Origin: Eledone cirrhosa
Taxonomy: Eukaryota
Assembly: GCA_964016885.1 (NCBI GenBank)
Contig: OZ024762.1
Coordinates: 14,012,001 to 14,076,000 of the forward strand
Length of the DNA: 64,000 nt
Direction: 5' to 3'
The position numbers and the translations under genes are program-made. Shown here in pieces: positions 1 through 64,000 of this stretch. The notes below the pieces were generated by a model. The model did not search any database. It saw only the letters and a program-made list of their open reading frames with translations, and was not told the DNA's origin. The stretch's first letter is position 1. Every line of letters starts with the position of its first letter.

Positions 1-485
1 CGATAAAGATAACGAGAATAATTGTTATTCATGGTGCAGATGATGATGGTGATGACTATGCCGATGTTGATGATGATGATGATGGTGATGACGGTGAAGA
101 CACCGATGACGGTGGCGACGATCATGATGGAAGTGACGACGATGATGATGACTATGATGATGACGATGATGATGATTTCCAATGACGATGATGGCGACGA
201 TAAGGGTGATGATGAAGTTGATGAAATTGATGATGATGACGATGACGACGATGGCGGCGATGGTGATTAAGATGATGACGATGATGATGGCAATGATGTT
301 GATGATGATGATGATGGTGATGACGATAAGGTCGATGAATACGATGTCAGCGACGTCGACGATTAACATGATGATGATGATGATGATGATGGTGACGAAG
401 AGGTTGTTGTTAATGATGATGATGGCGGCGGCGACGATGATGATGATGACAATGACGACTACGACAACGATGACAATGATGACTT
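1..485. repeat. (GAT/GAC)n low-complexity tract. Similar tract at 20330-20790
   Basis: Directly visible. Confidence 0.95.
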
Positions 486-3400
486 AAAATATGGCGTTGA
501 CGACAATCACCTCGCACTCAATGAAATGATATTTTCTGAAGCAAATAATTATCCGATTTTTTTTTTTTTCTCCTTATTTTTCATCGTTAATCTTGTTGTT
601 ATTGTTGTTGTAGTTTCAGTTATTGCTCTCCTTTCTAATTAATCACTCTATGCCCCAGCACCCCTGAGGCAGCTGTTTGTGTGACGTGTGCCATCTCACA
701 ATATGGCGGCTATCATATGTCAAACACACCGGACACATTTTCAGCCTCTTGAAAAATCTGGATTTTTAAAAAAAATTATATATTATTTTATTTTTATTTC
801 ATAATTTTTTAATTTTATTTATTTTGTTTATTTTTAAATATTTTTAAATATTATTATTATTTTTTTTTTTTTTAGTTTTAATGTTTAAAATTTTTTCTAA
901 ATATCTTGTAGAGGTATTATGTGTGAAAATTAAACAAAAAATAATAATAACGATGTTGATAATAATAATAAGATAAATATAAATATTAATTATATATTAA
1001 TAATAATGCTGATAATAATAATATTAATAATAATATTAATAATATAATATAAAATATAAAAAAATATAATATGATATGATAATATAATAATAAAAATTAT
1101 GATAATTTATAAAATATTAATAATAATGATAATAATAATAGTATTTTGATAATAAAAATAACATTAATAAAAATGGTTTCATGATAATGATAATAATAAT
1201 AGTATTTTGATAATGAAAATAACATTAATAAAAATGGTTTCATGATAATAATAATAATAATAGTAATAATAATAATAAAAATAATAATAATAGAATGGAG
1301 AGAAATGCGACAATGATGTAACTGGAAGTAATTAGGATATTAATTATAACCATTATGGATATTAATAATTGCTGTTACTTTTTAATAACAATAGTAATGG
1401 TTTCTTTAATAACCACAAAGGGTTTACATCAAGAAAAACATTAATGACAGTACAGGACGAAAACAAAGTGTGTGTATGTTTCTGTTGGTGTGGGGTAGAG
1501 GGTCGGGTGCCATGCTTTGTAGCATAGAGTTACGGCCCTTTGTGTTCTGATTTCAAATACCGCCGAGGTTAACTTTGCCTAGCATCCTTACGGGATCGAT
1601 AAAATAAAGTACCAGTAATACACTGGGTAATTGCTGGCCTTGTGCCGAAAGTAGAAACCATTATCATAGTAATGTCTACACCAGTTAAAACTCTGATAAT
1701 CTTCATTTTTATTGGGTTCACTTTTCAATCATTTGCCTTTTCCTTCCTTATTTTCGATTTCTTTATTTTTCGTCTTTCTTTCTTTCTCTTTCTTTCTCTC
1801 TCATGCTTTCTTTCTCTCATGCTTTCCTTCTCTCTTTCTATTTTTCTTTCTTTCTCTTTCTTTCTCATTCTTTTTCTCTCATTCTTTCTTTCTTTCTTTC
1901 TCTCTTTCTTTCTTTCTATCTTTTTCTTTCTCTTTCTTTATTTCTCTCCTTCTTTCTTTCTTTTTCTTTATTTTCTTTATTTTTCTATTTATTTTTTGTT
2001 CTTTTTTCTTTCTTTCGTTCTTTCTTTCCTTTTTCTTTTTATTTTTCTTTTCTATCTTTTTTTCTTTCGTTCTCGTCCCGTTTCCTTTCGTTATTTCTTC
2101 CGCCATTTTCCAGTTCTGTATTTCGATTCCTTTTGATATATTTCTGCTAAATTAACTTTAAAATAACGACATATTTTTTTCCAGTCCCCATCACAAATAG
2201 GAACGCAGCAAATATATAAATAATGATATAAATAAATAAATAACGAAATATATAAATAATAAAATATATAAATAAATAACGAAATATATAAATAATAAAA
2301 TATATAAATAAATAATGATATAAATAACGAAATAATAAATAATTTAAAAAACGTAGAATAAACAAGATAAAAGATAAGACGAAACTCTAAAAAAAAAGAA
2401 AAAAAACCAAAACGACCGAAGAAATATCGGAAGTAATACAACAACATAAACAACAATAAAACGAACATCGTATCATATCGTGTGATATCGCATAACTTCG
2501 TGTGATCTTATACCATGCCATATACCATCGTGTGATATTGCATGACATGATACGAGGTCACTTGATGTTATATGACATTGGATATTACATCACATGACAC
2601 GGTATTATGCGACATCACACCGTTACGTGATATCACACGATGTTATGCGATATAACACGGTATCACATGGCATAATACATCACACGATACCACGAGTTAA
2701 AATCTCATCGAAGTCAACTTCGCCTTTCATCCTTCCTAGGTGTGTAAATAAAGTACCAGTAAAGTACTGGGGTTGATTCAATCAGCTTTACCCTTCCTCT
2801 GAAATTATACTGGTTTTGTGTCTAAATTAGGGATCCTTATTTCTTCTGTTTTCTTTTTTCTTTCTTTTACGTTCTGAGTTTTTAAAACCTGTTGAGACTA
2901 CTTTACTCTTTATCCTTCGGTAAATTGTTAAAACAATATACCAGTTAACTAATGGGGTTCATTTAATCAACTAACACCTTAATCACAAATTTCTGGCCTG
3001 CTGCCTGATAGAAAGAAGAAAAAGAAACTACAGCGAAAATTATATTAATGTTTCTTTGTATATTTCATATAATATTCTGGAAAGCGAAAGTAGAAAAAAG
3101 GGGTGGGGACATTAATATAAGATCGAAAAACAAACAAAAAGAGAAGAAAAATCAGACGTGAATATGAGGGAAGAATAATTCCGGATAATATAATTATTTT
3201 ATTCCTATCTAGCCATATTGAATATGATTTCGGAAGCGGAAGTGGACAGGTTAGAAGACAAATTGGTTGAAAGTTCACAGGGTCATCTACCGAAGATGAT
3301 TATTATGTGTGTGCGGTAAGGCGTGATGGGTTGCGGGTTTGTGGAAGACATATTGGTGGTATGTATATATATATATATGTATGTATATATATGTGTATGA

Positions 3401-5003
3401 ATTGGGTCCCAATTTAATTAGAGAATAAAAGTGGGGCTGGGTTTGTGAAGGGGATATAAGTAAACATTGTGGGTTTTGGTAAATAGTTGAGGTCAATGTT
3501 TGAGGTCATATTTAGACTTCAATCAATGAAGGTGTATTTTATAAGGTATGATGGGAAAACAAGATGGCCGTTTATTGTCCTATATATATTATCGTCGTAT
3601 CCGCACTTAATTGTAACATTATGGCCAACATATTATGCATCAATATTTCGTGTCACAGCCTAGTGTGGAAGATTGGCAGATTCGGTGGAGCGTCGGACAG
3701 CATGCTTTATGCCATAGAACTACGTCCCTTTACGCTCTGATGTCCGCGATGTTTATTTTTCCTTTTTTCCTTACGGGGTCGATAGAATAAAGTACCAGTA
3801 ATGTACTAGGGTCAATTTACCACAACCATCACCACCATTCACCACTACCACCACCATTCACCACTACCAAATATTTCCACAACCACCACAACCCTGAATC
3901 CGTCACCATCACCACCCACACCATCACCACCGCCGCCATCAACACCACTGTAAATCTTCAGCAATGTCATCTCCTCCCCTACAACAACAACCACAATAAA
4001 ATAAAAACACAAACGAGTTGTCAGAATCTGATTCTTTAATTTCTATAAGTTTTGAATATTTTTTGTTTTTATAAAGTATCATGAATAAATTATTAAAGAA
4101 TAAAGAAATTACATTTATTATAAAAGCTGTATGTTGAGATTTTAATCGGTAGAGCGCCGGACACCTTGTTGTGCACCAGAGTCACGACCCTTTATGTTCT
4201 GAGTTCATATGCCGCCCCCCAAGCTTAGCTTTAGCTTTCATCGTTACAAGGTCGATAAATAAAGTACCAGTGATGCACTCGGGTCGATTTAATCGACTTT
4301 CCTCTTCACCAAAATTGCTGGCCTTGTGCCTAAATCAGACACCCTCATTATAAAGGCGGTAGATGTGCAGTATAATAGGTAAAACGTCGGACAAAATAGT
4401 TTTTGGTATATTGTTACATCCCTTTACGTTGTGAGTTCTAATTGCGCCGAGGTTAGCTTTGCGATTCATCCTTACGGCGAGGGGGAAAGTCGATTAAATC
4501 GATCCCAGTGTATTACTGGTACTTTATTTTATCGACCCCCTTAAGGATGACAAGCAAAGTTAACCTCGGCGGGATTAGAACTCACAACGTAAAGGGACGT
4601 AAGTATATGCTGCAAAACATGGTGTCTGCCGCACAATTTCAATAATAATACTTTATTTTTTCGTCTTTATTTAACATTTAAAATAATTATTTTTGGGCTG
4701 TGGTTTAAATTATTAATTACATTATTTTGAAATAATTGAAAAACGGAAAATCTATTAAAAGTATGATTCGGTAATTATATTTTAACGATTCTATGTAAAC
4801 TATATTGTAATTTTTCGATTTTCTATATTCTAACTGCTTTAGTTTGTTCTACTAGCCAACGGGTTGAGGCCATGCTGGGGCATCGCCATTTTGAATTATT
4901 CTGCTATTTGTTTGTGACAAGAGAAAATATTAGGGAAAATATATATAAAATAGAATATATATCTGAATCTAACCTCGAGAAATGTTATTGATTTAACATC
5001 TAG

Positions 5004-5041
<38 letters not shown>

Positions 5042-5061
5042 ACAAATACAAATATACAAAC

Positions 5062-5094
<33 letters not shown>

Positions 5095-5165
5095 AACACA
5101 CACACATATATACATATATACATATATACATAAATACAAATATACAAACATATATATGTATATAT

Positions 5166-5422
<257 letters not shown>

Positions 5423-5489
5423 CAGTCCTAGTGAACTTGGTAGTCCACAGGAGTTCTAGAATTTAAAGTCGATAATAATAATGATAATA

Positions 5490-5521
<32 letters not shown>

Positions 5522-5723
5522 TTGCCCATCCATCATTTTTACAGAAAATATCCCCAAACGAAACGAAATTTAATTTCGTTTCGTTATTTGTTTTTATCGT
5601 CTCCGTTGAACCGGTACTTACTCACACTCTATGCAAATTAGTCTGCCCACTACTAATTTTCATAGAAAAAGCATATAACGATATGTGCTTTTACGATTCT
5701 CTAGAGAGGCCGGAAGATAGGTA

Positions 5724-5768
5724 AATATTGCTGATGAGTTGTAACAACAACGAAACTAGTTCAATATT
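5724..5768 (+). ncRNA. Minimal type I hammerhead ribozyme, copy 1
   Basis: AATATTG-CTGATGA-GTTGT(AACA)ACAAC-GAAAC-TA-GTT-CAATATT: 7-bp stem I, 5-bp stem II, palindromic stem III (ACTAGT), cleavage triplet GUU. Confidence 0.85.
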
Positions 5769-6190
5769 CCTTGTCTGGCTTTCTGGAGAATAGAGGAGAG
5801 GTGTTTCCTCAAAAACCAGTATGACTCTAAAAACCGGTTTGTCTGTGTGTTTACATACAGAATAGCTGGCCACTCACAGTAAAGTGACCAGTGAAAAAAC
5901 TTGGTACACCTACATATGTATACGTGTGAGTATTCATATACATACTAGTATTTCAGTATACATATATGGATGTACATCTTTAACTTAATTGTTTAAGCGT
6001 CAGTCATACAAAAGTGAGTTACAAACGAAACGAAATTTAATTTCGTTTCGTTATTTGTTTTTATCGTCTCCGTTGAACCGGTACTTACTCACACTCTATG
6101 CAAATTAGTCTGCCCACTACTAATTTTCATAGAAAAAGCATATAACGATATGTGCTTTTACGATTCTCTAGAGAGGCCGGAAGATAGGTA

Positions 6191-6235
6191 AATATTGCTG
6201 ATGAGTTGTAACAACAACGAAACTAGTTCAATATT
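6191..6235 (+). ncRNA. Minimal type I hammerhead ribozyme, copy 2
   Basis: Identical to 5724-5768, 467 bp downstream. Confidence 0.85.
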
Positions 6236-7424
6236 CCTTGTCTGGCTTTCTGGAGAATAGAAGAGAGGTGTTTCCTCAAAAACCAGTATGACTCTAAAAA
6301 CCGGTTTGTCTGTGTGTTTACATACAGAATAGCTGGCCACTCACAGTAAAGTGACCAGTGAAAAAACTTGGTACACCTACATATGTATACGTGTGAGTAT
6401 TCATATACATACTAGTATTTCAGTATACATATATGGATGTACATCTTTAACTTAATTGTTTAAGCGTCAGTCATACAAAAGTGAGTTACAAACGAAACGA
6501 AATTTAATTTCGTTTCGTTATTTGTTTTTATCCCCAATTTCATATCAGACAAATTTCTCATTAACTTTCACCTTCTACTCCTCCGCCTTGCCTACCACTT
6601 ATTAAACCATCACCATCATCATCATCTTTGCCTTGTCATCATTATCACCATCATTGCCATATATTATTCTTTGTCGGACGCCATGCTTCGACGCATAGAG
6701 TTACGGCCCTTGCCATTCTGAGTTCAAATCTCGCCGAGGTTAACTTTGCTTTTCATCCTTACGGGGTCGATAAAATAAAGTACCAGTAATGCGCTGGGTA
6801 ATTGCTGGCCTTGTGCCAAAAAGTAGAAACAATTATTTTATTGAGTTGTTGTTGTTGTAACTATTTTTCATTTATTGTGGTTGTGGTTGTTTTTATAAAT
6901 ATATCCCCTCATACAAAAGGAACCCCTCACTATACCGTCCTGTACTGTCCCGTACCTTCCTTATTGTCTTCTTAATGTAAGCCCTGTCTGGCTAATAAGG
7001 AAACCATTATTATTAGAATTGTTAAAATTATTGTAGTGGTTTATTATTTACCTTTCATACGTATGGGGTCGATAAAATAAAGTACCAGTAATTCACTGGA
7101 GTTGATTTAAACGACTTTCTCCTGCCTTCCCTTTAAATTGCTGGCCCTGTGCCTAAAGTAGAAACAATTATTATTATGATAAACAGAGAACAAGTGACCC
7201 ACTGGGGTTGATTTAATCAATTTTTCGCTCCCTCAAATATTCTTGGCTTTTTGCTTAACTCAAAACTGTTGTTGTTGTTGTTTCTTCTCTGAAAAGTTGT
7301 TCTTATCGGAAATATCGACAACAGATTCTGAATTTAAAGACTTAGTGACACCTCAAAGACATTCCAAAGACTTCCTGTAGTTTTGAGAATGACATATTTA
7401 CCGATATATATAACACTCTAACAA

Positions 7425-7820
7425 TTTAGTTTAAATTGCTCTCTTACACATGCCTTAAACTCTACTTTCAATTCCTCTGTCTCACAGATGTCTTAAACTC
7501 TGGTTTAAATTGCTGTCTCTTACAGATGCCTTAAACTCTGGTTTAAATTGCTGTCTCTGACAGTGCTTTAAACTCTGATTTAAATTGTGGTCTCACAGAT
7601 GCCTTAAACTCTGGTTTAAATCGCTGTCTCACAGATGCCTTAAACTCTGGTTTAAATTGCTGTCTCACAGATGCCTTAAACTCTGGTTTAAATTGCTGTC
7701 TCACAGATACCTTAAACACTGGTTTAAATTGCTGTCTCTCACAAATGCTTTAAACTCTGGTTTAAATTGCTGTTTGACAGATGCCTTAAACTCTCTCTCA
7801 CAGATGCCTTAAATTCAGGT
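7425..7820. repeat. 36-bp minisatellite, ~10 copies
   Basis: Unit ttaaactctggtttaaattgctgtctcacagatgcc. Confidence 0.9.
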
Positions 7821-8950
7821 TTGTTGTTACTCTATATAGGTGATATATTCTACTTAAAGGGACTTTTTTCTCTGTCATCTGTCTGTGTCTATCTGTGTGT
7901 GTCTAGTTGTGTTTGTGTGTCTGTGTGTGTAAATATCTTCAAAAACGGTCTCTATTTCTTAGACTTTTAGTATTCACATGTTTAACACTTCCTAACTCCC
8001 TCTATCACTCCTCTTACTCCCTCTATCACTCCTCTTACTCTCTAGCTCTCCTCTCACTCTCTAGTTCTCCTCTCACTCTCTAGTTCTCCTCTCACTCTCT
8101 AGTTCTCCTCTCACTCTCTAGTTCTCCTCTCACTCTCTAGTTCTCCTCTCACTCTCTCTAGCTCTCACTCTCTCTAGCTCTCCTCTTACTCTCTCTAGCT
8201 CTCCTCTTACTCTCCTCTTGCTCTCCTCTTACTCTCCTCTTACTCTCCCCTTACTCTCCTCTTACTCTCCCCTAGCTCTTCTCTAGCTCTTCTCTAGCTC
8301 TCCTCTAGCTCTCCTCTTACTCTCCTCTTACTCTCCTCTTACTCTCCTCTTACTCTTCTCTAGCTCTCCTCTTACTCTTCTCTAGCTCTCCTCTTACTCT
8401 TCTCTAGCTCTCCTCTTACTCTCTCTAGCTCTCCTCTTACTCTCTCTCTATCTCTCCTACCCCTCATGCCCCCCCCCCCTCTACCTTCAATCTACATCTC
8501 TATACAGTTTATTATGTAGAAACTTTTTTCTTCCTGACATTTATTTTAATATCAGGGCCGCATTTGTGGGTGGGTGTATGTATGTATGTATGTATGTAGG
8601 TGTGTGTACACGTATATATGTAGGTTGTTGTGGGAGTATTTATATAGATGTGTGTGTGTGTGTGTGTATGGATGCATATGTATATATATCTGTATGTGTG
8701 CATATGTGTATGCATGCATATGTGTGTATGTGTGTGTGTGTGCATATGTGAATGCATGCAAATGTATATATGTGTCTGTGTGTGCATATGTGAATGCAGG
8801 CATGTGTGTATATACACATATGTGCACATACACATATATATATATGTATCTATGTATATGCATACGTATATATATAGATATATAATGTGTGTGCGCATTC
8901 ATGTGTATGCATAATATATATACGTATGCGTTTATGTGTATGCATGCAGG

Positions 8951-8984
<34 letters not shown>

Positions 8985-9267
8985 GTATGCGTTTATGTAC
9001 GCATGCAGGTAATATATATATATATATATATACACACTTACAAAAAGTAAACGAGAATTACATTATATGAGGCCCATTATTTTGACATCCGTCCAAGACA
9101 TGTGTGCATAAATAATGTAGCTATCTCCAGGGGTATATATCTTTCCGGTCACTCTGGCAGACATGTTGCTCTTCTCATACCTGAGAAAATACTATGCTAC
9201 TTATTATCTCGCTCGCGTTTCTATGCATTCTTATGCGTAGATAACTGTCGATGAATCTAGTCTATTG

Positions 9268-9381
<114 letters not shown>

Positions 9382-9450
9382 GTAGTCTATTTTTCATCTA
9401 ACTATCTATCTATGTAGTCTATCTCTTCATCTATCTGTCTATCTTTCTCA

Positions 9451-9488
<38 letters not shown>

Positions 9489-9515
9489 CCGTTTGTCCCT
9501 GCCTGCCTGCCTGTG

Positions 9516-9549
<34 letters not shown>

Positions 9550-9646
9550 GATATATATGCGTGTGTATTTAAGAACATGTAGACACATATATGCGAGTTT
9601 GTGCATATATATATATATATATACATACACATTTCTAAACGTGTGT

Positions 9647-9709
<63 letters not shown>

Positions 9710-9725
9710 CAGAAGCAATTAATTA

Positions 9726-9785
<60 letters not shown>

Positions 9786-9999
9786 TAGACTCACATAATT
9801 GCGTGTGTATATATATATATATATGTATATTTATATATACACACATACACATACTTACCCGTCAGCAATAATCACACACACACACATACATACCCATCAA
9901 TAATTGTCACACACACACATATGTCCGACGAGTAAGTATCCGATTTCCGATTATATTTTTTCCCCTTTAAGTGATGTCATTAGGGAAACAAAATTGTGT

Positions 10000-10290
10000 A
10001 GAATGGCAGAATGGCGCCAAATACATTCCTGCGCATGTGTAGTTCTTGGCAAACTCTCGACTTATGTCAGATTCTGTCAGCCAACCAACTTGTGAGATAC
10101 TTTACAACTGAATCGGTGCGGTGTTGACGTCCCGCAGGTGCGCTCACCCCGAGCGGGCGTAGCTGTTTCAGAGCGTCCCTCTCTCGCCGTACTCTCGGCC
10201 AATTTATTCGCCATCTTGTCAACCTGGGGCCCAGAGGTGAAGGGTAAGATAGTTTGTGGTGGAGGATAGTCGTCCGGCCGTCACTTCCAC
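10000..10290. promoter_or_regulatory. CpG-rich candidate promoter and first exon
   Basis: Local GC/CpG rise. YY1-like aatggcgcc (~10011) and cgccatctt (10209-10217), NRF1-like tgcgcatgtg (~10030), ETS-like cacttcc (~10282), strong donor aagg|gtaaga at 10244. Confidence 0.45.
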
Positions 10291-10354
10291 ACCTGTATTG
10301 AATACATGCTATATAAGTTTATCAGAACAGTTTTGTATCTGTTTTGTAGTACAG

Positions 10355-11060
10355 ACACGAGTAGTGCAATCCCTACTTCGTCGTCGGATATAAATTTCGT
10401 CCCTGAAAAAGCGTCCCTGGGTTACTGAACACCGTGACAACTGGATATGAGACCTTTATATATAGGTAGAACCCTGAAACCAAAGCTGTCATCTCAATAG
10501 ACGCATTCAATAGTACAATTCCCACATAGTGGTCGGATATAAATGTCGTCCCTTAAAAAGGATCCTGGGTTACTGAATACAGTTCCAACTGGAAATGCGA
10601 TCTGTGTATAGGTACGAACCAGGAATCAAAGCCCAGACATCTCAGTAGAAGTGTTCAATAGTGCAGACCCTACTTATTCATCGCGTTTTAATTACGCTCT
10701 ACAAAAGATCCTGGGTTACTGAATACAGTGCGATGTGCGTATAGGTACGACCCAGGAATCAAAGCCCAGACATCTCAGTAGAAGTGTTCAATAGTGCAGT
10801 CCCTACTTATTCATCGCGTTTTAATTACGCTCTACAAAAGATCCTGGGTTACTGAATACAGTGCGATGTGCGTATAGGTACGACCCAGGAATCAAAGCCC
10901 AGACATCTCAGAAGTGTTCAATAGTGCAGTCCCTACTTATTCATCGCGTTTTAATTACGCTCCACAAAAGATCCTGGGTTATTGAATAAAGCGATAACTG
11001 GGATTGAAAGCTGTGTATGTAGGCCCAGACACCAAATCTTAATCATCCTAGTAGTAGCAT
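10355..11060. repeat. Minisatellite, ~133-147-bp unit, ~5 copies
   Basis: aggaatcaaagcccagacatctcag recurs at 10621, 10754 and 10887. cctgggttactgaa recurs five times. Confidence 0.85.
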
Positions 11061-11140
11061 TTAACGTCATCACGATCTAAAAACTACGTTGGGTAGGGAG
11101 CAAAATGAAAAAAAAAGATGCAGTTTATTTCTTTCGACAG

Positions 11141-11430
11141 ATGCCAAACTCTCCAAGCACCGGTCACTCTTCGACGGGTTCGCGGCCGTGTCTTTGGCGG
11201 TGGAGACTTCTGGTGTTCTTGGCCCTACAGCTACCTCCCTATTCAACACTATAGGCACAGACCTGGCTACCTGTAGCAGTAGAGACTTCTGGTGTCCTTG
11301 GCCCTAGGGCTACCTCCCCACTCACCACCATAGGCGCTGAGCTGGCCAGCCGCAGGTGTGAGACTCGCGAGTTGGAATGGCTCTTCCAGCGCATCTCCCT
11401 TACCATCCTCCGGAGGAAACGCTTTCTCCA
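11141..11430 (+). mobile_element. CRE-clade (RLE-type) non-LTR retrotransposon C-terminal remnant with an internal ~80-bp duplication
   Basis: AKLSKHRSL...LAVETSGVLGPTA...IG, then in a second frame ELASRRCETRELEWLFQRISLTILR. This matches the K..KY...AVET.G..G...QR.S motif order of CRE-like endonuclease ends. Confidence 0.65.
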
Positions 11431-11665
11431 TCCTGTCCGCCGGGGCCGTGGGGAGGCCAGCACGTGGGACCCCATTTGCTCACCATACGGGTTAATAGGC
11501 AAAGTTATAAACTATTGTAAATAAATATTATATTATATGTAAAAAAGAAACAAGGGTGTTGTGCATTACGAATTTGTACTAAAAGGCCAAACAGTTACAA
11601 TTGTGTATTCTCTAATTAATCTATTTCTCTAATTTACTCTATATTTTCAGCTCTCTGTGATGAGG

Positions 11666-11925
11666 TGTGAAGGCGCGTGGCTTAGAGTTTAGGGTATTCG
11701 TCTTGCAATCGTATGGTTGTGAGTTCGATTCCCGGTGGCACGTTGTGTCCTTGAGCAAGACTCTTTATTTTACGTTGCTCCAGTCCACTCATCTGGCAAA
11801 AATGAGTTGTACCTGTAATTCGAAAGACCAGCCTTGTCATATTCTGTATCACGCTGAACCTCCCGGAGAACTACGTTAAGGGTACTCCTGTCTGTGGAAT
11901 GCACAGCCACTTGCATATTAATTTT
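11666..11925 (+). mobile_element. tRNA-derived SINE family B. Other copies: 23480-23645-, 31450-31555-, 31590-31750-, 56460-56680+
   Basis: tRNA-like head ggcgcgtggcttagag...gagttcgattccc followed by ttgtgtccttgagcaagac...acgttgctcc. Confidence 0.85.
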
Positions 11926-12714
11926 AGTTGTTCCTACAAAATGAAGATGTCACTGAAATACTTCCGGTTTGAGAGCCAAATGGACAGCATAATTATAGGA
12001 AGATTCCTTTAACAATAGAAGGATCCGTGGCCCTAGTCTGTAGAAGCACAAGGGGCCAAATTCCAGGAGTGTTAAGGACTGAACCCTATCGGCTGTGTAG
12101 GGCCGGATATTTGGTAAAGGGACCTCGTATGAAAAAGCATACTTATATTTATTTATATATCTATACCGCATTAGTAGAACAATATGTGCAGCTTTGTGTG
12201 TGTTTGTGTATGTCTGTGTGTATTTGTGTATGTCTGTGTGTATTTGTTGTCGTGTGTGTATTTGTTGTCGTGTGTGTCTGTGTTTCTGTCCTTATGTATG
12301 TGTGTGGTTGTCTGTGTTTGTGTATGCGCGCGTGTGTCTGTGTGCGTTTGTGTCTTTATGTCTGTGCGATTGTATGTGTGCCTGCGTGTTTGTTTGTGTT
12401 TATGTGCGGTTGTATGTGTTTTGGTGTGTTTGTGCGTGTCTGCTTGTGTGTGTGTATGTATGATTGTATGTTTGTGTGCTCGTATTTTGGTTCCTTTGTG
12501 CCTGCGATTGTGTTTGCGTGTCTCTGTGTTAGTATGTGTGTGTCTGTGTGTCTCCGATTGTATTTGTGTGTATTTCCATGTATGTTGCCTCTTGTGTGCC
12601 TCTGATACATTCTACATTTTCTTCCTTATAGCGGACAGTTACATAATTAGCAAGGGAAACCATTGCCTCCCTCAAGGTCAAATGCAGATGTGGAAAAATA
12701 CCACAGTTATATAC

Positions 12715-12754
<40 letters not shown>

Positions 12755-12839
12755 TAAATAAATAAAATATAGAGTTATTAACTCATATTGATACGCAGCA
12801 ATTAACAAGCTCAAAGTATAAATACTGAGCATTATATTA

Positions 12840-13415
12840 CGGGGATTGGCAGTATCAGTAGAGGGTCGGACGCCATGCTTTCCAGCATAGTTACGTCCCT
12901 TTACGATCTGAGTTCAAATCCCGCCGAGGTTGACTTTGCCTTTCATCCTTACGGGGTCGATAAAATAAAGTACCAGTAATGCACTGGGTGATTGCTGGCC
13001 TTGTGCCTAACGTAGAAACAATTATATTATTAGGTGGATTGGCAGTATCGGTAGAGGGTCGGACGCCATGCTTTGACGCATAGTTACGGCCCTTGCCATT
13101 CTGAGTTCAAATCCCGCCGTGATTAACTTTGCCTTTCATCCTTACAGGGTCGATAAAATAAAGTACCAGTAATGCACTGGGTAATTGCTGGCCTTGTGCC
13201 TAAAGTAGAAACAATTATATTAATATATGTGGTGGATTGGCAGTATCGGTAGAGAGTCGGACGCCATGCTTTCCAGCATAGTTACGTTCCTTTACGGTCT
13301 GAGTTCAAATCCCGCCGAGGTTTACTTTGCCTTTCATCTTTACGGGGTCGATAACATAAAGTACCAGTAATGCACTGGGTAATTGCTGGCCTTGTGCCTA
13401 AAGTAGAAACGATTA
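12840..13415 (+). mobile_element. tRNA-derived SINE family A, three tandem ~190-bp copies. More than 25 copies or fragments in the window, e.g. 1490-1660+, 3605-3820+, 4140-4635, 6670-6835+, 13583-13762-, 22460-23325, 27830-28830-, 30354-30532-, 33330-33545-, 43670-43800-, 52025-52200-, 56980-57163-
   Basis: A-box-like tggcagtatcgg, B-box gagttcaaatcc, conserved core tttgcctttcatccttacggggtcgataaaataaagtaccagt, AT-rich tail. Confidence 0.9.
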
Positions 13416-14007
13416 TATTATTAATATATGTAGAAATAAACACAGTAAATTCTGCGTATGTATAGGAAATCTTCTAGCTTACTGTATGCTTCAGTTTAAA
13501 TATATAAAACATTTGTGGTAAAATCTACCCTCGTAATTTTAGACACAGAATTTACTGTTTATTTCTACATATATTAATAATATAATTGTTTCTACTTTTA
13601 GCACAAGGCCAGCAATTACCAGTGTACTTTATTTTATCGACCCCGTAAGGATGAAAGGCAAAGTTAACCTTGGCGGGATTTGAACTCAGATCATAAAGGG
13701 AGGTAGCTCTATGCTTCAAAGCATGGCGCCCGACCCTCTACCGATACTGCCAATCTACCACCATATATTAATAATATAATGCTTAGTATTTATACTTTGA
13801 ACTTGTTAATTGCAGGGTATCAATATGAGTTAATAACTCTATATTTTATTTGTATTTCGGCTCTCTATCTGGTGAGCTTATAAGATGAGTGTAATTAGGC
13901 TATTATTTCTAGCATAACCACTCACACCACGTGTAGCTTTCAACCCACGAGGTACATTATTTACTTCCGTGAGTTCTTGTTAGATGTGTTTTGTTTCATT
14001 TACTCTA

Positions 14008-14097
14008 ATCTCTCGCTGATGAAATGCCTAAGGATTATCTGTTACAAACACAATTTTCAGGGCGAAACAGATTAAATCTTTAGTCTGTCCGAGAGAT
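14008..14097 (+). ncRNA. Type I hammerhead ribozyme with a full stem III
   Basis: ATCTCTCG-CTGATGA-aat-GCCT...GGGC-GAAA-CAGATTAAA(TC)TTTAGTCTG-TC-CGAGAGAT: perfect 8-bp stem I, long stem III, GUC site. A 3-nt insertion precedes a weak stem II. Confidence 0.75.
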
Positions 14098-14206
14098 GAA
14101 ATCGTTATTGATACGGTATGTATAGTAAATCTTGTATCTTACTGTATGCTTCAGTTTAAATATATAAAACATTTGTGGTAAAATCTACCCTCGTAATTTT
14201 ATATAT

Positions 14207-14243
<37 letters not shown>

Positions 14244-14301
14244 ATCGTCAAGTATGAAATTGTAGAAATTTGTTCTTTTTCTACAAATTTCATAATTGAC
14301 G

Positions 14302-14348
<47 letters not shown>

Positions 14349-14521
14349 CTCTAGCTACACAAGCACAATATGCCTGATAAGAATTACACGCCATATAAGT
14401 ATATATATATATATATATTATACTGAATATATATATAATATTGAAACGAAGCCACGGAATAGGACAGATATACACTGGAACTGCTTCCCACTCATTGAAT
14501 AATTTAATTCAGTCAGTATCA

Positions 14522-14807
14522 TTAACTCTTTAGTATTTACATTACTCTATATATACTATTGTATTTTCACAGTAAAGGCTTACCTCACATAGCATTTACA
14601 TTACTCTATATATACTATTGTATTTTCACAGTAAAGGCTTTACTTCACATAATTATCTCACATAATATCGAATTTACGCGATGTTAATATTATTTATTTT
14701 GAGGACAACAACTTAACGTCGGCATGATGTTAAGTTATTGTCGATTTGAACAGGAAGAGGTGTGAAAATCTGGCCGGATACGGCTGGTTTAAATGCTAAA
14801 GGGTTAA
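14522..14807. mobile_element. piggyBac-like MITE
   Basis: TTAA-ctctttagtattta ... taaatgctaaaggg-TTAA terminal inverted repeats with TTAA flanks, plus an internal ~58-bp duplication. Confidence 0.6.
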
Positions 14808-14904
14808 GATCACAACCAAAAGAAAGCAGTGTGTGGACTAATACATCCTGTTTATGTTTTACCATTTCTGAATATCAGGTAATCATCGGTGAGTTTCGAT
14901 GTCC

Positions 14905-15270
14905 CTCATTTTCATAACACACGTGATCTCTGCCGTCTCATTTCTGTAACGCGTGACCTCAGCCGTCTCATTCATTTCCGTAACACTCGTGATCTCAGCT
15001 GTATTATTTCTGTAACACACGTGACCTAAGTTGTCTCATTTCTGTAACACGCTTGACTTCAAATGTCTCATTATCCTGGCACGCATGACCGAAGCTGTCT
15101 CATTTCCGAAACACACGTAACCTAAGTTGTCTCATTTTCGTGACACCTGTGACCTCAGCTGTCTCATTTTCATGACACGCGTGACCTCAGCTCTCTCATT
15201 TTCGTGACATACGTGACCTCAACTCTCATTTTCATGACATACGTGACCCCAACTGTCTCATTTTCGTAAT
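14905..15270. repeat. ~30-32-bp minisatellite
   Basis: Unit ~ctcattttcgtgacacacgtgacctcagctgt. Confidence 0.85.
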
Positions 15271-15284
15271 ATAGTGGTTATTTC

Positions 15285-15730
15285 AAACACATACTTTGTT
15301 TTAAATTAATCTCTTGATTAAGAATGTAAGGAAACTTCCTTGGGATATAGCCAAACATCTTTCGGACCTATATACCTCGTTTTAAAATTAATTTCTTGAT
15401 TAAAAATGTACGAAAATAACTTGGGATATAGTCAAACATATTTGAGAACAATATACTTGGTTCTAAAACCAAGTTTCTTGATTAGAAGATTAGAGGCAAA
15501 TATTCTTGAAATATAGTCAATGTTCTAAGCATATACTTGGTTTTAAAACCAAGTTTCTTGATTAACGATAATAAGGAAACTATCTTAAAATATAGTCACG
15601 GTTTTAAGCATATACATGGTTTTAAAACCAAGTCTCTTGATTAAAGATGTAGGCATACTGTCTTGAGATATATTCAAATAATTTTCTGAGAATATAACCG
15701 GGTTTAAAAGTAAGACTCTCTTGATGAGAG
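15285..15730. repeat. Diverged ~80-bp tandem repeat
   Basis: Recurring atatacttggttttaaaaccaagtttcttgatta...atatagtcaa. Confidence 0.75.
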
Positions 15731-16031
15731 ATTAGATCATTTTCGGTAGTGATGGATGGAGCCCAACAATTTCGGGAGCAATGTAACCGTGTTTAAAACC
15801 AGAGCAGTGCAGTACCATGGATCAGTTATGTATGGCCACTGATGTCACAAATAAATTATCTTATCTTTCGTGTGAAAATGGTTAATGACGTAAGTGGCAT
15901 GCAGAGGAAAAAAATAACAGACATTCAAAGAAAGAAAGAAAGAAAGAAAGGAATAAGTGACACAAAACTCATGAATTGAAGATGCATAGATTTTTATACA
16001 GTTAAAAAATGGGACACTGTACACACATGGG

Positions 16032-16073
<42 letters not shown>

Positions 16074-16158
16074 TACATATATATATGGGCTTATATATTC
16101 TTGTATGTTTCAATATATAACATTTTACATACATTCACAGGCACGCACGCACACACCC

Positions 16159-16192
<34 letters not shown>

Positions 16193-17097
16193 GTACATGT
16201 ATATATAATATATATAATGCTTATTTATATACGTACATGTATATATAATATATATAATGCTTATTTATATACGTACATGTATATATAATATATATAATGC
16301 TTATTTATATACGTACGTGTATATATAATATATATAATGCTTATTTATATACGCATATGTATCAGTTACATATATTTCCCTTCATTAGTGTATATAGATA
16401 TGTACGTATATATATATATATATATATATATATACGTATACTCAAATTATTTTAATAAATTTTTAGTCATATATATACATATATATAGGCATATATACAG
16501 ATTTATATGCATGTATATATATATATATATATACATATATATTAAATATACAGATCTACATGTATATATACGACACACATAATACATATATACCTATATA
16601 TATATAAATACATATATATATATATATATATACACACATACATACACACACACGAACACATATATATACACACATATATATATGTATATATATGTACATA
16701 GGATATGAAAAAAAAAAATAATCACCGGGGTTCGAACTAATTTGAACCGAACCCACAATCTACCAGGTGCGCATGCGTGTGAATGGAATTATGGGTACTA
16801 ATCTAAATAAAAGGTTGATTCAAATGTAAAACGTCTAAGAGGTTTACCAGTCTACGGTATGAAATTATTATCATTATTGTTATTATTATTATTAGTAGTA
16901 GTAGTAATAGTATCACGTTTACGTAACCGAAAACTGTGTCTTTGGTTCGTTCTCGCCAATTCCTCTTTTAAAATGTCTGTTAAAAGTTTTATTTTTTCCC
17001 CGAAATTTCCCCAACCCCTGACCTACGTTTAATAGTTAGTTAGGCCTCGTGGTTTATTAAAAAACAACAAAAAAAAAACAATATACATAGAGGTGTC

Positions 17098-17137
<40 letters not shown>

Positions 17138-17547
17138 TATATGTATATATATTTATATCCACATATATATATATGTATACATATATTTATATGTATATAT
17201 ATTTATATATATATGTATACATATATTTATATGTATATATATTTATATATATATATATATATGTATATATATTTATATACATATATATATATATATGTAT
17301 ATATATTTATATACATATATATATATATATGTATAAATATTTATATACATATATATATATATGTATATGTATATATATTTATATACATATATATATATAT
17401 ACATATATATATATGTATATTTATATATATATATATGTATATTTATATACATATATATATATGTATATTTATATACACATATATATTTATATACACATAT
17501 ATATATGTATTTATATACATATATATATATATATATGTATATATATT

Positions 17548-17594
<47 letters not shown>

Positions 17595-17625
17595 TTATAC
17601 ACATATATATATATGTATTTATATT

Positions 17626-17664
<39 letters not shown>

Positions 17665-17709
17665 TTATATTTATATACATATATATATATATATGTATGT
17701 ATTTATATT

Positions 17710-17740
<31 letters not shown>

Positions 17741-17748
17741 TTATATAC

Positions 17749-17780
<32 letters not shown>

Positions 17781-17786
17781 TTATAT

Positions 17787-17830
<44 letters not shown>

Positions 17831-17945
17831 TTATATACATATATATATATATGTATATATCTACATATACGTAGACATGTTTGACACTTTGAAAACACCC
17901 TGCAAGTGAGAGGGATTAACCGTCTTCAATAACGACGCATATATA

Positions 17946-17993
<48 letters not shown>

Positions 17994-19740
17994 ACGTAAA
18001 AAATGAAACTGGGTGTATCAAACACAACCATTATTTTATCATCAACCTGATATTTTCAGTTCAGTCAATGGTATTATTTACACATTTTTCTCATATCAGG
18101 ACTTTTTAGGAGTTATTTTCGTGAAGGATTTGTAACTGTTGTGTGTTTTACACGTATGAGACTGTCTTTATAATTATGCTTGGTTTTGTATCACGGCGTG
18201 GCCGTGAGTGTCTGTACGTGTGTGGGAGGGACGTGTGTGTGTTGTGTAATTTGGTAGGTCAGAAAGTGTTTGTATAAATAACAAAAAAATGTATATATAT
18301 ATATTTTTTAAAGTTTCATTGAAAATGTTGTGAGGTGTTTTTCTTGTGTGTATATGTTTTAAAAATGTTACTTAGTCTTGTATATTAGTGTGTATGTGTG
18401 TGTAAATGTTATCTAGTTGGTTTCGTGTGTGTGTTTGTGTGGGAAAAATGTTACTTAGACAGATACATTAGTATGTGTGTGTGTATTTGTGTGTGAAAAA
18501 TGTTTCTATATATTAGTATGTGTATGTAAATGAAAATATTGTGTTCTATTTTTTGCTAGATTGCATCTTCAGAATGCCTGTGTATTTCTGTGTCGCTTTG
18601 TGTATTTACATATGTCTATTTACATATGTGTGTATTTCCGTGTTCCTCTATGTGTTTCCGTGATTATGGTTGTGTATGTATGTATGTGTGTGTGTGTGTG
18701 TACGTATTAAGTACTCGTGTATCTACGAGAGTCCTTTCTCTGCTAAACAAAAAAAAAATATCTATTCTTTATTATTTACCTTATTCCATGGAAGTATTCG
18801 TGAGATTGTGGTAGTATGTTACCTCGTGAGAATGTGGTAGCTTCTTACATTGTGTGAATCTGGTGGTATGTGACTTCGTGTTAATGTGGTGGTGTGTTTC
18901 CCCGTGTGAATGTGGTGGTATGTTACGTAGTGTGAATGTGGTAGCATGTTACTTCGTCAGAATGTGGTGGAATTGCTTTTTTTTTTTCCTTGAAAATGTT
19001 CACCGCATACCAATGACTCGTATGAGGGTGTAGTGTGGTAGGGTGTGGGCGAATGTATTCTCAAATTGGTGGGGGAGATGGCCTGAATGTTTGCCAAAGA
19101 TTACTCATTTGAAACCATCCAAAACACCATAATGCTGTCCTTGAATCGGTAGGGAAGGGCCAGCCATTAAGGCTACCAGCCAAATAGGACCTTAAATGTA
19201 GAAGATATAGCAGAAACAAATAGCACAGTACCCCATGACTAATGCTCTACTGAGTATAGTATCCACGCTACCCTCGAGACCTCATGAATTGGTACTTTAT
19301 CTGTCGGTCTCTAGAGAGATGCAACGTAAAACTGACCTTGGTGGGGCTTGAACTCAGATGGCAAAAGGCCGAGTGTGTCTGTATGTATGTATGTTTCTGT
19401 ATGTGAATATGTTTGTGTGTGCGTGTTAGCACCAAATGCGTATGTGTCTGTTTGTGGTGCGTGTGTGCACCTATTTTGTCTCTGTCTGTCTGTGTTTGTT
19501 TCTGTGTATGTGTTTGTGTCAACAAGTATGTGTATGACATTGTTCAGGTCATCTAATTTTCATTCTCCTCCTCCTCCTCCTCATTCGTAACATATTCCTC
19601 ATCATCATCATCATCCTCAACATGATTACGATCAATCTCATGATTGATCTTATAATCATGCTACTACTACTATTGCTGGGGATGTTAATGGTGATGATGA
19701 TGACAATGTATGATCATTATTATTAAAATTATAAATAATA

Positions 19741-20240
19741 GTTATTTTATTAGGCGTCACTGGGGCACTAGGAAAGGTCCCTAAACGAGTTACGTCTTTC
19801 ATCAAAAACCTTGGGATACCCGACTGCATAAGCAGTACCCAAATTTCTACCATCACTAACACTGTCAGATTCCTACACGAGATGTATTGAGCCTCTGATA
19901 TCACGGACTGATCTGATGTCACTTAATAAGCTTCACCTAGCAATCGATTGCTAGAGAAACCTTACAATTATTATTATCATTATTAACCATCACTAGCTCT
20001 ACCAGAATCCTACACGAGATATATTGAGCCTTTGATATCAGGGACTGATCTAAGGTCAGTTTAACACGCTTCACCTAGCAATCGATTGCTAGAGAAACCT
20101 TACAATTATTATTATCATTATTAACCATCACTAGCTCTACCAGAATCCTACACGAGATATATTGAGCCTCTGATATCACGGACTGATCTGATGTCACTTA
20201 ACAAGCTTCACCTAGCAATCGATTGCTAGAGAAACCCTAT
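19741..20240 (+). mobile_element. R4/Dong-like non-LTR element 3' end with a triplicated ~138-bp 3' UTR
   Basis: VILLGVTGALGKVPKRVTSFIKNLGIPDCISSTQISTITNTVRFLHEMY* resembles the C-terminus of RLE-type R4 ORFs. Repeat units start at ~19871, 20008 and 20146. Confidence 0.65.
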
Positions 20241-21516
20241 TACGATGGTGATGATGATGGTGAAAATGACCACATAGCGCTTAATATGCCATCATATTTA
20301 CCAATATAGGGCCCTTTATAGTCTTCCATTGTCACCATCACCATCATCATCATCATTATAGTCTTCTACAAAATTATCATCATTATCTTTATCTTCACCA
20401 TTAACCATCATCATCATCATCATTGTAATCATTATCAGTAATATTATTTTTATTATTACGATTATTATAATTACCAACATCGGCATCGTCATCGTCATCG
20501 CTGTCATCGCCGTCATCGCCGTCATTGTAACGATGAAATTATCATCATCATCATTATTATCAACATCAACAACACTGTTATCAGTGATTATAACGTCAAA
20601 ACTATCATCACCATCACCATCATCATCATCATCATCATCCTTATTGATCGTAACTTCAGTGCTGTCATCGTCAACGTCATCGGTACTGTCATCGCCATCA
20701 TCATCATCATCATCATAACTACCAGTGATCATAACGTCAATATCATCATCATCATCATCACCATCACCATCAGCATTACTATCATTGATCAGCAATAAAA
20801 GTGTTAATCAAAGATACATAAACAACAACAACAACAAAAACAAGATTAACAAGGAGGAAAAAAAACAAAAGAAAAAACAACGATAAACTCATATAAAAAC
20901 ATAAACAAGAAAAAATGAAGGATAAACGATTTCTTATATCATATATATATATATGTTTATATATATATATATTTATATATAGGGTTTATATTTTAATGGG
21001 GGGTATGTGTATATATGTGTGTATATATATTTATATATAGGGTTTATATTTTAATTGGATGTATGTGTATATATATATATATAGGGTTTATATTTTAATT
21101 GGATGTATGTGTATATATATATATATATAGGGTTTATATTTTAATGGGGGGTATGTGTATATATGTGTGTATATATATATTTATATATAGGGTTTATATT
21201 TTAATTGGATGTATGTGTATATATATATATATTTATATATAGGGTTTATATTTTAATGGGATGTATGTGTATATCTGTGTGTGTATATATGTGTATGTAT
21301 GTATATATGTTTCATATTTTAATGGGAGGTATGTATCTATATATGTGAGACTGCGTGTGTATATATATATATATTTATATATGTATATATATGTATAGAT
21401 ATATGTTTTATATTTTAATGGGAGCTATGTGTATATATATATTTGTATACATATATGTATATATGTGTGGATGTAAGTATGTAGTTATATATACACACTT
21501 TATATTTAAATGGGAG

Positions 21517-21554
<38 letters not shown>

Positions 21555-24259
21555 TTATTGGCTCAGGAAATTCATCCGATACGATAATTCAAATATATAT
21601 AAGTATATATAAATATAAATGTGATTGTGTGTGTGTGTGTGTGTATGTATGTGTGTGTGTGTGTGTGTGTGTGTGGGGGGGGGTTATATTGTAAAACATT
21701 CTCTTACTAATGCCATTGTTTAAAAAAATAAAATAACGTGAAAAATAAACTTAAATAAAATATGTAAAGGAATAAAAAGTAAATAAACGGAAGCACGAGG
21801 AACAGGGGAGGAACTTAACCCTTTAAAATTGTCTGGAACTGTTTAAAACTATCTCCATACTACACACTACTGATTTAGGCACGTTAAAGGGACGTAACTT
21901 TATATCGCAAACTATGCTCTCCCAAGGCTCTGTCGACGCTCTATTGATTCTGCCAATCAACCATACTTGTGCTGACAGAAAAGAAACGTCACTTGTTAAG
22001 AGAGTGTGTGTGTATATGTATATACACATATATATATATATGTATATGTATATAAATATACACACATATATATATACACACACGTGTATATATATATATA
22101 TATAGACACATGCATATGTATATATATATACACATGTATATATATATATACACATGTGTATGTGTGTATATATATATATGTACACACACCACACACCACA
22201 CACACATACATACACACATACACACATATATATACATATATACACACATATCTTGTTGCAGGTTTCGAAATCTTTGGTAATCTTAAATATGTTCATAATT
22301 AGATTTACTTTTATTGATCTCCAATTATATATAGAATTTCGATTGCCCGAAAGGCATAGATGTTTCCAAGGTATGATTTAATATCAGAAATCGATCCCTC
22401 GGGATCCCTATTAAAATGTCCGTCAAACCTTCCCTATGTCAGTCATTATTATAATAATGGTTTCCGAATTAGGCACAAGGCCAACAATTATACCAGTGTA
22501 TTACTGGTACTTTGTTTTATCGACCCCGTAAGGATGAAAGGCAAAGTTAACCTCGGAGGGTTTTCAACTCGGATCATAAAGGGCAGAAACTCTATGGTGC
22601 AAAGCATGGTGTCCGATACTGCCAATCCAATAACAATAGTTTCTGATTTAGGCACAAGGCCAATCATTTTGATTAAAACGACACCAGTACATTACTGGTA
22701 CTTTATTTTATCTACCCTGTAAGGATGAAAGGCGACATTACTTTTTGAGTCCTATAACGCTGAGATTAAAGAGACATAACTCTGTGCCACAAAGCATATT
22801 GTACGACAATTACTGCCAATCCACCTCCCTAATAATTGTTTCTACTTTTGGCACAAGGCCAGCAATTACCCCCCCCCCCCCCGTGTATTACTGGTACTTT
22901 ATTTTATCGACCCCGTAAGGATGAAAGGCAAAGTCAACCTCGGCGGGATTTGAACTAAGATCGTAAAGGGACGTAACTCTATGCTGCAAAGCATGGCATC
23001 CGACCCTCTACCGATACCTGATTTAGGCACAGGGCAAATTTTATTGGTGGAGGGAAATGTCGATTAAATCGACCCCAGTGCGTTACTGGTACCTTATTTT
23101 ATCAACTTCGTAAAAATTATAAACAATGCTAACCTCGCCGGGATCTGAACTCATAACGTAAAGGGCCGTTAATCCATGCCATAAAGCTTGTTGTTCGACG
23201 CTCTACCGATTTTGCCAATCCGCCTCCATTATTATAATTATTCATCCTTACGGAATCGATAAAATAAAGTACCAGTAATACACTGGGTAATTGCTGGCCT
23301 TGTGCCAAAGGTAGAAACAATTATTATAATTATAGTTGTCATTCCTTTTATTATATGGAACTAGCATCAACAGTGTTTAATAAATCATGGAAGAATTATC
23401 AGATTAACTTCTAAATTATATGTTTCTTTGTGGTGTTTGCTCGAGGACCCGTTATATATACACACATACACACATACAGCTCCAATTGCTAATGCTATCT
23501 ATCGGTCGCAACTCCAGGTAGAAGGAGCAACGTGAAATAAACTGTCTTGCTCAAGGACATAACGCATCGCCCGTTCAGGGAATCGAACTCACAACCTCAA
23601 GATTGTGAATCCAATTCTCTAACCAATCAGCCACGCGCCTTCACTAAATACCCACACTCACGCACACACACAGGCACGCACAGACACAGACACAGATACA
23701 GACACACACACACACACAGAGGGAGAGATGGGAAAGAGGGAGTCTTTTTTTTCCTTATGCTCTCCTTCGCATTTTGGAACAAATGTTTTTGTTTTACCGT
23801 CAGACAATTTTTCCAAAGAAAATCTGTTCGTAAAGAGGCATAGTGTCGTTCACATAGGTAGCGCTAGTGGGCACCCCCCCCCTCCCTAACAAAGGGTAGT
23901 AGCAAAATATATGCTTCAAACTTTCAACATATTTTTTTAAAAAGCTTAAATAAAAAATACATATAATACGGAAATGACATTTGCAAAGACCGACACATGA
24001 AAAAAAAAAAAAAAAAATTACACAAAACACTATATATATATATATAGGGTCACCCCGCAAAAATGCATACACACTTTAATTACCTGTACAGGTAATATTA
24101 ATTAGAATGATGTTGAAGTGTGTATATATTTTTGGGACACTATATATATATATATATATATATATATTCTAGGATCGCTAACATTTGACTGATTCAATTA
24201 AATTATATCGAACCCAACTGTTTGGATTGAATAAGTCAAATGTTAGCGACCGTCGACTG

Positions 24260-24307
<48 letters not shown>

Positions 24308-24399
24308 TGAAGTATTTCCGTCGGAAAGATACAGGAAAAAAGAGTCCTCTATGTAGGCTACAGAGCTTATTAGTTAATAATATAACTAAAAATATATAT

Positions 24400-24980
24400 A
24401 TAACCAAAGATTAATATGGTTCATTGATTACTCAATGAATATAGTTTTACAATAGATTAAAAGCACTCTATAATGAAGTTTTCTGGAGTTATTAATATTA
24501 TTCAGAATATTAATAAATGAAGACATTCACATAAGCAAAATATATGTTTTATTATATATATTTCGGAGGTATATGAAGCCCTAGTCGGTGTGTCGAAGTA
24601 TGTAGTATGCTCTGTAAGCAGTGATAGAGCATGTGGAAATGTGTGATGGTCTTTAAAACTGAGGATGAGGCGAAGAAAGCTTTAAAACTTGTGCACCACA
24701 CACACCTTTCTGCAAATTGTTGTCACTATATAGGCTGTTTTTTAAAAAAAATAGATATCACTTGGCTGTTGTTAAGTTTGTCACATTGAAATTTATATTG
24801 TGAATTATTGTCTTAATCTTGTTTAATTTTGAGGAATATATCTTATATTGCTCAGCATTAAGGCCTCTTCAGTCTCGTTGTTCTAGACTTTCTACTTTCT
24901 GGGATATTTATATCTCAAATGATATCAACATTTTTATAATCACCCTGAAGATGAAGAGGTGAAACACGTGTCACGATCTG
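24400..24980 (-). pseudogene. Degenerate Penelope-like GIY-YIG C-terminal remnant
   Basis: Minus-strand fragments YKFQCD, AYIVTT, SLLTEH and IIECF occur in the order expected for a PLE endonuclease end, with frameshifts and stops. An HHR-like CTGAAGA...GAAAC-ACGT-GTC lies at 24945-24972 (+). Confidence 0.35.
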
Positions 24981-27900
24981 AGACCTTAATACGGATTTTG
25001 ACTCGTGAGTCATCGTTATACTTGTAGCAGAGCATAGTCAGGTGGTGAGCGGGGCACCCGGTAGCGCGAAACAATGTACGGTCGGGTGGAGTATACAAGA
25101 ACATGCAAGTTCTTATGATCCTCCCGAGAACGGTAAAAGCAGTCTTTGTGGGTTTATATGGGAATGCAAATAGATTAGCTTTGAAGGACAGGAATCACTT
25201 GAGTGCTTCCTTCTTTAAAGAATTAGAGACCTAGATGAACAACAGAATCCTCAATACCAACGGCCGTCATTTAAAGTGGACCTTTTCAGAGTTCCTCCTT
25301 TTCCTTATCGTCCCTCTCCGCAGATAATAAAATAAAATAAATATTGCCTACTCTATCTTGGTGCCAAGAGCAGACAACTAGGAAGCCGAGGTTGTCCAGT
25401 TTTCGGGTCCGGAGCTAGATAGCGGTCACAACCATTATATACCACCCCCATCATCTTAAGATGTTGGCGGGGGAAAGAAATGGACGCTAGAGAAGCGGGG
25501 CTAAAGTGCAAGGGACAACATTGAAAGTATTTATGAAAAGAAAAAATATATATAATAAGGAACCATAGAATATAAAAGCGTGTCGAAGTGAAGCGAAATC
25601 CAAGAAAAGTACCCCAATCTCTTTGCGTCCTCCTCTGATATAACAAACTCACGGTTCTTTGAATAACCAATCACTGAGGTGAACTATTTAAGGGTGAGGA
25701 ATATAAAGGGGTGCGAGGAATTGTGCCAATTGAAAAAAATTTGGGTTTACATTTTGTAGAAATCTAAAATTACAAAAGTGATCAAATAAGAATCCTACTA
25801 GCAGGCCACGAAATGTAAAAGTGTAGCTACACAGAAAACACGAGAAGATCAACACGAGGGGAGCATCATTGTGGGCCCTTTTCGAAAGTACCAGTTTTTC
25901 ACACCAGGAGCCGAGAGTTGTAGTCGGGGGGTAACTTGATATAAACTACATACAGGCTTCTCACCTGTGTGTAAGGGGGAAGGGGTTGCCTTTATTTTTC
26001 TCAGTAGTCATACTATAGTATTACGTGTTCCAGCCGACAGGCTGGGGCCATACTGGGGCCATGCCGGGGCACCTTCATTTATTTATTTATGTATATATAT
26101 ATTTATTTTATTTTGCATTATTTATCCGTATATATTTGGTGTAATTTACCTGCTTTTCAAAAATATTTATCTGTCTCGAGAGAGAGAGAGAGAGAGTGTG
26201 TGTGTGTGTGTGTGTATATATATACATACATACATACATACAATCCCATGAAATCGTAATACCATATATATATATATATTAGATGTCGCTCATCAGATAT
26301 GATGAAAACAAGCAATGGCGTATAACACCAAATCTGATTTGAGAAGAGAAATTATTTATGAGAAACGAAATTCAACCCTAATTGAAAAAAAAAAAAAAAA
26401 AATTGAAATCTAAAAAGAAAATAGTCCGAATAAAACAGGTGGTGTTTTAATCCAGTAAAACTCCGAGTTCACATCCTTGGGTTTAATTATGTTTATCATT
26501 GCGAGATGAAAAATAGTACCGTTGTATATGATGGCTCTATATTCTTAGTGCCAACATAAACAATTCTTTATTTTTTATTTTTTAAATGTTCTCTGTCCAA
26601 CGAAGTGTTATTGTCTAAACGTCAATCTTCTTTTAAGTTCTGCGCCATACGAACTTAACTCATTCAAGTATTTTCAAATACTGCCGAGACTTATAAAGAA
26701 TTATTTTTACTTTCGTATTTCTGTTTTATAACTTTTAAAAATTTATTTTTTTTTTTTCTGTGATTTACTATAGGGAACAAATTTACCAGCGCTATAATTG
26801 ACATCATCATCATCATCATAGCCAACATTGTCATTTTTGTTATAATTATCATTGTTCATTTTATTAATATAACTTTTAATAACTATTAAGATATATTACA
26901 AAATTTAATATGGAAAAAATTTGCTTTAAAAATTTTTACAACATTCTTATTTTAATTTTTTTTTCTGCTGCGTTTCGGTTAAAGTACCTTATTTTATTAT
27001 ATATACATATATTATTTTTTTTATTATTTCAAACAGCGTTAAACTACAAAATGGCGTCAATCTATTCACATTCATAGTATTTGTCATTGTTGTTGTTTTT
27101 CTTGTGTTTGAATTGTTTGAAATTTTCATATTTAAATTTTTTGCTAACCAACAGAGAGACGGGGAGGGGGGGGGGTAGAGTGAGAGGTTGAGAGGGATGG
27201 AGAAAGAGAGCCAGAGAATCATAGAGAAGGAGGGAATGAGAAAAACAGTGAGACGCATAGAGGGGGAGAAAAACAGAGAGAGATAGACAGGCATGTAAAT
27301 AGAGAGATAAAGACAGAGGGAGATAAATAGATGGAGAAAGACAGAGAATGAGAGAGAGAGAGAGAGAGAGAAAACTAATAAGAGATATAAAGATAGATAA
27401 AGTTAGAGAGAGAGAGAGGGTGGAAGAAATAGAGGGGGGAGAAGATGACATTGTAATATTAAAAATAGTTTAAAAAACAATACTACAAAAACAACAACAG
27501 CTAAACAATAGTGTTTAGATTCCTCGATGGAGGAAGGAAAATGGTGGGAAATTTTAGTAAAACCCTTAAAAAGAGAAAACGTTTTTTTTAAAGTTTGTTT
27601 GTGTTTTTTTAATTTTTTAGGGGGAGAAATTTTTAGAATTAAATGTATACAATATATAAGGGATTTAATTTGGCAATCATATTTTAAAATGTATTTAAAA
27701 TGTAGTGGAGTTTAGTATTATTTATAATAATAAGAATAACAATAATAATGATAATAATTATTTTTATTATCATTTTAACTGTAATAAGTATTTTATATAT
27801 ATATATATATATATAAAGGATTTTTTAAATTGGCACATGACCACAAATTTGTATATTTGAGCTTCAGTCGATTCCCCTAACCCCCAGTTTATTACTGCTA

Positions 27901-30900
27901 TTTACTGTTACTGACGCCGGGATGATAAAAGGCAGATTTTGTCTCAAGCTGTGGTTCGATCATGGATCTCAAAGAGATGTAACCCAAACCAAATACCACA
28001 AAGATTTTGACTGACTGCATCCGTTTTCGCTACATGTTGGTCAACATTGATAATAATAATAATGGTTTCTTATTTAGGCTCCAGGCCAACAGTTTTTGGG
28101 GAGGGGAAAGTCAATTAAATCTACCCAGTATGTTACTGGTACTTCATTTTATCCACTCTGTATGAATGAAAGGCAAAGCTAACCTCGACGGGATTTGAAA
28201 GTATTTATATTAGTAATAATTTCTGATTTTCGGCATAAGGCCAAACATGTTTTGGGGAGGGGAAAGTCGATTAAATCTACCCCAGCGCATTACTGGTACT
28301 TTATTTTATCGACCCTGTAAGGATGAAAGGCAAAGCTAACATCGGCGGGATTTGAACTCCGGACGTAAAGGGCTGTAACTCTATGCCGCCAAGCATGTTG
28401 TCCGACGCTCTACCAAGAGTGCAAACTCATCAAATTTTGGCATAAGGCCATCAATTTTAACGAGATAGAGAGAATGGAAGTCATTTAAATCAAAAGTTGT
28501 ACCAGCCAGGGGCTTTATTTTATCGAACTATCGAACATCTATTAAATCGTACCCAGTGTATGACTGGTACTTTATCTTATCGATCTAGAGAAGATGAAAG
28601 GCAACATTAACCGCCCTGGGATTTGAACTCAGAAGGGAAAGAGCGGGGAATATATATACTAATAAATAAGTCAGCAGTTTCGCAGGAAGGGAAAGTCGGT
28701 GAACTCGAAACCAGTACATGACTGGTACTTTATTTTATCAACCTAGAATGTAACTGTACGGAAAGTAAAGTTGAGACCTCGCCGGGATTTGAACTCAGAA
28801 CGTAAAGAAGCGAAACAAATATCACATTGTATTTGTAATAATTCTAATTATTGGTCTTTATTTTATATCATAATATTTGAACTTCGGCTCAAAACCACAT
28901 TTTTTTGAGGGCGGGTTCTGTGTACAGCTCATTAAAATGACCCGTGTACGTAATTGCTTCATTATTTTTTTCTCCACCTTGATCCCTGTATAAAATAAAG
29001 CGGAGTTGGCTGAGACGCAATTTGAGCGCAGCTTTGCAAAATAACGTTACTGAGCACCAGAATCCTTATTAAACAGGTTTCTATCGATTCTGCGATCAGA
29101 AACACTCTTCGATAACAAGAATAATGGTGGGTGGTGGATTGTCAGAATCGCTAGTGTTAAGTTAAATGCTTTGTGGTATTTAATCCGGAAATTTTCGTCT
29201 TGAGGTAAAATAATACCGTGATCAAATATGCATTTTCTCCTTCAGGGTCGAAAGAATAAATTATGAATAAAGTACTGAAGTAGATATGATTTTTGAATCT
29301 CTCTCTCCAAACATCTGATCTTGTGCTTATCTTAATAAAAAAACAACTTATATAAGGTGCTGAGTGGAGGACTGGTGAATTTATTTAAAAAAATAACAAC
29401 AATAATGGTTTGGTTTATGCATAAGGCCGACAAAATTTGGTTAGTCAGAGGTAAGTCGATAAAATCTACCATATTTCACTCTCAATGCTTGGGTCAACGC
29501 GAAGCTAGGGTTAAGACACTTGCTTAAAATACTTGGCAGAGATATCAAACACCGCAATTCATTTCATGATTGCGTAGGAAACTTCTTAACCAAACAGCCA
29601 TGCCTATCCTTGCAAGAATAAATAGGAGTATTAGTCAGGTACATACCTCCTTTAAAATATTGTAGTGTTTTGCCGAAGTAATAGAAACGGCTTTTTTTTT
29701 TTTTTCGGTTCTTTTTTTTTCTTTTTCTTATCGCCATGTGGCCGGGAGCTCGAAAATTAATTATACCTTTATAAGAAATTTGTTTAAAAATTAGAATTCG
29801 AGAAGGATTTGGGGGGGGTGAAACATCGAACGTAGTAATGTAAATATTTCAACGAAACCGGAGAGTTTGGCAACCAAAAAGTCGATGCCGGAAGAATTTA
29901 AACTCAGCGCATAATTTATCGAGAGTAATAACAACATAACTTAACTGAGTCCAGCGCTGTACTAGTTCTGTCTATTTACAATGCGCAGGCGCATTTTAAT
30001 ATACATATATATATATATACGTGTGTGTATGTCTGTGTGTGTATAGAGTTCAAACGTTGGCACAGATTTTTTTTTAAATATCCAAAGAAAGGGTTAATAG
30101 TTATCATATATATATATATTTTTTTTTGTTTCGGTTTAATCAATGTTGCTCCCTCTGAACATACGTTACCTCAGACCCAAGTATTTCACTGGTACTTATT
30201 GATATAAATAACGGACCTTGGGAGAAGAAAGGCAATGTCAATGGTCTCTGCGGGATGTGAACTCGGAAAGGCAATAAACAGTACTGAAAGACATTGTCTA
30301 TATAAGTCTATATCATCAGTCAACCCGCCACCTGTTATCTTTAATGTATAACTGTTTCTACTTTTGGCACAAGGCCAGCAATTACCCAGTGTATTACTGG
30401 TACTTTATTTTATCGACCCCGTAAGGATGACAGGCAAAGTTAACCTCAGCGAGATTTGAACTCATAATGGCCGTAACTCTTTGCGTCAAAGCATGGCGTC
30501 CGACCCTCTACCGATTCTGCCAATCCACCGCCATGTTTAATATATAACAATGAAATTTGAGAGTGTAGTCGTCCCTATGTAGATGATTATAACAATAGTC
30601 AAAGAATGTATATATAGTAGTTGATTTATAAGAATTGTGGCACAAACACCAAAGGCTTCAGTGTGTATGTATGTGTGTTTTTAGATGTATCTGTGTGTGT
30701 GTATGTGAATGTATGTTTGTGTAGGCGTATGTATGTGTGTGTGAGGTGTGTGTATGTGAATGTATGTCTGTGTAGGCGTATGTGTGCATGTGTGTGAGAG
30801 ATAGTGTATGTATGTTTTTAGATGTGCGTGTATGCGTATGTATGTATGTGTGCATATGTGTGAGAGATAGTATGTGTGTGTGTATGTGAATGTGTGTCTG

Positions 30901-33300
30901 TGTATGCGTATGTATGTGTGAGAGATAGTGTGTGTGTTTTTAGGTGTGTGTATGCGTATGTATGTGTGCATATGTGTGAGAGATAGTGTATGTGTGTTTT
31001 TAGATGTATCTGTGTGTATGTGAATGTATATATGTGTGTGCATGTGTGAGAGATAGTATGTGTGTTTTTTAGATGTATCTGTGTGTGTATGTGAATGTAT
31101 GTCTGTGTAGGCGTATGTATGTATGTGTGCATATGTGTGAGAGATAGTGTATGTGTGTTTTTAGATGTATCTGTGTGTGTGTATGTGAATGTATGTCTGT
31201 GTAGGCGTATGTATGTATGTGTGCATATGTGTGAGAGATAGTGTATGTGTGTTTTTAGATGTATCTGTGTGTGTATATATTTATATGTGGGTGTGTATGA
31301 GCGTGTCGGGTTTTATGAAGGGTGTGTGCTTTTATATAGTATCGGCCTCGGTCGGGGACAGGAGAGGCAAAACGTAAACCTCGATAGGATTCGATTTCAG
31401 AATATAGAGGAACGTAACTTAACACATCAAGGCATTTTGTCAGGCGCTTTATCGAGTCTTGCTCAAGAATAACACCCAACCCAGTCCAGGAATCGAACCC
31501 TCGACGTTATGATCGTTAGTCCAACACCGTTACCACTAGGCCACCCGCCTCCACCATGGACCGGATGTCCTCTCCATTACAGGGTTAAACCCCCAGCTAT
31601 TGCTGGTACTCTTTTTTTTTTTTAGCTGAGTCTACTGGAACAAACTTGAAATGAAGTGTTTGGCTCAAAAACACAACACAGAACCCACTCCAGGAATCGA
31701 ACCCATGAAATTACGATCGTAAGTCCAACACATTTACCACTAGGCCACGATAACATCCATCCCCAATATTTTACTGGTACTTTATTCTATCGATCCTGTG
31801 CCCCCCCCCCCCCACACACACACAAGGATGATAGGTAAAGTTAAATGCGACACTAACTGAACTCAGAACGTACTGATGCATTTTTGGTAATATCCAATTA
31901 TATCGTTGCCACGATATTACTGGTACTTTGCGTTAAAGATCCCTCCCCCCTACCCGGGGGGGGGGGGTAGTATGAAAGGCAACGTCGACCTCGCTCCCAC
32001 CCCCTACACTCGGTTGGAGTATGAAAGGCAACGTTGTCCTTGGCAGGATTTGAACTCGGATTGGAAACCATCCGGAACAAATTATACCAGGTGCATTAGA
32101 TTTTTTGGGGGTGGTGGGGGGGAGAAGCAGTCGGAATTATATATCACCCCAACATATAACTGGTACTTATTTTATCACTACGCCCAACCACAAACCCAAA
32201 CACCCCACCCACCCCTCCACCACCAGAAGGATGAAAGGCAATTATATAACTTCGGTGGGATTTGATAGCAGAACATTAAAAAAAAAAGCTGGAACGAATA
32301 CCGCAAGGCATTACAGAAACAGTCGATTGTATAGAACCCCCAACATATGACTGGTAACGTTTTCTTTATTGTTTTTTTTTATCGTCCCTTGGGAGGATGG
32401 AAGGCAAAGTTGACCCCTGTGGGATTTGAATTCGAATTCGGAACATAAAGGGACGATATACAATATGGCAAGGCATTTTATTCCAAGCTTCAACAATTCT
32501 GCCAAAGGTTTCTAGCGTCGATACAACGACAGAGGGGGAAGAGAGAGAGAGAGAGAGGGGAGAGAGAAAGTAGAGGGCAAGAAGGGTGGGTGGGTGAGTG
32601 TTTGAGCGGGAGGAGGAGGCATTGTAAGCCTGAAGGACTTGGTCTTGAACATGTTTTTTTTTTTTAACAGTCTTCCCAGAAACGTCTTTTAGATAAATTT
32701 AACCATGTCGAGATTTGAACTTACAATTAAAAAAATTGTTTTTTTAAATGGAAAAAGGTAAAATAAACGAGAGAGAGAGAGAGGCAGAAAGCATGTCTTG
32801 GTGGGTGGGTAAGCGGGAAGAGGGATTGTTACCCTGAAGAACTTGGACTTGGAAATATATTTTTTTTAACATTCCCCCAGAAGGGGGATTAAGATAAATT
32901 TAACCACAGAGAGATTTGAACTCACAATTTAGGAAAAAAAAAAAAAAAAAAAGAAAGAAAAAAAAATATGAAAAGATGGAAAAAAACAAAACATGTCGCT
33001 AAACAGTGCAAGGTGTGTAGACCGATGCTCTTCCGAGTCAGCTAATTCTTCAGAACTTATGAGATATAATTGATTTTAACAACAATAATAATAGTAGTAG
33101 TGGTAGTAGTAGAATAGTAGAAAAGTAGGTAGTTCCAGTAGTAGTAGTAGTAGTAGTAGGTAGTTCCAGTAGTAGTAGTAGTAGTAGGTAGTTCCAGTAG
33201 TAGTAGTAGGTAGTTCCAGTAGTAGTAGTAGGTAGTTTCAGTAGTAGTAGTAGGTAGTTGTAGTAGTAGTAGTAACATTATTAGGGAAAAAAAAATATAA

Positions 33301-33331
<31 letters not shown>

Positions 33332-33791
33332 GTTTCGGATTTAGGCACAAGGCCAGCAATTTTGAGGGGGAGAAAGTCGATTAAATCGACCCCAGTGTAT
33401 TACTGGTACTTTATTTTATCGACCCCCGTAGGATGAAAGGCAAAGCTAGTCTCGGCGGGTTTAGAACATCAGAACGTAAATGGTCGTAACTCTATGCCGC
33501 TAAGCATGTTGTTCGACACTCTACTGATTCTGCTGCCAATCCATAGTAGTAGTAAAACCATATACAAATTCTAAAGGTAACATAATAATTGTTCCTGTTT
33601 TTGTTATTGTTGCTGTTGTTGTTGTTGTCTTATTCTTTTTTGTTTGGTTCATGTCATTTATTTTTAAGGAAAATAGGTTGGGGGAGGAGGGAGATTATTG
33701 GGTGGTGGTGGTGGTGGTGTAGTTTTTAGGGGAGAGTGGGGGTGATGGTAGGAGGGTGAGTGGGGGAGGGAAGGGTATGGTGGCGGTGTGG

Positions 33792-34228
33792 CTACGTGTG
33801 TTGCCATCTATTGGTGACAGCCAGCAACAACAACAAGAAAACTGTCAAGAATACATGTCTGTCCAGTGACCTAAAATTGGCGGCGGCGGTGTGTCTCTGC
33901 GCCGCCGCCGACGTTATTGAGTACTCGGAGTGACCACCGGCCAACCGGGAAGTCGTTGTCCGTGGGGTGGCGAATACCGGCCTGGAGTGTGTAGCCGGTA
34001 GCCCCTTGTGGCGCCGAGGTATGACAAACTCCACCGGCGTTGTGTGCAGGCGGGGCGGAATCGTGTGAAGTGTTCGAACCCGGGCTGCATTCGTCGAAGA
34101 ATGCGTTGAGGATCGCTCTTTGTCGTTCAACAACAAAAAGCGTTCCACAACGTGAATGATGCCATTTGAGGCCAGAATATTCGCCTTGATAATTCTGGCT
34201 TGGATTCCATTCCAAACCAAGTAAGTTC
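33792..34228 (-). CDS. Fasciclin (FAS1) domain protein, terminal coding exon (H2 motif, S/T/P-rich stalk, hydrophobic C-terminus)
   Basis: Acceptor tttcttttctttctttattacag, phase 1, reading (G)TYLVWNGIQARIIKANILASNGIIHVVERFLLL. NILASNGIIHVV is the FAS1 H2 motif. Ends ...HVFLTVFLLLLLAVTNRWQHT-stop, which is GPI-signal-like. No upstream exons found in the window. Confidence 0.9.
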
Positions 34229-34328
34229 CTGTAATAAAGAAAGAAAAGAAAATTAAACAAATAAACTATAACAACTATATAATATATAATATAATATAAG
34301 ATCAAAAGATGGTTAAAGGAGTTCCATA

Positions 34329-34399
34329 TATTTTATTATGCGCATTTCAAAAACAAACATCATCATGCAATAATATTTGTGTTTTCATCAGATAAAACA
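34329..34399 (-). ncRNA. Minimal type I hammerhead ribozyme, intronic and sense to the FAS1 gene
   Basis: Minus strand TGTTTTAT-CTGATGA-AAA c ACAAATATTATT(GCAT)GATGATGTTTGT t TTT-GAAA-TGCGCA-TA-ATAAAATA: 8-bp stem I, ~15-bp stem II, palindromic stem III, AUA site. Confidence 0.8.
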
Positions 34400-34499
34400 G
34401 GAGAACATGATATGAAGGCTAAAAAACACTTGTGGATAGTGCAGTTTTAAATCAACATATTGCTTTATTGTACTACAATAAAACTCACCTCCTACATTA

Positions 34500-34540
<41 letters not shown>

Positions 34541-34543
<3 letters not shown>

Positions 34544-34732
34544 AACGAGTAGGACCCCAACGGCTGAGCTCAAGCCGTTTCGACGGCTAATTCAGTCCAG
34601 AATTGCCCGTCGAAACGGCTTGAGCTCAGCCGTCGGTGTCCTACTCGTTCCTATTACCCACTCTACTACCCTAAGTATTGAGTACTTTGGTGCGTTATGG
34701 TCCACCTGGTTCCTTACCATATTTCCTTCGTT
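34541..34732 (+). mobile_element. Short (TA)n-inserted hairpin element with a 3' half hammerhead and an 80-bp tail. Other copies: 35245-35436, 41288-41479, 48279-48415, tail only 39521-39601, arm only 49511-49570, diverged 57233-57375
   Basis: Shared tail tattacccactctactaccctaagtattgagtactttggtgcgttatggtccacctggttccttacca, preceded by GAAAC-GGCT(TGAGCTC)AGCC-GTC and an inverted copy of variable length. Confidence 0.85.
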
Positions 34733-34760
34733 ATATATATATATATATATATACATATAT

Positions 34761-35211
34761 ATGGAAAGTTATATTTAAATTGTTGGGTTAACAACGAGTA
34801 AATATTTATAACTGATATAAAAGCAATCAACAAGTATTTGGAGTATATATATGATATTAAATAAATGGAAACTATATTTATAAAACCATATTTATTTCGT
34901 TATATACATTTCAGGGATATCATATTAACAATATGTTATGCCTTCTTCAGAGAAAATACAATATAAACAGTCTTATAAATAAATAGATACGACATACCTT
35001 TCAATCACCTTGCATTTGGGAGGTTGATTTGGCAGTCAAATCAACCTCCCAAATGCAAGGTGATTGAAAGGTATGTCGTATCTATTTATTTATAGACTGT
35101 TTATATTGTATTTTGTCTGAAGAAGGCATAACATATTGTTAATATGATATCCCTGAAATATATATAACGAAATAAATATGGTTTTATAAATATAGTTTCC
35201 ATTTATTTAAT

Positions 35212-35216
<5 letters not shown>
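34761..35216. mobile_element. Fold-back element with ~183-bp inverted arms, an HHR in each arm and a ~90-bp unpaired tail
   Basis: Arms 34851-35033 and 35035-35216 are near-perfect reverse complements. HHRs at 34893-34958 (-) and 35109-35174 (+). (TA)n flanks. Confidence 0.85.
35109..35174 (+). ncRNA. Minimal type I hammerhead ribozyme
   Basis: TATTTTGT-CTGAAGA-AGG c ATAACATAT(TGTTA)ATATGATAT c CCT-GAAA-TATATA-TA-ACGAAATA. Confidence 0.75.
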
Positions 35217-35247
<31 letters not shown>

Positions 35248-35435
35248 AACGAGTAGGACCCCGACGGCTGAGCTCAAGCCGTTTCGACGGCTAATTCTGG
35301 ACTGAATTAGCCGTCGAAACGGCTTGAGCTCAGCCGTCGGTGTCCTACTCGTTCCTATTACCCACTCTACTACCCTAAGTATTGAGTACTTTGGTGCGTT
35401 ATGGTCCACCTGGTTCCTTACCACATTTCCTTCGT

Positions 35436-35494
<59 letters not shown>

Positions 35495-35653
35495 GATAAC
35501 AAGTTATCGTTATAGGTAATCCAGTTAGAGGTTGTGAATGCTCTGCAACCTCAGGCGATTAGCGAACTCTAGACTCACCTGATCAACGAAACAATTGTCA
35601 GTTATTTAAATAAAGCCTTTATTGTACAGCCAACCATGTTACTCTTCATTCTT

Positions 35654-35703
<50 letters not shown>

Positions 35704-36135
35704 GTGTGTGTGTGTAAGTTTAGTATATACATATATTTATTTAAGTTTAGTAGTTTACCACTGAATTGAACTGGTCATTCCGTATATTTAATCGTGATGT
35801 AATAGTAGAAAAGTATTCGACGTTAAGCAACTCATCCATCCACCCATCTCTCTCTCTGTATGTGATGGAGCTCGCATTACATAATATTACGACAGAAATA
35901 AATATGTTAATACAACTGTTGTCCTGTTCTCTGCCAAGTCTAAAATAACCCAAGATGTTCTTAAATTCCCTCAGGAGTCTATGGGTCCATACATACTTTT
36001 AAGAAACTCCCCCTATCCTCAGATATTCTGCCATTCTCCCAATTCTGTCAATTATATTATGATTTTTATTCTTTAGTTATCTTTAATTTTTGCAATCAGG
36101 AATATAGTGGATCAGAGGCATTGGTAGAGCGTTGG

Positions 36136-36353
36136 GCAGATTTTACGGGTAAAACCAACTGGAAGGAGACACAGGGGTAGACCGCGAGCAAGATGTTTGG
36201 ATAACATCCATGAGCTTGGCTGGTCTCGCTTGGGGAACCAACCTGATCAGTTGGAGACGGTTACTTCTGACAGGACTAGTTTGGAGGGACTGTTTGACGC
36301 CCCCCCCCCCCCGACCCTCTCAGGAATAAGTGGGAGATGAGAGAAGAGAGAAA
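36136..36353 (+). mobile_element. RTE-like LINE 3' fragment nested in a SINE head
   Basis: Reads VKPTGRRHRGRPRARCLDNI...SDRT. Flanked by a 13-bp duplication ggtaga(g/a)cgttgg at 36123-36135 and 36354-36366. Confidence 0.75.
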
Positions 36354-37254
36354 GGTAGAACGTTGGATAAAATGCAATTGTGCTATGTGTTCTGGCTCTT
36401 TACATACTGAGTTCAAATCACGCCGAGGTCGTCTTTGCTTTTCATTTTCTTAGGTTCATAAAATCAATAACAGGGAAGTGATTGTGTGCATTTTATCGAC
36501 TGTGCCCTTTACTCCCAAGATTTTCTGGCCTTTTGCCTAAAGTAGATAGAATTCCCTCACTATAAACCTCTCAATACGTCTCACGTTTTTGCATTTTTTT
36601 TCCTGTTGGTTTCGTTTTACAAACACCGTTTGCTGCTATGTAAATAAACCCCGACTTAGAATGCTTGTGGTTGCGATAGAATTGATAATGTGACCGTTTT
36701 CATCGGAGCCTCTTGTCAATATCAAAAGCACCAGCTAGCGGAAGTACTCTATCAATTTGACATAACTTCCGTAGGTGCTTCACAGTGGTCAGCTGTTACA
36801 CAGGGTGGGTTGCCTATATACAATCTTTGTGCGCTTGGCTATCGAGAGTTAACTTCATCGCTGCAATGGACGCATCGTTGATTTGGTGTAACCGGAAACA
36901 GACGGTAGAAAATGGCGTCTACTGGCTGCTTATATGATACCCTACCAAACTGACCAAATACTGTAGTTATTGTTATTGTGTTTAATACTATATCATACCA
37001 GATAAAACTGGTCTATCATCAAAGGCATTCTCGCCAAGACCTGACTCCATTTTTTTTTTATGAAGGAAATTTGGTTGCTATTTCTAGCAATTCACAAGCC
37101 AGAGCAGCCAAGCTCATGGATGTCATCTACCCATCACACTGTGGGTGGGTCTACTCCTGGGTCTCCTGCCAGTTGTGTTTGACCGTAAAATCTTTCCAGC
37201 CTCCTAAAACTCTATTTCTTTGGAGATACGAAATATTTATATATATATATATAT

Positions 37255-37755
37255 ATAAAATATTAAAAAAATAATGAATAAAACAATGAAACAGTTCCTT
37301 ATATTAAACAAAAAAAGTTCATTATTTAACGATCGTTTCTAGGATATATATGTGTTAGATCTGTTGAATATGCATGCCAATTCTATGTACAAAATTATAC
37401 AAAATTATACAAACTATCAAAATTAAATATACATACCAACACATATATATGCCGTCTTCAGAAATAATTATTTTGTATAATTTTGTACATAGATCTGTTG
37501 AATATGCATGCCAATTCTAACACATATATATCCTAGAAACGATCGTTAAATAATGAACTTTTTTTGTTTAATATAAGGAACTGTTTCATTGTTTTATTCA
37601 TTATTTTTTTAATATTTTATCTTGACTCTGTATTCCGTTTATCTTTCACCGAAAGTGATTTTTCATTGCATCTCTTCTTTCCATGATATCCGGATTACAT
37701 TGAGTTCTTCATACGGATTGGACACTACCGTAAACTCTTGGTAGATTTATCTACA
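37255..37755. mobile_element. Fold-back element with a long-stem-II hammerhead on the minus strand (37321-37468)
   Basis: Arms ~37255-37403 and ~37470-37620. Minus strand ATTATTT-CTGAAGA-[~115 nt closed by ATATATATGTGTTGG/CTAACACATATATAT]-GAAAC-GATC-GTT-AAATAAT. (TA)n flanks. Confidence 0.7.
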
Positions 37756-37983
37756 TAATATATATATATATATATATTCATTCATATATATTATTATTTG
37801 TCTGACCCGAATTTTATTGGTCGTTTTTTTCGGCTGTGCGAATGAATGTTTAAGCATCGTCTCAGTGTGTTGGTATTTAAACGTTAGTTATAGCTCTGGT
37901 TTATCCAAACTATTGAGCACTTTGCCACGCATTTCGAAGATGGTGTTTCGTTATTTCGTGGGCCGAGATTCCGATTCTCGATA

Positions 37984-38046
<63 letters not shown>

Positions 38047-38701
38047 TGTGTGTGTGAGTAACTTTCAGTGTTCACACAGGAAAGAAACACAATATTTACA
38101 AGGTACAAATTTATGCACCAAAATTTTATTAACTGAAAATTGACCTGAAGCCAAGAATTTTCATGCATAAATTTAGCATCCGTATAAATTTCTACATCCT
38201 CTCACAGCTGACTTATCTCCCCCTTGTACAGTTTCACCCTATTACAAGTTATGTTGTCGGCATTCCAAAACGTAGACTAACAGACGTCTTTATCACAACT
38301 AATTTGTATCTTGGCTCCACCCATCTGAAATAATTCTTATGAATGGATTCTGCACCAATTTCTGATAACGAAGTGAATGGGTAGAATTTTCGGCAAAACT
38401 TTTCAGTCCACACACATATATATATATCTATGTTTGTGTGTGTGTGTGTGTGTGTATATATGTATGTGTGTGTATATATGTGTGTGTGTGTGTGTATATG
38501 TGTGAGTCTCTCTCTCTCTCTTTCTATATATATATATATATATATTTCGATTAATAAATAAAATTATTAATCATATTCTCTGACAAACGCCCGCTTTCTT
38601 TCTATTCGTAACCTCGTATAGCTTAACATGTATATTATAACCATCTATCTATGTAAGTTTATCTTCCACAATATCTCTCTCTCTGTCTCTACACACACAC
38701 A

Positions 38702-38796
<95 letters not shown>

Positions 38797-39225
38797 CAAG
38801 CCCAATTCTATTCTATCAGATCTTCCTTTATAATGATCCACATGCCATTACCATTAACAATCTCCATTGTTTTCAAACACAGACAAAAACATATATATAT
38901 ATATATAGGCATATATATATATATATATAGGGAAAAGCGGACGTAAAAATATATATAGGTATATATATATTTATATATATATAAGGAAAAGCGGACGTAA
39001 AAATATATATATATATATATATGTATATGTCTAATGGTAGCTAAGATGCTTCCATAGGTGGTATGCCGGTTCATCATGCTCCGAAATCAATAGATGTGTC
39101 CGAAGAATCTGCGAGGTTAGAGTCAGGTCGATCCACACAATGATTGCGACTCGAGCTGTCCGCCGGGGAAACAATTGTAAGACACAATAAATTGAGTTCC
39201 GATGCATCACTGATTTTTCGTTTTC

Positions 39226-39399
<174 letters not shown>

Positions 39400-39494
39400 G
39401 TATGTAAGTACGTCAGTATATACGTAGTTAGCAAAATAGCATTCTGGGTATGAACACATTTTGTGTGTATTCAGACACACAGACACACACACTC

Positions 39495-39525
<31 letters not shown>

Positions 39526-39599
39526 CCCACTCTACTACCCTAAGTATTGAGTACTTTGGTGCGTTATGGTCCACCTGGTTCCTTACCACATTTCCTTCG

Positions 39600-39630
<31 letters not shown>

Positions 39631-39633
<3 letters not shown>

Positions 39634-39810
39634 TGAGGACGACATACATATGTGAAGGTATGTATATTCCCTCGGATAATTTGTAATATTTTTACATAGA
39701 TCTATATGATATACATACCAACACACATATACATCCCAGAAACGATCGTAAAATGATGAATTTTTTATTATAAGGAACTTGTTCTTTGTTTTTATTTCAT
39801 TGTTGTTATT
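39631..39810 (+). mobile_element. 5'-truncated relative of the 37255 element with an HHR core
   Basis: TT-CTGAGGA-[~100 nt with GGTATGTATAT/ATATACATACC]-GAAAC-GATC-GTA-AAATGATG. Downstream tataaggaact..gtt..ttgttttt matches 37570-37600. Confidence 0.65.
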
Positions 39811-39814
39811 AATT

Positions 39815-39871
<57 letters not shown>

Positions 39872-40027
39872 ACTCTTTCCACACAATCACCAGTCTAATT
39901 CTTGTGCACTTATTTATGGATTCCACCAAAACTATCATCCCCAGCACCGCGACAAACGTCATCACTACTAGCACCACCATCACCACAACCACCATCGTCA
40001 TCACTACCATATGATCCTACAGTATCA

Positions 40028-40072
<45 letters not shown>

Positions 40073-40267
40073 AGATCTGTTGACCCTAGCAATGCACCTG
40101 ACGGTGTATTGCATAAATCATGGTGTCCATAAGCTGGAACGGTAACTGGAAATCACTGACCTCGGCTGTTTCCGTACACCTTCGGTTTTACTACTTACTG
40201 ATCTACTTGTGAATAGAAGGGACTGCTGAATAATTTAACCATCTCATACATACATACATACATACAT

Positions 40268-40319
<52 letters not shown>

Positions 40320-40323
40320 GTAT

Positions 40324-41222
40324 GCAGTGTTCCTGCTGGCAGCCGATTTCGTACTAAGGCGAATGGATGAAGGACCCAGTCGAGGAATGCCATGGAGAGG
40401 GCAGTCGAGGCTGAGGTACCTGGCATTCGCCGACGACATCGCTTTGATCACTGAAAACAGTGCAGATCTGCAGGCCCTAACAACTTCCCTACAAGAGAGT
40501 ACGGAAAAGATCGCCCTGAGAATCAACACCAAAAAGACGAAGGTCATGAGAACGGTCAGCAACACGGCTCCAGTGATCAGAGTCAACCAACAGGACCTCG
40601 AGCAAGTCGATCACTTCACCTATCTGGGCAGTATCCTGACAAGCAGCGGCGACGCGGAGCTCGACATCAACTGTCGGATCGGCAGAGGAGCCGCAGTTTT
40701 ACAGCGGCTGTGCCCAGTCTGGTCGTCTTCATGCATTGGCACCAAGACGAAGCCCCGCCTGTACAAGAGCATCGTGCTGCCGACAGTGCTTTATGTGAGC
40801 GAGACCTGGAAGAGTACGGCAAAAATAGAGAGACGGCTGAACGCTTTCCACCAGCGGTGCCTGCGAAAGATCCTTCGTGTGTCCTGGTGTGACCGAGTGC
40901 GAAACGAGGAGATCCTGCGGAAAGCCGAGTCGTGGACGCTACAGAGAGTCGAGAGTGGTCACGGAGCGTCGGTGCCGTCTGGCTGGCCGCCATATTCTGC
41001 GTCTGCCAAATGAACGGCATTCGAAGACAGCGATGAACTGGACTCCGCCTGGCGGTAAACTGAGGCGGGGGTTGCCCAAGGATCACCTGGTGGACGATCG
41101 TTCCGGAAGGACCTGATGGCAGCCAACATCCCCTGGCACGGTCTCGAAAAAGTTGCCGCTGATCGTCACCGTTGGCGGGTACTTACTGCTCGATGCACCG
41201 TACGGCGCGGAAGAATCTAAGA
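40324..41222 (+). mobile_element. 5'-truncated RTE-clade LINE (RT C-terminal half and tail), frameshifted
   Basis: LRYLAFADDIAL, LRINTKKTKVM, VDHFTYLGS, LYKSIVLPTVLYVSETW, AFHQRCLRKILRVSW, then WTPPGGKLRRG in another frame. Inserted in (TA)n. Confidence 0.93.
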
Positions 41223-41257
41223 CTAGTTGTATGCAGTATATATATATATAACTACAG

Positions 41258-41288
<31 letters not shown>

Positions 41289-41476
41289 AAAAAGTATGAC
41301 CCCGACGGCAGAGATCAAGCCGTCGTAACGGCTATTTCTGAGTCCAGAAATAGCCGTCGTAACGGCTTGAGCTCTGCCGTCGGGGTCATACTTTTCCCTA
41401 TTACCCACTCTACTAGCCTAAGTATTGAGTACTTTGGTGCGTTATGGTCCATCTGGTTCCTTACCACAATTCCTTC

Positions 41477-41524
<48 letters not shown>

Positions 41525-41574
41525 AAGGTATACACATGTATTTAAACTTGTTAGCAGTTGTATGTGTATGTATG

Positions 41575-41622
<48 letters not shown>

Positions 41623-41712
41623 TACACACATACATGTGTGTGTGATTGGAACTATACTCAAACACACGTACGTGTCAAAAAGGAAAAGAACCCGGTTTAC
41701 CGTGTATGTATA

Positions 41713-41758
<46 letters not shown>

Positions 41759-41838
41759 TGTATGTATGCATGTATGAATGTACTTGTGTGTGTATGAACC
41801 CATGGGGTATTGTAGTGGGGGGGGGGGGGCGTAGTTAC

Positions 41839-41953
41839 CTTTTTTGTCTTTGATAACTTTCATTCCTTCTTTTTTCATTAAGTTGCTCAGTCTGTGAGTA
41901 TTGAGTTCTGAGAGTGGCAGAATATGGTCCGTAATTAAATGTCGCAATATCAA
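41839..41953 (-). CDS. Fasciclin (FAS1) domain protein, penultimate exon
   Basis: Acceptor gttttcttctattgcag, 115 nt reading LILRHLITDHILPLSELNTHRLSNLMKKEGMKVIKDKK+G, donor gtaact. Phase 0 in and phase 1 out bridge both neighbouring exons exactly. ILRHLI resembles the FAS1 central (IL)xYH(VI) motif. Confidence 0.85.
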
Positions 41954-42081
41954 CTGCAATAGAAGAAAACAATATATATACACCCACACACATATATATA
42001 TATATATACACACTTACATATATACACACATACACGCGCACACAAACACACGCACACAAACACGCGCACACACACACACAC

Positions 42082-42518
42082 ACGATATTAACAAATGGAA
42101 ACTATATTTATAAAACCATATTTATTTCATTATACATATTTCAAGGACACCAAGTTAAATTATGGTGTGCTTTCATCAGATAAAATATAATATAGATCAG
42201 TTTTATAAATAAATATTGACATACCCTTAAATAATGCAACCATTACTGTTGGAAGCTCCCAACAGTAATGGTTGCATTCTTTAAGGGTATGTCAATATTT
42301 ATTTATAAAACTGATCTATATTATATTTTATCTGATGAAAGCACACCATAATTTAACTTGGTGTCCTTGAAATATGTATAATGAAATAATTATGGTTTTA
42401 TAAATATAGTTTCCATTTGTTAATATCGTATTTTTACTCCAAATATTTGTTGAGTGCTTTATATCGGTTATAAAAATATTTGCTTGTTGTATCCCAACAA
42501 TTTAAATAGAACTTTTAC
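42082..42518. mobile_element. Fold-back element of the same family as 34761-35216, in opposite orientation
   Basis: Arms ~42082-42252 and ~42259-42429. The tail 42430-42518 is homologous to the reverse complement of 34761-34845. HHRs at 42123-42187 (-) and 42324-42388 (+). Confidence 0.85.
42324..42388 (+). ncRNA. Minimal type I hammerhead ribozyme
   Basis: TATTTTAT-CTGATGA-AAG c ACACCA(TAATTTAACT)TGGTGT c CTT-GAAA-TATGTA-TA-ATGAAATA. Confidence 0.8.
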
Positions 42519-42564
42519 ATATATATATATAAATATATATATATATACACACACTTACATATAT

Positions 42565-42606
<42 letters not shown>

Positions 42607-42830
42607 TTACATATATATATACACACACACATAATATATATATATATATATATATTATTATTATTAATTTCAATGTAAAGGGTGTCATGAATGATACAAA
42701 ATCAAACATGTCTTGTCTCTAAAAACAACTCAAGATAGAATTCAGAGAATAAAATCAAGCCTTAATCATTATAAGAAAATGATTGAAATATATTCATACA
42801 CAGATTGAGTGAGATTAGATGATTTTGAAG

Positions 42831-42921
42831 TTCCCTCACTGATGATGCGTTTCAAAATATCTAATTTCGCCGTTATTTGATGAAATATATTCTGATTTCG
42901 TGGAGAATACATATGAGGGAA
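42831..42921 (+). ncRNA. Type I hammerhead ribozyme with a full stem III
   Basis: TTCCCTCA-CTGATGA-[TCAAAATA...TATTTGA]-GAAA-TATATTCT...AGAATACA-TA-TGAGGGAA: perfect 8-bp stem I, 8 of 9 pairs in stem III, irregular base of stem II. Confidence 0.7.
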
Positions 42922-43089
42922 ATATATTGATCCTTATCAGGTATTTTGATTTAAAATTTGTTATTAAATTTAATAAGATACTCAACGAATTATGTAGTCT
43001 TACTTTCAGTGTAGATTGTCTCTAGTTCTAAGTTTTGATATGTCTTAGTGCAAACTTATCTGTGTATGAATATATTTCAATCACTTTTA

Positions 43090-43129
<40 letters not shown>

Positions 43130-43254
43130 TTCGTTTCTGAATTTTTTTAGCAAGATTCTTTATCTGAAAACGTTTGTTGAAACCGATATTGTTATACTTT
43201 GGGAGGCGTAGGACAGAACAAAGAGGAGGCACAAAACAAAGAAAAGAATCCTCA

Positions 43255-43297
43255 GTTACTGAAGAGGTCACAGAATGCGTGACGAAAGAACTTTGAC
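43255..43297 (+). ncRNA. Hammerhead-like motif with weak stems I and III
   Basis: GTTA-CTGAAGA-g-GTCAC(AGAATGC)GTGAC-GAAAG-AA-CTT-TGAC. Confidence 0.5.
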
Positions 43298-43444
43298 AAT
43301 ATATGAACAACCGTCCGGTTGTGGAACCAACCAACCGGAAATTTATAAATTTTTAAATTTATAATTTAATTTATAATAAATTGAAGTGAAAGCAACTGGT
43401 GCGTGTGTTTCTTATTGGCAACATGACCCTCCCAAAGTATAACA

Positions 43445-43496
<52 letters not shown>

Positions 43497-44020
43497 GTTC
43501 AATGAAAAAGAGTTAGTTAATTTAGAATCAGCTGACGTGTATATAACAGATAACAAGCACTCAACGGTATATGTTTATCCGGAGTTTTGTTATAATAATA
43601 ATTGTTTCTACTACAACAATTACTACAATAACAACTACAACTGCTACAATTACTTGTAGTAATACAATTATTTCTACTTTTGGCACAAGGCCAGCAATTA
43701 CCCCAGTGTATTACTGGTACTTTATTTTATCGACCCCGTAAGGATGAAAGGCAAAGTTAACCTCGGCGGGATTTGAGCTCAGAATGGCAAGGGCCGCAAC
43801 AGAATGATAATAAGTTTCTGTTTTAGGCACAAGGCTTACAGCACACAACAATCATCATCACCAACATCATTATCACCATGGTATATATAATAATATAGCG
43901 ATAGAGAGAGTGATAGAGAGAGAGGAAGGAAAGTGATAGAGAGTGATAGAGAGTGAAAGAGAGAAAGGACGATAGAGATACAGAGAATGATATAATATAT
44001 ATATATAGAGAGAGAGGGGG

Positions 44021-44068
<48 letters not shown>

Positions 44069-44420
44069 GGGGAGATAGGGGGGGGGGAGAAATAGCTATA
44101 GAGAGAGAGAGAAATAGCTATATATATAGAGAGAGAAATAGCTATATAGAGAGAGAGAGAGAGAAATAGCTATAGAGAGAGAGAGATAGCTATAGAGAGA
44201 GAGAGAGAAATAGCTATAGAGAGAGAGAGAGAGAAATAGCAAGACATGAGAGAGAGAGAGAGAGAGAACCGGATAATCAAACACTGACAGACTTGAAATG
44301 ACATGCGTGAAAACGTGATGTCAAAATTAATATAGAGAGCAAAAACAAACAAACCAACAAACAAACAAACATATAAAATAAAATAAAATAACAAATATAA
44401 TTAATCCATTTTCCTTTTAC

Positions 44421-44586
44421 CTTTGATCTCTCATAAACTGGTTCTTGAAGAATCGATGTTATTTTCTCCAATGAATGGTACTTGAGTGCCATGTTGCCAG
44501 GTACAAAGAATGTGAATTTTCCCTCATCGTTGAGGAATTGGTCGGAAATATCTGTGAGAGCATCTGTAACCAACGTAGAAATTTGG
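44421..44586 (-). CDS. Fasciclin (FAS1) domain protein, internal exon with the FAS1 H1 motif
   Basis: Minus strand: acceptor ctctctatttccag, 166 nt reading (x)QISTLVTDALTDISDQFLNDEGKFTFFVPGNMALKYHSLEKITSILQEPVYERSK, donor gtaaaag. FTFFVPxNxA matches the FAS1 H1 motif. Phase 2 in, phase 0 out. Confidence 0.85.
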
Positions 44587-44916
44587 CTGGAAATAGAGAG
44601 AGAGAGGGTGAGTGAATGATGGTTAGAGAGAATGGTGGGTAGAGAAGGGGAGAGAGAGGAAAGTGAGTGAGAGGGTGAATGATGATTAGAGAAGGGAAGA
44701 GAGAGTGTGTGTGTGTGTGTGTGATGGTTAGACAAGGGGAGAGAGTGGCATGGTTGAGAGAGGGTGAGAGTTAGATAAGGGAAGAGAGAGATGACGCATG
44801 ATTGTGAGAGAGAGTGATGGTTAGAGAAGAGAGAAAGAGTGAGGCATGGTTGTGAGAGACAAAGAGTGATGGTTAGAGAGTTGATAAAGGTTAATTCAGT
44901 AAATTTAACCAGTGTG

Positions 44917-44958
<42 letters not shown>

Positions 44959-45033
44959 GTCCCCCAAAACATACACACTTTGACTAGATTGCTGTAGAAG
45001 TGTGTATATATTTTGGTGGGGGAGGGGACACCC

Positions 45034-45066
<33 letters not shown>

Positions 45067-45454
45067 TTTTGAGTATATGTTGGTTGTATACCAACACCTC
45101 AGTATGCCCCAATATCACAATCAACTATGTCATTAAAAAACATATCACCGTCGTTTCTAATCACTAAGTGTGAGGAAACGGCCAATATGGATGCATCGAA
45201 ATGTTGGAAATGTACATAAGTATATAATAAAGTATGAATTCCTACGTGTAAAAAATACATATAGGGAAACAAGTATTATCCAACCGTATGCCAATGTGGT
45301 TCTATGGCGGGTTAATAAATTAACAAGCCAGAACATATAAAATCGAGGTCTAGCAAATAGAGAAAATGTTTTAAAATAAATTTTAAAAAATTCGCTGTAC
45401 TTACTATATGTGCCTTTACCGAAACAAAAAATCCAAGCGGATTTCCATTGAGAA

Positions 45455-45486
<32 letters not shown>

Positions 45487-45922
45487 TTCTCAATGGAAAT
45501 CCGCTTATATATATATATATAATGTATATGACTGTATATATAGTGTATTTTAAAATACACTGTATGCTTAATTAAAAGCATTTTGAAGACAATACGCTAT
45601 TGTTTTAAAGTAGTGACAATGTCACTTACTTAAATTTTCAGCAAACAAGAGGAGATAAGCTGACAGAGCTCTGTTTCGTACTTGTTGGGACTTATCAAAG
45701 TTCACTACTCTCCCGGTTTGCTGAAAATTATGTGCGTTGGATTCTTATAGAATTCCAGTAATAATCAGGAACTGATTATACAGAGCGGTCGCGGATCCAG
45801 TAGAAACTGAAAATTAGAATTGGTGCTCTGAAATAGCGGTATATATATATCGCTATTTCAGAGCACCAATTCTAATTTTAATATATACATCTACACACGT
45901 GTGTTATTATGTAGCAATATAT

Positions 45923-45968
<46 letters not shown>

Positions 45969-46143
45969 CAGATGTGTGTTTATATATGTGTATTTTTATA
46001 TATATGAGTGCGTATATATATATAGGTGTGTGTTTATGTAGCTATATATGGATTTATATATAAATTATATATACATATATGTATGTTTATGTATGTGTAT
46101 GTTTATATATTTGTGTCCGTAATATATATATATATATATGTAT

Positions 46144-46187
<44 letters not shown>

Positions 46188-47173
46188 TGTATATGTATGT
46201 ATGCATATATAAATGTATGTGTGTGTGTGTGTGTGTGTGTCTGTACATGTATGTATGCATATATAAATGTATATGTGTGTATCTGTGTGTACATGTATGT
46301 ATGCATATATAAATGTACATGTGTGTGTGTGTGTGTAAGAAAATATATATATATTTATATATATAAGCTTATAGAATAAAAGAAATGCTTTTTGAAGTTG
46401 TGAAAAATTTATTATAGTATCGTAGTCTGATGTGGTTAGTGATCCGTGAATGTAAAGTTGCATGTCTACCGGAAGTGGCTTGCATATAGCGGCCATTAGA
46501 TATGGTAACACCATCTCTCCGTGAAGGAACCTTTTCGGCTTTCTCTTTGAGGAATATCTACATTTCTTTTGAGAATGCATATATATTGCAGTATTTTATA
46601 TTTTATATAGACCTTACTTTCAATTCTACATGTAACTATAAATATATTTAAACTCCACAACATACACACACACACCTACCTATACAAGAAAATATATACA
46701 TATATTACAGCAATTCGGTGCATATTTTGTGCTTATATCACACAGGCCCCTATTACATGTATGTATGTATGTATGTATGTATGTATGTATATATGTATAA
46801 TTTCTGTATATCTCTACTTTTATGTTTGGTTTGAACATTTACGTATCACGTGATGTAAGAATCAAAAAGCTTTGGTGCTAGATCAAAACACCGTCTTATT
46901 CACACACACACACACATATATATATATCCACACACACATACATGCACATTATATCTATCTATTTCTCATATATATATATGATGTATATGTATATACATAT
47001 TTACACCCCCCCCCCCCACACACACATATATCTATATTTATATACACATTATATGTATATCCATATCCTTCTCGCCATCAGTCGATCAGTTAATATATCC
47101 ATCTATCTATCTATCTATCTATCTACCAATTTACCTACACTGTTATATATATTGTATATATGTATATATATAT

Positions 47174-47207
<34 letters not shown>

Positions 47208-47210
<3 letters not shown>

Positions 47211-47240
47211 TAGCAGAGGTGCCCAGCATTGCTCGGGGTT
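47208..47240 (+). mobile_element. Possible Helitron/Helentron-type element terminus
   Basis: tactagcagaggtgcccagcattgctcggg next to (TA)n: CTAG end plus a GC hairpin. Other end not located. Confidence 0.4.
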
Positions 47241-48097
47241 TAATTGCTTTAAAGTCCTCTTAATGATTCCACTAAAATATGATCATTGAGGCAAAGATTG
47301 ATATAAGTTCCCGCCCAACCAATCGATTTACAACTGAATAGAAAGCCCTGCAAAGGGCTTTGCACCGTTCTCAGAAGGGGGTAACCAATAAATCTCTAGC
47401 TCTAAACTGTAACTTAATTTCAATTTGAATTTCAATTCTGGCATGTTTGTACTGTGTTATTTTCCGTGTCTGGCCATGAATTATATATATATATGTATCT
47501 ATCTTGGAAAGATCTGAAGCTTCGTAGCTTCTACTGTCGATATTCACAGATAAAAGACGTGAGTTAGAATACTGTAGAGTTTCCACCATTAAAAATATAT
47601 TAGAAACCAACAAACCTTCCAGCCAGCCAACAACCGCGTTAAAAATTATTTAACTACGCCATGTTTGATTGTTAGAAAACATTACCTTTTTAATATTGGT
47701 TTAACACATGGACATGTGTAATGAGTGTTGTGTTAATTAGAGTCGAGTTTTACTTTGTACTAATTATAAATTATTAATTATAACCTTTGAAACTTATTAG
47801 AACTTTAGAGGAATTTCTTGATGCAAAATTTCCCGTGTGTACAGCGTATACATAGCAATACACAACCCATTCACATGTGTATATACGTATGTATGAAATA
47901 CCACAGACCCTCCATCTCAACTCTACTTTTGAAAAGCAGAAGAACTGCGAAACCGGGAAAGGAACCAAATAGATATATATATATATATTTTCTCAAAAAT
48001 AAGACTCCAGTTGCCTTTTCGATTTCATCTTTTTTTCTTCATACTTTCACTCGTGTAGGACACCTCGATTATTTTTCATTTTGTAAAAATACCTCAG

Positions 48098-48136
<39 letters not shown>

Positions 48137-48238
48137 GTGTGTGTGTGAGTGAAGAATAACATGGTCGGCTGTCAAACAACGCCTTACGTTAAAACTATCC
48201 ATAGTACAGAGTACTCACAAGCTCAAACTGGTTATCCC

Positions 48239-48281
<43 letters not shown>

Positions 48282-48413
48282 AACCAGTAAGACCCCGACG
48301 GCTGAGCTCAAGCCGTCGGGGTCTTACTGGTTCCTATTACCCACTCTACTACCCTAAGTATTGAGTACTTTGGTGCGTTATGGTTCACCTGGTTCCTTAC
48401 CACATTTCCTTCG

Positions 48414-48449
<36 letters not shown>

Positions 48450-48721
48450 ATAGTAATAAATTTGAAGACTAAAGTCCAAAGAGGGCTCGATAAGGATATG
48501 TTTATATATATGTGAAATGTAAAAAATCGATCGCGAGCTCAGGCTGTTTGGGCGAGTTACCTTTACATACGTGTGTGTATATATATATATATATATAATC
48601 TCTATCTCTCTCTCTATCTCTCTATCTCTCTCACTCTATCTCTCTCTCTCTCTCTCTAGATATATATATAATCTCCCCCCCCCCATCTCTCTCTCACTCT
48701 CTATATATATATATATTTATA

Positions 48722-48767
<46 letters not shown>

Positions 48768-48781
48768 CACACATACATACA

Positions 48782-48883
48782 TACAAGGCGTCCCCAAAAT
48801 TGTATACACACTTTGATTACCTGATAGGCAATATTTATTAGAATACTGTTGAAGTGTGTATACATTTTTGCGGAGACCCTGTA
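48782..48883. mobile_element. ~95-bp Tc1/mariner-type MITE. Relatives at 24045-24142 and 44953-45035
   Basis: TA-caaggcgtccccaaaattgtatacacactt ... aagtgtgtatacatttttgcggagaccctg-TA: ~30-bp imperfect TIRs with TA flanks, three copies. Confidence 0.7.
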
Positions 48884-49257
48884 TGTATATATAAGTAAAG
48901 TGTATATATCTATCTATATATATATATAAAGTGTGTGTATATATATAAGTGTGTGTTTTTTTGTTTATGCACTCCCATGCACTCCCTCCCACACAAGTCC
49001 CAAAACCCTTGCCCCTCAATTGACGCCAACCCAATAACTGGGTCCCTTAATAAAGTTGTTCACATATTTGGCAATCAACATTAGTTAATTCTATTATTTA
49101 TTAGTTTACCCACAAAACTTCCTATTATTTTATCATGGCCCCAAATTCTAAGGCGCCGTCTTCGTTGGGGGAAAAGAATGAATAAATAAAAACAGTAAAT
49201 AGCTTTGAGCCGAAGTTGCAAAGTGCATTGCATATATGCTGTGTCAACTAAGTACTA

Positions 49258-49336
<79 letters not shown>

Positions 49337-49433
49337 ATGCCTGCCTGTCTGTAGGTTTGCCTATCTATCCATCTCTCTCTCTATCTGTCTCTCTGCTTGC
49401 CTCCCTGTCTGTCTTTCTCTTTTAGAAGACTTC

Positions 49434-49497
<64 letters not shown>

Positions 49498-49590
49498 GTA
49501 TACGTATATAAGAGAAAGTATGACCCCGACGGCAGAGCTCAAGCCGTTTCGACGGCTATTTCTGGACTAGAGTAAGAGTTTTTTTAGTCT

Positions 49591-49624
<34 letters not shown>

Positions 49625-49729
49625 TGTGTGTGTTTATGTAGGCATAACTACGACCATGCTGAGCATCGCCTTTTTCTATCAATCTATCTTTCTCTATATA
49701 TAACCATATATATATATATACACACACAC

Positions 49730-49769
<40 letters not shown>

Positions 49770-50162
49770 TACCCCCTCCCCACATACACAACCACACCAC
49801 ACCATACATACACACACACATACACCCCCCCCACACACACAGAGGGAGAGGAAAGCGAAATGTACGCTGGTGTATACAGTGGTTTGGACATCTGCTTCGT
49901 GGAAATGAGTGTTAAACGCCATAATTCACCCAACAACACCAACAGCACCAACAACACCAACACCAACAACAACACCAGCAACACCAACAACACCAACAAC
50001 AACACCAGCAACACCAACAACACCAACAACAATACCATCAACACGTGGGAAGGAGTTAATGAGGATATCCATATTTTAATGTGTTTATTTATGTTGAACT
50101 GGTTGACACCGGAATATGGCAGATTTTACATAAAATCCTTTCATTGGCTAACCTTTTGACTT

Positions 50163-50174
50163 GATGTATGTATG

Positions 50175-50206
<32 letters not shown>

Positions 50207-50308
50207 TATATATATATATGTATATATGTATGTATATATATATATATGTATATATGTATGTATATATATATATATGTATATATGTATGTATATATATATA
50301 TATGTATG

Positions 50309-50340
<32 letters not shown>

Positions 50341-50394
50341 TATATATATATATGTATATATGTATGTATATATATATATATGTATATATGTATG

Positions 50395-50487
<93 letters not shown>

Positions 50488-50538
50488 GTATATATATATA
50501 TATGTATATATATATGTATATATATATATGTATATATG

Positions 50539-50587
<49 letters not shown>

Positions 50588-51171
50588 GTATATATGTATA
50601 TATATATATATATGTATATATATATGTATATATGTATATATATATATATATGTATATATATATGTATATATGTATATATATATGTATATATGTATATATA
50701 TATATATGTATGTATATATGTATATATATATATATGTATGTATATATATATATATATGTATATATATGTATGTATGTATATATATATGTATATATGTATA
50801 TATATATATATATGTGTACGTATATATATATGTACGTATATATATGTATGTATGTATGTATGTATATATATATATATATGTATGTATATATATATATATA
50901 TGTATGTATATATATATATATATATGTATGTATATATATATATATATGTATGTATATATATATATATATGTATGTATATATATATATATATATATGTATG
51001 TATATATATATATATATATGTATGTATATATATATATATATGTATGTATATATATATATATATATGTATGTATATATATATATATATATGTATGTATATA
51101 TATATATATATGTATGTATATATATATATATATATGTATGTATATATATATATATATATGTATGTATATAT

Positions 51172-51269
<98 letters not shown>

Positions 51270-51602
51270 GTATGTATATATATATATATGTATGTATATA
51301 TATATATATGTATGTATATATATATATATATATGTATGTATATATATATATATATATATGTATGTATATATATATGTACGTATGTATGTATATATATATG
51401 TACGTATGTATGTGTATGTATATATATGTATGTATGTGTATGTATGTGTGTATGTATGTATATGTGTATGTATGTATATGTGTATGTATGTATATGTATG
51501 TGTATGTATGTATGTATATATATATATATGTATGTATGTATGTATATATATGTATGTATGTATGTATGTATATATATATGTGTATGTATGTATGTATGTA
51601 TA

Positions 51603-51635
<33 letters not shown>

Positions 51636-51724
51636 ATATATTTATATGGTATGTGCGTTTGGATATATGCATATATATGTGTATATATATATATATTTGT
51701 ATATATATATATATATATATATAT
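50163..51724. repeat. 1.5-kb (TA)n/(TATG)n compound microsatellite. Similar tracts at 17100-17870 and 63165-64000
   Basis: Directly visible. Confidence 0.98.
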
Positions 51725-51794
51725 GAAGGAAGTAAACACCCGGAACAAGTAATAATAACAATTATTTATTGTAATAAGGAAATGATGAACTATT

Positions 51795-51832
<38 letters not shown>

Positions 51833-52312
51833 CTTTATGAATACCATAAACATAGGAAAATAAAAATAACAATGTCTGATGCAGGAATTTGACCTTTACT
51901 TTTATCTTCCTCTTCACCCACGTATTCTTGGGAGAGTGGAGGATGGCAACAGATTCTTGAGACAGACCTTCCATAGGAAGTTATCGTATCTAAGTGACTC
52001 GGGTAGACACTCAAGAGATAACAATTGTTTCTACTTTAGGCACAAGGCCAGCAATAACCCAGTGCATTACTGGTACTTTATTTTATCGACCCCGTAAGGA
52101 TGAAAGGCAAAGTCAACCTCGGCGGGATTTGAACTCAGATCGTAAAGGGACGTAACCATGCTGGAAAGCATGGCGTCCGACCCTCTACCGATACTACCAA
52201 CAATAGAAAGAAATATGTTTGTTATCCAACTATTTTGACCACAAGATATAACTGGTTCTCTGGTATCTACTGCTCAGACGGATGAACCAATACTTATGTA
52301 AAATCACACACC

Positions 52313-52362
<50 letters not shown>

Positions 52363-52363
<1 letters not shown>

Positions 52364-52834
52364 AGGCCGGTTGTATGATGCCTGTGTGAGGAGCGCGATG
52401 CTGCATGGTAGTGAGACATGGGTAGCAACCGCAGAGGATATGCGACGGCTGGAGAGAAATGAGGCAAGCATGCTCCGTTGGATGTGCAGTGTAAATGTGC
52501 GTGAACGACCCAGCATAAATGTGTTGAGAGAGAAACTGTGTCTGAGAGGGATAGAATGTAGTGTACGGGAGAGGAGACTGAGGTGGTATGGACATGTGAT
52601 GCGCATGGAGGCTGACCGATGGGTGAAGAAGTGCCAGGAAATGCCAGTTGAAGGAAGACGTGGTAGAGGTAGACCACGAAAAACATGGGCGGAGGTGGTG
52701 AGAACAGACCTCAGATCATTGAAGCTCACGGTGGAGATGACGAGGGACCGTGACGAGTGGAGAGATGCTGTGATGAATAAGACCCGTCCCACCCTTGCAA
52801 GCAGGGAAAAGCGGACGTAAAATGATGATGATGA

Positions 52835-52838
<4 letters not shown>
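52363..52838 (+). mobile_element. 5'-truncated RTE-clade LINE 3' end with a (GAT)n tail
   Basis: YDACVRSAMLHGSETW...RLRWYGHVMRM...GRRGRGRPRKTW...RDEWR, stop at 52820, then gatgatgat, flanked by (TA)n. Confidence 0.93.
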
Positions 52839-52884
<46 letters not shown>

Positions 52885-53083
52885 TATATATATATTGGTA
52901 AAAGGAAAAGAAAATGCTGACAAATTGTTCCCAGTGAAAAATAGTTTAATTAGGAATAAGTAACAATTAGATATAAGTATTGGTTAGTATTCAGTTTTAG
53001 GTTTAAGTTTTTACCGGTTGCGCATTTCTAATGCTTTTCAAAAATTTTGAGATAGAGTGCCCGTGATGTTGGCTCTAATCTCC

Positions 53084-53116
<33 letters not shown>

Positions 53117-53120
53117 TACA

Positions 53121-53226
53121 ATGATATTAAATAAATGGAAACTATATTTATAAAACCATATTTATTTTATTATATATATTTCAAGGGTACCAAGAAAACA
53201 TTGGTACGCTTTCATGAGATAAAATA
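53121..53226 (-). mobile_element. Truncated member of the same HHR family with a mutated core (CTCATGA)
   Basis: Shares atgatattaaataaatggaaactatatttataaaaccatattta. Minus strand TATTTTAT-CTCATGA-AAG c GTACCAA(TGTTTTC)TTGGTAC c CTT-GAAA-TATATA-TA-ATAAAATA. Confidence 0.75.
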
Positions 53227-53647
53227 CGAAGTTTGTTTGCACTTCTTCTGCTTTTCAAAAGTAGAGTTGAGATAGAGGGTCTGTGCTTTTCATCTTTTTT
53301 TCTCATATATATATATATGTATATATATATGTGTATATATATATATATACATACATAGACATACAACCACACAAACACACATATGTGTAACATTCTCATA
53401 CTTGGGAAATACCAAATTTGAAAGTGAAAGAATTTCAACTAAGTGAATCCAACATGAAACGTCAGGTTGAGTTTTCTTTCAGCTTTATATTTCTGATTTT
53501 TACAAACAACTATAAAAAATTTCACAACAAAAATACCTCATGGACATACACACAGATAGCGGCACACGTGTAATATATATATATATATATGAATTGAAAA
53601 TATAAAATAAGTCTTGTACATACACACACACACACAGATGCAGACAC

Positions 53648-53707
<60 letters not shown>

Positions 53708-55328
53708 AAAAATTGAAATTGTAACAAACACACCATGTTAAACCATTACGCATACCTGCACATACATGCGTCTCTTCCCCCTCTTCTTTTCCTCCCTCTC
53801 TCACCCCTCTCCCACCGTACTCTCTCTCTCACCCCTCTCCCACCGTACTCTCTTTCTCACCCCTCTCCCACCGTACTCTCTCTCTCACCCCTCTCCCACC
53901 ATACTCTCTCTTATATATATATATATAATATAACAGGAAGAGAACGAAAATAAACCCCATAAGTACCAGAAAACCTCCCCTATGACACTAAACACTATCA
54001 GCTACACCACGACACCACCACCACCACCACCAAACACCAACAACCGCACCACGACACTACCAAAAGCCACTACCATCAGCCACACCACCACAACCACCAC
54101 TACCAAAAGTCATCAGCCACCAGACAGGCCACCATGACACCAACAGCAACATCATGACACCGCGACCACCCACCGCACCACCAAACACCATCAGCCACAC
54201 CACGCCACCACCACCAGACACCATTAGCCACCAACTACCAACAACCACACCACCACCAGACACCATCAGCCACACCACACTACCACACACCCACACCACA
54301 CCACCACACACCCACACCACACCACCACACACCATCAACCACCAACAGACACATAACCACCACCATCAGCCACACCGCATCACACCACACCACCGCCACC
54401 ATCAGCCACACCACACTACACCACCAAACACCAAGAGACACATCACCACCACCATCAGCCACACCACATCACACCACACCACACCACCACCACCATCAGC
54501 CACACCACACCACACTACACCACCAAACACCAACAGACACACCACCACCAAACGCCAACAGACACACCACACCACCATCAGCCACACCACCACCACCACC
54601 AGACACCACCACCACCACCAGACACCAACAGACACACCACCACCACACGACACCACCACCACGACACCACCACCACCACCAGACACCAACAAAGGCAGTT
54701 TTCTACTAAACTTTTATTCAACATGTATTACATTCAATGTATATTCCAGTAGTGACATGTCCGATGCGATTAGACGTCAACTTAATTTTCATTTACAAAC
54801 CAAATAGGAAAACATATATAGAATATAATATAAATAATAATAATAATAATAATAGTAATAGTAATAATAATGATAGTAGCAGTGGTGGTAGTGGTGGTAG
54901 TGGTAGTAGTAGTAGTTGTAGTGGTAGTAGTAGTGGTGGTAGTAGTGGTAGTAGTTGTGGTGGTGGTAGTAATAGTAGTAGTGGTGGTAGTAGTAGTAGT
55001 AGTGATGATTTCTTTATTAATAACACAGGGTCCACATCAAGAAAAAACATTGACAGTACAGGACGAAAACATAGTGTGTATGCTTGTGTGTGTGTGTGTA
55101 TGCTTGTGTGTGTGTGTGTGTTGGGGTGTGTATGTATGTGTGTGTGTGTGTGTGTATGTTGGGGTGTGTATGTATGTATGTATGTTTGTGTATGTTTGTG
55201 TATGTTCGTGTGTGTCCATGTGTGTGTGTTTGTGTCCATGTGTGTGTATGTTTGTGTCCATGTGTGTGTATGCTTGTGTGTGTGTGTGCGCGCGTTTGTG
55301 TGTTGGGGTGTGTGTGTGTGTGCGCGTT

Positions 55329-55359
<31 letters not shown>

Positions 55360-57489
55360 ATGTTTGTGTATGTTCGTGTGTGTGTGTATGTTTGTGTCCA
55401 TGTGTGTGTGTTTGTGTGTCCATGTGTGTGTGTTTGTGTCCGTGTGTATGTTTGTGTGTCCATGTGTGTCTGTATTTGTGTCCGTGTGCATGTTCGTGTG
55501 TGTGTGTGTGTGTCTGTATGTTTGTGTATGGGTTTTGCGTGTAAACAAATTTTAAGAATGTTAAAAAAAAGTTAGTTATAAAATTAAAACAAACAAGGTT
55601 CCTTCAATAATAATAATAATAATAATAATAACATTTTTTAATATTAATATTTTTCCTTTCAGTTAGATTTAATGGAAATATAAATATTAATAAGGTTTAT
55701 ATGTAGATGATGATAATGATGCTGATGATGATAAGATGGTGTTTATAATAGTAGTTTTCCATTGGGCACTTTTAGGCAGGTCATAACATGTGGAACCTTA
55801 ATGAGGCAAAATGGCGCATGTTTGTATACACGTATGTATGTATATATGTATGTATACATGTTTGTATACACGTATGTATGTATGTATGTATGTATGTATG
55901 TATGTATGTATGTATACATGTATGCATACATACATGTATGAATGTGTGTATGTATGTATATGTAGGTATCTCTTTCTTTTAATTTCGAATACTTTTTTGA
56001 CTGGCCAACTTCCTGGTGGCAAGATCGTAAAAGAAAAGAAATTGTATGTATGTATGTATGGAGGGTGGTATGTGTGTATGCATGTATATTTGGAGGAATG
56101 TATGTATATATGTATATATGTATGTCTGCATCGGGGAATTTATTTTGTTATATTTATGCATAGTTTATTTTATATTTTTATATTTTCATTGTTAAATTAG
56201 TCTTGCCATTGTTCACTTTTACTCGACCTTATTGTAAACCCCCACTGTCCCTGTCTTTGTATTGTCCCCTACATGTCGGCCCTTGTGGCGAATAAATGAA
56301 ATCATTATTATTATTATTATTAATGTCAGTCATCACCTGACTAACGTTGCAAGTACCGATTTTTCGTCTAGACATGTTACATGGTTTGCAGTAGAATGTT
56401 GCATGTATATATACAGTGTATATATACAGTATATATATACAGTATATATATATATATATGTGAAGGCGTGTGGCTGAGTGGTTAGAGAGTTGGATTCGCA
56501 ATCGTAAGGTTGTGAGTTCGATTCCTGGACCAGGCGATGCGTTATGTCTTTGAGCAAGAGACTTTATTTCACGTTGCTCCTTCTACCGGGAGTTGCGACC
56601 GATAGATAGTATTAGCAATTGGAAAGACCAACGGAAACATTGTTCCCTCGGTCCGATTTGACGAAGGTCGATCGTTCCTAGATATATATATATGTAGCAT
56701 TTCTGTGGGTAGGAGCTAGAGGAATGAATGTATACATGTATTGGTTACAGTGCTGTGTATATAGTATGTTTGTAGGTGGGATGTGCGAGGTGTAGAGGTT
56801 TCATATCTTAGTGTAGTTTGTAGTAGATATATATTGCATGGTTCTCGTGTAGAATGTTGTATATAGCCGCTATATAAAATTCTACACCAAAAGCATGTCA
56901 TACCTTTATAAGCACACCTGCGACCCGTATAAAGGTTTTTACAGCGCGAGCCTGTTTTATCTTCGTAATATAATATAATTGTTTCTACTTTAGGCACAAG
57001 GCCATCAATTACCCCAGTGTATTACTGGTACTTTATTTTATCGACCCCGTAAGGATGAAAGGCAAAGTTAACCTCGGCGGGATTTGAACTCAGACTGTAA
57101 AGGGACCTAACTCTATGCTGCAAAGCATGGCGTCCGACCCTCTACCGATACTGCCAATCCACCGTCACTTCATTATATCTTCGTAATATAATATAATATA
57201 ATATAATATAATGAAAAAAAATTAGTTGTAATATGCGGCATTAGTTCGGATCTAGCTGTCGAAAACGGTCGGAGCTCAGCCGTCGGGGTCCTGAATCTTT
57301 TCATATTACCCACTCTACTACCCCGAGTATCGAGTACTCTGGTGGGTTATGGACCACCTGGTATTTTTTCACACGCTTTCTGTGACACACACGTGTTTGT
57401 ATATGTATGTATATATATATATATATATAGTTCCCGTGTAAAGGATGGGTTTCAGTGTGTATGATACTGAGAGTGTATATATATATTCC

Positions 57490-57544
57490 TGAGATTCCTG
57501 ATGATTTCTAAAGAATGAAACAGTTCTAGTCCTGTAGAATCTCA
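57490..57544 (+). ncRNA. Compact type I hammerhead ribozyme
   Basis: TGAGATTC-CTGATGA-tTTC(TAAA)GAAt-GAAA-CAG(TTCTAGTC)CTG-TA-GAATCTCA: perfect 8-bp stem I, GUA site, inside a short (TA)n-bounded insert. Confidence 0.85.
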
Positions 57545-58283
57545 TCTATATTAAAACTATATATATATATATAATATATATATGTATAGAGAGAGAGAGA
57601 TATTATAGCATGTCTGTGTAAGGGGTGGGTAGGAGGGCAGAGAGTGTGTTTAAGACTGAGAATGACGTGCAGACAGTGATAAAGTTATATATATTGTGAT
57701 GTCTATATTTGTGTATGACTGTGACAGTCTGATAATAATTGTGATAGACTGTGAACATGTGTGTGTTTAAGCGTGTGTGAGTGTGTGTGAGAGTGTGAGT
57801 GTGTGTGTGTGTGTGTGGTTAGGGGAAGCAGGGGTCGAGTCTGAAGAAAGGGGGTGAGAGTGTGAAGAAGGGGAAGAGAGCGGTGAGAATGAAATGGTAT
57901 ATAAATGTTGATGTCTTTATCCATAACTTTGTATATGAACGTGTTGTTGTTGTAGTTGTTCGTGTGTGTGTGTGTGTGAGATTGTGCCTGTGTTTGTATG
58001 TGATGTACTTGTGTGTGTATGTGGTGTAGTGGAGAGAGTGAGTGCCTCACTACAAGGATGTGTAAGACTAAGTATGTATTTAAATGTTTGTGTGTGTGTG
58101 TATATATATATATATACACAAACACACACACATACATATATATAAACACGCATACACACACAGGCATATATACGTATATAAGTGTGTGTGTGTAATGTGT
58201 CTGTGTCTAGATATTTATATGCTTGTAGAGATGTACGTATGCGTTTGTGTGTGTGTATATATATATATGTGTATATGTGTATT

Positions 58284-58327
<44 letters not shown>

Positions 58328-58346
58328 GTAGAAATGTTTGTGTATT

Positions 58347-58379
<33 letters not shown>

Positions 58380-58854
58380 ATAGATATTTATTTGTTTCTA
58401 GAGATGTACATGTGTGTGTGTGTATGCGAAAATGTGCGTGTGTAAATGTCTGCATGTGTGTGTAGCTGTATGTCTATCTGTGTGTATAAACGGTTCTGTG
58501 TATGTGGTGTGTGTGTGTGTAACTGTATGTCAGTGTGTGTGTAACTGTATGTCTATCTGTGTGTATAAACGGTTGTGTGTATGTCAGTGTGTGTGTAACT
58601 GTATGTCTATCTGTGTGTCAGTGTGTGTATAAACGGTTGTGTGTATGTGGTGTGTGTGTAACTGTATGTCTATCTGTGTGTCAGTGTGTGTATAAACGGT
58701 TGTGTGTATGTGGTGTGTGTGTGTGTGTGTAACTATGTCAGTGTGTGTGTAACAGTATGTCGGTGTGTCTTAGAGGTGAAGCATCAAAAAGGCTCTCGGT
58801 ACAGATAATTATATTTCCATTCAATGTTTAAATGCATGATGTCTTAATTGCTGT

Positions 58855-58895
<41 letters not shown>

Positions 58896-58906
58896 TTCTC
58901 CCTCTC

Positions 58907-58971
<65 letters not shown>

Positions 58972-59321
58972 TAGGTGTGTTCATGTATGTACACATATTT
59001 ACATACACACACATATAGGTGTGTATATATGAACATACTAATATATATATATATATATACCCAAACACACATATGTGTGTATATACATACATACACACAC
59101 ATATATATATATATATATATAGACACACGTACACACAGACATATACATATATATACACACACATAAGTGTACATACATATATATATTTATATACACACAG
59201 AGACGTACACACACACACACACGTACACACACGTACACACACACACAGATACACACACGTACACACACACACAGATACACACACACACACAGATATACAC
59301 ACACACACACACACAGATATA

Positions 59322-59355
<34 letters not shown>

Positions 59356-59430
59356 CACACACATAAGTGTACATACATATATATATTTATATACACACAG
59401 AGACGTACACACGTACACATACACACACAG

Positions 59431-59543
<113 letters not shown>

Positions 59544-59749
59544 GAGATATACAGGCGAGATAAATTAACGTTAAGCTGGTGTGAAAATTATTGCTAGTTT
59601 GGCTTCTGTCTTTGCCGAGGATGTAAACGATAGGAGAGTTTTACAATTGTTGTTGGGGTTATAGGGGAAGGGGGGGGGGGGTAGGTCTCCTGGTGGCGGT
59701 GGTGGTGTATGGTGGGTCGCAGTGGTGGTTGTATGTGGTGTGTCGCAGT

Positions 59750-60320
59750 TGTGGTGGTGGTGGTGTTGTTAATGACAGCCGTTTTGTATTGGCCGGTTCC
59801 AATACTGGTGGTGGTTGTGGTGGTAATGCAGACAGTGGTGGTGGTGGTGGTTGTATTGGTAACGGCAGTGGTGGTGGTGGTGGTGGTGGTTGTATTAGTA
59901 ACGGCAGTGGCGGTGGTGGTGGTGGTAACGCTGTCAGTGGTGGTGGTGGTGGTTGTATTGGTAACGGCAGTGGTGGTGGTAGTGGTGGTTGTATTGGTAA
60001 CGGCAGTGGTGGTGGTGGTGGTAACGCTGTCAGTGGTGGTGGTGGTGGTGGTAACGCTGTCAGTGGTGGTGGTGGTGGTGGTGGTGGTAACGCTGTCAGT
60101 GGTGGTGGTGGTGGTAACGCTGTCAGTGGTGGTGGTGGTGGTGGTAACGCTGACATTGGTGGTGGTAACGCTGTCAGTGGTGGTGGTGGTGGTTGTATTG
60201 GTAACGCTGACAGTGGTGGTGGTGGTGGTAACGCTGACAGTGGTGGTGGTGGTGGTGGTAACGCTGTCAGTGGTGGTGGTGGTGGTGGTGGTAACGCTGT
60301 CAGTGGTGGTGGTGGTGACG
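59750..60320. repeat. (GGT)n-AACGCTGTCAGT minisatellite
   Basis: Recurring ggtggtggtaacgctgtcagt units. Confidence 0.9.
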
Positions 60321-60461
60321 GTCTATATAGGCAGTAAAGTAACTTTCTGGTCGTGAGGACGAAATAAAACTTTCAAAGTGGAAGGGCGGCGAGGTTGATG
60401 AGTTGAAGGATGGACTTAGGTATAACAAAAAGGTAGAAGACGAACGATAGAGAGAGAGAGA

Positions 60462-60524
<63 letters not shown>

Positions 60525-60720
60525 GCAGTAAGGACGGTATTCAATTCAGTGTACGGTAGAGTGTAGATATCATTATAAGAACCTATTGTCCGACGGCTCA
60601 GCCAGTATCCTTTCGAAATTGATACGGATTAAGCTTAGCCATCAGGCAAAGAATCCCTATAATGTGTATGTGTTCGCACCCCTCCCCCACCCCACCCCCT
60701 CTCTCTCCCCCTCCCCCTAT

Positions 60721-61933
60721 CTTATATATAGTGTATAATATATATATATATAGAATATATATTGTATATATAGTGTATATATGGTATGTTGTAAGGGCAT
60801 TGGTGCCTAGTTGTATCGGCCATTGCCTTTCTCTTGGACAACATCTTATATATAGTGTATAATATATATAGAATATATATTGTATATATAGTGTATATAT
60901 GGTATGTTGTAAGGGCATTGGTGCCTAGTTGTATCGGCCATTGCCTTTCCCTTGGACAATATCTTATATATAGTGTATAATATATATAGAATATATATTG
61001 TATATATAGTGTATATATGGTATGTTGTAAGGGCATTGGTGCCTAGTTGTATCGGCCATTGCCTTTCCCTTGGACAATATCTTATATATAGTGTATAATA
61101 TATATAGAATATATATTGTATATATAGTGTATATATGGTATGTTGTAAGGGCATTGGTGCCTAGTTGTATCGGCCATTGCCTTTCCCTTGGACAATATCT
61201 TATATATAGTGTATAATATATATAGAATATATATTGTATATATAGTGTATATATGGTATGTTGTAAGGGCATTGGTGCCTAGTTGTATCGGCCATTGCCT
61301 TTCCCTTGGACAATATCTTATATATAGTGTATAATATATATATATATAGAATATATATTGTATATATAGTGTATATATGGTATGTTGTAAGGGCATTGGT
61401 GCCTAGTTGTATCGGCCATTGCCTTTCCCTTGGACAATATCTTATATATAGTGTATAATATATATATATATAGAATATATATTGTATATATAGTGTATAT
61501 ATGGTATGTTGTAAGGGCATTGGTGCCTAGTTGTATCGGCCATTGCCTTTCCCTTGGACAATATCTTATATATAGTGTATAATATATATATATATAGAAT
61601 ATATATTGTATATATAGTGTATATATGGTATGTTGTAAGGGCATTGGTGCCTAGTTGTATCGGCCATTGCCTTTCCCTTGGACAATATCTTATATATAGT
61701 GTATAATATATATATATATAGAATATATATTGTATATATAGTGTATATATGGTATGTTGTAAGGGCATTGGTGCCTAGTTGTATCGGCCATTGCCTTTCT
61801 CTTGGACAATATCTTATATATAGTGTATAATATATATATATATAGAATATATATTGTATATATAGTGTATATATGGTATGTTGTAAGGGCATTGGTGCCT
61901 AGTTGTATCGGCCATTGCCTTTCCCTTGGACAA
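60721..61933. repeat. 118/124-bp tandem array, 10 near-identical copies
   Basis: Unit starts at 60721, 60845, 60963, 61081, 61199, 61317, 61441, 61565, 61689 and 61813. Units differ mainly in an internal (TA)n. Confidence 0.95.
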
Positions 61934-62092
61934 GATTGGTGGTGTAGAGAGGTGAGACTGTTATGTAGGGGTGACTGCTGGTCTTCCACAAACATAACCT
62001 GCTCGGACTTGTGCCTGGGAGGGCAACTTTCTAGGTTCGAATCTCATGGTCATTCGTGACTGAAGGAGGTCTTTATCTTTGCTACACACTAG

Positions 62093-62242
62093 AATCGATC
62101 GCCCCTGGTCTAATCTAATCGATCGCCCCTGGTCTAATCTAATCGATCGCCCCTGGTCTAATCTAATCGATCGCCCCTGGTCTAATCTAATCGATCGCCC
62201 CTGGTCTAATCTAATCGATCGCCCCTGGTCTAATCTAATCGA
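62093..62242. repeat. 24-bp perfect tandem repeat, 6 copies
   Basis: Unit aatcgatcgcccctggtctaatct. Confidence 0.95.
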
Positions 62243-63599
62243 TTACTAAATCGAAGCTGTTGGCTAAGTAGCCATATAGAGTGTGACATGGTTTCAAGGA
62301 GTCGAACTCCTGAACCGAGCAGCCATATTGACAGTTTTAGTTGTCCTGCTGGTGGTAGTGGCGGCGGTGGTGTGTTTAGCAGGGGGTGGGGAAGTGGTGG
62401 TGGTCCGGTATGGGAGAGTCAAAGGTGGTGATGAGGGAAGAGGTGTTTCAGTGGTGTGTATAGTTGAGGGAAAGATGAAGGGGGTTGATGGGAAACTAGT
62501 GGCAGTGGCGAAGGTGGTGACGGAGTGGTGGCGGCGGGGAGGTGAAGCTGGTGACGGAGTGACGGCGGGCGAGAGGTGAAGCTGGTGACGGCGGGGGGAG
62601 AGGTGAAGCTGGTGACGGCGTGACGGCGGGTGAGAGGTGAAGCTGGTGACGGCGGGGGGAGAGGTGAAGCTGGTGACGGCGTGACGGCGGGGGGGGGGGG
62701 GGTTGAAGCTGGTGACGGCGTGACGGCGGGGAGAGAGGTGAAGCTGGTGAATGGGAAACTCGTGTTTGAGTGAGGAGAGGGAAGAGGTGGGGAGGTAAAG
62801 GAGAGGCGAAGGAGGTGACGGGGACGTCAGAGGAGGGGGGGAGAAGGAAGAGACAGGGGGTATGGGAGAGAACCGAAGTTGGTGCTGCGGACATGGTGGG
62901 GGTGTAGGGTCTGAGTGGGGAGAAGGTAGAGGCGATGTAAAACGAGAGAAATATAATTCTCATTAAAATGTTTCCTGTGATTTAATCTTGAAATTACATT
63001 ATACTTTTATTGTTATTGAAGTATTAGTAGTAGTAGCTGTAGTGGTAGTAATATTTGTAGTAGTAGTAGTAGTAGTAGTAGTAGCAGCTGTAGTGTTAGT
63101 AATAAGTAGATGTTGTTGCCGTTTACGTAGTTGTTTAAGATGTTTATAGTTGTAGTTGTTGTTTGTATATATATATATATGTATATATATAAGAATATAT
63201 GTATGTATATATATAAGAATATATGTATGTATGTATGTATATAAGAATATATGTATGTATATATATAAGAATATATGTATATATATATATAATAATATAT
63301 GTATATATATAAGAATATATGTATATATCTAAGAATATATGTATATATATAATAATATATGTATATATATAATAATATATGTATATATATAAGAATATAT
63401 GTATATATATAAGAATATATAAGAATACATATATATATTCTTATATATATACATATATGTATATATATATAAGAATGTATGTATGTATATAATAATATAT
63501 GTATGTATGATTTCGTAGCTGTTCTTGTAATCGTTGTTGTGGCTGTTATATACATCCCCAGTTCGGCAACGTAACCCTCCCGACGCTCTGCATATATAT

Positions 63600-63650
<51 letters not shown>

Positions 63651-63680
63651 CATATATTTATATATATTTATATATATATA

Positions 63681-63727
<47 letters not shown>

Positions 63728-63756
63728 ATATTTATATATATTTATATACATATATT

Positions 63757-63888
<132 letters not shown>

Positions 63889-63916
63889 TATATACATATA
63901 TTTATATATATATATT

Positions 63917-63950
<34 letters not shown>

Positions 63951-64000
63951 TATATATATATTTATATACATATATTTATATATATATATTTATATACATA

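What the first reader, a model, noticed from the sequence alone, without database searches (positions are those of the whole stretch)
5555..6532. 467-bp tandem dimer with a dimer-type hammerhead in each unit: candidate cephalopod retrozyme producing a circular RNA
Seen: two almost identical 467-bp units plus a ~44-bp third start, no credible ORF, each with a minimal type I HHR (5724-5768, 6191-6235) whose stem III is just the palindrome ACTAGT. A perfect 14-bp hairpin marks each unit junction, and tatccccaa flanks the array. Known: minimal HHRs with palindromic stem III cleave as dimers, and tandem HHR repeats in animals (non-LTR retrozymes, PLE pLTRs) can be processed to unit-length RNAs. Inferred: a read-through transcript would release a 467-nt monomer (5762-6228) able to circularise and be re-inserted by a PLE reverse transcriptase.
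Basis: partly seen in the sequence, partly recalled or inferred. Interest (0 to 1): 0.9.

Follow-up and report, generated by a model that had tools for sequence, protein, structure and literature searches.

The report
Hammerhead retrozyme spread by Penelope machinery
This is one copy of a large, recently spreading family of protein-free repeats that each carry a hammerhead ribozyme sequence and insert with the footprints of Penelope-type retrotransposons; they are likely copied from a circular RNA, possibly made from a U6-like promoter inside each repeat.

Summary
Confirmed: two 467-bp units (one difference) plus a 44-bp third start, flanked by a 9-bp target duplication. Each unit has a type I hammerhead, canonical rather than minimal, with a palindromic helix III and covarying stems.

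It is one insertion of a dispersed family with 9,456 exact core matches in the genome. Across 140 stretches, most insertions are two head-to-head arms. Their 3' ends fall at two fixed points about 74 nt apart, one of each in 73 of 75 pairs, mostly in (TA)n. This is the Penelope-like 'tail' signature, and coding PLEs in this genome show it too. No coding PLE carrying this unit as its terminal repeat was found.

Private variants often fill every unit of both arms, 5' ends avoid no position, and locus-wide variants favour A>G on the ribozyme strand. This fits rolling-circle copying of an edited sense-strand circle (inferred). Each unit also holds the upstream element of this genome's U6/MRP genes, about 75 nt before the ribozyme.

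Verdict: a non-LTR retrozyme, a new variant of a known kind. Cleavage, transcription and circular RNA are untested.

The parts
5549..5557 (+). Left target-site duplication TATCCCCAA; last 3 nt shared with the element's 5' start
5555..6021 (+). Unit 1 (467 bp, 35.5% GC, no ORF over 62 aa)
6022..6488 (+). Unit 2; differs from unit 1 at 6262
6489..6532 (+). Partial third unit ending at the family's 'long' (tail-bearing) 3' end
6529..6537 (+). Right target-site duplication; TAT shared with the element's 3' end
5557..5585 (.). 14-bp inverted repeat/hairpin inside the tail (repeated at 6024-6052 and 6491-6519), followed by a T5 run (5591-5595)
5628..5641 (+). U6/MRP/U6atac-like upstream element TCTATGCAAATTAG (predicted Pol III type-3 promoter part; second copy 6095-6108); also one arm of a predicted RNA hairpin
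5673..5678 (+). TATA-like ATATAA, 43 nt after the element start (second copy 6140-6145); predicted start site about 5703-5708
   Evidence: start site inferred
5720..5770 (+). Canonical type I hammerhead 1 (helix I 5725-30/5762-67, helix II 5738-41/5748-51, helix III palindrome ACUAGU 5755-60); predicted cut after 5761; stem I extends to about 5706/5784
6187..6237 (+). Hammerhead 2; predicted cut after 6228
5762..6228 (+). Predicted 467-nt monomer/circular RNA; folds at -146.7 kcal/mol, z = -9.05
   Evidence: RNA itself not observed
6458..6531 (+). PLE-type 'tail' (about 74 nt) between the family's short 3' end (unit 436-442) and long 3' end (unit 38-44); also at 5991-6064

Best explanation
The array is one insertion of a dispersed, non-coding hammerhead repeat family (a non-LTR retrozyme) with Penelope-like insertion footprints, likely copied by a Penelope-like reverse transcriptase/GIY-YIG protein from a predicted 467-nt circular RNA. 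Steps: (1) transcription of the sense strand, possibly from a U6-type Pol III promoter carried in each unit, so one unit drives a start at the foot of the ribozyme and must read through T4/T5 runs (inferred, about 0.55); (2) two hammerheads cut after 5761 and 6228, probably pairing their ACUAGU palindromes as a dimer (predicted, untested), and a host ligase closes the monomer (by analogy to PMC7229834); (3) the circle is sometimes A-to-I edited (inferred, about 0.5); (4) a PLE protein nicks both strands of AT-rich DNA, primes one cDNA at each of two fixed sites about 74 nt apart and rolls round the circle for 0.1 to over 13 laps; the two cDNAs join head-to-head through 0-4 nt overlaps. The geometry in step 4 is shown; the enzyme and rolling are inferred. 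This window's copy is a one-armed, 2.1-unit product in a non-microsatellite target with a 9-bp duplication.
For: 9,456 exact core matches, reversed control 0. 2,058 exact long-end+TATATA junctions. Of 95 divergent junctions in 140 stretches, 75 had both 3' ends at canonical sites, and 73 of those were one short plus one long; the pattern also holds in the 59 stretches not chosen by their short end (29 of 29 canonical pairs). 209 of 222 canonical 3' ends abut TA-rich sequence. Coding PLE-like families here show the same short/long ends in TA, matching the published PLE tail and inverted copy (10.1101/2021.04.23.441226, PMC3846280, PMC11167929). Arms joined head-to-head to 3' parts of coding PLE-like elements in 3 of 46 free junctions (L053, L083, L201). 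Ribozyme stems covary: 6 of 14 pairs change on both sides, 97.6% of cells paired. 37 of 77 young loci with 3 or more copies have a private variant in every copy; 33 loci share one across both arms. 5' ends are not enriched at the cut site: 3 of 244 against 3.7 expected. Locus-wide A>G 16 sites/32 events against T>C 6/6, while single-unit changes are 14 against 20 (Fisher p 0.026 and 2e-4). 5 of 7 recurrent A>G sites cross haplotype backgrounds against 0 of 8 others (p 0.007). Promoter element: best site in the unit beaten by 2 of 3000 shuffles; nine U1/U2 upstream regions score at most 5.2 against 18.2.
Against: No cleavage or RNA was observed. GUU with a 1-2 bp helix III may cleave slowly (own knowledge), and only 1 of 9 Xenopus dimers cleaved in vitro (10.64898/2026.07.22.740005). 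Helix III pairing has probability 0.0 in the folded dimer, which the model cannot represent as a pseudoknot-like pair. No sequence homology ties the unit to a specific PLE: tail against the P086 repeat, 316 of 1000 shuffles as high, and the chimeras involve three different families. Some arrays have period-2 or period-4 variants or mosaic subfamilies (L037, L050, L055, L062, L043, L047), needing multimeric templates, template switching or later recombination. The A>G excess could reflect transcription-associated DNA mutation bias; non-A>G variants also cluster per locus (p 0.03 against 0.006), and neighbour preference was not significant by inspection. Element-to-TATA spacing is 43-45 nt against 47-49 in the five genes. 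The block is also an RNA hairpin arm, and L120 carries three changes in it in all 18 copies.
Confidence: 0.7

Rival explanations
1. Same family and PLE machinery, but the template is a long linear read-through transcript of homogeneous source arrays that the slow ribozyme rarely cuts; no circle is needed.
For: Long arrays exist (about 27 units on C24, about 31 on C1). Periodic and mosaic arrays. In a purified Poseidon system ribozyme cleavage was dispensable and unprocessed RNA was the main substrate (PMC11167929). L195 has two junctions starting exactly at the cut site, as a linear cleaved RNA would give.
Against: Many different private variants fill all units of both arms (33 loci), which needs as many separate homogeneous long sources. 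Recurrent A>G fixed in up to 18 copies of a locus is hard to get on a linear multimer. 5' ends show no pile-up at the cut site or predicted start.
Confidence: 0.2
2. The unit is the pseudo-LTR of a coding PLE, and the arrays are its truncated or deleted derivatives.
For: PLE-type ends; Xenopus retrozymes resemble pLTRs (10.64898/2026.07.22.740005). Only a small sample of the genome's PLEs was inspected (27 stretches from a GIY-YIG search with 10,597 candidates).
Against: None of 65 ORF 3' ends had the unit as its repeat; hits were neighbouring insertions, one in sense orientation 800 nt away across unrelated sequence. The arrays are pure unit repeats. The ribozyme is canonical, unlike PLE minimal HHRs (PMC4209133).
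Confidence: 0.06
3. A local duplication, assembly artefact, or satellite spread by DNA mechanisms, with a chance ribozyme-like motif.
For: The two units are nearly identical; unequal crossover can explain some long or periodic arrays.
Against: Thousands of dispersed copies, fixed 3' ends, target duplications, covarying stems, strand-asymmetric variants, and presence in independent runs under four organism labels.
Confidence: 0.02

Closest known systems
Metazoan non-LTR retrozymes (coral, mussel, axolotl; PMC7229834)
   Same: Non-coding tandem units with one canonical type I hammerhead each, low GC, highly self-paired monomer, target duplication over 4 bp, thousands of copies, PLEs in the same genome.
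   Different: Unit is 467 bp (170-400 nt there; 51-972 bp in 10.64898/2026.07.22.740005). PLE tail/inverted-arm geometry, a U6-like element and an A>G bias were not described in the parts read; a review says retrozymes seem to lack promoters (PMC7761336). Cleavage and circles are shown there, not here.
Endonuclease-positive Penelope-like elements (Penelope/Poseidon, Neptune, Naiad)
   Same: Head-to-head inverted 5'-truncated copy, tail on only one end, about 9-bp duplications, AT-rich/microsatellite targets, two initiation sites (10.1101/2021.04.23.441226, PMC3846280, PMC11167929).
   Different: No RT or GIY-YIG ORF; tail about 74 nt rather than 30-40; arms are many laps of one unit; canonical rather than minimal ribozyme.
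Newt satellite 2 and schistosome satellite hammerhead repeats
   Same: Hammerhead tandem repeats reported to carry their own promoters (snRNA-type Pol II and Pol III respectively), as cited in PMC2220036; newt-type weak palindromic helix III cleaving as dimers (PMC7229834).
   Different: Here the element matches Pol III type-3 genes (U6, MRP, U6atac), not U1/U2. The two original papers were not held.
Rfam Hammerhead_HH9 (RF02275)
   Same: Full-length model match with the same bulged helix I layout.
   Different: 37.7 bits, below gathering 52; helix III is reduced to a palindrome; repeated rather than a single conserved copy.

Membership tests
Non-LTR retrozyme | Type I hammerhead in every tandem unit, at least two consecutive | tested here: met
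   (214 cut-to-cut units)
Non-LTR retrozyme | Short non-coding, low-GC unit without LTR structure | tested here: met
   467 bp, 35.5% GC, longest open stretch 62 aa; pure unit arrays. PBS/PPT not searched separately.
Non-LTR retrozyme | Dispersed multi-copy family with target duplications over 4 bp | tested here: met
   9 bp here; about 11-12 bp at L044 and L058 by eye
Non-LTR retrozyme | Highly self-paired monomer | tested here: met
   z = -9.05 linear, -9.2 circular; prediction only
Non-LTR retrozyme | Self-cleavage of transcripts | not testable with these tools
   needs in vitro assay; only covariation available
Non-LTR retrozyme | Expression as circular RNA | not testable with these tools
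   no raw RNA reads were available to lay
Canonical type I HHR (PMC4209133) | Helix I 6 bp, helix II 4 bp, helix III 1-2 bp with palindromic loop | tested here: met
Minimal PLE HHR (PMC4209133) | Helix II 7-8 bp, helix I 4-5 bp, poorly defined loop 1 | tested here: not met
Rfam Hammerhead_HH9 | Score at or above gathering threshold 52 | tested here: not met
   37.7 bits
Autonomous PLE | RT plus GIY-YIG ORF bounded by the repeat | tested here: not met
   sample of PLEs only
PLE-mobilised element | Inverted head-to-head copy with tail on one end only | tested here: met
   73 of 75 canonical pairs
PLE-mobilised element | AT-rich/microsatellite target bias | tested here: met
   209 of 222 ends; 80 of 140 stretches were selected on a TA junction
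PLE-mobilised element | Shared terminal sequence with an identified autonomous partner | tested here: inconclusive
   no significant alignment; chimeras with three families
Pol III type-3 (U6-like) promoter | Upstream element shared with U6, MRP, U6atac | tested here: met
Pol III type-3 (U6-like) promoter | TATA box at gene-like spacing | tested here: inconclusive
   43-45 nt against 47-49 nt
Pol III type-3 (U6-like) promoter | Promoter activity | not testable with these tools
   needs reporter or 5'-end mapping

The most novel reading that the evidence does not exclude
A self-promoting circular-RNA retroelement. Each unit carries a U6-type gene-external Pol III promoter that survives retrotransposition because the circle copies it. 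A Penelope enzyme twin-primes at two fixed sites and rolls round the circle. A-to-I edits made on one RNA circle are frozen into every unit of a new insertion, so the genome itself records a sense-strand, monomeric, edited RNA template.
Probability: 0.35. Interest if true: 0.85.

Novelty: new variant of a known kind. Interest (0 to 1): 0.63.

Why it matters
How animal retrozymes are transcribed and which enzyme moves them is open in the papers read: PLEs are called candidates, and promoters are said to be absent. This family gives insertion-level evidence for PLE mobilisation in thousands of young copies. It also gives a testable internal promoter, and a mutational fingerprint bearing on circle versus line and on sense versus antisense template (the latter left open in PMC3846280). 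With a sister family, these elements make up tens of thousands of ribozyme-bearing units in one genome and offer a ready substrate for reconstituting PLE rolling-circle reverse transcription.

Tried and rejected
RNA evidence: no RNA holder listed. Four contig runs of unknown kind hold the unit; a 497-nt contig (467+30) fits tandem DNA or a circle equally, so it is not used.

Partner search: blastn of the unit against 27 GIY-YIG stretches and 65 ORF 3' ends found only neighbouring insertions and the sister family. A 12-nt likeness (11 of 12) between this tail and the P086 tail was seen by eye after the fact, is absent in the sister family, and is not supported by alignment; rejected as proof.

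The U1/U2-type promoter idea (newt-like) was rejected: those genes have a different upstream motif. Not all Pol III hits carry the element: 7 of 12 U6 loci do; 0 of the 3 further U6 hits located among 14 fetched, and 1 of 6 U6atac hits. The rest look like retrocopies or interrupted copies by eye, and the profile used 5 genes.

Enrichment of 5' ends at the cut site (19 against 10.4) shrank after exact end mapping. Three arms of equal length (L214, L245, L262) carry different variants; left as probable chance.

Rows dropped: 27 of 140 stretches over 1.5% divergent, and marker sites 244 and 355, were left out of the variant spectrum. Alignment A1 had two wrong ranges and was replaced by A2. Earlier-findings look-ups returned nothing.

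Full report
Observation. The array is as described: period 467, 2.1 copies at 5555-6532, one difference between units, no open stretch over 62 aa, 35.5% GC, and TATCCCCAA on both sides. Each unit has a type I hammerhead matching Rfam HH9 over the whole model at 37.7 bits, under the gathering score of 52. Helix I is 6 bp with an internal loop and extension, helix II is 4 bp with a 6-nt loop, and helix III is the palindrome ACUAGU. By the definitions in PMC4209133 this is canonical, not minimal, and is the kind said to cleave as dimers. The predicted cut follows GUU (5761, 6228); 15 of 214 units sampled have GUC. Across nine subfamily and sister sequences 97.6% of cells pair and 6 of 14 pairs change on both sides; related sequences inflate such counts.

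Family. The own genome (3.0 Gb) gave 260 DNA matches, a lower bound, and the 150 listed are 99-100% identical. An exact core pattern gave 9,456 matches with 0 for the reversed control. One 3' end followed by TATATA occurs 2,058 times. Subfamilies range to about 88% identity. A sister family of about 68% identity has 17,608 hits to a 21-mer and homologous ends. Related contigs occur in runs under four coded organism labels. The host's identity was not tested.

Insertion anatomy. I analysed 140 stretches: the window, 34 chosen by similarity, 25 by ribozyme pattern, and 80 from the 100 listed of 165 young short-end sites. Most hold two arms joined head-to-head, usually with 0-4 nt overlap. 3' ends fall at unit 436-442 (short) or 38-44 (long). 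Of 95 divergent junctions, 73 are short+long, 1 short+short, 1 long+long, 14 have a non-canonical end and 6 are cut by the stretch edge. In the 59 stretches not chosen by their short end, all 29 canonical pairs are short+long. Many apparently single arms have a very short partner of the other type. 209 of 222 canonical ends abut TA-rich sequence, partly by selection. This is the PLE signature: an inverted 5'-truncated copy with a tail on one end (10.1101/2021.04.23.441226; PMC3846280), which maps to two initiation sites, with nicking and extension of both strands at AT-rich DNA (PMC11167929). Coding PLEs with RT and GIY-YIG matches are abundant here. Two families show the same short/long ends in TA; one of these, P086, had no Pfam hit and only a weak match to a PLE protein. 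Three of 46 free 5' junctions join 3' parts of coding PLE-like elements head-to-head, in L053 with complementary end types. They involve three families, and no homology singles out a partner. No coding PLE with this unit as its repeat was found among 65 ORF ends. The window copy is an atypical one-armed, long-ended insertion outside a microsatellite.

Template. Among 113 young stretches, 37 of 77 with three or more copies have a private variant in every copy, and 33 share one across both arms. Arms run from 0.1 to over 13 units. Their 5' ends are not enriched at the cut site (3 of 244, 3.7 expected) or at the predicted start. This points to a monomer bottleneck followed by multimerisation, as rolling round a circle would give; the monomer folds far better than shuffles. 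Locus-wide variants favour A>G on the ribozyme strand: 16 sites and 32 events against 6 and 6 for T>C. Single-unit variants do not: 14 against 20. Five of 7 recurrent A>G sites occur on both haplotype backgrounds, against 0 of 8 others; one of the five rests on a mosaic locus. A-to-I editing of a sense-strand template is my reading. Transcription-linked DNA mutation bias remains possible, events are not independent, and clustering and context tests were weak. Against a simple monomer circle: period-2 and period-4 arrays and mosaics, and two junctions at the exact cut site in L195.

Promoter. Three U6 loci, RNase MRP and U6atac share TATG(C/G)(A/T)AAT(T/G)AG at -77 to -79 and TATA at -30; U1 and U2 do not. 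The unit has TCTATGCAAATTAG at 5628-5641, beaten by 2 of 3000 shuffles. All 78 pattern hits in 766 kb of both strands fell in this family or its sister, partly assigned by adjacent sequence. Unit 74-140 differs at 1 of 67 sites between the youngest and oldest subfamilies against 55 of 467 overall (p 0.002). The implied start, about 5703-5708, is the foot of helix I. Caveats: TATA spacing is 4 nt short; the block is also an RNA hairpin; the unit has T5 and T4 runs that must be read through, though U6 genes here end in seven or more T; and the long 3' end coincides with the T5 run.

Comparison. It meets the sequence-level criteria of non-LTR retrozymes (PMC7229834; 10.64898/2026.07.22.740005); cleavage and circles were not testable. 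It works like a non-autonomous PLE but is not an autonomous one. A review states retrozymes seem to lack promoters (PMC7761336), although newt and schistosome hammerhead repeats have internal promoters as cited in PMC2220036. Ten searches listed no paper on a cephalopod retrozyme, a U6-type promoter in one, or tail geometry or editing marks in one. The library omits most subscription journals. The supplement of PMC7229834 could not be read, nor those of the bioRxiv preprints, and they may hold such examples.

What I saw of each paper. 10.64898/2026.07.22.740005: parts 1-3 of 5. PMC7229834: parts 2-3 of 6, discussion and passages. PMC11167929: parts 1-2 of 4. 10.1101/2021.04.23.441226, PMC4209133 (plus a supplement search with one file not searched), PMC3846280, PMC2220036, PMC7761336, PMC6962438: passages. 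PMC108972 and PMC308520: nothing. The slower rate of GUU, ADAR preferences and transcription-linked mutation bias are recalled.

Verdict. A real, young, abundant non-LTR retrozyme family with strong evidence of PLE-type mobilisation (about 0.9), a probable circular monomer template (about 0.7), and suggestive evidence of an internal U6-type promoter and of editing. New variant of a known kind; interest 0.63.

Noticed in passing
L111 8950-9500; L112 2400-2950; L100 about 4120-4270; L265-L274: Sister hammerhead repeat family (units roughly 420-510 bp, GUA triplet, U-U at base of helix II) with the same promoter-like element and homologous short and long ends; 17,608 exact hits of a 21-mer.
   Followed up: partly
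window 34282-34500; related motifs at 34950, 35117, 42179, 42332: Terminal-repeat fragments of the P086 PLE-like family with short and long ends in TA; tail 89 nt.
   Followed up: partly
L195 4585-6018: Two junctions start exactly at the predicted ribozyme cut (unit 208), one joined to unit 180; a possible trace of in vivo cleavage, single locus.
   Followed up: partly
L092 (C1 about 14.04-14.05 Mb): Some units of an older array have ACTCG in helix III at irregular 2-3 unit spacing.
   Followed up: no
L081 beyond 4424: A family arm is joined to a different tandem repeat of about 300 bp of unknown kind.
   Followed up: no
L157, L158, L160-L162 (C19 U6 array): Five of ten U6 copies have their upstream element replaced by a SINE-like sequence.
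   Followed up: no
window 40234-41013, 52302-52820; 33792-34265, 44277-45032: Reverse-transcriptase-like fragments, and exon-like frames on the minus strand that look fasciclin-like by eye; labels recalled, not tested.
   Followed up: no
window 57498; L106, L110, L115, L193: Small dispersed elements with a hammerhead-like core (CTGATGA...GAAAC), often as inverted pairs in TA.
   Followed up: no
L060 2897-6388: Units carry many single-base insertions, possibly uncorrected read errors in the assembly.
   Followed up: no
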